From Lentisphaerota bacterium (GTDB taxonomy: Bacteria > Verrucomicrobiota > Kiritimatiellia > CAIQIC01 > Lenti-01): a stretch of 64,000 nucleotides of DNA. The position numbers and the translations under genes are program-made. Below the pieces are notes generated by a model that did no database searches, was not told the origin of the DNA, and saw nothing but the letters and a program-made list of their open reading frames with translations. The stretch lies in contig JAAZBB010000043.1 in the NCBI GenBank assembly GCA_012514035.1, positions 19,463 to 83,462 of the forward strand. Direction: 5' to 3'. Positions 1-64,000 of this stretch are shown here, piece after piece (position 1 is the stretch's first letter; the number at the start of each line of letters is the position of its first letter).

Positions 1-914
1 TATGAATTAACCCAATATCGACCTGTCGCGTATTTCCAAATAAGGACCTGGGGGATCAATAACAGAAGCAAGGAAATCCCAGCCCAGGCAATCGAAGCAC
101 GATGGTTCCAGAAAAAAAACAACCGATCGCGAACATCGGATAATCTTGTGAGTCCGTACAGGGGCACAATCAGGAAAAACAGGATATTCGGCGGACGAAT
201 GAGATAGAGCAGACCCAAGAGAATGCCGAGCGCAAGCGATTTCAGGCGGGAACCTGGATCCTGGTACCAGTGAGGTACAATCCATAGCACGGCGCTAATC
301 GTGAATAGGGTGCTAGGATGTGCCGAAACACAGTCTCCAGTTCCATAATTCAATAAGTTGGTGCCAAAAACGATTCCTATAATTGAGAATAGTGCCGCGG
401 ATCGTCCATAGTTGCGCTCCAGAATTGGCTTGAGAATGGCTATTGCCAACAGAAAATAAAATACATTCGAAAGACCCGCTGCATGCTGATAGAACAATGA
501 ATATCCATTCAGTGGATGGTTAAATGCATACCATTCCGGCGCACCAGGCAACGATTGCATGAACCAGGTCACCCCGTGTGCGATCAGGAAGAAGGGTAGC
601 AAGAAAAGGGATACGCCCATATTGTACTGGCTCAGGTACCGTCCCGTATCAGCCTGACGACGAATAAATGTCGAGTGAGGATACTCTCCGCCATATTGCA
701 CAATGGCATTTTGCTCCAGGGAAGGATCCCCGTAGATCAAATAGCTTGGCAAGTAGGCATAATATCCGGTGCCATCTGAACGGATCGGCACGCCAAAATA
801 CCCCTGAAGATAGGTGAACATGTAGATCAACAACGCCAAAACTGTCAGCCCCGCAAGAAAATGGCGGGAAATGCAGGCTGTGCCACGTTCTAACCATGCG
901 CGAGATGACTTCAT
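1..914 (-). CDS. polytopic membrane protein, GT-C (ArnT/PMT-like) glycosyltransferase candidate; 3' end runs off the window
   Basis: Absent from the ORF track because there is no stop inside the window. Hand translation of the minus strand from ATG 912-914 gives MKSSRAWLERGTACISRHFLAGLTVLALLIYMFTYLQGYFGVPIRSDGTGYYAYLPSYLIYGDPSLEQ...MGVSLFLLPFFLIAHG...ILFFLIVPLYGL... and stays open to position 3. An in-frame stop lies upstream at 963-965. Several hydrophobic helices. G+C is visibly lower than in the rest of the window. Confidence 0.6.
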   Translation of the reverse strand, partial: MKSSRAWLERGTACISRHFLAGLTVLALLIYMFTYLQGYFGVPIRSDGTGYYAYLPSYLIYGDPSLEQNAIVQYGGEYPHSTFIRRQADTGRYLSQYNMGVSLFLLPFFLIAHGVTWFMQSLPGAPEWYAFNHPLNGYSLFYQHAAGLSNVFYFLLAIAILKPILERNYGRSAALFSIIGIVFGTNLLNYGTGDCVSAHPSTLFTISAVLWIVPHWYQDPGSRLKSLALGILLGLLYLIRPPNILFFLIVPLYGLTRLSDVRDRLFFFWNHRASIAWAGISLLLLLIPQVLIWKYATGRYWVNS

Positions 915-1059
915 TGCAGCCCTTTGGAATGGAATTGAGTGCAGGACATCAACGACGCATGATTACCTGAAGTTGCCGTGCAGTTCAAGAGTTCTCGCGG
1001 TATTGCCGGCATTTCTTCGGGCTTTTCCCGGACATGAAAAGATCATAAGATGCGGTATT

Positions 1060-3561
1060 GTGAATTCCGGTCCGGAAACTTCGCAGGCCCGGCGCCATCC
1101 TCATGGGCGCCGATTCGCCGCATTTCTGCTGCTGGCTATCCGTCATTCGTCGGGCTGGATTCTGCGCATTTTCTTCACGCTGCTGATCCTGATGATTCTT
1201 CTGTTCGCCTATCTGCATCTGGTTGGCCTGCCAGTCTGCTTCACGGATCTGTTTCTCGACCGGATGGCGGCCATGGGCTATCACCTGCAGATCGAACGGC
1301 TCACTCTGGAAATCGACCGCGGCCTCGTCGCCCGGAATATTCGACTGTATGCCGATGCCGATTCACCCACGCCCTTCCTGGAGGCCGAGACGATGGCCGT
1401 AATGGCCAATCCATGGACCTGGTTGCGGCGCCGGCCCGTTTACCCCATTCTGGCCATCGAGAACGGGTCCCTGCGGATTCATCTGGGCCGGGATCGAATT
1501 GACGAGGGATTGGGGCCGCAGATCATCGCCGTGGATCGGCTTCAACTACGCTTCTCCACCGGGCCGGATGAAGTTCGCTTGCACGAGTTTGCGGCGGATT
1601 TGCTGAACATCCATTTCCAAGGCCGTGGACAGGCGTATCCCGCGCCCCGGAAAGCCGCCACCGGGGCCAATCCAATCACGACCGCGCTTCAAGCCCTCGA
1701 AAACGCCCCGGTATGGCTGTTGCGGATCGTGGAGCAACTCCAGCAGATTGCCTTCAATGCCCAGCCTTCCGCCCGGTTTACCTTCGCCCTCTATGGTACC
1801 CATCCTGAAGCCAATACCTTCTCTCTCCATCTGGACAACCCGGTCGGCGGACGTTTCCAACGCCTGGGCTTCGACCAATTTCAGGCGCAGTTGGCCTGGA
1901 AAGCGCAAAAGATCCATCTGGCCACGGCACAGCTCCGCCAGGGCAGCAACCGGCTTGGACTTTCCGGCTGGCTGGATCTCACCAATCAGATGGTACACGC
2001 CCGGCTGTTCAACACCTTGCCCCCCGATGTCTTTGTGGCCCTGCTCCCACCTGACATCCAGCAGAAGGCCGCCGCCTTTACCGACGATTATGACTTTCCC
2101 CTGCGCCTCGAACTTCAGGTCGGTCCGTGCTCCCTGGCGGAGGCTGCGGCACACCTCACAGGCACCATTTCCCTGTCGGAGGCCGCTATCCGGGATGTGC
2201 CGATCAGCAGCCTGCGGGCCGCCTTTGAGTGCAACGGCCCGGTGGTACGGGTGAACGAGGCCGCCGTTCAGCTGGGGACCGGCCCGCACGCCAGCCGGGT
2301 GACCATCCAAAATGGCGCCTATCGCCAAGACAGCCGTCAATACCAGGCGCACGTTTCCGGCACGCTGGATCCCCACCTGCTCAAGCCGCTCATGTCGCCT
2401 GGGATGCGCACCATTGTGGAATGGTTCGGCATTCAGGAGCCCGTGGCCGCAGACGTCGTTCTGGGTGGCGAAGTCGGCAATCCGGCCATTTACTGCTTTG
2501 GACCGGTGCAGGCGACCAATTTCACCGTTAATGGCGTTGCCTGCCAATCCATGCAGGGCCAATTGAACATCACCAACGAAGTCATGCACATCACGGGCGC
2601 CCGGCTTCAGCGGATGGAGGGGAATGCGCGGGGGGACGTCCACATGGTGTTTTCCAACCAAACCCTCCGGCTGGAAGCCGAAAGCACCCTGGCCCCCCGC
2701 GCAATCGCCGAGATGCTGGGGCCCGGCGTGGCCCAGTTCATGGCGCCGTTCCGGTTCAATGGCCCGGCGCGCGTGCAGATCACCGGCTGGCTGGACTTCT
2801 GCAACTTCGCCCTAAACCGCCTGGAAGCCCGGGTGGACGCCCGGGGGCTGGGCTACGATCGCTGGGAAGCCGATCATGCCGTCTTCGATCTGTCCGTACG
2901 GGGGCGCCGACTCTTGTTCTCCAATGCCTTTGCCTCCGCCTACGGCGGACAATTTACCAACATCAATGCCCACCTCTACCCGGTGCAGAGTGACACCAAC
3001 TGGCGATATGAAGTGGAAGCCTCCGCCACCAATGTCAGCCTGACCAATCTGCTGTTTGCCTCGACGGGCGAACCGACCGGGGAATTGCGGGGACGCTTGG
3101 ATGGCACCGCCCGGATCGGAGGCTACATCGGCACGGGCACCGCCGCGGGAGTCTCGGGCACGGGGCAGGCCGCCATCCGCGAGGGGCTGCTGTTTCAAAC
3201 CCGGCTGTTCAGCGGACTGTCGGCGATCCTGTCCAAGGTCATTCCCGACTTCACGCTATTCGCCCAAACCGACGCCAGCGCTGGCTTCCGCATCCGGAAC
3301 GGCCGGGTCATCTCCCGCGACATTGAATTGCAGGGCACGTTGTTCAGCGTCAAGGCCAAGGGCGAATATTTCTTCACCGGCGTGCTCGACTACGATGTTG
3401 AAATTCAACTGCTTCGCGGCGGCCCGGTCGCCGCCCTTGTGCGGCTGGCTACATCGCCCGTTACACGGCTTTTGAAGGCCAACCTGACGGGCACCTTTCA
3501 GGATCCCCACTGGGGGCTGGTCAATCCCCTCGAAAAAATCACCGGAAAATCGGGATCTTGA
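1060..3561 (+). CDS. AsmA-family / TamB-like envelope protein with N-terminal membrane anchor
   Basis: ORF 871..3561. Its 5' part overlaps the divergent gene ending at 914. GTG 1060 is the in-frame start I found just upstream of the TM helix (FAAFLLLAI..ILRIFFTLLILMILLFAYLHLVGL); I did not scan every alternative start. Long beta-rich body. The C-terminus (FRIRNGRVISRDIELQGTLFSVKAKGEYFFTG..DYDVEIQLL) resembles the AsmA-like C-terminal region. Start is uncertain. Confidence 0.55.
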   Translation: MNSGPETSQARRHPHGRRFAAFLLLAIRHSSGWILRIFFTLLILMILLFAYLHLVGLPVCFTDLFLDRMAAMGYHLQIERLTLEIDRGLVARNIRLYADADSPTPFLEAETMAVMANPWTWLRRRPVYPILAIENGSLRIHLGRDRIDEGLGPQIIAVDRLQLRFSTGPDEVRLHEFAADLLNIHFQGRGQAYPAPRKAATGANPITTALQALENAPVWLLRIVEQLQQIAFNAQPSARFTFALYGTHPEANTFSLHLDNPVGGRFQRLGFDQFQAQLAWKAQKIHLATAQLRQGSNRLGLSGWLDLTNQMVHARLFNTLPPDVFVALLPPDIQQKAAAFTDDYDFPLRLELQVGPCSLAEAAAHLTGTISLSEAAIRDVPISSLRAAFECNGPVVRVNEAAVQLGTGPHASRVTIQNGAYRQDSRQYQAHVSGTLDPHLLKPLMSPGMRTIVEWFGIQEPVAADVVLGGEVGNPAIYCFGPVQATNFTVNGVACQSMQGQLNITNEVMHITGARLQRMEGNARGDVHMVFSNQTLRLEAESTLAPRAIAEMLGPGVAQFMAPFRFNGPARVQITGWLDFCNFALNRLEARVDARGLGYDRWEADHAVFDLSVRGRRLLFSNAFASAYGGQFTNINAHLYPVQSDTNWRYEVEASATNVSLTNLLFASTGEPTGELRGRLDGTARIGGYIGTGTAAGVSGTGQAAIREGLLFQTRLFSGLSAILSKVIPDFTLFAQTDASAGFRIRNGRVISRDIELQGTLFSVKAKGEYFFTGVLDYDVEIQLLRGGPVAALVRLATSPVTRLLKANLTGTFQDPHWGLVNPLEKITGKSGS

Positions 3562-3641
3562 CTCCGGGCGCGGAAAGGCCTGATTCGGAGTATGGCGGGG
3601 AGCGAGGCATTGCAGCCACCACACCGCTTTTCTTTCGTACG

Positions 3642-4382
3642 TCACCCCGCCGCGAGAACCTGGAAGGCGATTTCCCGAGCGCGTCCGGGCAAATCGGCAT
3701 GATGCTCGAGCAGACCGCCCATGAGGGCCCGCACCTCCCGGAAGACCGATGCCGGCAAGGCCGCGGGCGGATGGCCCGCACGCATCCGGCGGAGGGCGGC
3801 GGCGGCGGCGGCGGAGACCGCCACGCCGCGGCCGGCGGAGCAGGCTTCGCACAACGCGGCTCCGTGCGCCACATCGAGCCGCAAGCCATTATCCCCGTGC
3901 AACGGAGCGCGGCACTTGGCGCAGGCATCCCAATTCGGCGCCAGCCCCAGTTCCTGCAGCATCAGGAGTTCAAAACGGGGCAAAAAAGCGGGTCCAGGCG
4001 TGCGCGTGGCCAGGCGGTCCAAGGTGTCGGCCAGCAAGCCGTAGAGTCCGTGCGGAGCAGGCCCAAAAGGCATGGCCAGATCAAACACGCCGGCCACATA
4101 GGAGGCCGCCGCACACGCTCGCCAATCCTCCCGCAGGGCGGACCGGGACTGGAGCGGACAGCATTCCCTCAAAATATGCAGATTGCGCTGCTCCCGAGCG
4201 TAAAAGAGGATTTCACACGTATAGAACAGGTCATATTGTCCCAGGAATCCGCTCCGTTCGCGCTGGCTGCCTTTGACCAATACGGCCAGCTTGCCATGCG
4301 CAGCGGACAACCCCACCATGATCCGCGAGGTGTTGCCATAGGGATACACGCGCAAGATGATCGCCTCGTCCTTCAGGATCAT
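3642..4382 (-). CDS. recO: DNA repair protein RecO
   Basis: MILKDEAIILRVYPYGNTSRIMVGLSAAHGKLAVLVKGSQR.. has an OB-fold N-terminus and a C-terminal CxxC..CxxC zinc motif (CAKC..CEAC). ATG at 4380-4382 overlaps the ybeY stop (ATGA). The ORF-track start at 4670 is an upstream extension. Confidence 0.85.
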   Translation of the reverse strand: MILKDEAIILRVYPYGNTSRIMVGLSAAHGKLAVLVKGSQRERSGFLGQYDLFYTCEILFYAREQRNLHILRECCPLQSRSALREDWRACAAASYVAGVFDLAMPFGPAPHGLYGLLADTLDRLATRTPGPAFLPRFELLMLQELGLAPNWDACAKCRAPLHGDNGLRLDVAHGAALCEACSAGRGVAVSAAAAAALRRMRAGHPPAALPASVFREVRALMGGLLEHHADLPGRAREIAFQVLAAG

Positions 4383-4864
4383 GGCCCGACTATACCCTTC
4401 CAGGCGGCCGGATCCGCATCCAGCCAGGCACTTTCCAGTCGCCGCATGGCGCGCCGGCCGACGGGCGTGACATCGCGGCGCCCCGCCAGGTGATCCAATC
4501 CGTGGGCGAGATAGAGGGCAAGCTCCCGCGCGCATCCGCCGGGTCTCGGGCGCCCTTCCAGCCGGGCACGCTCGGCATTCAAGATGATTTCCGCCGTGGG
4601 CAGCCTGCATCCGGGCATCGCGACATAGGCTTGCGCCACCACGTCGGTCTGCGCCGGCACGCCGAAACACCTGGCCTTGTAGGAAGGCATTCCGGCGTCA
4701 TCTGTCAGCAGGACCGTCAGTTCGTCGAAGGGCGGAGCCGCGTCAGCCGGAAATGCCCGCCGGACCAGCGTCCGGACCAGACGCCGGAACGCCCTTGGAT
4801 GCAGCGCCAGCACCCGTTGCCGGTTGAGCAGGTTGATCTTCACGGGGATAGGGATTCCTTCCAT
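4379..4864 (-). CDS. ybeY: rRNA maturation endoribonuclease YbeY-like
   Basis: Position between the HD-membrane protein and recO, downstream of phoH. Sequence LTVLLTDDAGMPSYKARCFGVPAQTDVVAQ...LALYLAHGLDHLAGRRD. The start is ambiguous (ATG 4864 or GTG 4843) and overlaps the upstream gene. Confidence 0.7.
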   Translation of the reverse strand: MEGIPIPVKINLLNRQRVLALHPRAFRRLVRTLVRRAFPADAAPPFDELTVLLTDDAGMPSYKARCFGVPAQTDVVAQAYVAMPGCRLPTAEIILNAERARLEGRPRPGGCARELALYLAHGLDHLAGRRDVTPVGRRAMRRLESAWLDADPAAWKGIVGP

Positions 4865-7154
4865 GCAGGATGTTCGCAAGCGCAAACACGAACGAATTCT
4901 GGATTTCATGCAGGTCTTCGAGCGTCAGCGGACACAGGTCCAACTGGCCGTCGAGAAGCTTCTCGCGCATCAGGGATTCGACCTGTTCGGCAATGCGGTT
5001 GGGCGTGGGTTTGTCCAGCGAACGCGAGGCAGCTTCGACCGTATCGGCTAGCATCAGGATCGCCTGCTCGCGCGTCCAGGGTTTGGGCCCGTCATAGCGG
5101 AAACTATGCTCCAGGCCGGAATCTTCGGCCATGCCGGCTTCCTTCAACGCCTGCCGGGCAACTTGGTAGAAATAGGATGTGAGCGTCGTGCCATGGTGGG
5201 TGCGGATTCCGTTGCAGACGGTCCGGGGCAGCTTGTAGCGCTTGGCCAGGGTGATGCCTTCCTTCACATGGGACTGAATCACCAGGGCGCTCATGCTGGG
5301 CGCCAGACCGTCATGGGGATTTTCGCCGCCATGCTGGTTCTCGCTGAAGAACTCCGGTTTGGCCAGCTTGCCGATGTCGTGAAAATAGGCGCAGACCGAG
5401 ACGAGCAGCCCATTGGCACCGATCCGGTTGGCGGCGGCCTGGCCGATGGCCCCGACCATCAGGCTGTGGTGGTAGGTTCCGGGCGCCTCCAGCGCCAGGC
5501 GCTGCAGCAGCGGATGGCTCATGTCGGTCAGTTCCAACAGCGAAATATTCGTAACGTGCTGGAAAAGCCACTCCACCAGCGGCAGCAGCAGCAGGGCCAG
5601 CAGCGCGGCCAACACCCCGCTGAGCACGGCGGTCCCGGCCTGGGTCAGAAATATTCCGGGCTGATGCTGGTTCATGGCGGCCATGGACAACGCCAAGGCC
5701 CCCTTGAGCAGGCCTACCGCCAATCCGGCGCGCATCACCTGCGACCGTTTGCGCACGCGCCGCATCATCACCACCACCAGCACCGCACCCCCCAGTCCCA
5801 GCAGCAGCAACTCAAAACTGCGCCCGAAGATCAGGGCCGACGCCAATCCGCTCCACAACCCTATCACCAGTGCCGGCGCCGCACCCAGCACCAGCACGGC
5901 CAGCATGGTCGTCAACGAAATCGGGATGGCAAAGGGAGCGAGCCATGAAGGGATCCAGTTCAGTCCGGCCGACAGATAGCGATACAGACTGGCCAGAGCG
6001 ACGGCGAAGATGGCCAGGGTCACCACCAGCCATTTGCGGCGCGACTTGGTGTAGGCCCCCGGCTGAAGGCTGTGAAGCCAGCCTGAACACATCGCCAGCA
6101 CGAACAACAGCAAGACGGCATCGCCCAACCGCTTCATCAATCGACTCCGGGGTGATTCCAGTTCCGCCAGGCGCCGGTTGTAGGCATCCATCATTTCGAC
6201 CGTTTGGACCGTGACCGTTGCCCCCTCCTCCATGATCGTTGTGCCTTTCCGCACGGTCATGTCCACCGGTTCGACAGCGCGCCAGGCCGCGGTGCGCCGC
6301 CCCTCCGTCCTGCGCGTGTCGTAATCCAAGTTGGGTCGGATCGAAGCACGACCCAGTTCCGCCAAGGTGTCTTCGGCCAGCGTGATATCCAACGCTGACA
6401 GCCGACCCTGGGCGTCCTCCACGAAGGTTTCCACAGCCAAATTCACCGAAGCCAAATCGTCAATCTGCACCGTCCGGAAACGGCTGTCGTCGCCTTCCTG
6501 TGACACCAGCAGATCGAAAACCGGCCCCGACAGCAATCCTTGGAACCGGCTTTCACGATCCAAGTCTGATACGATCCCATTGGTCCACACCCCGAACAGA
6601 CTCTCCTTCAGGGCGGCCAGCGCCTCCATCTCCCGCGCGGCCGGGAACAGGCTGGCCAGCGCCGCACCGGACATCGGAACCCCGAGCAGATCCGCCGCGA
6701 TCGCCAGGCCGGATTCCAATGACTTGACGGCGGCGGCATCCGGAACCGAGCCGGGCGGAACCTGGCTGGGGGCTTTGTCCAGTTCGCTGCGCATTGCGAC
6801 CGCCCGGTCCGCCAGCTTTTCCATGATCCGCCAGGCCGCCTGCAAGGGCCCCGTCTGGATGGACAGCACAGGCACAACGGCATCCGCCGCCTGCCGGCGC
6901 AGCAGTTCCGTGGCCGCGATATTCACGCAATCAAAGTCCACGGAGGCCAACACCGTGGCCGGCGCACGTTGGCCATCCGCCAAGCCGGCATGCAGCTGGG
7001 GACCGCCTAGATTGATGAACAGCACGCTCCCCAGCCAAACGCCGATGACCAGCAGCACGTTGCCCACGGTTTTCCACCCCTGGCGGGCGGGCGCAGACGA
7101 AACCGACCGGCCATTCCCACTGTCTTTCACCTTTTTGACGGACCAGAAAGACAT
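4743..7154 (-). CDS. 7TM-HD (HDIG) membrane phosphohydrolase, PgpH/YqfF family
   Basis: N-terminal extracytoplasmic region, a block of TM helices, and a C-terminal HD domain (HHSLMVGAIGQ..CAYFHDIGKLAKPEFFSENQ..THHGTT). Start codon overlaps the phoH stop by 1 nt. Confidence 0.85.
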   Translation of the reverse strand: MSFWSVKKVKDSGNGRSVSSAPARQGWKTVGNVLLVIGVWLGSVLFINLGGPQLHAGLADGQRAPATVLASVDFDCVNIAATELLRRQAADAVVPVLSIQTGPLQAAWRIMEKLADRAVAMRSELDKAPSQVPPGSVPDAAAVKSLESGLAIAADLLGVPMSGAALASLFPAAREMEALAALKESLFGVWTNGIVSDLDRESRFQGLLSGPVFDLLVSQEGDDSRFRTVQIDDLASVNLAVETFVEDAQGRLSALDITLAEDTLAELGRASIRPNLDYDTRRTEGRRTAAWRAVEPVDMTVRKGTTIMEEGATVTVQTVEMMDAYNRRLAELESPRSRLMKRLGDAVLLLFVLAMCSGWLHSLQPGAYTKSRRKWLVVTLAIFAVALASLYRYLSAGLNWIPSWLAPFAIPISLTTMLAVLVLGAAPALVIGLWSGLASALIFGRSFELLLLGLGGAVLVVVMMRRVRKRSQVMRAGLAVGLLKGALALSMAAMNQHQPGIFLTQAGTAVLSGVLAALLALLLLPLVEWLFQHVTNISLLELTDMSHPLLQRLALEAPGTYHHSLMVGAIGQAAANRIGANGLLVSVCAYFHDIGKLAKPEFFSENQHGGENPHDGLAPSMSALVIQSHVKEGITLAKRYKLPRTVCNGIRTHHGTTLTSYFYQVARQALKEAGMAEDSGLEHSFRYDGPKPWTREQAILMLADTVEAASRSLDKPTPNRIAEQVESLMREKLLDGQLDLCPLTLEDLHEIQNSFVFALANILHGRNPYPREDQPAQPATGAGAASKGVPASGPDAGPAGISG

Positions 7155-8128
7155 CAGCCTGGTCCTCCATTCCCCGCCACCCGTTCCCGCCCCTTGTAGG
7201 CATCGATGATCCGCTGAACCAGCGGATGGCGGACAACATCCGCCGCGGTCAACCGGACCACCCCGACACCGGTCACCTTGCGCAGCAGAAACTCGGCTTC
7301 CAGCAAGCCTGGCATCTTGTGCGGGGGCAGGTCCACTTGGGTCAGATCGCCGTTCACGACCGCTTTGGAACCGAATCCCAGGCGGGTGAGGAACATCAGC
7401 ATTTGTTCGCGGGTGGTGTTTTGCGCCTCGTCCAGGATCACGAAGGCCCGGTTGAGCGTGCGCCCGCGCATGTACGCCAGGGGCGCCACCTCGATCACGC
7501 CCCGCTCCACATGGCCGGCGACCTCCTCGGCGGGCATCATTTCATTCAGGGCGTCGTAAAGCGGGCGCAGGTACGGCAGGATTTTCTGCTGCAAATCCCC
7601 TGGCAGGAAGCCCAGCGCCTCGCCCGCTTCCACGGCGGGGCGGGTCAATATGATGCGGGACACTTCGTTCTTCAGCAGCGCCGAGACAGCCATGGCCATC
7701 GCCAGCCAGGTCTTGCCCGTACCGGCCGGCCCCAGCCCGAAGGTCAGTTCGCTCCGCCGAATGGTTTCTAAAAACTCCGCCTGGCCGAATGTGCGCGGAA
7801 ATACCGGCGGCCGCCCGGAGGCGACATCGATCCGCAGTCCCGCCAGCCGATCCAAATCCGCCCCCCGCCCTGTGGCGAAGGCCGTGCGGGCATATTCCAC
7901 GGTATGGCGATTCAGAAGCATGCCCGCGTTCCGGGCTCGCAAGAGCCCTTCCACAAATGTTGCCGCCGACTCGACTTTGGCCCCATCCCCCTCGATTTTC
8001 AGCCACAGATCCCGCGAGATGGCTTTCACCCCGAAGGCTTCATCCATCGCCGCCAAATACTCCCCCCGCGCACCGGTCACGTCTTGAGCCTCACGGGCGT
8101 TGTCAAAATGGATGGTATGTTCCGCCAT
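7154..8128 (-). CDS. phoH: PhoH-like ATPase
   Basis: Walker A GPAGTGKTWLAMAMAV, ILTRPAVEAGEALGFLPGDL, VILDEAQNTT. Confidence 0.9.
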   Translation of the reverse strand: MAEHTIHFDNAREAQDVTGARGEYLAAMDEAFGVKAISRDLWLKIEGDGAKVESAATFVEGLLRARNAGMLLNRHTVEYARTAFATGRGADLDRLAGLRIDVASGRPPVFPRTFGQAEFLETIRRSELTFGLGPAGTGKTWLAMAMAVSALLKNEVSRIILTRPAVEAGEALGFLPGDLQQKILPYLRPLYDALNEMMPAEEVAGHVERGVIEVAPLAYMRGRTLNRAFVILDEAQNTTREQMLMFLTRLGFGSKAVVNGDLTQVDLPPHKMPGLLEAEFLLRKVTGVGVVRLTAADVVRHPLVQRIIDAYKGRERVAGNGGPG

Positions 8129-8131
8129 CAG

Positions 8132-8662
8132 CTACGGGGGTGTCCGGGGGTGGTGTTCGGTTCGGGCCAATTCCGCTCTCAGCGCCCTGTGCATCTCCCA
8201 CAACGCCTGCGGCATCACGCGGATACGGCCGGTCACTGGCATGAAATTTGAATCGCCCTCCCAGCGGGGCACCACATGCAGGTGGAGGTGGTCTTCCAAT
8301 CCCGCCCCCGCCGGAACACCTTGATTGATTCCCAAGTTATAGCCTCCTGGTTTCGCCACTGTGTCCAGCAACCGCTGCCCCAGACAGGCCAAATCCAGCA
8401 TTTCCTGCCGTTCTTCCGCAGATAGGGCTGTCAATGCGCCCTCGTGGCGCAAGGGTGCGGCCAACAGGTGACCGGTCGTATACGGAAACCGGTTCATCAG
8501 CAGGAGCCCGTGTGCTCCCCGGTAAACCACCAGGTTTTCGTCATCCTTTTCGGACCCCTCCCGAATGATCCGGCAGAGAAAACACCCCGGTTCCTTAGGT
8601 GCTCGAATGAACTCCATGCGCCAAGGGGCCCAAAGTTGCTGGGCTGTCTGGAAATCCGTCAT
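8132..8662 (-). CDS. HIT-family nucleotide hydrolase/transferase
   Basis: Histidine-triad motif DHLHLHVVPR and an N-terminal CFLC motif. Confidence 0.85.
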   Translation of the reverse strand: MTDFQTAQQLWAPWRMEFIRAPKEPGCFLCRIIREGSEKDDENLVVYRGAHGLLLMNRFPYTTGHLLAAPLRHEGALTALSAEERQEMLDLACLGQRLLDTVAKPGGYNLGINQGVPAGAGLEDHLHLHVVPRWEGDSNFMPVTGRIRVMPQALWEMHRALRAELARTEHHPRTPP

Positions 8663-8870
8663 TACCGTGAAATCCTATCCCCCTCCCTCGTAAAAGACAG
8701 CCAAAAAACGCTTATTGGAGAAGTCAGTGTCAATGGCCATGAAAAAATCCCCCAAAATGAAGATTGGGGGTCTGCAACCCATCCGCCCTCCCCGGGCGGG
8801 AACCAGTGCATGCAACAACTCGCCCATTTACTGGAAAGGCTGTATCATTCCCCCCGTTTTGAAACCAGCC

Positions 8871-10271
8871 ATGGATCATCTGCCTGACCCGTCCGTTCCC
8901 GAACCGGAAGCCACGGCCCGGATCGGAACCGACCGCATCAGCCGGCTGCTGTTGCGCTTTTCCATCCCGGCCATTGCCGGGATGCTCGTGCAGGCGCTCT
9001 ACAACATCGTGGACCGGATGTTCATCGGATACGGCATCGGTCCCCAGGGCATTGCCGGAGTGACGATCAGTTTTCCCCTGATGATGGCGACGGTGTCGTT
9101 TTCCATTCTGGTGGGTGTCGGGGCCAACACGTTGTATTCCATCCGGATGGGCGAAGGCCGGCGGCAGGAGGCCGAGCGCATTCTGGGCAACGCCTTCGGG
9201 CTGCTGTTCTTCATCCCGCTGGCGGCCTCGCTGGTGGCGCTGTGTTTTCTCGATCCCCTGTTGCGCCTGGTGGGCGCCAGCGAGGAACTCCTGCCCCATG
9301 CCCGCGCCTATGCCCGGATCGTGCTGGGCGCGGCCGCCCTCAGCACCACGGGCCACGGCCTGTCGCATTTTGTCCGTTCCGACGGCCATCCGTTTGTCTC
9401 CATGGCCGCCATGATCCTCGGAGCCGTCACCAACACCATCCTCGATCCGCTCTTCATTTTTGTTTTTCGCTGGGGCATGGCCGGGGCCGCCTGGGCCACC
9501 GTGATTTCCCAGGGGCTGTCCTTTGCCTGGTGTTTCGGCTTCTTCCTGATGCCCAAGGAAGGCACCCGGCTCCGCCGCCGCAACCTGCGCTTGGACTTCC
9601 GCCAGATTGTCTGGCCCCTGCTCGCCATCGGTTTTGCGCCCTTCGCGATGAACCTGGCCAACAGCCTGCTCAATGTGATCCTCAACCGCGGCCTGGGCCG
9701 CTATGGCGGAGACGATGCGATTGCGGTCATGGGTATTCTCTCGGCCTACATGAGCATCATCTTCATGCCCGTTTTCGGCCTGACCCAGGGCGCGCAGCCC
9801 CTGATGGGCTACAACTTCGGCGCGCGCAAATACGGCCGCGTCCGGCACCTGTTCTGGACCTGCGTCATTGCCGCCACCATCCTGATGACCTGCGGTTGGG
9901 GCATCAGCCAGTTGTTCCCGCTGCCCATTGTGCGGCTGTTTGTCTCGGCGGATTCCCGGTTGATCCCCCTTGGCGTCCATGCCCTGCGCGTCTTCACCCT
10001 GGCCTTCCCGATCATCGGGTTTCCGATCATTGGCGGCCATCTGTTCCAAGCCATCGGCAAGCCCATCCAGGCCGGATTCCTCGCCCTCACCCGCCAAGTC
10101 ATTTTGTTCATCCCATTCCTCCTGATCTTCCCGCGCTTCTGGGGCCTGAACGGCATCTTCGCCGCCGCCCCCGCCTCGGACACCCTCACCTTCCTGATTT
10201 CCATCATTCTGGTGTCCCACCAGTTGCGCCTTTTCCAGCGGCTTGAACGCGAAACCGCCGAAACCGGTTGA
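8871..10271 (+). CDS. MATE family efflux transporter
   Basis: From ATG 8871: MDHLPDP..RLLLRFSIPAIAGMLVQALYNIVDRMFIG, with roughly a dozen hydrophobic helices. The ORF-track start at 8715 is an upstream extension. Confidence 0.85.
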   Translation: MDHLPDPSVPEPEATARIGTDRISRLLLRFSIPAIAGMLVQALYNIVDRMFIGYGIGPQGIAGVTISFPLMMATVSFSILVGVGANTLYSIRMGEGRRQEAERILGNAFGLLFFIPLAASLVALCFLDPLLRLVGASEELLPHARAYARIVLGAAALSTTGHGLSHFVRSDGHPFVSMAAMILGAVTNTILDPLFIFVFRWGMAGAAWATVISQGLSFAWCFGFFLMPKEGTRLRRRNLRLDFRQIVWPLLAIGFAPFAMNLANSLLNVILNRGLGRYGGDDAIAVMGILSAYMSIIFMPVFGLTQGAQPLMGYNFGARKYGRVRHLFWTCVIAATILMTCGWGISQLFPLPIVRLFVSADSRLIPLGVHALRVFTLAFPIIGFPIIGGHLFQAIGKPIQAGFLALTRQVILFIPFLLIFPRFWGLNGIFAAAPASDTLTFLISIILVSHQLRLFQRLERETAETG

Positions 10272-10425
10272 AACTACGAATCACGCGAATTGCACGAAAG
10301 AACGGCTAGTGCGTTTCCGTGAATCAAGTATCCGTTTCGGGCAACCCGACGAGGGCGGCGGAAAAAGAATATACGTAGGAGGAGAGCCCAGCGCTACATG
10401 CGTAGCACGTGGCTCTGTCGCGTGC
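10271..10425 (-). repeat. dispersed intergenic element (AACTACGAA..GCACGAA module plus CGTAGCACGYGGCTCTGTCGCGTGC module)
   Basis: 10271-10300 AAACTACGAATCACGCGAATTGCACGAAAG and 10401-10425 CGTAGCACGTGGCTCTGTCGCGTGC. Both modules recur at 21481..21812, and the first also at 50207..50245. Confidence 0.7.
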
Positions 10426-10500
10426 AGAAAAACCAAACAACCAGCCCGGTCAACGCCCGGGCCTGCAGAAAACCACATAGCCAGAACAGCCCGCCGATGC

Positions 10501-10532
10501 AAACGAAAAGCGCCGGGGAAAATCCCCGGCGC
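10501..10532 (-). terminator. rho-independent terminator of the giant-protein operon
   Basis: On the minus strand: GCGCCGGGG-AUUUU-CCCCGGCGC followed by UUUUCGUUU, 25 nt after the stop at 10557. Confidence 0.75.
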
Positions 10533-10556
10533 TTATGCCTGCGCTGTGTCGGCTTG

Positions 10557-11444
10557 TTAGTCAGTGGTATTCGTTTCGGTGCTTTCTGTGCCCGTTCCTG
10601 TATCCGTACCAGTCGGGGCCGTCGAAACAATCGTAATCTCCACCGCAGGGGCAACCGCAGTGATGTCATCGCTGCTGCCGGCCGTGATCTTGGTGCCGTC
10701 CATCCGCCGGTCATTGAAAACGCCTACTTCCACGACGCCCTGCAAGGTGCCGACGATCCTGCCCCCGCTGCCCGAGGCTTCAAAAGAAGCAGTGATCACA
10801 TCCCCATTTTCCGGCAGTTTCCGATCGTAAGAATGGGGCATTTCCACGCCCGACGCCGAACGCATCTGGGTGATCCGCCCGGAATAGGAGGCGCCGGTGT
10901 TTTCGGTAATGGAGAGTTTTTCTCCGTTTTGGTGGACCGTAAAGGAGTAGGCTTCGGTCTGGGCGGCCCCGAACTCCGTGCCGCTTTCCTCGGTAACATA
11001 GCCATAGGCAACGTAGATGGATTGATTTTCGTCGTCATTCCGGTAGGCTGGCAGGATGTCGATCGCCCACGTACCATTATCATAGTTGAACGAGCCTGTT
11101 CCCAAAGGTCCGGTCAACTGGCCATCGTGATCGGGATCGGTCAGCCCAGCCCCTGCAACAGTGATGGTCACAGATCCCTTCGCAATGGGAGCCCGGGTTG
11201 TTTTCCCGTTCTGTTGGGTTTGGAAGCGGAACATGGTGAAGGTATCGACTTTGGAATTCGTGGCGGCTGGCTGGTAATCAGGATCCAGCGTCGTCGTCAC
11301 CGATCCGCGGTAAACGCCGCTGAAGTTGACCCAGTCATAGGACCCGCTCCAGTGTTCGGCATCGCTGCCGGTGTCCCAGTCGCAACCCGCCGCACCCAAG
11401 GCCAACGCCGCGGCCAAAACGCCCATCCATGCCAACCGTTTCAT
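10557..11444 (-). CDS. lipoprotein of unknown function, last gene of the giant-protein operon
   Basis: MKRLAWMGVLAAALALGAAGC lipobox. Thr/Gly/Asp-rich C-terminus. Alternative starts at 11453 and 11486. Confidence 0.7.
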   Translation of the reverse strand: MKRLAWMGVLAAALALGAAGCDWDTGSDAEHWSGSYDWVNFSGVYRGSVTTTLDPDYQPAATNSKVDTFTMFRFQTQQNGKTTRAPIAKGSVTITVAGAGLTDPDHDGQLTGPLGTGSFNYDNGTWAIDILPAYRNDDENQSIYVAYGYVTEESGTEFGAAQTEAYSFTVHQNGEKLSITENTGASYSGRITQMRSASGVEMPHSYDRKLPENGDVITASFEASGSGGRIVGTLQGVVEVGVFNDRRMDGTKITAGSSDDITAVAPAVEITIVSTAPTGTDTGTGTESTETNTTD

Positions 11445-11540
11445 CCTGTTCATCTCCCTGCTAGATGCCTTTATCCTGTCGATCATAGACTTTCTGCCGG
11501 CATTCCGTCAACGCCATTCGGCGGCGGGGAATGCCCCGCG

Positions 11541-14500
11541 TTATTTGCACTCGATCTTGATGAAGAGGCGGCCATCCCCATCCAGATCCGGCACCAGGAT
11601 GGTGTAGGTACCCGTTGCGGTGATGACCTGCTGCACGCCGGAGGGCACCCAGCCGGCGCCATCCGTCAAATCATTGTTCTCCAGGACATCCAGGATGGCC
11701 GGCGGGGTGGGCAGATTTGTCACGGTGAACGTGACCTCTATCTGGCCATCGACAGGCGTGGCGAGGATGATTTGACCATCAGCCGGACCGCCGCTGGACG
11801 GCAGGTCCGTTTCATCCCTCGGATCGGTGCCCTGATCCACCTCGACGCCATCGTTAAACCCATCGCCGTCGGTATCCCAGAGCCGGGGATCAGTCTGGTG
11901 GAGCGCCAATTCCTCCCCGTCATCCAAGCCGTCATAGTCGGAATCCGCCCGCATGGGGTGGGTGCCCAGGAACAGTTCCTGGGCGTTTGACAGCCAGTCG
12001 CCGTCCGGATCGCCGGTGGCGCCGTTGTCGCCGGTATCATCGAGCGGATCGAGGCCGTGGTCCACTTCCCACCCATCTTCAAGGCCGTCGCTATCGGTGT
12101 CTTTCTTCAGCGGATCTGTGCCCAGTAGGACTTCCTGTCCATCGTCCAACCCGTCGCCATCGGTATCGGCAACGACCGGATTGGTGCCTTGGGCCAGTTC
12201 CACATCATTGGGCAAGCCGTCGCCGTCCGGATCGCCAGTGGCGCCGTCGTTGCCGGCATCGCTGAGCGGATTCAGGCCATAGGTCACCTCCCAGCCATCC
12301 GGGAGGGTGTCGTGGTCGGTATCCGGGTTGAGGGGATCCGTCCCGTGGGTGTTCACTTCCGCGCCATCGTTCAGGCCGTCGCCATCGGTGTCTGACACCA
12401 AGGGCTTGGAGCCGAGATCGAGTTCCTGGGCGTTGGACAGTCCGTCGTTGTCCGGGTCGCCATTCGCACCGTTGTCGCCGGCCGCGCTCAGCGGATTGAG
12501 GCCCATGGTTACTTCCCATCCATCCGGCAAGCCGTCCCCGTCCGTATCGTCATTCCGCGGATCGGTGCCGCGGGCCAATTCCTGGGCGTTGGTCAGTCCA
12601 TCTGTATCCGGATCGCCGGTGGCGCCGTCCGCACCCGCGCCGCTCAGGGGATTCAGTCCATACTTCACCTCCCATCCGTCCGGCAGGCTGTCGCCATCGG
12701 TATCCGGATTATTGGGATTGGTGGTGGCCGCCATTTCCTGGCTGTCGGTCAAGCCGTCGTTGTCCGAGTCAGCCGCCAGGGGATTGGTGATGTACCCGTC
12801 GGCGCCCAGCGTGACTTCTTCCTCGTCGTCCAGCCCGTCGCCGTCCGTATCGGCCTTCAGCGGATTGGTGCCATGGGTGTTGACCTCTGCGCCATCCCAC
12901 AGCCCATCGCTGTCGGAATCCTTCGGATCGACGCCGGCGGGAATCCCCATGGCGCTGGGATATGTGCCATACTTGAACTCGTCGCCATCGGTCAAACCAT
13001 CGCCATCGGTGTCGGTGAACTGGTTCATGGCGAGGCCACCCGAGTAGTATTTCTCCCAGATATCGGCCAGGCCGTCGTTGTCTGTATCCGCATCATGGAT
13101 GACCAGGTCGTTGCCAGACACCGTGGTGGCGCTCTTGATCTCGATCTTCTTGTTTGAGTAATCCACGGCGTAGATACTGGTGGCCGGGACAATGCTGACG
13201 CCGCCCTTGCTGGCGGCACCGCTCTTGCTTTTCCGTCCGGGCACGCTGCGGATGGCCGCCTCGACCCAGACAAATCTTTGCACCGAAGCGGGCTGTCCCT
13301 TGACCAGGCCCCAGGCCTCGCCCGGATCCAACACGCCATCGTTGTCCTGATCCTGGAACGCCCGGACGTAGTAGTTGGCTTCCTGTCCGAAGCGCAGCCC
13401 CATGAGCCGGTAATTGTAATTGGCATCGGCCTTGACCCTGGCCACGGGCCGCTGGTCAAACCCGCTGCCCTCATAGGCTTCCACCACGATGTTGGGACTT
13501 GGGGAGAACCCGTAATAGTAGGCGCGTCCGGTAATCATGCCGGCGCCGCTGGCCGCCGGAGACTGCAGATTGACCGTGAAACTGGTCCAGACACTGGACT
13601 TTGACACGCGCGGATTGATGGCGGTCACTTGGATCCGGTAAGCCCCATTGGTAAAATGATTCCAACCTGCCAGGAAGGGCAGATCCATTTCGGCGCGGCC
13701 GTTCCGGTCAATGTAAGGGGCAAACACTGTTGTATCCAGCAACGTCTCGGTGCCACTGGCATTCTGAACTTGAATCCGGATTTGGGCGGTATTGGGATCC
13801 AAGGTCATCTGCAAGTGTTCCTGCGCAAAGAGGACACTGCCGACGGGGCTGATGATGGTCGGATTGACGAGGTTCGTCGGATAGTTCACGGAATTGGTGA
13901 CGACCGCAATCTCGTTGTTGTTTTGGTCGAACACCTTGCACACATAGGTCCCGGACATCGGCCCGGCCGATATGTCCGCCCAAGGGCCGGACTTGTTGTT
14001 GCGGAAGTCATATTCATGCAAGTAGTTCCGGCTGGCAGCACATCCGCCCCGGGTGGTCTCGTACACTACCTGGCCGTTTCTCAGCACGGTGACCGTGTAG
14101 CCCGACCCGCCCGTGGTGGCATTGGTATCGCCGCCCGTGGTGGCCCAGTCAAAGCGTGCGAATCCATTCGCTTTTTCGCGCAGGGCAATTTCGATCTTGG
14201 CCTCGCCCCACTGGATGTTTTCGGGCATGTACTCGCTGAAGCCCATCAGTTCCCCGGTGTTCCATTGGCCGTCGTTGTTGGCATCCACGAAGGCCATGAA
14301 ATAGTTCCGGCCCTGGCGCAGGTGCCCGCCGTTCGTCCAGTCGGTAATGTTCAGGGAATTGCCATCACGGATGGGTTCTTCGAGTTCGAGCGACGTCATC
14401 GCGTCCGGGCAGTTCATCGCCGGGTCGGTATAGGCCCAGATGCGCAGGGTGCCGTCCACTTCCGGGCAGTCCGTCTTGAACTGGAAGGTGATGCTCGGCT

Positions 14501-17500
14501 TGGGATAGGAAACGGGGTCGTCGGGATCGCAGTACGGGACGGAAAACCCGGTGCTGCTGATCAGGTTGGAGGAGACTTCCCCCTCGGTGTTGGTGGTCAC
14601 CTCGTAGACATTGGCGCTATGGGTCTTGTAGTAGGCCATGTATTCCGAATAGTTGTCCCATCCGTCCCCGTCCGGATCGAGGTTGGCATCGAACCGCAGC
14701 GGGCTGCACGCGTTGGGGAAGAGCGATTCCCAGCCGTCGGGCATGTTGTCGCCATCCATGTAGAGCGACCCGTAGGAAGCGCCGGTCGCGGGACTGTCGT
14801 AGTCGCCGGTTCCATCGCCATCGGTGTCGAATTCGAACGGATTGGTGCCCGCCAGGAATTCGGCTCGGTTGTTCAGGCCATCGTCATCCGGGTCGCCCCA
14901 GGCGCCGTTGACGAAATCGGTCTGATTAAAGATGTAATCCATCCGGCCGTCGCCATCCACGTCCACGGTTGACGTAGCGGCATCACCGAAGCCACCGTCA
15001 TTTTCATTGAGGCCATAGCGGATTTCCCACGCATCGGGCAGGCCGTCGCCGTCCGTGTCCTTGCCGCCGGACGGAGTGCCATCGCTCCCGGTTCCGCTGC
15101 CTCCACCGGTCGGGGCTGCTGTTTGATAGAACTCGACCACGCCGGACATCTTGGCCGCATGCGCCCACTGGTTTTCCCAGTCGCGGAGCACGGCATAGTC
15201 CTCCGTGCTGGGGATGAACCCCCACCGCCGCCAGACATGGTCCTCGTACTTGAAGGCCACCCCTTCGCTTTGAATGGTAACGTACAGGGCCGCGGCGTCG
15301 GCCGCGCTCGTCACCGGCACCAGAGCCATTCCGTCCCACTCCACGATGGATTCAGTAGAATTCATGTAGAACCGGTGGCCGGGCAGCAACGGATCAGCCG
15401 GGAGAACTTGGACCGCGCCGGTGGCATCCTCCCCATTGTAGATGTACACCATGTTGCTCGGGGCACAGACAAACATGTCGCCCAGCGTCGGAGGATACCA
15501 GGCATTCCCGGGGTCCGTGATCCCGGCAATGGTGTTGACCTGGCCGGCAATGGTCGCGCGGGCATCCGCCAGCCAGTGGCGTCCTTTGCCCCAGCGCAGC
15601 CAGTCGGTGCCGTCATACCGATAGAGGATTCGTTCCGCGTGGTTCCAGCCGAAGTCGCCCGGATTCGCGCTGCCTGTGCCGGGCACGATGCCGGTGCCGT
15701 CAAAAACCGGCCCGACGCCCGTCAGTTCCCCCACCACGCCGGAATCATTGACATAGACCGTGGTCCCGTCCACCCATGTGTCGCCATCCACCATGTCGCT
15801 GGCCAGCGGCGGGGACGTGTACCGGACGGAATACAGCAGATTGGTGATCCGGGTCGAATCCCACGTGTTGCTGCTGAGGGTCGGCCAGCCGCCGTCGTCA
15901 AAGTTGAAGTAGGCAGCCAAGCCCTCCTCCTGCCCTTCCAGCAACTGAGACATGGTCGCGGAAATGCTGGCGCCATCGCGCACATCGGACCACAGCCGCA
16001 GCTCATCCACGAAGCCATGGAAACGCTCGCCGATGCGGATGATGCTGGACGGGCCCTCGCCCATGGCCGGAGCGCTAATGTTGAGATCCTGGCGGGACGC
16101 AACCGCTTGGCCATTGACAAACAGAGTCAAGCGCTTGCCGGAACCGTCATAGGTGGCCGCCAGATGCGTCACCAACGCCGCATCGTAGGTGGCGGAAACC
16201 GCCAGCGGAACGCTGCCGGTCACGGCGATCGGAACCCCAATGCGGCCACTGGCCGTCTTGTACACAAAGCGTGCCTGGGGATAGAGATTGTTCCCGCTCC
16301 GGATCACGCGGAGTTCGTAATTGGCAATCAGCATGCCGTTGGTGACTTCTTCCACCGCCCGGCGGAAGATCGGCGCCCCCTGCCCGTCGGCCAGAAAGTC
16401 CACGCGGGCGGGCAGCACTGCCGCTTCCAGCGTCCACGAATTTCGGACAAAGGCCTCGCGGTCGAGCACCTCTAGCCAACTGCCTGGACGGCCCGTGAAA
16501 TAGGCGGTCAGGTACTGTTTGGGCGAGGTGGAATCCGACGCAACGAAGCCCTGGAAGACCTCGTCGTTATCGGACATGCCGTCGTCGTCGGTATCCGCCA
16601 GATCCGGACGCGTGGCATTGCGCGCCTCCTGGCGGTTGGAGAGTCCGTCGCCGTCGAAATCCTCGTCGCCGTCCGGAATCCCGTTTTCATCCGTGTCCGG
16701 TTTGCGTGGATTAGTCCGTGCCCAGTATTCCTGCAGGGTGGTCAGGCCATCGCCGTCCGGATCGCTGTCCGCATCGGAAAGCATTCGGCCCGTGACTCCC
16801 ACTTGGGCCACCGCCACCCCACCCTTGGACACCCACCACGTTTCCCCATCATCGATGAAACCGCTCACCTGGCCGGACCGGATCTCCCAGTTGGTGACGG
16901 TATTCAACACTGTGTTGGTGGTTTCCCCCTCAACCGTCGTGTTGGTCTCGACCGAATAATCGCCAATCAGCACCGTATTCGGGCATACCGACGTGGTGAT
17001 CACGCCGTTGACGACCGTGATGATGCCGGGACAGGTTGCGCTGGCCCAGGTCTGCCCGCCGTCGGCCGACGAGTTGAAGGTGAATCCACTGCGCTTGATC
17101 AAAATTTCCGGCACCCCCATCTTCGCCCAGCCCGGGTCGTATTCCAGCATGGAGTGTTCCTGGGTCAGCCAGGCAAAGGGGTTCAACTCGTGGACGATTT
17201 CCCAGCTATCCGGCAGGCCATCACCGTCGGAATCCAGCTCGCCGCGCTGGTTGTCCAAGGCACCATTGACCGGCGCTGTGCGGCCCGCATCAAACACGAA
17301 GCCGCCGCCGAGGGCCAGCGAAGGCAGTGCATAGGCCCGGTCCGGATACAGATGATCATGGAACAGGCGGTTGGGCACGTTTTCCGCCCCCGGGAAATCG
17401 TAGCCCAGCAAGCTGGACATCGCGCGGTGCCGGCTGTCCACGGCCACGTTGCCGCCGTCGTCAAAGTTGTAGTAGGCCAGAAGGGCGCCGTTCAGTTGCT

Positions 17501-20500
17501 GCCCGTCCAAAGTGACCATTTGGCGACCCTCGAGGAGAATGCTGCGGTTTGCCGCCACTTCCGCCTGGGATCGCTCAATGCCCCAGATGCGCAGTTCGTC
17601 AATCCAGAGGCGATTGGCAAAACCGCTTCCTTTTGCAAACTCCAGCTGCCCGCCGTTGCCGAATGTTGAAACCAGATAGCCGCCGGTGGTTTCCTCCACC
17701 ACCTGGCGGGATTGCACGAGCGTGCCGTCCACATACAGCGAAAGCGCATTCTTCCTGTGATCGAAGGTCGCCGCCAGATGGACCCAGCGGTTCCGCGGCA
17801 GGGGACGCGTGGCGCTGGCCTGGTACCACTTCCCGCCCAGCGAATGCAGACCGGCATAGGGAACCGTCTCCACGGTCTGGCCGCCGATGACCACATTGGT
17901 CACGCCCAGATCATAGGCCCGGCGCTCATTGCCGCCGATCATCAGATAGCCTTTGGTAAACGATCCGCTGGCGGGGGCATCCCCCTCCAAATACACCCAT
18001 GCTTCGACCGTGAAGTCCCGGGAGAAATAGCGGGGGTCGTCCACCAAAAGCGTTTTCGAACCTTCATCCGTCAGAATCTTGGCCGAACGGGCCACCAGCG
18101 GATTGAGCGACTGCACAGGGCTGGTCGGCTGCTTGCCGCGCGCCACGTCCATCTGGATTTCCGTCGAGTCCGGCAGGCCGTCGGCATCCGTATCCGTGCC
18201 CGGCATCGGCACCATCAGCGGCAGGTTGTCCGTGACGGGCTTGCCGCCGGTCACGAGATCGGTTCCAGCCGTTTCCGCATCCGTCAGGATGCTGTCGGGA
18301 TCCGAGAGGATCACGTCATTGGTGGGAATCAGCAGCGTGCTCAACGCCAGCGGGGTGTATACGTTGGCTTCATTTCGCGCATACCACAGAGCGTCAATGC
18401 CCGGCGTATAACGGCCGTCTTCCGCCCCGGCCGCTTCCAAGTAGTACAATCCGCTGAATGAGGTGGTAAAAGGCTGGAAGCCGCCGGTCCCCATGCTGTT
18501 GGTGAATCCATCGCCGTAGAAGGGAGCCAGGCTGGCCATGTCATTCGCGTAATACGGGAACGAAGGCACGCCGACCGTCGGCACCAGTTTGGGTTCGGGG
18601 TAAGGCACAAACACCACATTGGTCACGACTTCCTCGGGCGGGCCCGGGTTGGTGACCACCATCAAGCCTTGCATCCAGTTTGTGACGGTGGTTTCGTAGG
18701 CGGCCGGATGGAAGAATCCCGGATAATCCCGCATGGAATAGGACGCCGCCAAGCCGGGCGCCATGATTTCGTAGTACATGGGCGCCTGCCAGTCGTGGCG
18801 CAGCAGGATCCAGTTGGCCAGCACATAGGTCTCGAACGAGGATTGGTTTGGATAGTTCATGGCCCGGGCGGTCCAGGGAATGGTTTCATCCCCGGTTCCC
18901 GTGATAAAGTCGATGCGATATCCGTCCTGGCCAAAGTATTCCTGGATATTCAGGAGCCCGTCCCCGTCCGGATCGCCCAAGGCGCCGCTGGGATTAATCT
19001 CTACGGGCAGGTCGACAATGCCCAGCAGCGTTCCGCTGTCATCTTCATCTTCATCCTCGGCCAGATCGAACGCGGCCATGCCGGTCTTGGGGTTGAGGCC
19101 ATGCTCGACTTCCCAACCATCGATCAGCCCGTCCTTATCGGTATCCCATCCGTCGTACCGCACCACGAGGTTCGGCCGGGGCTCCGTCCAATAGCTGGCG
19201 GCCGACGGCCAAGCAATCCGGCCCGGAAGGCTCTGCAAGTCGGGACTGCCGGGCGATGACGCCACCTTGACACTGCCGGTCCAGTCGGCTTTGGTGTAGT
19301 CCACCGTGAAATAGCGGACGGAATCGCCCCACTGGCTGTATTTCGCCTGCTGGAGATATCCGGGCGTGCCATGCAGGCACCCCCCGCGGCTGGGCTGCCG
19401 GAAGCGCAATCCGGCACTCGTGACTTCCTTCTGCTCCAAGACGCACTTGGACGACATGAAAGGCCATATCGCCAGCGGATTCCCCCACCCGTATGTGAGC
19501 AAGGGATGGAGGCATTGCTCCCGGAAATTCGTCAGCCCGTCCTTATCCGGATCGGAATTATAGTGGAAGAGATCACCAACGGGCTCGGCTTCCACCGGCT
19601 TGAATCCATTCTTTGCGAAAAACTTTTCGAAGGAGTCCAGCAACCAGTCGTTATCGGTATCGCAATCGAAGGGGCTGGTCCATGGCTTGTCATTCAATTT
19701 CTCCGTCGGGAAATGATCGCGGGTCTCTCCCAGGGGCGGGCATCCTTCGGCGAAGTTGATGTCTTTGTTGGCTTTCTTCAATTCCTGCAGGGCCGTCATG
19801 CCGTCACCGTCAATGTCCATCCCGGGGTGCTGGAGGGTCTTGACGTCGCCCAGATCAGGGAGAAATGGGTCTTGCATCTTGTCGCCTTCAATGACTCCCT
19901 TGCGATTGGCGTAATCCGTGGTGTAGGTGAAGACATCCGTATTATAGATGAACCCGTTATCCTTGGGATCCAGCCCGGCATAGATTTCAACCGGGTCCTT
20001 CAGCCCGTCGCCGTCGGTGTCTTCCGCCCAGGGGTTGGTCCCGGCATAGGTAATCATCTTTGTGGATTCGTACAGGTCGGAGATGCCGTCGCAATCCGTA
20101 TCGAACAACTCGGGATCGGGGCCGTAGCCGAAGAATGCCGGATCGGCTTCATCGGTGACCACGTTTTGATTGTACGTGAACCAGCCCTCCTTGCCGTTGA
20201 TCTTGACTTTCCAGCCATTGAATTCCTGGATATTGGTCAGTCCGTCGCTGTCCTTGTCATCGGTGGGCTGGTAGCCGCTTTCCCAGACGAGATTGGTTTT
20301 CTGGGTCACTTGGTCGATTTCGACCTTGACCCAGTCATTGGCGGCGGCAAAATCCACGTAGCTCGGGAACAAGCCGGTCACCACCGCTTGCGCCTGCTGA
20401 AGTCCCCCGCTGCATAGCAGAAGGAGTGCTCCTCCCCACAAAATGGTTTTCACGGGATTATGCTTGATGGTGTGTGCTGTTCGCATGGCAACCTCTTTTT

Positions 20501-20510
20501 GCTGAACCAA
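11541..20510 (-). CDS. giant secreted protein (2989 aa) with thrombospondin type-3-like Ca-binding repeats and two LamG/ConA-like lectin domains
   Basis: Signal-like N-terminus (ILWGGALLLLCSGGLQQAQA). Dozens of DxDxDGxxDxxE motifs. Two LamG-like blocks (FTVEAWVYLEG..WVHLAATFD..LSLYVDGTLV..LWIDELRIWG and WTLEAAVLP..THLAATYDG..LTLFVNGQAV..FVDELRLWS). Alternative start at ATG 20486. Confidence 0.85.
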   Translation of the reverse strand: MVQQKEVAMRTAHTIKHNPVKTILWGGALLLLCSGGLQQAQAVVTGLFPSYVDFAAANDWVKVEIDQVTQKTNLVWESGYQPTDDKDSDGLTNIQEFNGWKVKINGKEGWFTYNQNVVTDEADPAFFGYGPDPELFDTDCDGISDLYESTKMITYAGTNPWAEDTDGDGLKDPVEIYAGLDPKDNGFIYNTDVFTYTTDYANRKGVIEGDKMQDPFLPDLGDVKTLQHPGMDIDGDGMTALQELKKANKDINFAEGCPPLGETRDHFPTEKLNDKPWTSPFDCDTDNDWLLDSFEKFFAKNGFKPVEAEPVGDLFHYNSDPDKDGLTNFREQCLHPLLTYGWGNPLAIWPFMSSKCVLEQKEVTSAGLRFRQPSRGGCLHGTPGYLQQAKYSQWGDSVRYFTVDYTKADWTGSVKVASSPGSPDLQSLPGRIAWPSAASYWTEPRPNLVVRYDGWDTDKDGLIDGWEVEHGLNPKTGMAAFDLAEDEDEDDSGTLLGIVDLPVEINPSGALGDPDGDGLLNIQEYFGQDGYRIDFITGTGDETIPWTARAMNYPNQSSFETYVLANWILLRHDWQAPMYYEIMAPGLAASYSMRDYPGFFHPAAYETTVTNWMQGLMVVTNPGPPEEVVTNVVFVPYPEPKLVPTVGVPSFPYYANDMASLAPFYGDGFTNSMGTGGFQPFTTSFSGLYYLEAAGAEDGRYTPGIDALWYARNEANVYTPLALSTLLIPTNDVILSDPDSILTDAETAGTDLVTGGKPVTDNLPLMVPMPGTDTDADGLPDSTEIQMDVARGKQPTSPVQSLNPLVARSAKILTDEGSKTLLVDDPRYFSRDFTVEAWVYLEGDAPASGSFTKGYLMIGGNERRAYDLGVTNVVIGGQTVETVPYAGLHSLGGKWYQASATRPLPRNRWVHLAATFDHRKNALSLYVDGTLVQSRQVVEETTGGYLVSTFGNGGQLEFAKGSGFANRLWIDELRIWGIERSQAEVAANRSILLEGRQMVTLDGQQLNGALLAYYNFDDGGNVAVDSRHRAMSSLLGYDFPGAENVPNRLFHDHLYPDRAYALPSLALGGGFVFDAGRTAPVNGALDNQRGELDSDGDGLPDSWEIVHELNPFAWLTQEHSMLEYDPGWAKMGVPEILIKRSGFTFNSSADGGQTWASATCPGIITVVNGVITTSVCPNTVLIGDYSVETNTTVEGETTNTVLNTVTNWEIRSGQVSGFIDDGETWWVSKGGVAVAQVGVTGRMLSDADSDPDGDGLTTLQEYWARTNPRKPDTDENGIPDGDEDFDGDGLSNRQEARNATRPDLADTDDDGMSDNDEVFQGFVASDSTSPKQYLTAYFTGRPGSWLEVLDREAFVRNSWTLEAAVLPARVDFLADGQGAPIFRRAVEEVTNGMLIANYELRVIRSGNNLYPQARFVYKTASGRIGVPIAVTGSVPLAVSATYDAALVTHLAATYDGSGKRLTLFVNGQAVASRQDLNISAPAMGEGPSSIIRIGERFHGFVDELRLWSDVRDGASISATMSQLLEGQEEGLAAYFNFDDGGWPTLSSNTWDSTRITNLLYSVRYTSPPLASDMVDGDTWVDGTTVYVNDSGVVGELTGVGPVFDGTGIVPGTGSANPGDFGWNHAERILYRYDGTDWLRWGKGRHWLADARATIAGQVNTIAGITDPGNAWYPPTLGDMFVCAPSNMVYIYNGEDATGAVQVLPADPLLPGHRFYMNSTESIVEWDGMALVPVTSAADAAALYVTIQSEGVAFKYEDHVWRRWGFIPSTEDYAVLRDWENQWAHAAKMSGVVEFYQTAAPTGGGSGTGSDGTPSGGKDTDGDGLPDAWEIRYGLNENDGGFGDAATSTVDVDGDGRMDYIFNQTDFVNGAWGDPDDDGLNNRAEFLAGTNPFEFDTDGDGTGDYDSPATGASYGSLYMDGDNMPDGWESLFPNACSPLRFDANLDPDGDGWDNYSEYMAYYKTHSANVYEVTTNTEGEVSSNLISSTGFSVPYCDPDDPVSYPKPSITFQFKTDCPEVDGTLRIWAYTDPAMNCPDAMTSLELEEPIRDGNSLNITDWTNGGHLRQGRNYFMAFVDANNDGQWNTGELMGFSEYMPENIQWGEAKIEIALREKANGFARFDWATTGGDTNATTGGSGYTVTVLRNGQVVYETTRGGCAASRNYLHEYDFRNNKSGPWADISAGPMSGTYVCKVFDQNNNEIAVVTNSVNYPTNLVNPTIISPVGSVLFAQEHLQMTLDPNTAQIRIQVQNASGTETLLDTTVFAPYIDRNGRAEMDLPFLAGWNHFTNGAYRIQVTAINPRVSKSSVWTSFTVNLQSPAASGAGMITGRAYYYGFSPSPNIVVEAYEGSGFDQRPVARVKADANYNYRLMGLRFGQEANYYVRAFQDQDNDGVLDPGEAWGLVKGQPASVQRFVWVEAAIRSVPGRKSKSGAASKGGVSIVPATSIYAVDYSNKKIEIKSATTVSGNDLVIHDADTDNDGLADIWEKYYSGGLAMNQFTDTDGDGLTDGDEFKYGTYPSAMGIPAGVDPKDSDSDGLWDGAEVNTHGTNPLKADTDGDGLDDEEEVTLGADGYITNPLAADSDNDGLTDSQEMAATTNPNNPDTDGDSLPDGWEVKYGLNPLSGAGADGATGDPDTDGLTNAQELARGTDPRNDDTDGDGLPDGWEVTMGLNPLSAAGDNGANGDPDNDGLSNAQELDLGSKPLVSDTDGDGLNDGAEVNTHGTDPLNPDTDHDTLPDGWEVTYGLNPLSDAGNDGATGDPDGDGLPNDVELAQGTNPVVADTDGDGLDDGQEVLLGTDPLKKDTDSDGLEDGWEVDHGLDPLDDTGDNGATGDPDGDWLSNAQELFLGTHPMRADSDYDGLDDGEELALHQTDPRLWDTDGDGFNDGVEVDQGTDPRDETDLPSSGGPADGQIILATPVDGQIEVTFTVTNLPTPPAILDVLENNDLTDGAGWVPSGVQQVITATGTYTILVPDLDGDGRLFIKIECK

Positions 20511-20528
20511 CCTGTTCCCTGTTCCAAA

Positions 20529-21119
20529 TTACTGTTCCGCCGGGGCTGATTCCGCCGGAGGTTCGGAGTCCTCATCGACACCGCCCTGCTGGACGATGAG
20601 CCCGCCGAGCGTCGTGCGCAGCCGCAGTTCCGCCAGCATGTCCTGCTGGGCCTGGTCAATGGCCTGCTGCAGCTCCAGAACCGCCGGATGATTCTCCAAG
20701 GCCTGCACCACCAGCGCCTGGAGGTCGGCAATCTGCTGTTGCAGGGCCTGGATTTCCGGATCGTTCTGCCGGAGGTTCTCGTATGCCGCCCGCATCTGCC
20801 GGTGCAGTTCCGGCGCCCGCATGGAATACTCCTGCGCGGCCTGCAGGCATTCTTCCTGCGCGGCCTTCAGCGTGGCCAGATCGGCGGATTTCAAGGTTTC
20901 CAGCCGCTGGTCCGGAGGCAAGCGCGGCGCAGCGGCCGGCTCGGCATCCGCCACCGGGGCCTCCGGAGTTTCAGTCTCGACGGCGGCAACGGCTTCCGGC
21001 AATTGGAGGGCCAGGGGGATCCCCTGCGCGACCGCCGGCGCCCCCCCCCGCCCGATGACGCTGATAACAAATAAAAGCGTACCCGCCCGCACCAAACCCG
21101 CACCCGCTTGATTCATCAT
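20529..21119 (-). CDS. secreted coiled-coil protein, first gene of the giant-protein operon
   Basis: From ATG 21119: MMNQAGAGLVRAGTLLFVISVIGRGGAPAVAQG looks like a signal peptide, followed by a Gln/Leu/Ala heptad-like region (EIQALQQQIADLQALVVQALE). Stop lies 18 nt before the giant gene start. The ORF-track start at 21278 is an extension. Confidence 0.6.
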   Translation of the reverse strand: MMNQAGAGLVRAGTLLFVISVIGRGGAPAVAQGIPLALQLPEAVAAVETETPEAPVADAEPAAAPRLPPDQRLETLKSADLATLKAAQEECLQAAQEYSMRAPELHRQMRAAYENLRQNDPEIQALQQQIADLQALVVQALENHPAVLELQQAIDQAQQDMLAELRLRTTLGGLIVQQGGVDEDSEPPAESAPAEQ

Positions 21120-21480
21120 GCGTTCTTCCTCATTAACGACAAGGGCTTCAAGACCTTTCGGGGATAGTAGACTGCAAAACGGTGTCGTTTGCAAACAAAA
21201 ACGTCCCCTCAACGATAACCTCAACGATAACGCTCGCCGGACTCCATGCCGGGGTTCCATGCGGGTCGGATCAGGCAACCGCCGTTTGGGGCAAAATCAC
21301 AACTCCAAATCCGGTCGGATCGGTTTGGAGTGCGAGGACAAGGGGCATTGGCCACGGCCCCGCTTTAGCTGCCGCCTCGGCTGCTAAAAAGCCAAAGCGG
21401 CGTGGCGCTCGCAAAGCCTCGCTTCCCGCCGCACTCCAAACATAGCACGGGGCTCCGTCCCGCGCAGGCCCTGGAACCCG

Positions 21481-21812
21481 GCACGCGACAGAGCCGCGTG
21501 CTACGTAACATCCGCCCGCGACAATACAACGGCCAGCGGGAGACGACCCCGCTCCGCATCCTGACAATCCTGTTAATCTTGAGGCTCTTGCACAACTCGT
21601 TCCTGGAAACGGGCAGGACGGAGCGTGGAATCTGTCTGCCGCAGAGCGCGCAGAGAAGAACCCGGAGGGGAAACCGACAGGCGGTTGCTCACAGAGGCAC
21701 CGAGACCACAAAGAGAAATCCGGCTGCGGTTCCGAGCCCGGCGCGTTGGGCTCACGCGCCCTTCCGTCCCACCCCATTCGTGCCATGCGCGCAATTCGTA
21801 GTTCGCCCCCTG
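21481..21812 (+). repeat. dispersed intergenic element, long copy of the family at 10271..10425
   Basis: 21481-21505 GCACGCGACAGAGCCGCGTGCTACG is the reverse complement of 10401-10425 with 1 mismatch. 21776-21812 ATTCGTGCCATGCGCGCAATTCGTAGTTCGCCCCCTG matches 50207-50245 and the reverse complement of 10271-10300. Confidence 0.7.
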
Positions 21813-21830
21813 CCCGGCCCCCGCCCGGGT

Positions 21831-22880
21831 CTACAGAGCGGCCAGGAACGCATCCATTTGCGCGTCGGTCCCGATGGACACGCGTAGATATCTGCCCGTG
21901 CGTTCCCCGGGAAAATAGCGCACCAGGATGTTCTTTATCCGTAAATCGGCAAACAAATCGGCAGCAGCCGTCCCCGCCGGAGGCTCCACGAACAGGAAGT
22001 TGGCCCCCGACGGAATCACCCGGAATCCCCGTTTCACCAGTTCCGCCGCCACCCGCTCGCGCGTTGCCACGATCCGCCGGGCGTTGTCCTGCATCCACGG
22101 CACATCCCCCAGCGCCGCCAGTGCGAGGGCCTGGGCCAATCGGTCCACGTTGTACGAGTCTTTGAGCTTGTACATCGCCCCGATCAGCTCGGCGGACCCG
22201 ATGGCGTATCCTAGGCGCAATCCCGCCAGTGAAAACGACTTGGACAAGGTGCGACATACCAGGACATTGGGCAAATCCTTGGCAAGCGCCAGGCAATCGC
22301 GGCCACCGGAGAAGGCCACATAGGCCTCATCCACCAGCACCACACCCTTGAACTGCCGGCAAAAGGCGCGGATGGTTTCAACCGGATAAAACACGCCCGT
22401 CGGGGCATTCGGGTTGGCCAGGAAGAACAGGCTGGCGTCGAGGGCCGCCGGAGGCTCAATCCAGCCGAAGCCTTCCGGGAGGGGAACTGTGCGATAGCCG
22501 ACCTCCTCGGCCGCCGCCAGCACCGGATAGAGCGAATAGGTCGGATCAACGGCCGCCACCGCCCCACCCGGCTGAGTAAAGGCCCGAGTGGCCAGCCGCA
22601 ACACTTCGTCGGAACCATTGCCCACAAAAACCTGTTCGACAGCACATCCCTCCACCGCCGCGATGCGTTCCCGCAAGGTCCTGCACACCGGGTCGGGGTA
22701 GAGCCGCAGAGAATCCGCGGCAAATTCCCGCAATGCGCGGGCCACCGCCGGGCTGGGCGGATACGGATTCTCGTTGGTGTTGAGCTTGATCAAGCCCTCC
22801 ACCTGCGGCTGCTCGCCGGGCGTGTAGGCTTGGAGATCTTGCACTGATTGACGAATATACGTGCTCATGGGTTTTGACAT
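21831..22880 (-). CDS. hisC: histidinol-phosphate aminotransferase
   Basis: LNTNENPYPPSP, VFVGNGSDEVLRL, TLSKSFSLAGLRLGY (PLP lysine). Start chosen at MSKPMSTY; alternatives within 12 nt. Confidence 0.85.
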   Translation of the reverse strand: MSKPMSTYIRQSVQDLQAYTPGEQPQVEGLIKLNTNENPYPPSPAVARALREFAADSLRLYPDPVCRTLRERIAAVEGCAVEQVFVGNGSDEVLRLATRAFTQPGGAVAAVDPTYSLYPVLAAAEEVGYRTVPLPEGFGWIEPPAALDASLFFLANPNAPTGVFYPVETIRAFCRQFKGVVLVDEAYVAFSGGRDCLALAKDLPNVLVCRTLSKSFSLAGLRLGYAIGSAELIGAMYKLKDSYNVDRLAQALALAALGDVPWMQDNARRIVATRERVAAELVKRGFRVIPSGANFLFVEPPAGTAAADLFADLRIKNILVRYFPGERTGRYLRVSIGTDAQMDAFLAAL

Positions 22881-23107
22881 CTTGTAACGCATGTGACGTA
22901 GACGACGCAAGAAAACGCGGCAAGGGAGCCGTTCGGGCAGGTTCCGAACTGTTGGCAACCGGTCCCGACGAGGCCGGACATGATGACCACGCCATGACTT
23001 TTTTGAGTGCGGAGCCAACGGGCGGCGGCCCCGTTTTGGCTTCCTGACAAAAAATCAGGAATGGCCGACTTCAATTGCCTCTGCCCAACGAGGGGCGCAA
23101 CAGTCTG

Positions 23108-23503
23108 CTATCGTTTCCGCGAGGAGCTGCAGATGGGGCACTTGTCCGCCAAGACCCGTCCGTCTTCGTTGTCGTTGTCGTGTTTGGGACGAGGAACCAA
23201 TCGCCAGCCATCGCAATAGTCGCAGCGCGTGGCGGCGGCGGGAAGGGCCATCTTTCCCAGACCTTTGCAGATCGGACATTCGTAACCGATATGGGTGCCC
23301 CCGGAGATATCCACCAGGCGCCCGCGTCCCTCGCAGGTCTTGCAGATGATCGTCTGCTCCGGCGGGGGCGGCGGGGGGGGCGGCGGCGCCTGGACCTCCT
23401 CGGTTTTCCAATGCGGCCATTCCGGCGGGGCGTAGTCTTCATATAGCTGAAATGCTCCGTAGGCGGCCAACAAAAGGATCAGCACATGAGCAATGAATTT
23501 CAT
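23108..23503 (-). CDS. membrane-anchored cysteine-rich (4x CxxC, DnaJ-zinc-finger-like) protein with P9 tract
   Basis: MKFIAHVLILLLAAYGAF TM helix, then PPPPPPPPP, then CKTCEGRG..CPICKGLG..CDYCDG..CPIC. The ORF-track start at 23869 is an extension. Confidence 0.65.
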   Translation of the reverse strand: MKFIAHVLILLLAAYGAFQLYEDYAPPEWPHWKTEEVQAPPPPPPPPPEQTIICKTCEGRGRLVDISGGTHIGYECPICKGLGKMALPAAATRCDYCDGWRLVPRPKHDNDNEDGRVLADKCPICSSSRKR

Positions 23504-23660
23504 GAAAGGTCTCCGTTCTCCTGGGTTTGGCCTGAATGGATTTCGACCATTGTTTGCGCGAGCCCCGCGACCTTGGTCGGGATGACCGCCAACCTGCGCC
23601 CCCCTGAGGCAAGGCTGTGGTTGGCACAACCGCCGCAATCTTGATTCATCAATGCAATCC

Positions 23661-24500
23661 TCATTCCAATGAATGGTCCGGACTGTCCATTGACGGGTCC
23701 TCTGGTGGCAGCCGTAACATGCGCCGGGTATATTGCTCGCGATACTTGATATCCAGGCGGAGGCGCGAATCCCGATCCATGTCCGCATATCCGATAATGG
23801 ACTTGCCTTCGTCGGTTTCCAGAATCGCCACGCGATTGGTGCCCCGGCCTGCCAGCACCAGCGTGCCATGGATGATACGCCCGGTTTTCAGGCGCAATTC
23901 CACTTGGTCCTGGTTCTGGTAGAGGGGCATCGTTTCGTCCAGCCGGGATCGAAACGCCTTTTCTGCCCGGGCTTTCTGCGCTTCCAGACGGGCATGATCG
24001 TCATCGGGGGGAGGTGACGGCGTTTCAACGACCGGGGGCACAGGGTGGTCATCCGCAGAGGGAATCGCGGCGGGGACAGCCGGAGTTTCGGCTGGCGCCG
24101 TCTGGGCCGGAGGCGCGGGCGGCACTGCGGCAGTCTTGGCCGGCAGTCTCCACCGGTTGAAGGCGATTGTCCCGACAACAAGCAAGCCGGCCAGCCCGAT
24201 CAACAACCACGCCGCGCGAAGCAACGGCAGTCCGCGGGCCCAGTGGCGTCCGGCGAAGACAAAACCGCAATGATGGCATGCAACGGCATCCGGCGCCAGC
24301 ATGGCCTGGCAGCGCGGGCATGGCTTTCCGCCCGCCAGCGTCGGAGCATCCCGACGGACATGGAGGTGAGGGACGGTGCCGCTCGGCCGGGCCACCGTGT
24401 TTTGCCGGCCGCAATTTGGGCAGGCGGCCAGCAGGGTACCGCCACTTTCGTCAAAATCAAACAGCCGGTTGCAGAAAGCGCACTTGACTTGGACAGACAT
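23661..24500 (-). CDS. zinc-ribbon / TM / Pro-rich linker / small beta-domain protein
   Basis: CAFC..CPNC and CPRC..CHHC ribbons, TM helix AAWLLIGLAGLLVVGTIAF, Pro/Ala linker. The C-terminal VELRLKTGRIIHGTLVLAGRGTNRVAILETDEG is paralogous to the C-terminus of 58931..59470. Confidence 0.7.
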   Translation of the reverse strand: MSVQVKCAFCNRLFDFDESGGTLLAACPNCGRQNTVARPSGTVPHLHVRRDAPTLAGGKPCPRCQAMLAPDAVACHHCGFVFAGRHWARGLPLLRAAWLLIGLAGLLVVGTIAFNRWRLPAKTAAVPPAPPAQTAPAETPAVPAAIPSADDHPVPPVVETPSPPPDDDHARLEAQKARAEKAFRSRLDETMPLYQNQDQVELRLKTGRIIHGTLVLAGRGTNRVAILETDEGKSIIGYADMDRDSRLRLDIKYREQYTRRMLRLPPEDPSMDSPDHSLE

Positions 24501-24663
24501 GGCCGGGGCCTCTTGATCGTTACGAACAGCACATTAACCTTTGGGTTTTGAATATTGCACCCTCCGTCACTGAAATCCAGATAAAATCCACCGTCCCCTT
24601 CCCCCGTCCCCCGCCCCGTTCTTTGGCCATGGAATTCATGTCTTCCTGCACCGGTTATCATAT

Positions 24664-24711
24664 TTTCATTGTTTATAAATATTGCAATTATTTCATTATT
24701 TATAAACATTG
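24664..24711. promoter_or_regulatory. two 21-nt AT-rich direct repeats (candidate operator/promoter)
   Basis: TTTCATTGTTTATAAATATTG (24664-24684) and TTTCATTATTTATAAACATTG (24691-24711). 19/21 identical, 27-nt period, about 165-210 nt upstream of the minus-strand gene starting at 24500. Confidence 0.5.
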
Positions 24712-25038
24712 AAATCAGCGGATTGGCCTGAAATTCCTCGGTCAGTGGGAATGATGATCGAATCATCCATCCTTTGAGCATGGCGGGAGGAGATCCTGAA
24801 TACGGCCATGCCCCCACATGACAGGGCTCCCTGAACTTCCCCACCGCATTGGACTTGTTGTCGCCGCTCTGCTGGACGCGGGGCACTTTGGACAGTGTCC
24901 GATCTCAACGGACCATGCTGGCGCATGGAAGTTTTTAATTCAACATACCCGCGAACGGAATGCCGGATACCGCCGGCCGTATTCTTCCTCCGACCCAAGG
25001 CCGCGGCCTGCCCCGCAGGCCGGCTGCCCGCGTACGGA

Positions 25039-26355
25039 TCAGGGATTGCCAGGCGCCGGGAAACGAATGGAAGCGGCGCGGGCATGGGCATCGAGACCTT
25101 CGACGCGACCCATGGTTTCGATCAACGGGAGGGTATCGATCAGGTCCGCGCGGGTAAAGGCGACCACGCTGGTACGCTTGCGGAAGGAATCAACCGTCAA
25201 CCCCGAGAAGAACGCGGCGGTGCCGCCGGTAGGCAGCACGTGACTGGGCCCGGCCACGAAATCGCCGGCGCTTTCCGGAGTCCACGCCCCGACAAACACG
25301 GCTCCGGCGTTTTTCACCTTTTGCAGCCAGCGCCGGGGTTCTTTGGTCATGATTTCGAAATGCTCCGGCGCAAACCTGTTGATCAAATCCATGCCGCTGT
25401 CGAGGGTCTCGGTCACCACGAATAGAGCGCCGGCCGCGATTGCGCGCTCTACCGCCTCCCGGCGGGACAACGCGGCAACCTGCTGTTCGAGTTCGGTGCG
25501 CACCATGTTGGCCATGCCCATGAAGGGCGTAACCAGCAGGGCTTTTTCATGGCCGGTGCCGTGTTCCAGCTGCGATAGCAGATCGGCGGCAACATGGGCC
25601 GGAACCGCTGTCTCGTCCGCCAGAACAGCAATTTCGCTGGGCCCCGCCACCATGTCGAGATCCACCTCGCCATAGACAAGTTTCTTGGCCGCGGTGACAT
25701 AAGGCCCCCCTGGACCGACGATTTTCTGTACCTTGCGAATGGTGGCCGTACCGAAGGCCATGGCGCCCACCGCCTGAATACCGCCGATCCGAAAGATTTC
25801 GGTGGCGCCCGCCACTTCCAGCGCGTGCAGCAGAAACGGATTCACCCTGCCCTTCTTATCGCTGGGGGTACAGGCCACGATTTCGGGCACGCCGGCGATT
25901 TTGGCCAGCGAAACGCTCATCAAGGCGGTCGAAGCCAGCGGGGCGGCGCCGCCGGGAATGTAGGCCCCCACGCGTTCCAACGGCATGAACTTCTCGCCCA
26001 GCACCCCGCCTTTGGGCGTGGCGATGTTCCAATCCTTGCGCATGCCCGCCTTGCCGAAACGCGCGACGCGCGCAAAGATTTCCGAAGCGCATCGCTTGAA
26101 CATCAGGTCCACGTGTTCGGAAGCGGCCAGACGCTCTTCCCGCGGCACAGCGAACCGGACCGGTGCCAGGTTGACCCCGTCGAACTCCCGGGTGTATTTC
26201 TGGACCGCCTTGTCGCCGTGTGCGCGAATATCTTCCAGCACCCGCCGGGCCGTCTCCTCCGCCGTCGGATCAATGGCCGGCCGGGCTAAAAACCGGTCCA
26301 CTTCGGGCACCGTTTTGTGTGTCGAATACTTCAGGATAGGGATATTTAAGCTCAT
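25039..26355 (-). CDS. hisD: histidinol dehydrogenase
   Basis: 438 aa with DLDMVAGPSEIAVLAD, SQLEHGTGHEKALLVT and APEHFEIM motifs. Confidence 0.9.
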   Translation of the reverse strand: MSLNIPILKYSTHKTVPEVDRFLARPAIDPTAEETARRVLEDIRAHGDKAVQKYTREFDGVNLAPVRFAVPREERLAASEHVDLMFKRCASEIFARVARFGKAGMRKDWNIATPKGGVLGEKFMPLERVGAYIPGGAAPLASTALMSVSLAKIAGVPEIVACTPSDKKGRVNPFLLHALEVAGATEIFRIGGIQAVGAMAFGTATIRKVQKIVGPGGPYVTAAKKLVYGEVDLDMVAGPSEIAVLADETAVPAHVAADLLSQLEHGTGHEKALLVTPFMGMANMVRTELEQQVAALSRREAVERAIAAGALFVVTETLDSGMDLINRFAPEHFEIMTKEPRRWLQKVKNAGAVFVGAWTPESAGDFVAGPSHVLPTGGTAAFFSGLTVDSFRKRTSVVAFTRADLIDTLPLIETMGRVEGLDAHARAASIRFPAPGNP

Positions 26356-26401
26356 GGAAGGATTCAGGGTTCGGGGTTCAGGGGTTAGGATGGATCATGT
26401 T

Positions 26402-26484
26402 GGGGAATATGGGAACGATGAAATAGATGGAAAGAACCACCGCCCGGCCAAGATTCCACTCTTCCATCATTCCATCTGCTCCCC
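26402..26484. repeat. imperfect hairpin built from GGAAT/ATGG-type short units in an operon spacer
   Basis: Left arm GGGGAATATGGGAACGATGAAATAGATGGAAAG; right arm CTTCCATCATTCCATCTGCTCCCC (reverse complement GGGGAGCAGATGGAATGATGGAAG). Preceded by GGATTCAGGGTTCGGGGTTCAGGGGTTAGG at 26359-26390. Confidence 0.5.
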
Positions 26485-26490
26485 GGCTGC

Positions 26491-26730
26491 TCAAAAACTC
26501 TTCACGTTTTCGTTCATGTTGCCGCAGTTGCTGCATTCGGCCATGGGGACGTTGCGGCGGTCCAGATAGACATGTCCGCAGACCGAGCACCGGAAGATGA
26601 AGGGCGGGGCGCGATGCCGGGGCATCCACCGGTAGCGCCGGACAGAATAGTACAGAGTCAGGCCAAACACCATGGCAAGATTCGCGATCAGGAAGACCAC
26701 GAACCAATCGGGCAGCGTCAGGGTAATCAT
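26491..26730 (-). CDS. small membrane protein with C-terminal zinc ribbon
   Basis: MITLTLPDWFVVFLIANLAMVFGLTLYY TM helix, then CSVCGH..CSNCGN. ATG overlaps the upstream stop (ATGA). Confidence 0.6.
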   Translation of the reverse strand: MITLTLPDWFVVFLIANLAMVFGLTLYYSVRRYRWMPRHRAPPFIFRCSVCGHVYLDRRNVPMAECSNCGNMNENVKSF

Positions 26731-27512
26731 GGCGTCACCTGCCCAGAGCCGGACAGGGCCGACGTTGCGGGCGCGATGGGACCCGCTGGGATGATCCACG
26801 ACACCATGCCCATCCGGGGCGCATTGGGATCCAGCAGGCGCCAGCCGCGAACCGAGCGGGCCAAACGGCCATCCACCTCCGGCAAGCCGCTGGCCTGTTC
26901 CAGCAGCATGGACACGGGCACGCCCTGCGGGTCAAAGCGCATTTCCACCCGGGCGGACCACGCCACATTGGTCCAGGAGCCATACTCCAGGTCAATCCCG
27001 GCGAACAGACGCGATTCCCAACCGGCAGAAAACAACATGCGGTCAGTTTCTGATTCCGGGTGGCGGGGAGGCAGCACACCGGAATCCGGCGCCAGGCGCC
27101 CGACCCCGGTGGCGGACGGGAGGGTGAATCGTGACATGGCCGTTTGGCTGTTCTCTACGGACACTGAAGCGCGCGGCAAATACGCCGGCTCTGGCCGCAA
27201 AGCCTGAATGGGGGGCGCCAATCGGACGCGTTCCTGGCGCAAGGCATGAGTAAAACCCGCCGGAGACGGGAGTGCAAAGAGCGCCGGTGACCACAATGCC
27301 CGAATGTCCAAGGCCGGGGCTTCTGCCGCCGGCCACCACGACACCGGCATGGGAGGTGCGTGCGGCAGCGGGGCCGGCGCGGGCGCCAGACCGAAAAGCA
27401 GGACCAGACTGCCGAACCAAAGGGCGGCAAATCCAACGGCCAGGTGGCGACCACGGCGGCAGAACCGGTCCCACCGGGTGGCGGAATCTGCGACTGCACG
27501 GTTGACGTACAC
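26727..27512 (-). CDS. TonB-like energy-transducer protein (divergent)
   Basis: GTG start. N-terminal TM helix (VGFAALWFGSLVLLFGL), Pro-rich APAPAPLPHAPPMP, and a C-terminal beta-domain (VEMRFDPQGVPVSMLLEQASGLPEVDGRLARSVRGWRL). Lies directly after exbB-exbD. Confidence 0.55.
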   Translation of the reverse strand: MYVNRAVADSATRWDRFCRRGRHLAVGFAALWFGSLVLLFGLAPAPAPLPHAPPMPVSWWPAAEAPALDIRALWSPALFALPSPAGFTHALRQERVRLAPPIQALRPEPAYLPRASVSVENSQTAMSRFTLPSATGVGRLAPDSGVLPPRHPESETDRMLFSAGWESRLFAGIDLEYGSWTNVAWSARVEMRFDPQGVPVSMLLEQASGLPEVDGRLARSVRGWRLLDPNAPRMGMVSWIIPAGPIAPATSALSGSGQVTP

Positions 27513-27525
27513 GGAGCGACCCCTC

Positions 27526-27978
27526 CTACGGGGCCAATGGAGGCGGCCGGGTGGCCAGCACGACTTCCCGGATGCCGGATTTCAACGCCAAGGTATACAC
27601 TTCCAGCAAGGTCCCGTAGGGCGTTCCCGCGTCCGCCTCGATCAGTAGCGGGTCGTCGCCGGTGGTGTGCGCGAGGGCGGCTTCCAGACGGTCCCACGCC
27701 ATGCGCTGATCGTTGAAGAACATGAGGCCCTCCTGCGACAGGGTCAGGACGCGGGTCCCATAGGGAATGCCGTCGGTGAACGGTGCCTCCGGCAGGCGGA
27801 CCCGGACGCCGGGCTGCAACACGAAGCGCGCCGCGGCGAAATGAAACATCCCCGCCAGCACAATCACGTTCAGCAGCGCCGTCACCTCGATGGGTCCGAC
27901 CGCCCGGCGATAGCGCCCCTTGAAGCGCCGCCGCACGGTGCGAAACTGCAATTGAAGAGACTGGTCGGGAATCCTCAT
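27526..27978 (-). CDS. exbD: ExbD/TolR biopolymer transport protein
   Basis: From ATG 27978: single TM helix (VTALLNVIVLAGMFHF), 150 aa, ATGA overlap with the exbB stop. Confidence 0.8.
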   Translation of the reverse strand: MRIPDQSLQLQFRTVRRRFKGRYRRAVGPIEVTALLNVIVLAGMFHFAAARFVLQPGVRVRLPEAPFTDGIPYGTRVLTLSQEGLMFFNDQRMAWDRLEAALAHTTGDDPLLIEADAGTPYGTLLEVYTLALKSGIREVVLATRPPPLAP

Positions 27979-28634
27979 GCCGGCGGCGCCTCCCGGTTCT
28001 GGCGCCACTGCCGCATGAAGTTCAGCAGCGCCGAAGCGGAGCGCTCCATATCCAGCAGGATGGATTCCACGCGGGAAACCAGCAGGTTGTAGCCGGCGTA
28101 GGCCAGGATGGCAATGACCAGACTGAGGGCCGTGGCCGCCAGCGCAGTCCAGAGCCCCCCGGTCAGATTGGCCGACTGCACCAGCGGTGCATTGCGATTG
28201 GCGGCCAGCAGCATCTCCATCATCCCGAGCACCGTGCCCAGCAGGCCAATCAGCGGGGTGATGCGCGCCAACGTCGCCAGCCACCCCAGCCCCCGCTCCA
28301 TCCGGGGAATCTCCTCCAGCCCGGCTTCTTCAATCGCCCGCCCGATGTTTTCGAGGGTGTCGTCATGATGCAGAACCGCCGCCAGCGCCAGCCGCGCCAC
28401 CGGGCCCGGGGCCTCTTCGCAAATGGTTGCCGCCTCCACCGTGTTGTCGCGGTTGAGAATATTGTAGACCCCCTTGAGAAAGTCATCCGCCGCGATCTGG
28501 GCACGGTGCAGGTTGAAGAGGCGTTCGAAGAAAACCAGCGCCGCAAACAGGCCGCAGGCCGCCAGCAGCCAGATCACCGGCCCGCCATTTCCGATCAGGT
28601 TGAACATAGGTTTCTCCGTCTGCAGAGCTCCCAA
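27975..28634 (-). CDS. exbB: MotA/TolQ/ExbB proton channel
   Basis: LATLARITPLIGLLGTVLGMMEM and GGLWTALAATALSLVIAILAY. Confidence 0.85.
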   Translation of the reverse strand: MGALQTEKPMFNLIGNGGPVIWLLAACGLFAALVFFERLFNLHRAQIAADDFLKGVYNILNRDNTVEAATICEEAPGPVARLALAAVLHHDDTLENIGRAIEEAGLEEIPRMERGLGWLATLARITPLIGLLGTVLGMMEMLLAANRNAPLVQSANLTGGLWTALAATALSLVIAILAYAGYNLLVSRVESILLDMERSASALLNFMRQWRQNREAPPA

Positions 28635-28690
28635 GGGAACTGAAAGGTCAGTCTATGCCGTGCCCCCACCGCGGCTCAATCACAAAAAGA

Positions 28691-28786
28691 GAATTCAGGA
28701 GCCAGGATTCAGGAGACAGAATGAAATCCCAGACCCGATGATCCGGACCCGCATACTGAATTCTGAATACTGGATTCTGAATACTG
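28691..28786. repeat. imperfect inverted repeat built from TTCAGRA units
   Basis: GAATTCAGGAGCCAGGATTCAGGAGACAGAATG ... ATACTGAATTCTGAATACTGGATTCTGAATACTG. Same unit type as 45423..45531. Confidence 0.65.
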
Positions 28787-28804
28787 CCGCCCGCTGCGAG
28801 GCGG

Positions 28805-31407
28805 CTAGAACAGGTGCCAGTGCTCCTGGCGGATGCGCGTCATGCGATCGCGGGCTTCGGCGGCCGCGGGGAGGCTGGAATCGGCCACCCGGCGATAGAT
28901 GCCGAAGGCTTCCTTCCATTTTCCGGCTCGCTCCTGGAGGGCGGCGGCGCCGAACGCTGCGCGGGTAAACCACACGGTTCCTTCGGGGGGCGAATCCGTC
29001 TCCTGCAAGTAGGCATAGACCACCTCCATGTAGCGGTCGAGGGCGGCGGCTGTGCGCCCCATCTGCTCCAGGCAGCGGCCGATCTTGAAGCCGGCCTGCA
29101 AACGCAAATCGACCGGCGCGCCCGCAAAATCCAGAAGCGTGCGATAAGACAGCAGCGCCTCTTCGTAGCGTGCGGGATTTTCCTGTCCGAGAGTATACTG
29201 ACAGTCGCCCTTGCGGCCCCAGGCCACCATGGCCTGCGGCTGCTGGGGAAAATTGACGATGACTTCATTGAAGGCCAGGATGGCCGCGCCGAACTGGCCC
29301 AGTTCACTCAGTACGTCGCCCTGGGCCAGCAAGGTCTCGGCCAGGCGGGGCTGGTCGGGATAGCGGGTCATGAGCGCGTTGTAATGTTCGTTGGCGGCCA
29401 AATAAGCCCGGCGGGCGGTCGCGGTGCGCCCCGCCCAATAGAGGGCGTCGGGAGCGCGGGGGCTGTCGGGATGGTCGGCCGCGACGCGGCAGAAGCGCTC
29501 CTCGGCCGTTGCGTAGTCGCCGTGGTTGAAGGCGTATTCCCCCAGCCAAAATTGCACGTCCGGGGCGAATTCCGAACCGGGGTAATCGGCCAGGAACTGT
29601 GTACACACCTCCAGGGCTTCAGCATCCTTGCCCAGCAGATACAGGCACCAGCCCCGCATGAACATGGCTTGGGCGGCGGGCCGGGTCTGGGGAAAACGGT
29701 CCCGAATGCGCAAGAAATCATCGAGGGCGGCTTGAAACGATCCCATGCGGTAGCGAATCAGGCCACGCGCCAGCAGGGCCTGTGCACAGGTCTGGGGTTC
29801 CAGGCAGGATTCGATGAGCCGTCCGTACTGTTCCATGGCGGTCTCGAGAGCCCCCCGCTCTTCGTAGAGGGCTCCCAGCCGCATCGTGGCTGTGCGCGAA
29901 AATTCGGTTTCGGTCTTGGCGCGACTGAGATCGAGCAGGCGGATCTCGCCGGCTTCGGTCTCCCCCATGGCCAGTTCGGATTCCGCCAGTTGGATCTGGG
30001 CGCGCGCAGCCATTTCCCCGCCGGCCGGAGCGGCGGACAACACCGCGGCATAGGCGGTTTTGGCCTTCGTAAACTGACCGCTGGCGAAATGCGAATCCGC
30101 CGTTTTCTGCAAGAGCGGCAGGCGGCGGGCAGGTTCCGGCTCCGCGGCCGCGGCGCGTTCAAAGACCGGCGCGGCCTCGCCGGGCCGGCCGGCCGACCAC
30201 AGGGACCAGGCAAGTGCCGCCAGGATGTCCGCCGTTCCTTCCGCGCCATCAAAGGCATCCAGCCAGGCCTGGTATTCCGCGGCCGCTTCGTTCCACTTGT
30301 CCAGATACCCGAGGCGGCTAGCCAACTGCTGCTGGATCCGGGCGGCTTGGGAACGATCCGGCATGCGCGCAGCGACCGATCGCATCAAGGTGGCGCCCTC
30401 ATTCACGCGGCCGGACCGCAGCAACAGGTCCGCCTGGAGTCGTTCGCCCTCCAGTTTCTGGGCCGGATGAGTGGCCGCGGCAATCCCACGCTCGATCATG
30501 TCCAAGGCCGCCGTGTAATTGGTGCCGGCCGCCAAGGCCGCGGCGGTCATCCGGTAGCCCGTGGCGCGGGTTTCCGGCAGCAGATTCGTATTGGTCACCA
30601 GGGCCTCCAGGCGTTCCAATGCCACATCCGGCCGGCCCTGCGACATCTGCAGTTCGATGCCCTGCAGGATGGCGCGTTCACTCCAAACCTGGCCCGTCCA
30701 GGTCTGTTCCACGTGCGCCAGCGCGGCTTGCGCTTCGTCGAGACGGCCGGTCGCCGCCAAAGCCGAGGCCACCTCCAGCCAGGCATCCGCGCCTGCCGGA
30801 TTCCCGGCATGCCGGCTTTCAATAAGGGCGCAAGTCTCCCGAGCTGCGTCCCACTCGCCTTGCGCCGCCTGAACCTGCGCCAGCAGGAACAAGGCGGAAG
30901 GCGCGGCAGATTCATCGGCAAATTTCTCCTTGAACACCGCCAGTTCCGCCGCCGTTTCCGGAATCTGACGCAAAGCAAACTGCGCTTGGGCCCGGGCCAG
31001 CGCAACGTCCGCCGCCAGCACCGCAGCCCGCACCTGCCCCCCATAGGAATCCAGCAACGCCAGTGCCTCCTGCGGATTATTTTCGGCCAACAGCACGCGG
31101 GCCAGCCACAAGGCTCCTTCCGCCTGCCGGCGGCGGTCGGGTGCTCCCGCGATCAGATCCTGCAAGCGCTGGCGGGCCAGGCGATACAAGCCATCCTCAT
31201 ACGCCGCCCGCCCGGTTGTCAGCAGCCGGCCCGCCTGCTCCGTCGTCAGCTTTCCGGTCGGCAACCGTTCCTCTTGCTGGGTTTCCTGGGCCAGGCCCGG
31301 ACCCGCCGCCAGCAGACCCGCCGCGAGCCACGCCAGCAAGCGCCGGCGCCGGCTGCGCAGGGCCGGGGCGCGATCGCCTGGGATGGGCGGGCAGGCATGT
31401 ACAGCAT

Positions 31408-31411
<4 letters not shown>
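28805..31411 (-). CDS. secreted tetratricopeptide-repeat protein
   Basis: From ATG 31411 (ATGA overlap with the uvrA stop). Signal-like RRRRLLAWLAAGLLAAGPGLAQE. Ala/Leu-rich TPR-like helices throughout (YRLARQ.., YWAGRT.., FKIGRCLEQMGR..). Confidence 0.75.
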
Positions 31412-34317
<2,906 letters not shown>

Positions 34318-34449
34318 CGCCTTCCGCCTCTTCAAAAAGATGGGCAACCCTACCACGCCGCCTTGATTTCATCATTCATATTCCATCGCTGACCCCGACG
34401 TCCCCAAACTGGCTTTCGGGGCTTGATTTTGTTCAGAAAACTCCGCTAA

Positions 34450-35526
34450 ATGGCCCGCCTTATGAAAAAGACCTATTCCATTGGATTGATCCCCGGCGAC
34501 GGGACCGGCCCGGAAGTCACCCGCGAGGCCGTCAAGGTGCTCGGCGCCGCTGCCCAGAAGTTCGGCTTTGATCTGGACTACACCCATTACGATTTCGGCG
34601 GAGACCGCTACTTGAAGACCGGCGAGATCCTGCCCGACTCCGCCATCGAGGAATTCCGGCGCCAGCATGCGCTCTATCTCGGCGCCATCGGGCATCCCCA
34701 GGTCAAGCCGGGCATCCTCGAGGTCGGCATCCTGCTCAAGACCCGTTTCGCGCTCGACCAGTACATCAACCTGCGCCCCGTCAAGCTCTACCGCAAGGAA
34801 GACTGCCCCCTGAAGGACAAGGAGCCCAAGGACATCGATTTCGTCGTCGTGCGCGAAAACACCGGGGGCATCTACACCGGCCTGGGCGGCGCGGTCCAGA
34901 AGGGCACGGACCTGGAAGTGGCCACGCAGGTCATGGTCTACAGCCGGCCCGTCGTGGACCGCTGCCTGAAGTACGCCTACGAGTACACCCGGCGGCGCAA
35001 CCGGAAGAAGATGCTGACCCTCGTCCACAAGTGCAATGTCCTGACCCACTGCGGCGACCTCTGGGTCCGCGCCCACAAGGAAATGGGCGACCGCGACTAT
35101 CCGGACATCAAGCAGGACTACAACCACGTGGACGCCTGCACAATGTGGTTCGTGAAGCAGCCCGAGTGGTACGACGTGGTCGTGACGGAAAACCTCTTCG
35201 GCGACATCATCACCGACCTGGCGGCCATCGTGCAGGGCGGGCTGGGCGTCGCCGCCGGTGGCAACATCAATCCCGAAGGCGTCTCGATGTTCGAGTGCAT
35301 GGGCGGCAGCGCCCCGAAGTACACGGGCAAGAACGTCATCAACCCCATCGCCGCCATCGCGGCGGGAGGTATGATGCTCGACACCCTCGGCGAAACCGAA
35401 GCGGCGCAAGCCGTCGACCGGGCCGTCACCCAGGCCCTCAACGGCGGCAAGATCAAGTCCCTGGCCGCCGGCCGCATGGGCCTGGGCACCGCCGAAGTCG
35501 GCGACCTGGTCGCTACGCTCGTTTAA
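34450..35526 (+). CDS. isopropylmalate/isocitrate/tartrate dehydrogenase family enzyme (LeuB-like)
   Basis: IGLIPGDGTGPEV, NLRPVKLY, VVVRENTGGIYTG, ENLFGDIITDLAA. Exact substrate is not resolvable by eye. Confidence 0.8.
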   Translation: MARLMKKTYSIGLIPGDGTGPEVTREAVKVLGAAAQKFGFDLDYTHYDFGGDRYLKTGEILPDSAIEEFRRQHALYLGAIGHPQVKPGILEVGILLKTRFALDQYINLRPVKLYRKEDCPLKDKEPKDIDFVVVRENTGGIYTGLGGAVQKGTDLEVATQVMVYSRPVVDRCLKYAYEYTRRRNRKKMLTLVHKCNVLTHCGDLWVRAHKEMGDRDYPDIKQDYNHVDACTMWFVKQPEWYDVVVTENLFGDIITDLAAIVQGGLGVAAGGNINPEGVSMFECMGGSAPKYTGKNVINPIAAIAAGGMMLDTLGETEAAQAVDRAVTQALNGGKIKSLAAGRMGLGTAEVGDLVATLV

Positions 35527-35555
35527 CAGCCGTTTTGCCGCAGAGTCCGCAGAGC

Positions 35556-35939
35556 ATGGCAGAGAAGGACCCCGTCACGGAGGGAATCATTGGCGCGGCC
35601 ATTGAAGTCCACCGGCATCTGGGCCCCGGACTTCTGGAATCAGTCTATGAAGAAGCCCTCTGCCATGAATTGAACCTGCGCGGAATCCGTTTTGAACGGC
35701 AAATGGATGTGGACGTCGTTTACAAGGGCATTGTCATCAAGAACCAGCGCCTGGATTTGCTGGTGGATGGAAAAGTCGTGGTTGAGATAAAAAGTACGGA
35801 ATCAGATCATCCCATTTACAAGGCCCAAATCCTGTCGTATCTAAAGGCGAGCGGCCTGAGTCGCGGCTTGATTCTGAACTTTGGCAAGAAAACGATGATG
35901 GAGGGAATAACACGAGTGGCGAACAACTATCCCTCGTGA
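35556..35939 (+). CDS. GxxExxY protein (PD-(D/E)XK-like small protein family)
   Basis: 127 aa. GPGLLESVYEEAL matches the GxxExxY signature, followed by DLLVDGKVVVEIKS. Flanked by 18-nt inverted repeats. Confidence 0.8.
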   Translation: MAEKDPVTEGIIGAAIEVHRHLGPGLLESVYEEALCHELNLRGIRFERQMDVDVVYKGIVIKNQRLDLLVDGKVVVEIKSTESDHPIYKAQILSYLKASGLSRGLILNFGKKTMMEGITRVANNYPS

Positions 35940-35976
35940 AACTCTGCGCCCTCTGCGGCAAAAAACAGGAGCTGAA

Positions 35977-36996
35977 ATGAAAAAATACAACATCTGCATG
36001 GTCGGCATTGGCGCGGTCGGGACAGAAATCGTCCGGCTGCTGCGCAAGCGCAACTTCCCGCTGGCCAAACTGACCGCGTTTGCGACCCGCGAACGCACGG
36101 AAATGATCGACGGCCTGCCCGTCGAGGTGAAGGTCGCCACCGGCCCCGAATCGTTCAAGGGCTACGACTTTGCGTTCTTCGCGGGGACCGAAGGCGCAAA
36201 GGGCGCCTCCAAGACCCTCGGCTGGGGCGCGGCCGAGGCCGGCTGCATCGTCATCGACAACGGCGACGACTTCCGCATGGACCCGCGCGTGCCGCTGTGC
36301 ATTCCGGAAATCAATGCCGAGGCGCTGAAAAACCACCAGAACTTCATCGCCAATCCGAACTGCTCAACCGCCATCGCCTTGATGCCGCTCTATGCGCTGC
36401 ACCGCGAGGCCCGGATCAAGCGGATCGTCTGCTGCACCTACCAGGCTGTTTCCGGCTCGGGGTCGGCCGCCATCCGCGAGCTGGAGGAGCAGACCCGCGC
36501 CTGGGCTGCCGGCCAACCCATCACCCACGAAGTCTATCCCGCGCAAATTGCGTTCAATGTGATTGCCCAGATCGGCTCCGAGGCCAAGGACCTGCCCGGC
36601 TACACCTCCGAAGAAGCCAAACTCGGACGCGAAACCCGCAAAATTCTCGGCGACGACGCCATCCAGGTTGTCTCCACCTGCGTGCGCGTACCGGTGTTCA
36701 ACGGCCACAGCGAGGCCCTGCATGTCGAGTTCCACAAGCCCCTCACCCCCGAACGCGCCCGGGCAATCCTGGAGCAGTCCGCGGGCGTCACCGTGGTGGA
36801 CGATCTGTCCCAAAGCCTCTTCCCCATGCCGATTGACTGCTCGGGCAAGTACGACGTGCTGGTGGGGCGCATCCGCAAGGACCCCTCCATCGAAAACGGC
36901 CTCGCCCTGTTCGTCGCCGGCGACAACATCTGGAAAGGCGCCGCCCAGAACGCCATCCAGATCGCCGAGAAGATGATTGCGATGGGCTTGAAATAA
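35977..36996 (+). CDS. asd: aspartate-semialdehyde dehydrogenase
   Basis: MVGIGAVGTE, NPNCSTAIALMPL (active-site Cys), YQAVSGSG. Confidence 0.9.
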   Translation: MKKYNICMVGIGAVGTEIVRLLRKRNFPLAKLTAFATRERTEMIDGLPVEVKVATGPESFKGYDFAFFAGTEGAKGASKTLGWGAAEAGCIVIDNGDDFRMDPRVPLCIPEINAEALKNHQNFIANPNCSTAIALMPLYALHREARIKRIVCCTYQAVSGSGSAAIRELEEQTRAWAAGQPITHEVYPAQIAFNVIAQIGSEAKDLPGYTSEEAKLGRETRKILGDDAIQVVSTCVRVPVFNGHSEALHVEFHKPLTPERARAILEQSAGVTVVDDLSQSLFPMPIDCSGKYDVLVGRIRKDPSIENGLALFVAGDNIWKGAAQNAIQIAEKMIAMGLK

Positions 36997-37032
36997 GCCG
37001 CGCGCCGGGCATGTACCCGACGGCGCCGGAAC

Positions 37033-37521
37033 TCAAGGCTGTTTTTTTTCCAGTGCTTCGAGCCGGAAGGTCATCGCTCCCCGCCCGGCCTCGGCGGAGG
37101 GCGTGATTTCCATGTCGCGCAAGCGCCACGCCGGGGCAAATTCCGCGCAGGAAGCCAAAAACGCGGCGGCGACCGCATAGGACGTGGCGGGAAGCGCCAC
37201 CTCGGCCTCGCGCCGTTGCCAGCCGGGGGCCACTTCCACGGCAGGTCGCAGGACGACATTCACGGGATCGCCCCCCAACGTCTGGGCAGCCAGCGCGTCG
37301 AGGTTGGCGGGAGTCCACGCCTGCCGGGCCTCCATCCATTCCCGGAGGGCGTCTTCCTCCGTCCAGCGCCCGGAGCAAGCCCGGATGTGATCCAGGTCCT
37401 GCCTCTTGCGCTCCAGGATCGCACCATGCCGCGAAGCGGACAGCCAGGTGTTCAGGCTGGCGGCCATGGCCAGCCCGGCCAGAGTCCACGCCACCGCTCT
37501 CCAGACCCGTTCATTCTTCAT
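37033..37521 (-). CDS. GspM/PilO-like secretion/pilus assembly protein
   Basis: N-terminal TM helix (AVAWTLAGLAMAASL), 162 aa. Overlaps the stop of the GspL-like gene by 11 nt. Confidence 0.5.
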   Translation of the reverse strand: MKNERVWRAVAWTLAGLAMAASLNTWLSASRHGAILERKRQDLDHIRACSGRWTEEDALREWMEARQAWTPANLDALAAQTLGGDPVNVVLRPAVEVAPGWQRREAEVALPATSYAVAAAFLASCAEFAPAWRLRDMEITPSAEAGRGAMTFRLEALEKKQP

Positions 37522-38908
37522 GGTGAATCTGGCCTTTCAAAATGAACCGTGGATGACCGGCGGGCGTGCGGCCGGGACTGTCCGACTGTACCGCCCAGCC
37601 CAGGGCCCGCACACGCTCGGCAAGACGTTCGATGTCCTGAATATCCGGGGCGGAACCTTCCATGGATATGGTCGCCGACGACAATCCCAGCCGGGACAAT
37701 TCGACGCCACTGGCACTGGCGGCCTCCACGATGCGCGCCAGCCGGCCTTCCATGCCTTCCGGATCCAAGGCCTGGCGGAAAGGCAGGGTTTCCTGGGCGC
37801 GGGCGGCGATGGCGCGTTCGACCATCAGTCGCTCCTGCCCCCGGGGAATGCGGCTGCCTGCGATGACCTGCGCGGCCACAGTCAGTCGCCGTTGCAACGT
37901 CTCCGTCTGCCGCCGGCGCAGAATCGACTCGCCCAAATTCAACCCCAGCACCAGAAGGGCGACCGTGATCACGCCGATGTAGGCGTTTTTCAATTCCTTG
38001 GCCCGGGTGCGCCCCAGAGCCGGATGCATCCATTCCCCGGACCTGAAGTTCATTCCGCTTTCGTCTGCCGCGCGACGGGCCAAAGCCCGGGCCAGCATTG
38101 AAGCGGGCTGGCGGCAGGTCTCGTGCCGTATGGCCAGATCCGCCGGCAGGAGGCGACGCAAGCGGGTCACCAGGGTGTCGTTCACCGCGCCGGGCCCCGC
38201 CCACCACACATCCATTTCGGTCTGGCCGGATTCCGCCAGATGGGTGCCCAGAATCTGCGCCGCCCGTGCGGTCCACAGGGCATCAAAGGCCGCGGGGTCG
38301 CCGGACAGCGGCGAAGCCCGGAGTACATGCGCCGCGATGAACTCCGCGCCGTGCCCCCGCGCGATCGTAACATGGTCCGGACCCAGCCAGACGACCGCCC
38401 GGGGGCGGTCCATCCGCACGGGCGGCGTTTCAACCGCCTGCTGGCTCCACAACGCCAGGGCTTCGGCATCGCAATGGGTGGGATCGAATCCCCGTGTGCG
38501 GCAGGCATCCAGGAAGGCGGCCAGGTCATGGTTCCGCATGGCGGCCGCCACGCCGATGGTCCCCCCCTGCTCCACACGGGCCGTGCCATAGCAGCAGCAG
38601 GCACTTTCCACGGGAAACGGCAGTTCAACGTCCAGCAGGGCCGGCCAGATCCGTGCCGCTTTCTTCGGCGAGGCGAACGGGGCGCGCAGGCGGCGCACGG
38701 CAGTGTGCGCGGCCGGGGCGGCGACCGCCAGCACGGCGGCGCCGCGGGCCACTTCGTCCTCCGCTTGCTGCAGCGCGCGCGCGGTCTCCGGCGCGGCCAG
38801 AGGGGCGGACAGCACGACCTGGGAACTGCCGCGGCGGGAGACGCGGGCCAGCAGGATCAACTCGTCGGAAAGTTCCAGCCCGTAGGCCGTTTTCAAGCCC
38901 GCCCGCAT
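37511..38908 (-). CDS. GspL-like (PilM-type cytoplasmic domain + TM + PilN-like periplasmic domain)
   Basis: 465 aa. N-terminal actin-like region, a central TM helix (AYIGVITVALLVLGLNLG), and its position between the GspK-like and GspM-like genes. Confidence 0.55.
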   Translation of the reverse strand: MRAGLKTAYGLELSDELILLARVSRRGSSQVVLSAPLAAPETARALQQAEDEVARGAAVLAVAAPAAHTAVRRLRAPFASPKKAARIWPALLDVELPFPVESACCCYGTARVEQGGTIGVAAAMRNHDLAAFLDACRTRGFDPTHCDAEALALWSQQAVETPPVRMDRPRAVVWLGPDHVTIARGHGAEFIAAHVLRASPLSGDPAAFDALWTARAAQILGTHLAESGQTEMDVWWAGPGAVNDTLVTRLRRLLPADLAIRHETCRQPASMLARALARRAADESGMNFRSGEWMHPALGRTRAKELKNAYIGVITVALLVLGLNLGESILRRRQTETLQRRLTVAAQVIAGSRIPRGQERLMVERAIAARAQETLPFRQALDPEGMEGRLARIVEAASASGVELSRLGLSSATISMEGSAPDIQDIERLAERVRALGWAVQSDSPGRTPAGHPRFILKGQIHHEE

Positions 38909-38911
38909 GGC

Positions 38912-39886
38912 TCAGCTATCCCCTTCCACCCATTGCAGGATGCGGATGTCGCCGCTGTCGGGATCCCGCTCCACCCAAGCCATGACGGAACAAGCCAGGC
39001 CCTCCCTGGCGGCGCGGGCACGCACTCGAAAGACCGTGCTGGCGGTTCCCACGGTTCCTTCCAGCATCGCGGCCAGTTCGGGATAGGCGGTGAAGATCTC
39101 GACCAGCGAGCCAAACGGTCGTACCTGGCGCAGGGCCAGCACGGCCCGGACGGCGGCATCCTGTTCAAGTCCGGTCAAGGCCATGAGCACTTCGCGACTG
39201 GCGGTGTTCACATTCACGGGAAGGGGTTCCTCCAAGGGCAGGGGGACCACCGCGGTGGCGGTGGTCAGATCGCCAGAGAACAAATCGTCCCGGCGGACCG
39301 GCGGCCGGGGCTGGAAAAGATCCGGCTTGAAACCGTGGACCCGCAGCAATTCCGCGGGCGCCCACATGATCCGGTTGGGCGGGCGGAACGGGGCATCGCC
39401 CGTCTGATAAAAGGGGGCTTCATAGGAGCCCGTCTCGTTCGCATCCACGAAATCCTCGAGGGCCTCGACCGGAACCGCGGCGTCGAAGTGGTTGCAGAAC
39501 ATCAGCAGATCCAGCAGCATGTCGCGGGCGGAGCGGCCAGAGCGGCCAGAGACGCCCACGTTGTTCCAATTCAGGAAACGGCCGGCATCTTCGACCATGG
39601 CGTGGGTGACAATGCCGTCGGTCCGGTTGGTTTCGCGCGGCAACGCCCAATCTTCGGCCAAATGATCCACCGTGAGATCGTCGTCCGCCGCCAGGACCCA
39701 GAGGGCTTCGCGCGCGGCTTCGGCGGCGGAAAGCCGGAGCTGCTCCCAGCGCAGCTCCGTTTGCTCGGCCCGGAACAGAGTGGCGGCTCGGGCCTGCAGA
39801 TAGAGGGCCAATCCACCGGCCAGCACAACCGCAGCCAGCGCCAGGATCAACGCCATGCCTGAACGGGCGGCCGGGCGGCGAGCCAT
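38912..39886 (-). CDS. type II secretion minor pseudopilin GspK-like
   Basis: Hydrophobic prepilin-like N-terminus SGMALILALAAVVLAGGLALYL. Helix-hairpin-helix-like VNVNTASREVLMALTGLEQDAAVRAVLALR. Confidence 0.65.
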   Translation of the reverse strand: MARRPAARSGMALILALAAVVLAGGLALYLQARAATLFRAEQTELRWEQLRLSAAEAAREALWVLAADDDLTVDHLAEDWALPRETNRTDGIVTHAMVEDAGRFLNWNNVGVSGRSGRSARDMLLDLLMFCNHFDAAVPVEALEDFVDANETGSYEAPFYQTGDAPFRPPNRIMWAPAELLRVHGFKPDLFQPRPPVRRDDLFSGDLTTATAVVPLPLEEPLPVNVNTASREVLMALTGLEQDAAVRAVLALRQVRPFGSLVEIFTAYPELAAMLEGTVGTASTVFRVRARAAREGLACSVMAWVERDPDSGDIRILQWVEGDS

Positions 39887-40269
39887 CAGTCCTCCTTCGC
39901 AGCCGCCTGGGCCGGGAGAACCGCGCGGCGCGCCGTCTCCTGGCGGAACCGTTCCTCCCGCCGGCGGTATTTCAGCTCCCGGTTGCGGGCGGAGACCTCG
40001 TGGCGCCGGAGTTTTTCCGACCGGGCCCAGGCATAGGCCATCAGCGAGACCATGCCGCAGGCCAGAAACACAATGGCCAGTTGATACAGTCCCCGGCGGT
40101 GCTCGGGGATCAGAAACAATGCGCGGATGAACACAAAGGCGGCCATCAGCGGAAACATGGCGGCGGCCACGGCCAGCATGTGGCGGATCTTCGAGCGCAT
40201 CTTGCTGCGGCTGCGGTGCCGGCGGGTGTCCACCCTGAAGTCCACCTTGTTCACGAGCGGTTCCGTCAT
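39886..40269 (-). CDS. small two-TM membrane protein
   Basis: From ATG 40269: Arg-rich N-terminus, helices MLAVAAAMFPLMAAFVFIRALFL and LAIVFLACGMVSLMAYAW. 1-nt overlap with the gspK-like start, and 1 nt after the galE stop. Confidence 0.5.
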   Translation of the reverse strand: MTEPLVNKVDFRVDTRRHRSRSKMRSKIRHMLAVAAAMFPLMAAFVFIRALFLIPEHRRGLYQLAIVFLACGMVSLMAYAWARSEKLRRHEVSARNRELKYRRREERFRQETARRAVLPAQAAAKED

Positions 40270-40270
40270 G

Positions 40271-41245
40271 TCAGGCCATCCTGTATCCGTGCGGATGGGC
40301 GCGATGCCAATCCCACGCGTGCTGCACAATGGTGGCCAGGTCCGGATGCCGTGGCCGCCAGCCCAGAATGTCCCGCGCCTTTTCGGCGCCGGCGACCAGG
40401 CAGGCGGGATCGCCGGGCCGGCGCGGCGACAGAACCACGGGAATCTCATGCCCGGTCACGCGCCGGCAGGTGGCCACCACTTCCTGCACGGAAAATCCGG
40501 TGCCCGTGCCCAGGTTGAACGGGCCGGTTTCTTGCTTTTCCAAAGCCAGGATGTGGGCCCGGGCCAGATCCACGATATGGATGTAGTCGCGGATGCATGT
40601 TCCGTCCGGCGTGTCGTAATCGTCCCCGAAGACCGGCACCGCGTCCGCCTGCCCCAGCGCCACTTTAAGGACATTGGGGATCAGGTGGGTTTCCGGATCG
40701 TGGTCTTCCCCGAACTGTTCGGTGGCGCCGGCGGCGTTGAAGTAGCGCAGGAAGACCGGCTCAAGGCCGTGCCGCTCCTGCTCCCAGCGCATGGCCGTTT
40801 CCAGCATCAGCTTCGACTCCCCGTAGGGATTGGTCGGCCGCTGAGGCAGCGCTTCGGTCATGGGCATGGATTCCGGCTGGCCGTAGGTCGCGCAGGTCGA
40901 GGAAAAGATGATCTTTCTGACTCCGGAACGCCGCATCGCATCCAGCAAGTGCAGGCCGCCGGTCAGGTTGTTGTGAAAGTACAGCAGGGGGTCGCGCATG
41001 GATTCGCCCACCAGGGCGTAGGCGGCGAAATGCACCACGGCGTCGGGCCGCACCTGATGCATCGCCTCGCGGATGGGCCGGGGATCGCGAAGATCGCCGA
41101 CCACCAGCCGGGCCCGGGGATCGACCGCCTCCCGGTGGCCGCGCTCCAGGTTGTCGAACACCGTCACCTGGTGGCCGTCATCGCACAACAACTCTGTTGT
41201 CACGCTGCCGATATACCCGGAACCGCCTGTAACCAGGATCTTCAT
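40271..41245 (-). CDS. galE: UDP-glucose 4-epimerase
   Basis: MKILVTGGSGYIGS, YGESKLM (YxxxK), 324 aa. The ORF-track start at 41308 is an extension. Confidence 0.85.
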   Translation of the reverse strand: MKILVTGGSGYIGSVTTELLCDDGHQVTVFDNLERGHREAVDPRARLVVGDLRDPRPIREAMHQVRPDAVVHFAAYALVGESMRDPLLYFHNNLTGGLHLLDAMRRSGVRKIIFSSTCATYGQPESMPMTEALPQRPTNPYGESKLMLETAMRWEQERHGLEPVFLRYFNAAGATEQFGEDHDPETHLIPNVLKVALGQADAVPVFGDDYDTPDGTCIRDYIHIVDLARAHILALEKQETGPFNLGTGTGFSVQEVVATCRRVTGHEIPVVLSPRRPGDPACLVAGAEKARDILGWRPRHPDLATIVQHAWDWHRAHPHGYRMA

Positions 41246-41407
41246 ACGAGCGGGGTTGTAGCAGACCCGCCGCCCCGGGGGCAAACCCTTTTGGCGCCCG
41301 GCCTCCACCGGCGGCTGGACTTGCGCCCGGCCATGGAAATCGCTAGGCTGACCTGTGAATTCCGGTTCCGCCCTGCAAGGCGATCCCGGCTAAGGAAAGG
41401 GTGCCCC

Positions 41408-43500
41408 ATGTCCCGCAACGTGTATATCGCCGCCACGGAATCCAGCAGCGGAAAATCCGCCATTGCGCTGGGCGTTATGGAAATGATGGTCAAGAAAGTC
41501 GGACATGTCGGCTTTTTCCGGCCGATCATCGCCGCGCCGCGCGGCGGGGAGGAACAGGACAACGACATCGCGCTGATCACCAGCCACTTCCGGCTGGACA
41601 TCCCCTACGAAGAGGCCTACGCCTTTACCAGCCGCGAAGCCGGTGAGCTCATCCAGGCCGGCAAGACCTCCGTGCTGATCGAAGGCATCCTGGCCAAGTA
41701 CAATGCCATCGCCGCCCGTTTCGATTTCGTCGTCTGCGAGGGCTCCGACTATGAGGGGGAAACCTCCGCCTTTGAATTCAACATCAATGCCGAAATCGCG
41801 CGGAACATTGACGCGCCCGTATTCCTGATCATGAATGGCAACAAACTCGGGGCGGAAGGCCAGTTGACGGGCCTGGATTTCGCCGTGCAGAGTTTCCGGG
41901 AAGGCGACTGCAAGGTACTGGCCGCCATCCTGAACCGCTATCCCGCCGGGCGCCTGGATGAACTGCCCGCCCGGTTGCGGGCCTCGCGCCATGCGGATCT
42001 GCCCGTGTATGCCCTCCCCGAGGATCCTCTTTTGGCCGCCCCCATGATGAGCGAGGTCGCCCATGCCCTCGGCGCCCAGACGTTTTTCCGCCCCGATCTG
42101 CTGGATTCCCTGCAGGCCACCTCGTTCAGCGTGGCAGATTCCTCCCCGGAGCTCTTCCTGTCGCAATTGCAGGACGGCGCGCTGCTGTTCATTTCCGGCG
42201 ATCGCTTCGGCAACCTGCTGGGCGTGATGCTGCGGCTCAATTCCGCCAAACCGGTCAACATCGCCGGCATTGTCCTGACCAACGGCTTCAAGCCCGCCGG
42301 CGCGGTAGCCACCCTCCTCACGGAGATCAAGAACATGGTGCCGGTGCTGTCCGTACCGGGCACGACCTTCGAGGCGGTAACCACGGTATCGCGCCTGCAT
42401 TCGCGCATTTATCCCGGGGCCACCCGCAAAATCACCACTGCGCTGGCCCTCTTTGAATCGTGCGTGGATACCCGCAAGCTGGTGGACCTGCTGGCGACGG
42501 CGAAAACCGGCGTGGTCACGCCCAAGATGTTCGAGTTCGGCCTCATTCAAAGAGCCCAGGCGCCCCGGCAGCGCATTGTCCTGCCCGAAGGCGAAGAGGA
42601 CCGCATCCTGTACGCCACCGAGCAGGTCATCCGGCGGGGCATCGCCGATGTCATCCTGCTGGGCAATGCCCAGAAGATCCGCAGCAAGATTTCGCACCTG
42701 GGTCTCAACCTGCCCGGAGTGGAGATCATCCAGCCTCTCCAGTCGCCCCACTTCCGGGATTTCGTCAATGCCTACGCCGAACTGCGCCAGTCCAAGGGCA
42801 TGACGTCCGACATGGCCGAAACCATCATGGTGGACGTGTCCTATTTCGGAACCATGATGGTCTACAAGGGACTGGCCGACGGCATGGTGTCCGGCTCCGT
42901 CAACACCACGGCCCATACCGTCCGCCCTGCCCTGCAGTTCATCCGCACCAAGCCCGGGTTCACCATCGTCTCCTCCGTGTTCTTCATGTGCCTGAAAGAC
43001 CGCGTGCTGGTCTACGGCGACTGCGCCATCAACCCCAATCCCACCGCCCAGCAACTCGCCGAAATCGCCGTCACCTCCGCGCGCACCGCCCAGACGTTCG
43101 GGGTGGAACCGCGCGTGGCCATGCTGTCCTACTCCACCGGTGCGTCCGGCGGTGGGGCCGATGTGGAGCGCGTGCGCGAGGCCACCGAACTCGCGCACCG
43201 CATGGCGCCCGAGCTGCCCCTGGAGGGCCCCATCCAGTACGATGCCGCCATCGATGCCGAAGTCGCCCGCACGAAGATGCCCGAATCCAAGGTAGCCGGA
43301 CAGGCCACCGTCTTTATCTTCCCCGATCTCAATACCGGCAACAACACCTACAAGGCCGTGCAGCGCTCCGCGGGTGCCGTCGCCATTGGCCCCGTCATCC
43401 AGGGTCTGCGCAAGCCCGTCAATGATCTCTCCCGCGGGTGCACCGTCACGGACATCGTGAATACCGTCGCCATCACCGCCATCCAGGCTCAGGCGGAAAA

Positions 43501-43504
<4 letters not shown>
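41408..43504 (+). CDS. pta: phosphate acetyltransferase, long form with N-terminal P-loop-like/DRTGG region
   Basis: MSRNVYIAATESSSGKSAIALGVMEM. The C-terminal PTA domain (RIVLPEGEEDRIL..GPVIQGLRKPVNDLSRGC). 698 aa. Confidence 0.85.
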
Positions 43505-45422
<1,918 letters not shown>

Positions 45423-45531
45423 GTATTCAGAATTCAGGAGTCAGAATTCAGAATGCGAGCTCGTCTCCTCCATGCAACTGCCGAAAACTCTTGGCTTCCA
45501 TTCTGAATCCTGAATTCTGGATACTGAATTC
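45423..45531. repeat. 33-nt-arm inverted repeat built from TTCAGRA units, filling the gmd-rmd spacer
   Basis: GTATTCAGAATTCAGGAGTCAGAATTCAGAATG (45423-45455) versus the reverse complement of 45499-45531, GAATTCAGTATCCAGAATTCAGGATTCAGAATG. 27/33 positions pair. Confidence 0.7.
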
Positions 45532-45537
45532 TTCCTT

Positions 45538-46470
45538 ATGAAAGTCCTCGTCACTGGCGCCAACGGATTCGCGGGCCGGCATGCGGTCGCCGCTCTGCAG
45601 GCGGCCGGCCATGAAGTGACCGGCGGCGACCTCGCCTGCCCGTCCCACAGCCCGGTTCCCTGCGTGGAACTGGACGTGTGCCGCCCCGCCTCCCTGTCCC
45701 GGGTCCTGGCCACCGTGCATCCCGATGCCATCCTGCACCTCGGCGGCATCGCGTTCGTCCCCTTGGGCTGGACCGAGCCGCAGCGCGTGTTTTCCGTCAA
45801 TACCATCGGCACACTGAATCTGCTTGAGGCCGTCCGCCAGCATGCCCCGACCGTCCGCGTCCTGGTCGTCACCTCCGCAGAGGTCTATGGCTCCCATCCC
45901 GCCCCCCAGCCCCTGACCGAAGACGCTCCCTACCGGCCCGACAACATCTACGGTATCGCCAAAGCCGCCGCCGACCACTCCGCCCTCCTCTACGCCAGCC
46001 ATCACCAGCTCGCCATCATGGTCGCCCGTCCCTCGAACCATATCGGCCCCGGCCAATCCCTCGAATTCGTCTCGACCGCTTTCGCCGTACAACTGGCCGC
46101 CATCGCCGACGGCTCCCCGCCCCTTCTGCGCGTGGGCAACCTTGAACCGCGCCGCGACTTCACCGATGTCCGCGATGTCGTCCGCGCCTACGTGCGCCTG
46201 CTCGAGGCCGGCCGGCCCGGCCAGGCCTACAACATCGCCTCCGGCCGCATGATTCCCGTACGCGATCTGCTCGACGGCCTCTGCGAGGCCGCCGGCGTGC
46301 GCCCCCAGATCGATGTCGATCCCGCCCGCTTCCGACCCAACGAAGAGCGCCCCCGCTACGACATCTCCCGCATTCGGCGGGAGGTCGGCTGGCAACCGGA
46401 AATTCCCCTGCGCGACTCGCTCGCCGCCGTCTATGCCGACATCCGTTCCCGGCGCGCCGCCGGCACCTGA
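45538..46470 (+). CDS. rmd: GDP-4-dehydro-6-deoxy-D-mannose reductase (Rmd-like SDR)
   Basis: MKVLVTGANGFAGRH, YGIAKAA, ARPSNHIGPGQ, VGNLEPRRDFTDVRDV. Strongly reminiscent of Rmd as I recall it, and adjacent to gmd. Confidence 0.75.
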   Translation: MKVLVTGANGFAGRHAVAALQAAGHEVTGGDLACPSHSPVPCVELDVCRPASLSRVLATVHPDAILHLGGIAFVPLGWTEPQRVFSVNTIGTLNLLEAVRQHAPTVRVLVVTSAEVYGSHPAPQPLTEDAPYRPDNIYGIAKAAADHSALLYASHHQLAIMVARPSNHIGPGQSLEFVSTAFAVQLAAIADGSPPLLRVGNLEPRRDFTDVRDVVRAYVRLLEAGRPGQAYNIASGRMIPVRDLLDGLCEAAGVRPQIDVDPARFRPNEERPRYDISRIRREVGWQPEIPLRDSLAAVYADIRSRRAAGT

Positions 46471-46473
46471 ACC

Positions 46474-47640
46474 ATGGCCCGGACTTCCCGCGAAAAAGCC
46501 GAAATATATCTCCTGGCGGTCGTCTCCGGCCGTCTGCGGGGCCTTGGGCCGAATCTGCTGCGCTTCGTGCTCAAGTGGCTGTCGAAACTCTACAGCTTCA
46601 TCATGAACGTGCGGCTGGCCCTCTTCGAACATCGTATCATCCGTTCCAAGACCCTCGGCTGCCAGGTCGTCAGCATCGGCAACCTGACCGTCGGCGGCAC
46701 CGGCAAGACGCCTGTCGTGGAGGTTTTCGCCCGCGCGCTTCAGAAGAACGGCCGCAAGGTAGCCATCCTCAGCCGGGGCTACATGAAGGCGGAGGATCCC
46801 TTCTCCGAACGCCTGCTCAACCTGCTGACCTTCAAAACCCCGCGCCAGCAGCCGCCCCGCATCGTCTCCGATGGCCAACGCCTCCTGCTCGACTCCGAAA
46901 TGGGCGGCGACGAACCGTACATGCTCGCCTCCAACCTCCCCGATGTCTGCGTGCTCGTGGACAAAGACCGCGTCAAATCCGGCCGCTACGCCATCCAGAA
47001 ACTCGGCTGCGATACGCTGATCCTCGACGACGGCTTCCAGTACCTGCGCCTCAAACACCGCGTGGAAATCGTGCTGATCGACCGCACCAACCCCTTCGAT
47101 AACGGCTATGTCCTGCCCCGCGGCCTCCTGCGAGAATCCGTCCGCCATCTGAGCCGCGCCACCTTTATCTTCATCACCAAGTCCACCGGCGATGGCTCCC
47201 CCGACCTACGCCAGCAGATCCGCGCCCTGAACAACAAGGCCGAAATCGCCGAATGCCGCCACACTCCCCGCCACTTCCAGGAAGTCTATTCCGGCGACCG
47301 CAAACCCCTCGCCCTCATCCAGGGCCTGAAGGTCGCCGCGCTCTCCGGCATCGCCTCCCCGCGCGGCTTCGAGGAAAGCCTCGAACGCCTGGGTGGCGAA
47401 CTCGTCCACCGCAAGCGCTTCGCCGATCACCACCGCTACACCCAGCAGGAAATCCTCGACATGATCAACGCCAGCCGCGACCGCGGCGCCCAGGCCATCA
47501 TCACCACCGAGAAAGACGCCGTGCGCTTCCCCTGGATCGAGCGGCGCGATATCCCTCTCTATTTCCTGCGCGTGGAAATTGAACTGCTCAGCGGCGAAGA
47601 GGATTTCAACGCCCTTATCTCCCGTATCTGCTTCAAGTAG
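46474..47640 (+). CDS. lpxK: tetraacyldisaccharide 4'-kinase
   Basis: [40 protein letters not shown]. Confidence 0.85.
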
Positions 47641-47744
47641 GCCGCTCGGCCGTACCGACCCGATACCCACGTTCCGGCTGCCAGTGTTCAACATGCCATG
47701 GCGTCCGCCGCTCTGGTGTCTTCCCTCATGCAAAAACAATGAAT

Positions 47745-47760
47745 ATGTTTAATTAAACAT
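47745..47760. promoter_or_regulatory. perfect 16-bp palindrome inside an AT-rich island
   Basis: ATGTTTAATTAAACAT is its own reverse complement. A partial second copy, ACGTTTAATTATATGT, lies near 47809-47824. Confidence 0.5.
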
Positions 47761-48006
47761 TACCCTTAAGATTGCATGAAATAATAGATAATCACAATAT
47801 TATGGATAACGTTTAATTATATGTTACTATTTCCTGCCCCGTAGTCTGTCGACGCGAATGCCCCCCGCCTGCAACAGAACCTCGTCGCGTTTGAAGTGCG
47901 GCGACAGAATCCGCACGCGACAAGACTACGGTCAACGGGAAGCAACCCCGTTTGCGCCTGCGGTTCGGCTTACTCAACCGAAATCGAAAAGCTTTCAAAC
48001 ACCGGT

Positions 48007-49095
48007 TCAGGTGCTGGCGCGAATTTCGATCACATCGCCGTCCTGGACAATGTACCCCTTGCCCTCCAGGCGCAGTTTGCCCGCCTCGCGGCAGGCCGCA
48101 TGGGTTTTCTTCTCGATCAGCGTCGGAGCATCAACCGTTTCGGCGCGAATGAATCCCCGCGCCAGATCGGTGTGGATCTTGCCGGCCGCCGTCTCCGCGT
48201 TGTCGCCGCGCCGAAGCGTCCAGGCACGCACCTCGTCTTCCCCCACCGTGAAGAAACTGATGAGATTCAGGGTCTGATACGCCGCCTGGATCAGCCGCGT
48301 CCGCGCCGGCTCCCTCAGCCCGTAGTCTTGCAGGAAACCGGCCTGGTCACCCGGGGCCAGGGCGGCGATTTCCGCCTCCAGCGGGGCGCAGAAGGCTAGC
48401 AGATCGAGCCCCTTCTCCTGGCACGCCGTGCGCAATGCCGCGCACTGTTCTCCGGTTGGATCCGCATCGCCGGTGTTGGCAATCACCAGCACCCGCTTCT
48501 GCGACAGAAAACTAAAACTGCTAACCAGTTTCTGCTCCTCGGCTGGCAGTTCCAGGTCGCGCAAGGCCCGTCCGGAATCGATCGCCGCCTTGCATTTCTG
48601 CAGCACCGCCAGCTCCGGCAGCCCCTGCTTCAGCCCGCGCTTGACGTCCTGCTCGATTTTTTCGACGCGGCGCTCGACCTTCTCCAGATCCGCCATCGCC
48701 AGGTCCAGCAGCACGGATTCCAACTGCGCCACGGAATCCAACGGCTTGCCCGCGCCATCCGTTTCCCCAAACGATTGCACTACCAGCGCAAAGGCGTCCG
48801 CCTCGCCCAGAAATGCATTCAGCGGCCCGAATCCGCTGCCCTCCGCATGCGCGGGCAGCGCCACATCCACAAACGTGACTTCCGCCGGAATGTATTTCTT
48901 GGGCTGGAAGATATCGCGCAGCGCGGCCAGCCGCGGATCGGGCACCTTGACCGTACCGAGCCGGTGCCCGCCCCTGGTCGCGAAATGCGGTCCTTCGGGC
49001 GTCTGAATCAGCGCATCGAAAACCGCTGTCTTGCCCGCCGCCCGGGCCCCGATCAGATATAAAAGCAAAGCTGCCATGGGCCCGTAGTAAAACAT
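48007..49095 (-). CDS. ychF: YchF/OLA1-family ribosome-binding ATPase
   Basis: P-loop IGARAAGKTAVFDAL. C-terminal TGS-like ISFFTVGEDEVRAWT..GKIHTDLARGFIRAE..GKGYIVQDGDVIEIR. Alternative start at 49077. Confidence 0.8.
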   Translation of the reverse strand: MFYYGPMAALLLYLIGARAAGKTAVFDALIQTPEGPHFATRGGHRLGTVKVPDPRLAALRDIFQPKKYIPAEVTFVDVALPAHAEGSGFGPLNAFLGEADAFALVVQSFGETDGAGKPLDSVAQLESVLLDLAMADLEKVERRVEKIEQDVKRGLKQGLPELAVLQKCKAAIDSGRALRDLELPAEEQKLVSSFSFLSQKRVLVIANTGDADPTGEQCAALRTACQEKGLDLLAFCAPLEAEIAALAPGDQAGFLQDYGLREPARTRLIQAAYQTLNLISFFTVGEDEVRAWTLRRGDNAETAAGKIHTDLARGFIRAETVDAPTLIEKKTHAACREAGKLRLEGKGYIVQDGDVIEIRAST

Positions 49096-49290
49096 ATCGA
49101 CACATCCGATGCAATCGCTTCACGACGGCAGTCAGTTTCGACACCCCGATGGATTTCGATGGCGCCCCATTTTTCATCATGTCGTAACACAACCCTGCCG
49201 CCTCGCAAACCCGTATGTTACAAGGCGACAGCCCATCATCCCGAATACGGCGCGGGGCGGTTCCTCTTTTCCGGTACTTGATTTGATCGG

Positions 49291-49973
49291 ATGGGGACAT
49301 GGGGGCTTGGACCCCGTGCCCCTTCTTCACCACCGGACATGCGGTTTCCCGCATTCGGCGGTTGAACTGGGCGCTACCTTCTCTGGCTGCAGCAAAGCAA
49401 AGGCAAGGTACACGTATCTCGCTCCTGCCTGTGCTTCATCGAACAAGTCTCCCGACTTTCCCTTGAATCATAGAAAGTGCCCGCAAACGACATCCATAAT
49501 GCATCCACATTCCACCGCCGTTCGCCCTTTGGCTCGGCTGGATCAGCCTTTGCCTCCTTTTCGGATCTTGTCACTCTCTTTCTCCGGGGAACTTCGGTCT
49601 GTTTTCTCCAGTTCTTCGGCCCTTCGCTCCGGCCGCCTTTCGGCGGCTCTCTTCGCTACTACGGCCTCTGATGACTCCTCCTCCCGACTCTCGCCCCGGA
49701 GGCTTCCCCAGGTAAGGTGCGTGAACTTTCGGCCCGCGCCGCCAGACTCTTCCCGATCCGGCTTTCGGCGACGGTTGGATTTCGCGTTCTCTCGCACGCT
49801 CATCGCCCGGATTGAGCCTCGCTGCCTGTTCGTGTTTCTGCGGTCGTGCCTTGGCTACGGACTTCTTTCAGCTCGGACCCTTGCGGGGACGGCCTTGTCT
49901 TTCGCTTCGGTTGTCGTCGCTATCTCCGGCCATCTCCTTTCAGGTGACAAGTTCACGCCCATGCTGGGCACAC
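49291..49973 (-). mobile_element. ORF-less group II intron-like ribozyme (class unassigned; domain V triad CGC)
   Basis: Minus strand starts GTGTGCCCAGCATGGGCGTGAAC (GUGYG 5' end). Contains CAACCGAAGCGAAAGACAAGG and many other GAAA-capped hairpins. Domain V-like CCGCCGAAUGCGG-GAAA-CCGCAUGUCCGGUGG at 49331-49364. Domain VI-like GGGGCACGGGG-UCCAAG-CCCCCAUGUCCCC with an unpaired A. Ends ..CCCCAU. No reverse-transcriptase ORF. Confidence 0.7.
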
Positions 49974-50084
49974 GAGTGCGGCGGCATGACGCCGCTTTGG
50001 AGCCGCGACATGCTTGCCCGCCGCAGCCTTGGACAAAGGCGGGGGGCGGCCCGGGAAAGCGCAGTCATGCCCACACTCCAAAAT
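49974..50084 (-). repeat. TTGGAGTGYG...CGCACTC inverted-repeat element (copy interrupted by the intron)
   Basis: Minus strand: TTTTGGAGTGTGGGC (50084-50070) ... GCCGCCGCACTC (49985-49974). Same architecture at 21321..21441 and 55279..55352. A half copy lies at 51202..51221. Confidence 0.6.
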
Positions 50085-50359
50085 GGCCGACCCTCTTGCC
50101 CCCCCTGTTGTGCCTTCGCGTCCATGCCGTTGGCTTGGCATGCTTGGTGCGAGAACCCATCCCGGTCTCGACGGGGCCGCCCTGGCTTTTCGATCCCGCC
50201 TCCCCCTTTCGTGCATTTCGCGCATTTCGTAGTTTGTCCCCCTGTTTCCTGCTTTCTTGACTTGCCGTTGCATCCAGTCCTACCCTAATCACCGTGACGA
50301 TCCGAGAAGGACATCATTCGGACGGTCATGACCGGATTCCTTCACCCCTGAAAAGGAAA

Positions 50360-51112
50360 ATGACCATGGATATTCCCCGGATATTCACCATCACGGAAAG
50401 CGCCCACCGCATTCACAACCCGATCACGCCCGAAAAGCTCGCCATTCTCGGCGCGGCGCTGCGCCTGGCGCCGGGGGCCCGGGTGCTCGATCTCGGCAGC
50501 GGGTCGGGCGAGATGCTGTGCACCTGGGCGCGCGATCACGGCATCACCGGCACCGGCGTGGACATGAGCCCGTTGTATACCGAACAGGCGAAACGACGGG
50601 CCGAAGAACTCGGCGTCGCCGGCCAGGTGGAGTTTATCCATGGCAATGCCGCGGGCTACGTCGTCGGCGAGAAGGTGGATGTGGCCGCCTGTGTCGGAGC
50701 CACCTGGATCGGCGGAGGAGTCGCCGGCACGATCGAACTGCTGAAGCAGAGCCTGCGCCCCGGAGGAATCCTCCTCATCGGCGAGCCGTTCTGGCGGCAG
50801 ATGCCGCCGACGGAAGAAATCGCCAAAGGGTGTCTGGCCCATTCCATCGCCGACTTTGTCTTGCTGCCGGAATTGATCGCGTCGTTCGGGCGCCTGGGCT
50901 GTGATGTCGTGGAAATGGTTCTGGCCGACCAGGATGGCTGGGACCGGTACGAGGCGGCCAAATGGCTGACCATGCGCCGATGGCTGGAGGACAATCCCGG
51001 GAACGAGTTCGCGAGCCAGGTCCGGGAACAGCTGGACACCGAACCCGTGCGATATGCCACCTATACGCGCGACTACCTGGGCTGGGGCGTGTTTGCGCTG
51101 ATGCCGCGGTGA
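50360..51112 (+). CDS. class I SAM-dependent methyltransferase
   Basis: VLDLGSGSGEM (motif I), GVDMSP. AAGGA Shine-Dalgarno sequence just upstream of ATG 50360. Confidence 0.75.
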   Translation: MTMDIPRIFTITESAHRIHNPITPEKLAILGAALRLAPGARVLDLGSGSGEMLCTWARDHGITGTGVDMSPLYTEQAKRRAEELGVAGQVEFIHGNAAGYVVGEKVDVAACVGATWIGGGVAGTIELLKQSLRPGGILLIGEPFWRQMPPTEEIAKGCLAHSIADFVLLPELIASFGRLGCDVVEMVLADQDGWDRYEAAKWLTMRRWLEDNPGNEFASQVREQLDTEPVRYATYTRDYLGWGVFALMPR

Positions 51113-51497
51113 TGCGCGGGAAGAGAAATCGTTCGCTGTTCATCCGATTCGATCCAAAGCGGTGCCCCTCCACAGGCGGGCAGGCTGCGCTTCGCTTGTC
51201 CCCGCACTCCAAAGCCGATCCCGCCCCTCCTCGGCAGCTGCGCTCGGGGAGCGCGACGCTCCCTCCGGGTCCGACGCGTTCAGCGAGCGTATCTACAACG
51301 GAACCCAGACGCCTCGGCAAGGCGTACCTACCTGCCGAGCCCAGTCGCGCCTTTGACGTGGCACGTAATGGACCTCCCCCTCTCGGCTCCCCGTCTGTGG
51401 CAAAAATTCTTGCTTCGCTTCCTTTGAAATCGACACGTTACGTTTCTTGACGTTATTCTCCCCACCAACGGACGGCTTTACGGCTGACCACGTGGAG

Positions 51498-51914
51498 ATG
51501 ACCATGGCCACTTTCCGATTCATATGCCCGCACTGCCGACAATCGATCGAGGCAACCTTCGAAATGCTGGGGCAATTGATGGATTGCCCCGCGTGCGGCG
51601 AGACCATCGAAGTGCAGAAGTCGCCCCTCAAGCTGCCGGTGCCGCCGCCCTCTCCGCCCCGGCCCCCACCCAAGCTGAAAATGCCCATGGCGTCCCCGTC
51701 CCCGAAAAAGCCGCCGCGGGTGAAGGAATATAAGGTACTGACACAAAATGACAAGGCGTTTGCTGGAGAATTCAGCCCCGAGAAGCTGGAACCGGTCATC
51801 AATACCTATGCCGCTCAGGGATGGCTGGTTGTTTCCGTCACCACGCTGAGGCTTTCGGCCGGACCGGGCGTCACCCGCGAAGAATTGATCGTGGTGATGG
51901 GGCGGGACAAATAG
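51498..51914 (+). CDS. zinc-ribbon protein with Pro-rich linker and DUF4177-like C-terminal domain
   Basis: FICPHCRQ..CPACGE, PVPPPSPPRPPPK, then EYKVLTQNDKAFAGEFSPEKLEPVINTYAAQGWLVVSV. Confidence 0.65.
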   Translation: MTMATFRFICPHCRQSIEATFEMLGQLMDCPACGETIEVQKSPLKLPVPPPSPPRPPPKLKMPMASPSPKKPPRVKEYKVLTQNDKAFAGEFSPEKLEPVINTYAAQGWLVVSVTTLRLSAGPGVTREELIVVMGRDK

Positions 51915-52017
51915 CCGCATGAGTCAGGGCGCCGCCGCGTCCTGACTATCGATTCCCTCCCCGGCCGTTCCTGCGGCGGGTACGGAAGCTGCCCTTCCGG
52001 AGCCCCTCAACAGTGGA

Positions 52018-52935
52018 TCATCGTTGCGGATTGTCCTCTTGATTATGACCGTTGGGCAGAAGGCGGCGGAGGCGAACGATCATGCGCTGGGCGCGGCGCT
52101 GGATGAGGACGGGGGCGATGGCGAGATAGCGGTCGGCGGAGGCGAGATAGTCCGCGTCGCTTTGCGGAAGGAAGTGGGCGTTGGGAGCGTAATGGGGAAT
52201 CGGCAGCCCGGTGGCGGGCTCGACGTAGTCGTCCAGATCGAGACGCTGGGCGAAACGGGCCAAGCCGTCCGGCGCGCGGAACTCGCGGAAGGCTTCGGCA
52301 TTGAGCTCGACGAGCCGGCAGAGGGTCGGGTCGGCAGCGGAGTCGGCCAGCAGGGCCAGGCGCAGGTTCTGCAAAAACGCGGGAAAGGCATCGCGCCACT
52401 CGGGGTGGGTGCCACGATAGGTGTTGAACGTGAGGCGGCCCAGGGAGCGGTTGGGAAGCGGCGCGAGATTGCCGAGGGTGTGATAAGTGCGGTGGAACGC
52501 GGCGGCGCGCGCGCGGAGGTCGTCGGAGGGCCGATGGCGTTCCAGTCCTGTGAAGCGGCCGGGCTGGTCGGGAATCGGTCGGCCCAAAAGCGTATGGAAG
52601 GTGTTGAGCGTATCGCCGCGATAGGCCCGGCCGGTCCCGATGGCCGGCAGGGCCAGTCCTGGCAGGGCCTCGGCATAGAGGACGTCGAACAGGGCGCGGA
52701 CGAGATTGCAATCGTCGGCGTCGAAGGTGCTGCCGGGGGCGCCGTAGAGTGGATGGCCGGCGAGGGAGGCCAAATCGAAATCGGCCAGGGCATCCAGATT
52801 TCCGTGGAGTTCCTCGGCGACGAATTTCCGGACGAGGCTGATCGCCTCCGGCGTCGGCGCGGCAAGAGCGGAAAACGGCAGGAGGACAGCCAGGAGAGCG
52901 ACGGAAACACAGGAACGGGCGAAGAGAATCTTCAT
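52018..52935 (-). CDS. secreted protein of unknown function
   Basis: From ATG 52935: signal peptide MKILFARSCVSVALLAVLLPFSALAAP. Internal RGDTLNTFHTLLGR and FHRTYHTLGNLAPLPN motifs. No family recognised with confidence. Confidence 0.6.
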   Translation of the reverse strand: MKILFARSCVSVALLAVLLPFSALAAPTPEAISLVRKFVAEELHGNLDALADFDLASLAGHPLYGAPGSTFDADDCNLVRALFDVLYAEALPGLALPAIGTGRAYRGDTLNTFHTLLGRPIPDQPGRFTGLERHRPSDDLRARAAAFHRTYHTLGNLAPLPNRSLGRLTFNTYRGTHPEWRDAFPAFLQNLRLALLADSAADPTLCRLVELNAEAFREFRAPDGLARFAQRLDLDDYVEPATGLPIPHYAPNAHFLPQSDADYLASADRYLAIAPVLIQRRAQRMIVRLRRLLPNGHNQEDNPQR

Positions 52936-53509
52936 GGAATGAGGCCTAGCAGAGTGCCCGAGGGCGGGCAAGAGGTTTGAAGAGGAGCATGAAGAAGTCG
53001 GGCGTGGATATTCGCTCGTCGAATCTCCGCCGGGCTGGTTGATCGTTGATGGCCAGATAAGTTGGTCGTCGGTCGTTGACCGTTGATCGCGCAGTTTCCA
53101 GCAACCACGAAGCGCCAATATTCAAGCCCCTGCACTCTTCTCCTCTTGGCGTCTTGGCACTTTTGCGTGAAATCACGTTCCCGCCCCATGTATTTTATCC
53201 TTCCGACCCTAGATGAAGACTTGTCCCTCGCTGCCACATGGCGAATCATATTGTCATGATGCACACCGGGGCATATGCAATTTTAGCTGGGATCCTGCGG
53301 GCCAAAACAGCTTGCGCGAAAACACGCCTCACCGGCCTCATTCCGCTGGCCGAAGAATTGCGCGGGAGCGTCCCGATCGAGTCGGTGGATCACGCGACCC
53401 TGGTCCGGAAGGCCAAAGCGGCCCCTCGCACCGGCCATCACCAGCAGTAAAATGCCCTGGCCTGCGCGGCGCGCGAGTTTCCTGGGCAGGCGACGGAGTC
53501 GCCGGACCA

Positions 53510-54736
53510 TCAAGGCGCGAGGACGCTCCGCGGCTTCATCACCACATGAACCCGAGTTGTGCCGAACGTCTCCAGATACACGCGCTGGCGGGATCCCTCA
53601 TTGTCAATTTGTGCGCCGGGATTGGCGGAAACGGTTTCGCAACCCGGTGGCAGCAGGACTTCGATCCGCGGCAGATTGGTGAGGCGGTCGAAGATCAGCG
53701 TGCCATCCGGCCCGGCCGCAAAAGAGGCCGGGTGGATGTAGATCTTTTCCAGCACGTAGCGATCCAGATGGCTCTCCCGGATTTCCGGATTATCGACCGC
53801 CACGCCCGGATAGACGCCCTGGGTGACGAAGGCCGCCTGCAAGTCCTGGTCGGTCAGGCCGTCGTAGGCATCGTAGGATTCGATGACCGTATCGGGGGCG
53901 GAGGCCATGATCTGGAATGTGGCCGAAGGGTGGAGGATGGCCAGGGCAAAGCGCCCGGGCTCGGTCGGCAGGTTGTACTGGACCAGGGGATGCCCGGCGA
54001 TGGCCTGACTCATGACCACCTGCATCATGCTGCGGCTGCCTTCCGGGGAGACGTCCGAGGCGATCAGTAATTCTTCCGGCCTGGCGGCGCGGATTTCGTT
54101 GCCAACGGTCAAATCCTGGCCCGTCATGAGGGTTCGGTTACCATCGAAGATATTGGCGACAAGTTCAACAGACGCCCCGTCCTGGACCACAACTGCTGTT
54201 TCATTGCCTTGAAACACGTTGGCTTGCAGGATGGGCACGAGGGGGCCTTGGACCCGGACGCCGACCTGATTGTTTTGAATCACATTGCGCCCCACGTAAG
54301 GATTGGCCTCTATGATGGCAATCCCCGTGGCATTGGTGCCGCAATCCAGCACGTTGTTCACCAGGCAGGCCGAACCGCCATCGAGCCGGATGCCTTCGCG
54401 GACGATGTCCGCCACCTCGCAGGCGAAGACCCCCATGAATCCCTTCTGGCTGCGAATACCGATTTGGCCGTTTCGGATCGTGCAACCGATGAGAGCGGCG
54501 TTGTTGGCCATGAAGACGACCGTGCCAGCGCCCGCGCCATCCAGGATTGTGTGGCCCGCACCCGCACCCACCAGTGTGAATCCCTCCGGCAGGAAAATGG
54601 ATCCGGAATATTCGCCCGCGGGCAATTCCACCCGGCCGGTGGCGGCGGCGGCCTGAATGGCGTCTTGGACCGTCCTCGCCTGCACGACAAACGTCAGGGC
54701 GATCAGCCAGAAAGAAACCAAGCGGATTGTCTTCAT
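53510..54736 (-). CDS. secreted right-handed beta-helix (NosD/pectate-lyase-fold) repeat protein with unknown C-terminal domain
   Basis: Signal MKTIRLVSFWLIALTFVVQA. Repeated ..N..I..C...GI.. turns (CTIRNGQIGIRS, NNVLDCGTNATGIAI, NVIQNNQVGVRV, NVFQGNETAVVV). Confidence 0.7.
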   Translation of the reverse strand: MKTIRLVSFWLIALTFVVQARTVQDAIQAAAATGRVELPAGEYSGSIFLPEGFTLVGAGAGHTILDGAGAGTVVFMANNAALIGCTIRNGQIGIRSQKGFMGVFACEVADIVREGIRLDGGSACLVNNVLDCGTNATGIAIIEANPYVGRNVIQNNQVGVRVQGPLVPILQANVFQGNETAVVVQDGASVELVANIFDGNRTLMTGQDLTVGNEIRAARPEELLIASDVSPEGSRSMMQVVMSQAIAGHPLVQYNLPTEPGRFALAILHPSATFQIMASAPDTVIESYDAYDGLTDQDLQAAFVTQGVYPGVAVDNPEIRESHLDRYVLEKIYIHPASFAAGPDGTLIFDRLTNLPRIEVLLPPGCETVSANPGAQIDNEGSRQRVYLETFGTTRVHVVMKPRSVLAP

Positions 54737-54944
54737 TCGCGTCCCTTTCATCGTCTGTAATTGTCGCCGTCCGCAAGGGGCTGTCAAGCCATTTGGGCAG
54801 GGCAAGTGCATTTGCACCATCCTCATCTTTGTCAGTGTCAGACACTGACAATGTTGACAATTTATTCCGAGTCCACCGGCTGACGATCCGCCCGGCGCGC
54901 GTGTCTATGCAGTTTGTCAGAGGGCAGCATAATGCATCCGGCCC

Positions 54945-55193
54945 ATGCGGCTTCTGGCTTTCATGGGCGCCGGGGTTTTGTTTTACTCCCTGGGAATGAA
55001 AATCGATCCCCAGGCGAAACACGGTATGCGCGAATGCCCCGGATGCGCGATGGAGGTCCCGGCCAACGAGAACCGCTGTCCCATCTGCGGCTACGAATTT
55101 CCCGGGCGGGGGCCCTTGCACAGGAACCTGGTCTGGATCGTGCTGCTGATGCTAGCCCTGCTGCTGATTCCCCTGTTCCTGTCCCTGCGTTAA
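54945..55193 (+). CDS. small zinc-ribbon membrane protein
   Basis: CPGCAMEVPANENRCPICGYEF followed by TM helix LVWIVLLMLALLLIPLFL. A start at ATG 54996 is equally possible. Confidence 0.55.
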   Translation: MRLLAFMGAGVLFYSLGMKIDPQAKHGMRECPGCAMEVPANENRCPICGYEFPGRGPLHRNLVWIVLLMLALLLIPLFLSLR

Positions 55194-55477
55194 CCAGAGT
55201 GAATCTGAACCCATGCGCTCATGAAAAACAGGAGTTTGATTCGGGGGCAACCCTGTTTCATTGACAACGATCAGCCAAACTTGGAGTGCAGCGGAAAGCG
55301 AGGCTCGGTGAGCGCCACGGCGCCAAGCACCTTGACCCCGCACTCCTAAACAGCCAACCAGGGGAGCCGGCGGGGCGATGCCCATCGGCCCATGCAACGG
55401 AGAGGCGCCCGTTTGATTCCGGTCGGCCGGATTTTCTTTCCCTTTTATGAGTTCATGAGTTCTGATTAACTCTTTTC

Positions 55478-56143
55478 ATGCGCAAGCGCCCCCTTCGCAT
55501 CCTGGTCTCGGACTTCGACGGCACGATGACGAAGCACGATTTCTTCGATCTGGCCCGGCGGGATCTGCCCTCCGCGGCCGGTCATGATTACTGGCAGGAC
55601 TACGTAGATGGCCGGATCACCCATTTCGAAGCCCTCCAGGGCATTTTCGGCGCCATCCGCACCGATTGGGCCGGCATGGAAGGCGTCATGGACCGCATGG
55701 AACTGGATCCGGCGCTGCCCGAGGCCGTGGCCCGGCTCCAGACTGCCGGTTGGCGGATCATCGTAGCCTCGGCAGGCTGTGGCTGGTATATCGAGCGCCT
55801 GCTGGACAAGGTTGGCGTGCGGCTGGAAGTGTATGCCAATCCCGGCGAGTTCGCCCCGGAAACGGGCCTGCGCCTGACGCTACCGACAACTTCGCCCTAT
55901 TTCCGGTACGAGACCGGCATTGATAAACCGGGCATCGTGCGCGCCGCCCTTGAGCGCGATCCCCAGGCGGTGTTCGCCGGCGATGGCCGCCCCGACCTGG
56001 CGCCGGCAAGCCTTGTCTCACCCGATTGCCGCTTCGCCACCGGCTGGCTGGCCCACCATTTCCAGAACATCGGCGAACCGTTCCATCCCTTTGAAACGTG
56101 GTCACAAATCGCCACCTGCCTGCTGGAGAAAACGCCATGCTGA
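55478..56143 (+). CDS. HAD-superfamily phosphatase (HAD-IB, MtnX/PSP-like)
   Basis: ILVSDFDGTMTKHDFF (DxDxT motif I), ASAG (motif II-like), GDGRPD (motif IV). Confidence 0.75.
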   Translation: MRKRPLRILVSDFDGTMTKHDFFDLARRDLPSAAGHDYWQDYVDGRITHFEALQGIFGAIRTDWAGMEGVMDRMELDPALPEAVARLQTAGWRIIVASAGCGWYIERLLDKVGVRLEVYANPGEFAPETGLRLTLPTTSPYFRYETGIDKPGIVRAALERDPQAVFAGDGRPDLAPASLVSPDCRFATGWLAHHFQNIGEPFHPFETWSQIATCLLEKTPC

Positions 56144-57189
56144 ACCGCACCCAGATTTCCATTCCGAACCTAGTCCGGGTCAAACCCGGGGCCGCCGGCC
56201 GCGTGGGAATCTACGCCCGACGCCATGCCTTTTCCGAGATCGTTGTGCTCCACAGCGCCGATCTCCACATGGATTTGATGTACCAGCTCTGCGACGGCTT
56301 GCGGGCGGAGCAGATTTCCGTCCTGCACCGCTGGCCGGTGGCGGAAGCGTCGTTCGAGCAGGCGCGGGCGTTGTTCCCGCAGATTCCGGCGCGCACGCGA
56401 GCCATCATCGGCTATGGGGGCGGCAAGGCGCTGGATGTCGCCAAGTACGTGGCATTCCTGACCCGCGTGCCCTACCTTGCGGTGCCCACCTCCCTGTCCA
56501 ACGACGGGTTTTGCAGTCCGCAGTCGAGCCTGACGCTGGAGGGTCGGCGCAAATCCCTGCCATCCGCCATGCCGTTCGGCGTCGTCATCGACACGGAAAT
56601 CTGCCTGGCCGCGCCGGAAATTCTCTGGCTGGCGGGCGTGGGCGACCTCGTCGCCAAACTGACGGCAGTAACGGACTGGAAACTGGCCTTCAACGCGGTG
56701 GGCACCCTGGTGGACGACTTCGCCGCATTGTTGTCCGACGCCACCGTATTCCAGTTCATCGCCCGCCCGCTTCGCGACCTCGAAGGGGTGCGGCTGCTGG
56801 GCACCTCGCTGATGCTCAACGGCATCGCCATGGAAGTCTGCGGATCCTCCCGCCCGGCCAGCGGCAGCGAGCACCTCATTTCCCACGCGCTGGATTCCCT
56901 TGGCGGCAAGCCGCACATGCACGGCCTGCAGGTCGGCGTGGCGGCCTATCTCGTCAGCCTGCTCCAAGGCAGGAATGCGGACATCATCGCCAACCTGTTC
57001 GACACAACCGGATTCTGGCAAATGGTGGAACGCGACCCGTTCCGGCGGGCCGACTGGCTGGAAGCCATCCGCCGCGCCCCGGGCATCAAGCAGGACTTCT
57101 ACACGGTGCTTTCCTCGCGCGACTGTCTGCCCGAGGCCGAGGAATTCCTCCGCACCGATGCGCACCTGCGAAAGTGCGTGGTGGGGTGA
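56137..57189 (+). CDS. sn-glycerol-1-phosphate dehydrogenase-like (AraM/EgsA family, iron-ADH fold)
   Basis: GYGGGKALDVAKYVA, VPTSLSNDGFCSP, GVGDLVAK, SGSEHLISHALD, MHGLQVGVA. Start overlaps the HAD gene stop (ATGCTGA). Confidence 0.7.
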   Translation: MLNRTQISIPNLVRVKPGAAGRVGIYARRHAFSEIVVLHSADLHMDLMYQLCDGLRAEQISVLHRWPVAEASFEQARALFPQIPARTRAIIGYGGGKALDVAKYVAFLTRVPYLAVPTSLSNDGFCSPQSSLTLEGRRKSLPSAMPFGVVIDTEICLAAPEILWLAGVGDLVAKLTAVTDWKLAFNAVGTLVDDFAALLSDATVFQFIARPLRDLEGVRLLGTSLMLNGIAMEVCGSSRPASGSEHLISHALDSLGGKPHMHGLQVGVAAYLVSLLQGRNADIIANLFDTTGFWQMVERDPFRRADWLEAIRRAPGIKQDFYTVLSSRDCLPEAEEFLRTDAHLRKCVVG

Positions 57190-57207
57190 TGCGGGGCGGA
57201 GAAGATC

Positions 57208-57320
57208 GGAATGCCGGAATGGGGGAATGAGGGGGAATGGAACAATGGATTGTATGGATTGATTTCTGCGCTGGGTTTCTTCTCCAGCATTCCCAACATT
57301 CCAGCGTTCCAGTATTTCCC
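57208..57320. repeat. imperfect hairpin built from GGAATG units
   Basis: GGAATGCCGGAATGGGGGAATGAGGGGGAATGGAACAATGG ... CATTCCCAACATTCCAGCGTTCCAGTATTTCC, in the spacer before glyQS. Confidence 0.55.
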
Positions 57321-57369
57321 TTCGCCTCGCTTGACGCGCCGGGTGGTTTGGCGCATCCTGCGGCCTCAT

Positions 57370-58950
57370 ATGAGCAAGAATCTCGACATGGAAATCCTGG
57401 CCTCTCTCTGCAAGCGGCGCGGATTCATCTTTCAATCTTCGGAACTCTACGGCGGCATCAACGGTTTCTGGGACTACGGGCCCTTGGGCAGCGAGCTGAA
57501 ACGCAACATCCGTGACGCCTGGTGGAAATCCGTGGTCCGCGCACGCGAGGACGTGGTGGGCCTGGACGCCTCCATCATCATGCACCCGGACATCTGGAAA
57601 GCCTCGGGCCATGCCGATGGCTTCGCTGACCCGATGGTGGACTGCAAAGTCTGCCGGAAGCGCTTCCGCGCCGACCAGCTGTGCGCGGAGCAGGGTCTTG
57701 AGCTTCTCAAGACGGCCGCCGGGTTCGCGCTACCCGACGGGGCGGCCTGTCCGGCCTGCGGTGCGAGAGATCTGACCCCGCCCCGAAGTTTCAACTTGAT
57801 GTTCAAGACCTTCATTGGCCCGGTCGAGGATGATTCCAGCAGCGCCTGGCTGCGGCCGGAAACGGCCCAGGCCATCTTCGCGCAGTTCAACAACATCCTG
57901 GCGACCTCCCGCCAGAAGGTACCGTTCGGCGTGGCCCAGATGGGCAAGAGTTTCCGCAACGAGATCAACCCCCGGAACTACACCTTCCGCTCGCGCGAGT
58001 TCGAACAGATGGAGCTGGAATTCTTCATCCGGCCCGACGAGGCCATCGCCTTGATCTGCGGCCAGGTCACCACCCTGGCCGATGAACCTGACCTGGCCGG
58101 GAAACCGCAGGCCAGCTGGGGCTGGGAGGTCTGGCACCGCTATTGGGTTGAACAGCGGCTGGCATGGTACCGCGCCATCGGCTTGCCGGCGGAGGATCTC
58201 CACCAGCACTGGCAGACCGGAAATGAGCTGGCCCACTACGCCCGCGCCTGCGTGGACATCGAATACGCCTTTCCCTTCGGGGTGCAGGAGCTGGAAGGCA
58301 TTGCCGCCCGGTCCGATTTCGACCTGTGCCAGCACCAGAAACGCTCCGGCAAACCCCTGGACGTTTTTGACGAAGCCCTGAAACAGGCCGCGGACAAGCT
58401 CGATGTCGCCGCCAAGGAAGCGTTCGCCGAAAAGGTCGTGGCCGAGTGGACCGGCCGCGGCAAATCCGCTGAGGACGCCCGCGCCTTCGTGACCAAGTTG
58501 TACGAAGGCAAGTTCGTGCCGCACGTCATCGAACCCTCCGCCGGCACCGATCGCCTCGCCCTCGCCCTGCTTTGCAACGCCTACGACGAGGAAACGCTGA
58601 CCGACGACAAGGGCAAAACCGACCAGCGCACCGTGATGCGCTTTCATCCGGCCATTGCCCCCATCAAACTCGGCGTCTTCCCGCTGGTCAAGAACAAGCC
58701 CGAATTATATGCCAAAGCCCGCGAGATCTTCGCCAAGCTCCAGCGCCGCTGGAACTGCTTCTGGGATGAATCGGGTGCCATCGGCCGCCGCTACCGCCGC
58801 ATGGACGAAGCCGGCACCCCGTGGGGCGTCACCGTGGACTTCCAAACGCTCGAAGACGGCACCATGACCCTGCGCGACCGCGATAGCATGGCCCAGGTGC
58901 GGCTGACCTTGCCACAACTCATCGAAAAACTTGATGACGAAATCGGGTAA
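57370..58950 (+). CDS. glyQS: glycine--tRNA ligase (dimeric class II type)
   Basis: LCKRRGFIFQSSELYGGINGFWDYGPLGSELKRNI, FRNEINPRNYTFRSREFEQMELEFF, VIEPSAGTDR. Confidence 0.9.
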   Translation: MSKNLDMEILASLCKRRGFIFQSSELYGGINGFWDYGPLGSELKRNIRDAWWKSVVRAREDVVGLDASIIMHPDIWKASGHADGFADPMVDCKVCRKRFRADQLCAEQGLELLKTAAGFALPDGAACPACGARDLTPPRSFNLMFKTFIGPVEDDSSSAWLRPETAQAIFAQFNNILATSRQKVPFGVAQMGKSFRNEINPRNYTFRSREFEQMELEFFIRPDEAIALICGQVTTLADEPDLAGKPQASWGWEVWHRYWVEQRLAWYRAIGLPAEDLHQHWQTGNELAHYARACVDIEYAFPFGVQELEGIAARSDFDLCQHQKRSGKPLDVFDEALKQAADKLDVAAKEAFAEKVVAEWTGRGKSAEDARAFVTKLYEGKFVPHVIEPSAGTDRLALALLCNAYDEETLTDDKGKTDQRTVMRFHPAIAPIKLGVFPLVKNKPELYAKAREIFAKLQRRWNCFWDESGAIGRRYRRMDEAGTPWGVTVDFQTLEDGTMTLRDRDSMAQVRLTLPQLIEKLDDEIG

Positions 58951-59470
58951 CGACAGCAAGAACCCGCAAATGGCCAACCCGCCCATGGACTTTCACATCC
59001 TTCGCCCAATCCTTGGCCTGACTGCTGCCAGCGCGGTTGCCGTGGGCATTGCCTGGTTCTGGTGGCCTCCTGCAACCCCGCCCTCTACAACGGCAATCCC
59101 GGCAACGTCCGAGCCTTCATCTGAACCCGTTGCCAGCGGGGAATCGGTTCCGGAAATCCAACCACCCGATGCCAAGCCTCCCGCACAGGAGGAACCCGGA
59201 ACTGCGGGTGCGGTTTACAAGATCAATGATGTCGTCGAATTGCGCCGCCTGAATGGCATCACCGACACGGGAATTCTGATGGGATTCTCTGGCGAAGGAA
59301 CCAGCCGCGTCGCCATCCTCGCCGCCCCCACTGGCGAAATTGGAGTGCCGCTGGTCGCGCTAGATCCCGCCTCCCGCCGCTGCCTCGACCCCAAATTCCA
59401 CGAAGCCTTCATCCAACATCTGATGAACACCCGCGGCCCCCAGGCCCCTGGCGAAAAACCGTCAGAATAA
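58931..59470 (+). CDS. TM-anchored protein with Pro-rich linker and small beta-domain (paralogue of the 23661..24500 C-terminus)
   Basis: TM helix ILGLTAASAVAVGIAWFWW. C-terminal VELRRLNGITDTGILMGFSGEGTSRVAILAAPTGE. A start at ATG 58970 avoids overlap with glyQS. Confidence 0.6.
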   Translation: MMTKSGNDSKNPQMANPPMDFHILRPILGLTAASAVAVGIAWFWWPPATPPSTTAIPATSEPSSEPVASGESVPEIQPPDAKPPAQEEPGTAGAVYKINDVVELRRLNGITDTGILMGFSGEGTSRVAILAAPTGEIGVPLVALDPASRRCLDPKFHEAFIQHLMNTRGPQAPGEKPSE

Positions 59471-59520
59471 TTTCCGTGCACAGGTGGGGCGGGTTGACCC
59501 AACCCGCCGCGCCCTCCGAG
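59465..59520 (+). repeat. 56-nt direct repeat, left copy
   Basis: GAATAATTTCCGTGCACAGGTGGGGCGGGTTGACCCAACCCGCCGCGCCCTCCGAG, containing the hairpin GGCGGGTTG/CAACCCGCC. Confidence 0.7.
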
Positions 59521-59738
59521 CCGGAGTGTCTTCCCTGTTCGTTCTTGTTTTCCCAAAGGCGTGATGGCAGCCTTGCAAACCTTGAGAACGCTGTTTCAGG
59601 CCGGTCCCGACGGGTGTGTGCCCGTGCCTGCCGAAACGCGATTGCTTACATTTAACTTTCTCAAGGTGGAGCCAGGCCCCGAACCGGCTGCGCCAACAGT
59701 AGTCTGACCAGACGTCAGCACGCAACTTCGGAGGAAAC

Positions 59739-60812
59739 ATGCGCAGGTCGTTATCATTCCCGGTCGTCGTGATCTTATTGGCGCTCATTGCATCGTTGCT
59801 CGGCTGCTCGCATGCGATCCCGACATCATCGCCGATCAGCACTCCTGCATCCTCGGCCTTTCAGACGGTCGCCACTACGGCGCCGACCGACTACTCCCTA
59901 GCGGACAACTGGATAGCGGCGCCGCAATCCACCGACAAGCCGGCCGACGTCTTTTACCTATACCCGACGGTCTTCCAACGCGCCTCGAACGAGGCACCGG
60001 TGACCTCCGAAATCGACGACCCGGGCATGCGCGAGCGCGCGCCCTGGTCATACGAGCGACAGGCCAGCGTGTACGAGCCCGTGGCAAACGTGTTCGCGCC
60101 CTACTACCGACAGCTTGACGCGTACTGCGCACTCGTGCTACCGGAAGCCGAGCTGGACGAGCTCGTCGGCGGGATACCCGCCACCGATGCCACGGCAGCA
60201 TTCGAGTACTACTTGGAGCACTACAACAACGGTCGCCCCTTTATTCTCGCCGGACACTCGCAGGGATCCGACGTCCTTCTCTTCCTGCTCTCGGGGTATC
60301 TCAAGGAGCACCCGGAGATGTACCAGCGCATGGTAGCCGCCTATGTCATCGGCTACTCGGTGACAACTCGGTTCCTGGAGGCCAACCCGCACCTCAAGTT
60401 CGCCGAGGGCGCGGACGACACCGGAGTCGTCGTCAGCTGGAATACCGAGGCGCCGGAGGTGGAGGGCGAGAATCCGGTCGTCAAACCGGGCTCCCTCGCG
60501 ATCAATCCGATCAGTTGGACTCGCGACGAAACAACCGCCACGGCACAGCAGAACTTGGGATCGCTTGTGAAAGAGAACGGCGACCTAGCGAGAAATGACG
60601 ATGGCTCCTTCAAAATCGTCGCGGACTACGCCGATGCGCGCGTTGATCTCAAGCGAGGCGTGATTATCTGCAGCACCGTTCCGGTCGACGAATTGGCACC
60701 GGGCAGCGACCTGTTCCCCCGGGGCGTATTCCACACCTTCGACTATTCGTTCTTCTACATGAACATCCGTTCCAATGTGGCTGAACGGATCGCGGCGTAC
60801 CTCGGTGAGTGA
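59739..60812 (+). CDS. DUF3089-like alpha/beta-hydrolase lipoprotein
   Basis: Lipobox ALIASLLGC. Nucleophile elbow ILAGHSQGS. DVFYLYPT near the N-terminus. Confidence 0.7.
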   Translation: MRRSLSFPVVVILLALIASLLGCSHAIPTSSPISTPASSAFQTVATTAPTDYSLADNWIAAPQSTDKPADVFYLYPTVFQRASNEAPVTSEIDDPGMRERAPWSYERQASVYEPVANVFAPYYRQLDAYCALVLPEAELDELVGGIPATDATAAFEYYLEHYNNGRPFILAGHSQGSDVLLFLLSGYLKEHPEMYQRMVAAYVIGYSVTTRFLEANPHLKFAEGADDTGVVVSWNTEAPEVEGENPVVKPGSLAINPISWTRDETTATAQQNLGSLVKENGDLARNDDGSFKIVADYADARVDLKRGVIICSTVPVDELAPGSDLFPRGVFHTFDYSFFYMNIRSNVAERIAAYLGE

Positions 60813-60840
60813 CGCGTCGCTGTGAGTTTCGTTTGTGGTT

Positions 60841-60896
60841 GAATAACTTCCGTGCACCAGTAGGGCGCTTTGGCCAACGCGCCGCGCCTTCCGATC
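60841..60896 (+). repeat. 56-nt direct repeat, right copy
   Basis: GAATAACTTCCGTGCACCAGTAGGGCGCTTTGGCCAACGCGCCGCGCCTTCCGATC aligns colinearly with 59465-59520. Confidence 0.7.
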
Positions 60897-60919
60897 CCGG
60901 CGACTTGTGCCAAGTCGCC

Positions 60920-61954
60920 CTACAGCAAATCCGTTTGCGTTCGTCGGCGGAGCTGGCCACAGGCGGCGTCGAGGCCTTTACCTTTGGATTCGCGCAGGGT
61001 GCCTTCCAGCCCGTTCCGCTCCAGCACACGTAGGAAAGCCTCCATCGTTGCGCGCGGCGGAGCCTCGCCCTGAAATTCTTCGACGGGGCTTAGAGGAATC
61101 AGATTGACGCGACAGGGGAAGCGGCGCAGGCGCGCCGCCAGTTCGGCGGCATCTTGCGGCGAATCGTTGAGCCCCTTGACCAGCGTATATTCAAACGTGA
61201 TGTGCCGCTTGGTAGTCGCGGTGTAGGCGGCGCATTCCTTCAGCAGTTCGTCCAGCGGATACTTGTTCTCGATGGGCATCAACTTTCGCCGCAGCTCCGA
61301 ATTGGCCGCATGCAGCGAGACAGAGAGCTCGACTTGGAGGCCTTCGCTGGCCAGCCGCCGGATGCCGGGAATGACGCCGCTGGTGCTGATCGTGATGCGC
61401 CGCGCGCCGACGTTCAATCCATCGGGATGGTTCAGCAGCCGCACGGACTTGAGCACCGCGTCGTAGTTGTCGAACGGCTCGCCCATGCCCATGTAGACGA
61501 CGTTGTCGGGGCGTTTGCCCAAGGCCGCCGCCACGAGCTGGACCTGAGCGACTATCTCGCCCGCCGACAGGTTACGGGCGTAGCCGCATTTCGCGCTGGC
61601 GCAAAACGCACAGCCCATTTTGCAGCCGACCTGCGTAGAGACGCAGACCGTATTCCGGTCGCGGGCGGGAATCAAAACGGTTTCGACGCTTTCGCCGTCA
61701 TCAAGACCGACCAGCCACTTGCGGGTTCCACCGAGCTCGCCGGATTCCTTCAGGATTTTTGCGGGCTGGGGCGTGTGGGTTTCGGCCAGTTTGTCCTTCA
61801 GCGCTCGCGGCAAATTGCCCATCTGGTCCCAACGGGTCGCACCCTGAACCTGCACCCATTGCCAAAGTTGCTTGCCGCGGAACGCGGGCTGGCCAGTGGC
61901 CTTGCAGAGAATTTGCAACTCCTCGGGGAGCAATCCCTGCAAGGCGATTTTCAT
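60920..61954 (-). CDS. rlmN: 23S rRNA/tRNA adenine-C2 methyltransferase (radical SAM)
   Basis: CVSTQVGCKMGCAFCAS radical-SAM cluster, MGMGEPFDN, CGQL near the C-terminus. Confidence 0.9.
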   Translation of the reverse strand: MKIALQGLLPEELQILCKATGQPAFRGKQLWQWVQVQGATRWDQMGNLPRALKDKLAETHTPQPAKILKESGELGGTRKWLVGLDDGESVETVLIPARDRNTVCVSTQVGCKMGCAFCASAKCGYARNLSAGEIVAQVQLVAAALGKRPDNVVYMGMGEPFDNYDAVLKSVRLLNHPDGLNVGARRITISTSGVIPGIRRLASEGLQVELSVSLHAANSELRRKLMPIENKYPLDELLKECAAYTATTKRHITFEYTLVKGLNDSPQDAAELAARLRRFPCRVNLIPLSPVEEFQGEAPPRATMEAFLRVLERNGLEGTLRESKGKGLDAACGQLRRRTQTDLL

Positions 61955-61958
61955 GCCG

Positions 61959-63371
61959 TTAGTAGCGGTAATGGTCGGGCTTGTAGGGCCCGTCCGCGGG
62001 CACGCCGAGATAGGCGGCCTGCTTGCGGTTCAGGCGGTCGAGCTTCACGCCCAGGTGCGGCAAGTGCAGCCGGGCCACCTTCTCGTCCAGCTTCTTCGGC
62101 AGCGTGTACACGCCGACCGGATATTTTCCGGCATTCGTGAACAGCTCGATCTGCGCGATAACCTGGTTCGAGAAGCTGTTGCTCATCACGAAGCTCGGGT
62201 GGCCCGTGGCGCAGCCGAGGTTGACGAGGCGACCTTCCGCCAGCAGCAGCAGCGACTTGTTCTTCTTGGTCCAAATGCGGTGCACCTGGGGCTTGATTTC
62301 CTCCCAGCGGTACTTCTTCATCGCCGCGGTCTGGATCTCGCTGTCGAAGTGGCCGATATTGCACACGATGGCCAGGTTCTTCATCTTCAGCATGTGCTTT
62401 TCGGTGATGACGTCGCAGCAGCCCGTCGTCGTCACGAAGATGTCGCCCTGCGTGCAGGCTTCGTCCATCGTCATGACCTCGTAGCCGTCGATCGCCGCCT
62501 GCAGCGCGCAGATAGGATCGATTTCCGTCACGATCACGCGGGCGCACTGGCCCTTGAGCGACTGGCAGGAGCCTTTGCCCACGTCGCCGTAGCCGGCCAC
62601 CACGGCCACCTTGCCGGCGATCATCACGTCCGTCGCCCGCATGAGGCCGTCCACCAGCGAGTGGCGGCAGCCGTAGATGTTGTCGAACTTCGATTTCGTG
62701 ACCGAGTCGTTGACGTTGAACGCCGGGAAGAGCAGTTCCTTGCGCTCCGCCATCTGGTAGAGGCGGTGCACGCCCGTCGTGGTTTCCTCTGTGACGCCCT
62801 TGATGGACTTAACCATCTTGAGAAAGCGGTCCGGATTCTTCTTCACGGCCTTGCGGACCTGGGCCTTGAGGATTTCCTCTTCTTCGCTGCCGTAGGGGCC
62901 CTTCAGGACCTGGAGGCCTTCCTTGACCGCCTTCACGCCGAGATGCACGAACAAGGTCGCGTCGCCGCCGTCGTCCAGGATCATGTTGGGCGATTCCTTA
63001 CCCCAGTCGAGAATTCGGTCGGTGTATTCCCAATATTCCTTGAGCGTCTCACCCTTCACCGCAAAGACAGGCGTGCCCTTGACGGCCAACGCGGCCGCGG
63101 CGTGGTCCTGGGTGGAGAAGATGTTGCAACTCGCCCAGCGGACGCGGGCGCCCAGCGCCTGCAGCGTCTCGACCAGGACGGCGGTCTGGATGGTCATGTG
63201 GATGGAGCCCGCGATGCGCGCCCCCTTCAGCGGCTTCGTCTTGGCGAATTCCGCCCGGACGCTCATCAGGCCGGGCATTTCATGCTCAGCCAGTTCGATT
63301 TCCTTGCGGCCGAACGCCGCCAGGGAGAGATCCTTCACCACCGCATCCATTGCCTGTTTGCGCTTCGCCAT
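61959..63371 (-). CDS. ahcY: adenosylhomocysteinase
   Basis: [51 protein letters not shown]. Confidence 0.95.
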
Positions 63372-63496
63372 ATCGACTCCTTCGGGGTTGAAAACAGGGC
63401 GGAACTATACCCGCCCCCCCGCCCCGATGCAAGGATCGCGTACCGCGCCGGCGGTTTTCCTCCGTCTTGCGTGAAACGCAACAACGATGCGGCGGC

Positions 63497-64000
63497 TCAT
63501 TTGCGCCTGTGGACGCGGGCGCTCTGGCGGGCGATGTTGAGCAGCACGCCCACCATGAACAGCGTCACCATCAAGCTGGTGCCCCCGAAACTGATGAACG
63601 GCAGCGGAAGGCCCTTGGTCGGCAGGCGGCCTGTCACCACCCCGATATTGATCGCCGCCTGGAGGCTGATGAGTACCGTGATGCCAAAGGCCATGAGCCG
63701 GCCCCCGGCATCCGGCGCGCGGCCGCTAATGCGCAGCCCGCACAGCAGCAGCGCCACAAACAGAAGCACGACCCCGAGAGAGGCGGCGATCCCCAGTTCT
63801 TCGCCGATGATAGCGAAGATGAAATCGGTGTGCGCTTCGGGCAAATAGTGTTTTTTCTGCAGGCTTTCGCCCAGCCCGAGCCCGCCGGCGCCGCCCGCCA
63901 CGAAGGCATACAGCGCGTGCATTAACTGGAACGCTTCGTCCTGGGCGTATTTTTCGGGATGCAGAAAGGCCAGGATCCGGCCCATGCGTTCCGGGTTGTG
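63497..64000 (-). CDS. FtsW/RodA/SpoVE-family peptidoglycan glycosyltransferase, C-terminal part (5' end outside window)
   Basis: LPEAHTDFIFAIIGEELG, TGRLPTKGLPLPFISFGGTSL. The frame stays open past the listed ATG at 63985 (..HNPERMGRILAFL..), so the gene continues beyond 64000. Confidence 0.85.
   Translation of the reverse strand, partial: HNPERMGRILAFLHPEKYAQDEAFQLMHALYAFVAGGAGGLGLGESLQKKHYLPEAHTDFIFAIIGEELGIAASLGVVLLFVALLLCGLRISGRAPDAGGRLMAFGITVLISLQAAINIGVVTGRLPTKGLPLPFISFGGTSLMVTLFMVGVLLNIARQSARVHRRK

Follow-up and report, generated by a model that had tools for sequence, protein, structure and literature searches.

A class IIC group II intron without a protein gene, probably a decaying relic, upstream of ychF in a Kiritimatiellia-type bacterium

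What occupies the 1.2-kb gap between ychF and a divergent methyltransferase gene (plus strand, from ~50294) is the question raised by this locus, which lies in a 64,000-nt stretch of DNA that was analysed as a whole (hereafter the window). An earlier note had proposed a group II intron without a reading frame, read on the minus strand about 200 nt upstream of ychF and in the same orientation. The orientation is as claimed and the measured distance is 190 nt, or 208 nt from the ATG at 49077, the second in the reading frame and probably the true start, because YchF homologues are 356 aa long and begin MAAL. The intron lies wholly within the gap and interrupts no gene. The same locus was found in many metagenome assemblies at 99.7–100% identity, in contigs of the same species which therefore carry no comparative signal. 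The host YchF is 83–88% identical to homologues that include proteins of Kiritimatiellia MAGs, and among named genomes those closest to it are MAGs of the PVC group. Samples in which the species is plentiful include ERZ764825 and JGI 3300009642. In relatives with 84–88% YchF identity the intron is absent upstream of ychF, where tRNA-like sequence or G-rich repeats stand, and none of them offered an alignable empty site, the corresponding region consisting of ftsA-ftsZ-OMP with tRNA-like sequence, of G-rich repeats, or of the contig end.

Covariance models identify the element as a genuine group II intron of 688 nt from which the gene for an intron protein (IEP) is absent. Scanning the whole window with Rfam gave two matches above the gathering score, both inside the intron: RF02001 (Group-II-D1D4-3) at 49890..49717 with 76.3 bits against a gathering score of 32 (E = 1.8e-13), and RF01998 (Group-II-D1D4-1) at 49716..49619 with 36.0 bits against 35. 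The check with such models that the earlier note had suggested thus succeeded for these two, and fell short for the domain V/VI model RF00029, which in a permissive local scan of 1.7 kb matched 49363..49286 with 32.1 bits (E = 5e-4), under its gathering score of 40. On related loci the same model scored 40.6–44.9 bits in 18 of the 20 scanned, and the shortfall of the window copy is due to four broken pairs in domains V and VI. For annotation this means that the domain V/VI model by itself would miss the element at gathering score. No second intron was found by Rfam in the window. A tblastn search with the relatives' IEP (best E = 0.55) found no encoded reverse transcriptase (RT) in the 64 kb, in agreement with the description of the element as ORF-less. 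Chance resemblance is excluded.

Relatives were sought by scanning metagenomes with the first 20 nt of the intron, on condition that exon position −6 did not match that of the window locus. At least 120 loci were recovered, mostly introns of 1.8–1.9 kb that follow a hairpin and a T-rich tract. Among the loci listed, L017, L099, and L114 share 90% identity with the window copy over nt 1–363 and 607–688, and have 1,459 nt between these blocks vs. 243 nt in the window. Domain IV of these full-length relatives, which are 1,901–1,903 nt long and located in metagenome contigs, encodes a protein of 424 aa that contains RVT_1 and GIIM domains but lacks an endonuclease domain. Among solved structures it matches the GsI-IIC RT best (402 bits across its full length), then other IIC enzymes (266–330 bits), the IIA protein LtrA (127 bits), and a IIB RT (94 bits). 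Its 90%-identity cluster includes NCBI entries under the name Kiritimatiellia bacterium, the host's own class. An identical IEP occurs in 211 collection blocks, with several genomic contexts and tandem copies among the 10 places listed, and the IEPs of two further full-length introns, L234 and L235, are 90 and 93% identical to that of L114. Other collections gave nothing: the domain V pattern CCGCCGNATGNNNGAAANNNCATGTNCGGTGG had no match in 185,579 species-representative genomes, the intron had none in PLSDB plasmids (blastn), and its 5′ 20-mer had none in viral contigs.

Copies inserted at different sites (the window copy, L017/L114, L099, L222–L225, L234, and L235) define both ends of the intron, since what they have in common runs from GUGUGCCC... 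through ...CCCCAUCCGAU, followed by C. The 5′ end, GTGTGCCCAGCATGGGCGTGAACTTGTC from 49973, begins GUGUG and thereby agrees with the GUGYG-type start that had been claimed; its supposed likeness to Ll.LtrB, a class IIA intron, is merely the generic group II 5′ consensus. Two other proposed landmarks are present, CAACCGAAGCGAAAGACAAGG about 60 nt into the intron and a wealth of GAAA motifs (13 in an intron strand that is 62% purine). At the 3′ end a correction is needed, from 49291 to 49286, 5 nt further on (...CCGAU|C), because the similarity of relatives at independent sites stops there and the RF00029 match ends there; the terminal ...GAU fits the 3′ AY consensus.

All six domains, both splice sites, the EBS1/IBS1 pair, and the presumed IBS3 base are intact in the window copy (Table 1). 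The hairpin earlier assigned to domain V has the GAAA loop and 2-nt bulge described for it, and the RF00029 alignment sets its C-G-C on the consensus A-G-C. A domain VI hairpin follows, as had been noticed, although its branch point was misplaced: the "unpaired A" at 49300 is a copy-specific G-to-A substitution that creates a C × A mismatch. The likely branch-point A, judged by homology with the relatives, is A49292, 6 nt from the true 3′ end and inside the terminal "AU" formerly proposed as the end of the intron.

Table 1. Features of the intron and its flanks, in window coordinates.
Feature	Position	Strand	Basis or remark
ychF	48007..49095	-	Pfam YchF-GTPase_C; same orientation, downstream, outside the intron
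Entire intron (group II, class IIC, no ORF)	49286..49973	-	688 nt, 5′ GUGUG ... CCGAU 3′; Rfam and relatives at independent insertion sites
5′ exon stem-loop, IIC target motif	49980..50018	-	Ends 6 nt before the junction; RNA fold −22.6 kcal/mol, z = −2.6
5′ exon end at the junction, ...GCCGCACUC	to 49974	-	
IBS1 (CUC), final 3 bases of the 5′ exon	49974..49976	-	Complementary to EBS1 GAG; sites of the closest family all end ...CUC
Domain I, ~262 nt, no EBS2 arm	49707..49968	-	Closed by CCCAG/CUGGG and GGGCGUGAAC/GUUCACGCAC; RF02001, fold, consensus structure
Terminal loop CGAGAGAA with EBS1 (GAG at 49793..49791)	49787..49794	-	Covariation with the 5′ exon
Domain I 3′ closing strand, domain II, J2/3, and domain III	49619..49716	-	RF01998, 36.0 bits
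Domain IV	49364..49614	-	7-bp basal stem GAACUGG/CCAGUUC around non-coding filler
Domain V, 34 nt, GAAA loop, 2-nt bulge	49329..49362	-	CGC triad at 49360..49358; RF00029 alignment
Domain VI, eroded	49290..49325	-	Basal helix 2 bp, not 4; upper-helix C × A at A49300; branch-point homologue A49292
First 3′ exon base C, presumed IBS3	49285	-	C also at every independent site of close relatives
3′ exon start at the junction, CAAAUCAAG	from 49285	-	

A CGC triad in place of AGC in domain V is typical of class IIC, as in the intron of Oceanobacillus iheyensis. The window copy belongs to this class (bacterial class C), as the earlier note had supposed from its triad, because the triad is joined by a small domain I with EBS1 only, by a target consisting of a hairpin and a short IBS1, and by the endonuclease-less IEP of the 90%-identical relatives, closest to the GsI-IIC RT. 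Introns of the class are marked by reliance on EBS1 alone, an IBS3 of one base, insertion at a hairpin, and an endonuclease-less IEP (PMC4424553; PMC8643678), and its definition includes EBS1-IBS1 pairing without EBS2-IBS2 (PMC8643678). The IEP with RT and X domains is present in the relatives and absent from the window copy, which is thus a IIC ribozyme though not a IIC retroelement, having no IEP of its own.

The pairing of EBS1 with the end of the 5′ exon, put forward earlier as a check, is borne out by covariation. Across 16 diverse family members, positions 2–6 of the EBS1 loop are complementary to the last 3–5 exon bases; in the window copy, as in its close relatives, the loop reads C-GAGAG-AA, and the 5′ exons all end in CUC, the complement of GAG. 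An internal loop, GUAGAUCC (GUAAA in the Rfam consensus), was considered as EBS1 and rejected, because it hardly changes across the family whereas the exon ends do. No further exon-complementary arm was seen in the ~262 nt of domain I. On the other side of the junction, the invariant C at the first 3′ exon position is as expected for a fixed EBS3. Upstream, the exons of the closest family have nothing in common apart from the hairpin, which in relatives mostly ends 3 nt before the junction; that of the window lacks a U-tract and so is not a classical terminator.

The largest difference between the window copy and its relatives concerns domain IV. Similarity ends 4 bases into the domain IV stem and restarts at the stem complement, and between these points a filler of 243 nt (49610..49368, minus strand) has no counterpart in the relatives, which carry ~1,460 nt there including the IEP gene. 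Comparisons of this filler with the relatives' domain IV, with the IEP in all frames, with the fetched loci, and with the rest of the window returned no similarity, and domain IV held no ORF remnants (tblastn with the IEP; blastn with word size 7). Its only sizeable ORF is of 66 aa, with two nonsynonymous changes between strains. Going by these alignments, domain IV is a full replacement and not a simple internal deletion. Among the matches listed (at least 120 related loci) none had the same domain IV, for which the 25-mer GGAATGTGGATGCATTATGGATGTC is specific, and the window copy appears to be single-copy, so far as seen. The new domain has a perfect 7-bp closing stem, and its predicted fold is more stable than those of shuffled sequences (z = −4.0); a well-folded domain of this kind is unlike a random deletion scar, an observation that speaks against a relic.

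The ribozyme itself shows substitutions of a different kind from those of its relatives. With the three Rfam models the window copy scores below the nearest full-length relative (76.3 vs. 99.4, 36.0 vs. 41.8, and 32.1 vs. 41.3 bits). On the RF02001 structure, 9 of its 48 pairs are non-standard vs. 6 in L114, and three pairs are broken solely in the window copy and none solely in L114; counting against decay, one window-specific change in domain I is fully compensated. With L234 and L235 as full-length outgroups beside L114 for the polarity of substitutions, we counted the paired positions touched by changes unique to one lineage. Such changes broke 8 pairs and kept 2 in the window copy, vs. 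4 broken and 21 kept in the three full-length lineages (Fisher's exact p = 7e-4), a count for which the structure of domains I–III came from full-length sequences and is therefore biased against the window copy, whereas the Rfam-based and domain V/VI counts are free of that bias. A MAFFT/RNAalifold consensus of 70 family members was dropped for judging the window copy, as it split into two badly aligned groups; RNAalifold also paired the end of domain IV wrongly with J5/6, and the canonical domain V/VI pairing was used instead.

Domains V–VI are 93–99% identical among the three full-length lineages, and those of the window copy are 85–89% identical to them; in domains V and VI together four pairs are broken in the window copy and none in the full-length lineages. 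A G-C pair of the lower helix of domain V, shared by L114, L234, and L235, is A × C in the window copy, by a change at 49355; two of the four pairs of the domain VI basal helix are lost, with changes at 49323-49322, and a C-G pair of its upper helix is C × A. The two domains fold at −41.0 kcal/mol, compared with −51.5 kcal/mol in L114. In the latter the bulged A sits on top of a basal helix of 4 bp, 6 nt before the 3′ end, a geometry reported to favor branching in IIC introns, for which the basal helix matters (PMC4748821). Since hydrolytic splicing in vitro that makes no use of domain VI is common among IIC introns (PMC4748821), splicing may survive the damage to this domain.

Counting against decay are the completeness of the element, with its GUGUG start, AU end, EBS1/IBS1 pairing, and presumed IBS3 base preserved, and two details of domain V. 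The A × C, its sole mismatch, could form a protonated wobble pair, and its loop is GAAA, a proper GNRA, vs. AAAA in full-length relatives.

We conclude from these sequence comparisons that the element is probably a decaying, immobile relic of a class IIC intron without an IEP. Of the two possibilities that the earlier note had left side by side, a copy dependent on a trans-acting protein or a fossil, the helix-breaking pattern of substitution favors the fossil. Its ancestor would have been a member of the multi-copy ~1.9-kb intron family of Kiritimatiellia-type bacteria, and would have arrived by the usual IIC route, the RNA recognizing a DNA stem-loop with the 3-nt IBS1 CUC (through EBS1 GAG) and the 3′ exon C (presumed IBS3); this route is read from target-site features that are themselves apparent in the data. 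At a later step the IEP-bearing domain IV would have been swapped for the unrelated 243-nt non-coding segment, the replacement as such being evident from the alignments. Afterwards the ribozyme may have evolved without structural constraint, its own substitutions breaking pairs in domains I, V, and especially VI, where they would destabilize the basal helix on which the placement of the branch-point A depends. At present it would persist as a single-copy immobile relic, harmless in the non-coding gap between the methyltransferase gene and ychF. If the region is transcribed, the intron may still come out slowly, either hydrolytically or with the help of a trans-acting maturase; no gene needs its removal, since none is interrupted.

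Some of the same observations could be read as signs of a working, non-autonomous mini-intron that folds, is spliced, and can be mobilized by the RT/maturase of a full-length relative in the same genome. ORF-less bacterial introns usually share genomes with related introns whose IEP possibly acts in trans (PMC4424553; PMC8643678), full-length introns 90% identical to the window copy are plentiful within the host's class and in samples of the same kinds, and the intact six domains, splice sites, EBS1/IBS1, and presumed IBS3, together with the tidy closed domain IV, are what such an intron would need. We nevertheless regard it as unlikely. The copy-specific substitutions mostly break helices, four of them in domains V/VI that are so well conserved among full-length lineages, and the whole of domain IV has been replaced, including any IEP-binding site there. 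No second copy with the same domain IV turned up among the matches listed, nor in a search with the antisense ORF described below, and the 64 kb hold no RT. In one shared sample, moreover, the contig with the full-length intron had 8.2× coverage vs. 25× for the host contig, which argues against one genome for both; the NCBI record that contains the locus has the look of a bulk metagenome assembly. The more ambitious proposal that the intron is a functional class IIC mini-intron whose 243-nt domain IV is an adaptation, served in trans by the full-length family and perhaps contributing to the ychF leader, seems to us quite improbable; if true, it would provide the first example of trans-dependent IIC introns.

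A domesticated element serving ychF, as a structured 5′ leader that tunes its expression or as the source of an outward-facing promoter, would account for the shared orientation, for the 190–208 nt that separate the two, and for the near-identity of the locus in all contigs of the species examined; outward promoters are on record in IIC-attC introns, as far as PMC4424553 reports in citing its reference 69. This is very unlikely, given that the identity between contigs reflects one nearly clonal species and not conservation across species, that relatives with 84–88% YchF identity have no intron there, and that catalytic domains are eroding, which gives no hint of a ribozyme under selection. No sigma-70-like promoter or terminator was found on the intron strand in 48900–50500, with a consensus that may not suit the host phylum. 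Least credible of all, and scarcely worth entertaining, is that the resemblance is accidental and the region an ordinary structured intergenic one, or that the real feature is a 383-aa ORF (49109..50260, plus strand) which spans the intron in antisense and is called by gene callers in every public contig of the locus. The RF02001 E-value and the 90% identity to bona fide IEP-carrying 1.9-kb introns stand against accident, and the ORF has no Pfam domain and no homologue outside the same locus among 5.8 billion proteins. It is a spurious call that stems from the base composition of the intron, since stop codons are rare opposite an RNA so rich in purines; public gene calls therefore place a spurious 383-aa protein antisense to the intron, a second lesson for annotation.

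The decaying relic that we consider probable is a small natural example of retroelement decay after protein loss. With the parent family and outgroups at hand, the shift from structure-preserving to structure-breaking substitutions can be measured directly, and the interest of the case, which is modest, lies in this measurable decay against a living parent family and in the complete swap of domain IV. It opens no new question and shows no sign of a new mechanism; loss of the IEP with slow erosion is an uncommon fate of bacterial group II introns, although one already known.

Compared with its own full-length family (L017/L099/L114, L222–L232, L234, and L235), the window copy is ~90% identical over domains I–III and V–VI, has an identical EBS1 loop and 3′ end (...CCCCAUCCGAU), and follows the family's target rule (hairpin, ...CUC, intron, C). 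It differs in having no ORF, in being apparently single-copy, and in its helix-breaking substitutions, whereas the family carries the 424-aa IEP, is multi-copy, and accumulates structure-preserving substitutions. A ~1.2-kb derivative within the same wider family (L015/L050/L088/L097) resembles the window copy in its reduced domain IV, identical 20-nt 5′ end, and class IIC membership; unlike the window copy, in which no trace of the ORF is left, it retains the IEP's C-terminal half, starting at the YADD motif, and is a plain internal deletion. The characterized IIC introns O.i.I1 of Oceanobacillus iheyensis, B.h.I1, and GsI-IIC are alike in their small domain I with EBS1 and no EBS2 arm, single-base IBS3 (presumed in the window copy), CGC triad, and insertion just past a DNA stem-loop, and the relatives' IEP, which has RT and X domains but lacks an endonuclease domain, matches the GsI-IIC RT best. 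Unlike them, the window copy has no IEP and an unrelated 243-nt filler as domain IV, its IBS1 is CUC vs. a U-rich one, its target hairpin lacks a downstream U-tract and does not serve as terminator for any same-strand gene, and its host is a Kiritimatiellia-type bacterium. The ORF-less bacterial introns surveyed by Simon et al. (2008), as summarized in PMC4424553, are likewise ribozymes without an IEP that have IEP-bearing kin in the lineage. Those of Thermosynechococcus elongatus are of class IIB, numerous, and both spliced and mobilized in trans (PMC2882425), and C.te.I1 of Clostridium tetani is an efficient ORF-less self-splicer within a gene; in contrast to both, the window copy is a class IIC intron, solitary, intergenic, and visibly eroding.

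The 5' exons of four loci from the intron family (L114, L076, L223 and L225) carry a common target hairpin, GGGCAGGAC(A/G)GAGCCTGCCC, which is followed by CTC and then by the intron, and their 3' exons differ. Two identical 1,903-nt full-length introns (L225 and L227) lie in tandem on scaffold_4294 of ENA ERZ28615445. Their IEP genes are 1,968 nt apart, so that the spacer between the introns is about 65 nt, and this spacer holds the target hairpin GGGCAGGACAGAGCCTGCCC, then CTC. The common hairpin may be part of a dispersed repeat that serves the intron family as a landing pad.

Where YchF of a relative is 84-88% identical, ftsA-ftsZ-OMP is followed by a tRNA-like sequence that ends up some 30 nt upstream of ychF; judged by eye, this sequence looks like a tRNA-Ser(CGA). 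Two other relatives have a G-rich repeat array (..GCGCAAGGGGGGAAGCG..) upstream, together with the tail only of the tRNA-like sequence. G-rich motifs similar to these repeats occur in the window at ~50000-50230, but the 64-kb window contains no tRNA at all. Because the contigs of many relatives break off exactly at this spot upstream of the gene, it appears to be rearrangement-prone and rich in repeats.

Coordinates of features at the intron locus and of the corresponding region in ychF relatives
Feature	Sequence	Positions	Strand	Remark
ORF, 383 aa	window	49109-50260	+	antisense to entire intron
ychF start region	window	49077-49095	-	listed start 49095, second ATG 49077
ychF-upstream region	L217, L220	~2860-2970		
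ychF-upstream region	L219, L135	~1-90		
ychF-upstream region	L215	1-230		
ychF-upstream region	L221	1-330		

Two gene calls at the intron locus were also considered. The listed ychF ORF has the N-terminus MFYYGPMAAL..., and the close YchF homologues are all 356 aa long and begin with MAAL..., which corresponds to the second ATG; the true start is therefore probably that second ATG. The 383-aa antisense ORF is annotated as a gene in all public contigs of the intron locus. It contains no Pfam domain and has no homologues beyond that locus, and it looks like a spurious call, since the antisense of a purine-rich intron RNA is poor in stop codons. Away from the intron, the window also holds a very long ORF of 2,989 aa (11541-20510, minus strand).

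Strain variants of the locus (L005 and L009) differ from the window by a 1-nt deletion at 49866, where domain I is unpaired (CCG(U)AGCC), and by two substitutions, at 49481 and 49476, in the domain IV filler, and L009 has one additional change in each flank. Domains V and VI showed no variant among these strain copies.

Within the wider intron family, four loci (L015, L050, L088 and L097), all with one common 5' exon, represent a shorter derivative with an intron of ~1,205 nt, in which all that is left of the IEP is its C-terminal half (...SFVRYADD... onward), the ORF being 5'-truncated through an internal deletion. At a further locus, L131 (minus strand), a domain V-like sequence lies ~57-104 nt after a family intron 5' end, i.e., only ~60 nt downstream, and could belong to a nested or neighbouring intron or to a copy that has suffered large deletions.

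Follow-up and report, generated by a model that had tools for sequence, protein, structure and literature searches.

Class IIC group II introns are inserted after terminators or other inverted repeats, at sites defined by a 3–4 bp IBS1 and a stem-loop (PMC1702495), and their published mode of recognition combines a short IBS1 with a single-base IBS3 and the stem-loop (PMC1702495, PMC4424553). ORF-less introns are reported to be rare in bacteria, and to rely normally on related proteins acting in trans (PMC4424553). [quoted passage not shown] 2024; according to two papers that report this work (PMC11754743, PMC12990946), HYERs are multi-copy, and their cleavage is guided by a 6-nt recognition site. 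Other members of the class, the IIC-attC introns, insert into an imperfect inverted repeat, of which they use a single strand, folded as single-stranded DNA (PMC4424553, PMC3001079). Short, dispersed, intergenic and hairpin-forming sequences are also known as REP, REPIN or BIME elements (Tobes and Pareja 2006; Nunvar 2010; Di Nocera 2013), and a group II intron of P. putida is REP-associated in two of its nine copies (PMC1525189).

The locus described here lies in a window of 64,000 nucleotides (the whole stretch of DNA that was analysed), and very probably consists of a REP/REPIN-like palindromic repeat whose 3′ arm is interrupted, at CGCACTC^CAAA and 190 nt upstream of ychF, by an ORF-less class IIC intron. 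An earlier note, made from the sequence alone, had proposed a dispersed inverted-repeat family with a minus-strand group II intron sitting in one arm of one of its copies. These proposals hold: the intron is recovered by Rfam matches on that strand, it lies in the right arm of a repeat copy (copy C), copies A and B and the half copy D are all confirmed, and a further copy, E, can be added. The ychF gene (48007–49095, minus strand) starts downstream of the intron on the same strand, and a SAM-dependent methyltransferase gene (50372–51112) is on the plus strand, so that intron and repeat lie between divergent genes. The parts of the intron are as follows:

49286–49973, minus strand: intron of 688 nt, filed as a class IIC group II intron without a reading frame; Rfam matches, 5′ and 3′ ends as in relatives
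49789–49793, minus strand: EBS1 loop GAGAG, in the domain I hairpin GCGUGC-GAGAG-AACGC; pairs with exon ..C-A-CUC
49368–49610, minus strand: domain IV, about 243 nt, no reading frame
49330–49361, minus strand: domain V, 32 nt, with CGC triad; from Rfam and the relatives' alignment
49286–49326, minus strand: domain VI and 3′ tail, bulged A at 49292; from alignment with relatives

Two Rfam models match on the minus strand above their gathering scores (group-II-D1D4-3, RF02001, 49717–49890, 76 bits; group-II-D1D4-1, RF01998, 49619–49716, 36 bits), and the D5-D6 model (RF00029) matches on the same strand at 49286–49363 with 32 bits and an E value of 4e-4, below its gathering score of 40. The D1-D3 architecture is documented by 60 consensus pairs that show at least two pair types across 24 introns. 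The closest relative found (L243) is a full-length intron on a stand-alone contig of 1909 nt, 90% identical to the window intron over D1-D3 and D5-D6 and with an identical EBS1 loop, and its protein of 424 aa contains RVT_1 and GIIM only. Compared with solved structures, this protein is closest to the GsI-IIC RT (E 2.5e-119), followed by other IIC maturases, with far lower scores for LtrA (IIA) and for the 6ME0 chain, which we take to be a IIB maturase. Filing the window intron as an ORF-less class IIC intron rests on the type of this protein, on the Rfam D1D4 matches, and on the 32-nt domain V with its CGC triad. B.h.I1, O.i.I1 and GsI-IIC likewise have a GUGUGCC 5′ end and a short domain V with a CGC triad (PMC1702495, PMC4424553), and the start of B.h.I1, as readable from primers (PMC1702495), resembles the 5′ end of the window intron. 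The endonuclease-less RT/maturase of about 424 aa found in full-length relatives is another IIC trait, but the window intron itself is without a protein.

Domain IV could not be matched to its counterpart in any relative, other ORF-less copies included, and holds no remnant of a reading frame; tblastn with the L243 protein returned one 12-residue stretch only, which lies upstream of domain IV within the shared ribozyme sequence. The Y(A/V/C)DD motif of reverse transcriptases was not found in any frame of the whole 64-kb window, intron included. A search for a helper protein placed none in the host, the closest candidates being encoded on stand-alone contigs of about 2 kb or in an organism of 71% G+C. 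Lack of a reading frame is common in this lineage, concerning 20 of 30 complete copies. A loosened domain V pattern retrieved 118 loci from the genome collection (two tighter patterns, with too narrow a loop, retrieved none), and a scan with the intron 5′ end gave 26 copies in other genomes. Introns of this lineage are common in MAGs of Verrucomicrobiota and Kiritimatiellia, as well as in gammaproteobacterial MAGs and isolates such as Methylococcaceae and Chromatiaceae. One gammaproteobacterial MAG (MFD00032.bin.3.452) carries four ORF-less copies of 688 nt (L151, L172, L199, L218) beside a full-length intron of 1885 nt (L160), an arrangement that would be expected if the ORF-less form were mobilised in trans.

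The intron begins with GUGUGCCC at 49973 (in a longer reading of its start, GUGUGCCCAGCAUGGG) and ends with ...CCCCAUCCGAU at 49286, and thus has the group II termini GUGUG (49973–49969) and ..GAU (49288–49286) that are also those of its relatives. Its length of 688 nt and its end at 49286 follow from several lines of evidence taken together. The Rfam D5-D6 alignment reaches 49286. CCGAT forms the 3′ end of all four relatives from the metagenome scan, whose loci differ and whose 3′ exons are unrelated; complete relative copies also end in CCGAT, and 111 of 118 further copies have a CCGAT where it would be expected downstream of domain V. [quoted passage not shown] Finally, excision of 49286–49973 yields CCGCCGCACTCCAAA, which agrees exactly, over 15 nt, with the right arm of copy A (21426–21440). 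The intron is inserted between CGCACTC and CAAA, no target bases being replaced, and the ligated exon junction would read ...GCCGCCGCACTC|CAAATCAAG.

The repeat family and the flanks of the intron comprise the following features:

21315–21447, plus strand: copy A, intact, with perfect arms at 21324–21334 (TTTGGAGTGCG) and 21430–21440 (CGCACTCCAAA)
55273–55357, minus strand: copy B, intact, shorter and empty, in the orientation opposite to A; arms CTTGGAGTGC and CGCACTCCTAA
49974–50083, minus strand: 5′ exon part of copy C, with left arm TTTTGGAGTGTG (50072–50083), spacer, and CGCACTC (49974–49980)
49282–49285, minus strand: 3′ exon part of copy C, CAAA, the 4 nt that complete the right arm; C 49285 is the putative IBS3
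51141–51221, minus strand: copy D, left half only, empty; CGCACTCCAAA at 51203–51213 on the plus strand
3579–3631, minus strand: copy E, a degenerate right half (..CGCCATACTCCGAATC), from a profile search
49981–49995, minus strand: local hairpin GCGGC-GUCAU-GCCGC, its end 7 nt away from the 5′ splice site

All five copies are intergenic and together cover about 0.7% of the window, in which CGCACTCCAAA, with at most one mismatch, occurs eight times against 1.5 expected. Their arms open with (T)TTGGAGTG(C/T)G, which gives the element a GGAG head, and internal sequence is shared beyond the arms (39 nt at 87% between A and B). Folded as single-stranded DNA, copy A is predicted to form a long hairpin of −37.8 kcal/mol (z about −3.2), as is copy C once restored (−35.6 kcal/mol, z −3.15); the predicted folds of copies B and D are no better than those of shuffled sequences. 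The small hairpin at 49981–49995, already noticed from the sequence alone (GCGGC-GTCAT-GCCGC), is present, and competes in predicted folding with the long stem of the element. Copy A offers two empty CGCACTC^CAAA sites, one per strand, and the window as a whole has a single occupied arm and six equivalent empty ones (both arms of A, both of B, that of D and the left arm of C). A possible 7-bp direct repeat around copy B (CAGCCAA) was considered as a target-site duplication, and was dropped as it has no counterpart flanking A or C.

The complementarity between the guide loop and the 5′ exon, which the earlier note had proposed for checking, was found: the GAGAG loop can form no more than three contiguous pairs with the exon end, or four out of five when set against CACUC. 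An IBS1 of 3–5 nt and a stem-loop directly 5′ of the site are shared with other IIC introns, as is probably a single-base IBS3. The target itself departs from the classical one, as it is a dispersed palindromic repeat between divergent genes rather than a T-run terminator; at copy C no terminator-like site is present, and CAAA, not a T run, follows the junction. In the classical IIC case IBS1 follows the stem, whereas at this locus it lies inside the predicted stem, four more stem pairs (CAAA:TTTG) extending beyond the site. As with IIC-attC introns, insertion is into an imperfect inverted repeat, one strand of which would fold on itself when single-stranded (PMC4424553, PMC3001079); in contrast to attC sites, the arms have neither a GTTRRRY nor an RYYYAAC core, there is no cassette array, and the copies lie among housekeeping genes. 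The likeness to REP elements is in the short, dispersed, intergenic and hairpin-forming nature of the repeat, from which the GGAG head (instead of GTAG or GTGG), the spacer of 45–95 nt, and the presence of only about five copies in 64 kb set it apart. No Y1 transposase was found among the Pfam calls between 40 and 61 kb of the window.

To what extent can such a placement be generalized to the relatives of this intron? A G+C-rich hairpin abuts the GUGYG 5′ splice site in 25 of the 26 relatives found by their 5′ end (the exception, L117, having none), and in 105 of 111 copies the 3′ exon opens with a C at the IBS3 position. A search for EBS3 by covariation singled out no position, IBS3 being nearly always C. 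The EBS1 loop, for its part, covaries across relatives with the last 3–5 bases of the exon:

EBS1 UAGG(G), exon end CCUA: six introns
EBS1 UGGGA, exon end UCCCA: Amphritea
EBS1 GAGAG, exon end CACUC: the window intron; same loop and CTC flank in L243 and L246
EBS1 UAGGA, exon end CCUA: L247 (its protein and the L243 protein are 90% identical)

L246 encodes the same protein as L243 and occupies the site CTC^CAAAAGG in a different organism, of 71% G+C. In a Saccharospirillum MAG, each of 11 intron copies follows GTCGATGRGGAYATCGAC-(A/G)CTC^ (...ATCGAC(A/G)CTC^), and at least 11 empty repeats read ...CTC^CA(A/T), with partner arms TTGGAG(C/T)GTCGAT; the junction C(A/G)CTC^CA and the GGAG/CTCC ends are the same as in the window. 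Occupied and empty copies of the same repeats are also found together in Porticoccaceae, Thiodictyon, Amphritea and Phycisphaerales MAGs, and in a long-read Verrucomicrobiae MAG (MFD01213.bin.2.98), in which eight ORF-less copies of 705 nt are inserted in a repeat family that also has empty copies. These eight (L138, L142, L153, L168, L178, L190, L196 and L209) each follow a REP-like hairpin ending in CCTA, and several are then directly followed by a second, inverted REP (..CCTA^CGTAGGC..). A metagenome contig of 1.5 kb (L011) has two copies of a 75-nt hairpin repeat, one of them occupied by a mini-intron of 257 nt (574–830) which keeps about the first 35 nt and D5-D6; the empty copy aligns straight across the junction. 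In a Phycisphaerales MAG (L107, 1–100), about the first 40 nt of the intron lie between two copies of a REP-like hairpin, TACGATTACGCTTCGCTAATCGTACCTA, this intron being either truncated or interrupted by the repeat. The hairpins occupied by several relatives match published GTAG- or GTGG-type REPs (e.g., GTAGGGTGGGGC... and GTAGGTTGGG...), the intron being on the complementary strand, at CCTA^C (PMC2817692, PMC3733652).

The hairpins, the covariation of EBS1 and the families of occupied and empty repeats bear out, at the level of the lineage, the earlier suggestion of hairpin-guided targeting. They also support the repeat as the kind of target that this lineage uses, a claim that we confine to that level: homing of the intron within this genome, which had been suggested as well, is left unsupported by the single copy seen in the organism. 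By analogy with the established IIC mode, the intron RNA would have reverse-spliced into DNA whose repeat had folded as a hairpin; recognition would have involved the stem-loop, 3–5 exon bases paired with EBS1 (GAGAG against C-A-CUC), and the C of the 3′ exon paired with EBS3, and cDNA synthesis may have been carried out by an RT supplied in trans from a full-length relative, such as the L243/L246 intron.

A broader reading, which can be advanced only tentatively, is that the window intron belongs to a widespread IIC sublineage that comprises protein-coding as well as ORF-less (HYER-like) introns and has specialised in REP-type palindromic repeats, not in terminators. Such introns may insert complementary to the repeat head, at CCTA^C for G^TAGG, TCCCA^C for G^TGGGA and CTC^C for G^GAG; their EBS1 may track the head of the local repeat, so that the introns would live as parasites on another class of repeats, the window providing a GGAG-type case in a PVC bacterium. 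A search of the literature, of incomplete coverage, found no description of IIC introns placed at the heads of REP repeats with matching EBS1, and this may be the sole aspect of the present case that is new. The rule is testable, in that the sublineage should land at the base of REP-like hairpins, with EBS1 following the repeat head. If true, it would explain how very small ribozymes find many safe genomic sites, and would provide natural pairs of guide loops and targets for work on programmable IIC ribozymes. As for the ORF-less intron itself, it adds an example from a PVC bacterium to a known kind.

The present state of this copy can be judged from its structure, its copy number and its distribution among strains. 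Measured against the consensus structure of 24 introns, it keeps 83 of 89 pairs in D1-D3, and 25 of 29 pairs in D5-D6, the lowest value of the 24 (the full-length L243 keeps all). An A at 49355 creates an A.C mismatch next to the bulge of domain V, where the other 23 introns have G-C, and three consensus pairs of domain VI are broken; the broken pairs of both domains are common to the two strains in which the locus was seen. Strains were sampled through 21 contigs with an identical methyltransferase, of which ten, from ten samples, were fetched: all show the same arrangement, and every one that reaches the intron includes it. A second strain is represented by eight contigs, and the one that was aligned (L096) carries the intron. 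In this second strain (L014, L096), one T is missing at 49857 (intron position 117; GUCCG-AGCC) and domain IV has two substitutions. Apart from these changes, the two strains do not differ over 1.27 kb. A search for an empty orthologous site found none, the contigs of both strains that reach the site being occupied; in the nearest genome, an Opitutia MAG (YchF 84% identical), a tRNA lies upstream of ychF and synteny is different.

A domain V scan of the metagenome collection found no second copy of the intron in this organism, only this locus being returned; blastn found no match on plasmids, and a protein-database search with the antisense ORF, used to look for more copies, again returned the same locus only. 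That contigs of up to 218 kb could be assembled through the intron would speak against any further near-identical copies. The earlier note had held that its homing-site interpretation would fail if other copies lay in unrelated contexts, or if the copy was the only one and the motif match was confined to 13 nt; an only copy is what the organism appears to present. Taken together, the broken pairs, the lack of a second copy and of a protein, and the empty sites nearby suggest a fixed, probably single-copy relic with eroding domains V and VI, which would not be actively homing and is probably inert.

Could the intron instead still be active, either as a HYER-type ribozyme that works without a protein or as a spliced leader element acting on the expression of ychF? 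Judged from sequence, this is unlikely, in spite of several features that would fit. ORF-less IIC introns with hydrolytic cleavage of DNA and RNA have been described (PMC11754743, PMC12990946), and the window intron, as an ORF-less IIC intron of 0.6–0.7 kb, resembles HYERs as far as their descriptions, rather than their sequences, allow the two to be likened; some of its relatives are also multi-copy and ORF-less (eight copies of 705 nt in the Verrucomicrobiae MAG, four of 688 nt in the gammaproteobacterial one). In addition, the intron is fixed in two strains with hardly any variation, points in the same direction as ychF, and keeps most of its D1-D3 pairs. The near-identity of the strains continues into the flanks, however, and so points to no special constraint on the intron; the A.C mismatch lies beside the catalytic bulge of domain V and, with the three broken pairs of domain VI, leaves this copy the worst preserved of the 24 in these two domains. 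Furthermore, the copy is apparently single and partly eroded, the only locus found in the contigs of the organism, whereas HYERs are reported to be multi-copy.

Returning to the intron as a probable relic at a preferred site, its association with the repeat might be fortuitous, the intron having entered this intergenic spacer for unrelated reasons, without the repeat being a preferred target. A single copy in the organism and six equivalent arms left empty in the window would be compatible with such a coincidence, which is nonetheless improbable: the repeats make up a very small part of the window, the junction has the same position relative to the hairpin base as in the relatives of other genomes, and EBS1 matches the exon.

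That repeat and intron form one composite mobile unit, as had also been suggested, is very improbable. In its favour, about 24 nt of 5′ flank are shared by all 11 Saccharospirillum copies; but these repeats are often found empty, none of A, B, D and E has an intron, and close relatives of the intron sit in unrelated hairpins.

[quoted passage not shown] The likeness of CCGATC to the intron end (CCGAU|C) is a coincidence, as the CCGATC of A and D lies outside the left arm, on the opposite strand, and is shared because the repeat extends that far.

For the annotation of the locus, the preferred reading of an ORF-less class IIC intron inserted in a repeat arm implies a ribozyme and a repeat in place of a hypothetical protein of 383 aa on the opposite strand. 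This ORF (49109–50260, plus strand) has no Pfam match and spans the intron and copy C in antisense; the protein is very likely spurious, an ORF arising in G+C-rich structured DNA. In the second strain it is called as 360 aa. YchF, 84% identical to that of the Opitutia MAG and 76% to that of a Kiritimatiellae MAG, indicates that the host is an uncultured bacterium of the PVC group, and the source samples are anaerobic digesters according to our reading of the sample accessions. The organism is plentiful in the JGI digester samples 3300009642 and 3300010345, and in ENA ERZ28617931.

The window holds other repeated sequences. A second dispersed intergenic repeat, AAACTACGAA..GCGCGAA.TGCACGAAAG, is found at 10271–10300, 21777–21803 and 50206–50235, one of these being 120 nt from copy C, and a JGI contig of 102 kb that shares the locus begins, by coordinate arithmetic, at about window position 21794, inside a copy of this second repeat. 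A 25-nt inverted pair, CGTAGCACGTGGCTCTGTCGCGTGC (10401–10425 and 21481–21505, 96% complementary), adjoins the second repeat on both occasions, as if the two were parts of a larger composite repeat. A 14-nt unit that is richer in A+T (ATACTGAATTCTGA-like) forms clusters 16.6 kb apart, at 28737–28792 and 45422–45532, with units in both direct and inverted orientation. Finally, dozens of 60-nt units, spaced by 66–159 nt, extend from about 11800 to 20300; their minus strand would encode Asp-rich, GxxDxDxDG-like motifs which, by eye, appear to be calcium-binding repeats of the thrombospondin type 3-like kind, within one or more very large repetitive proteins.
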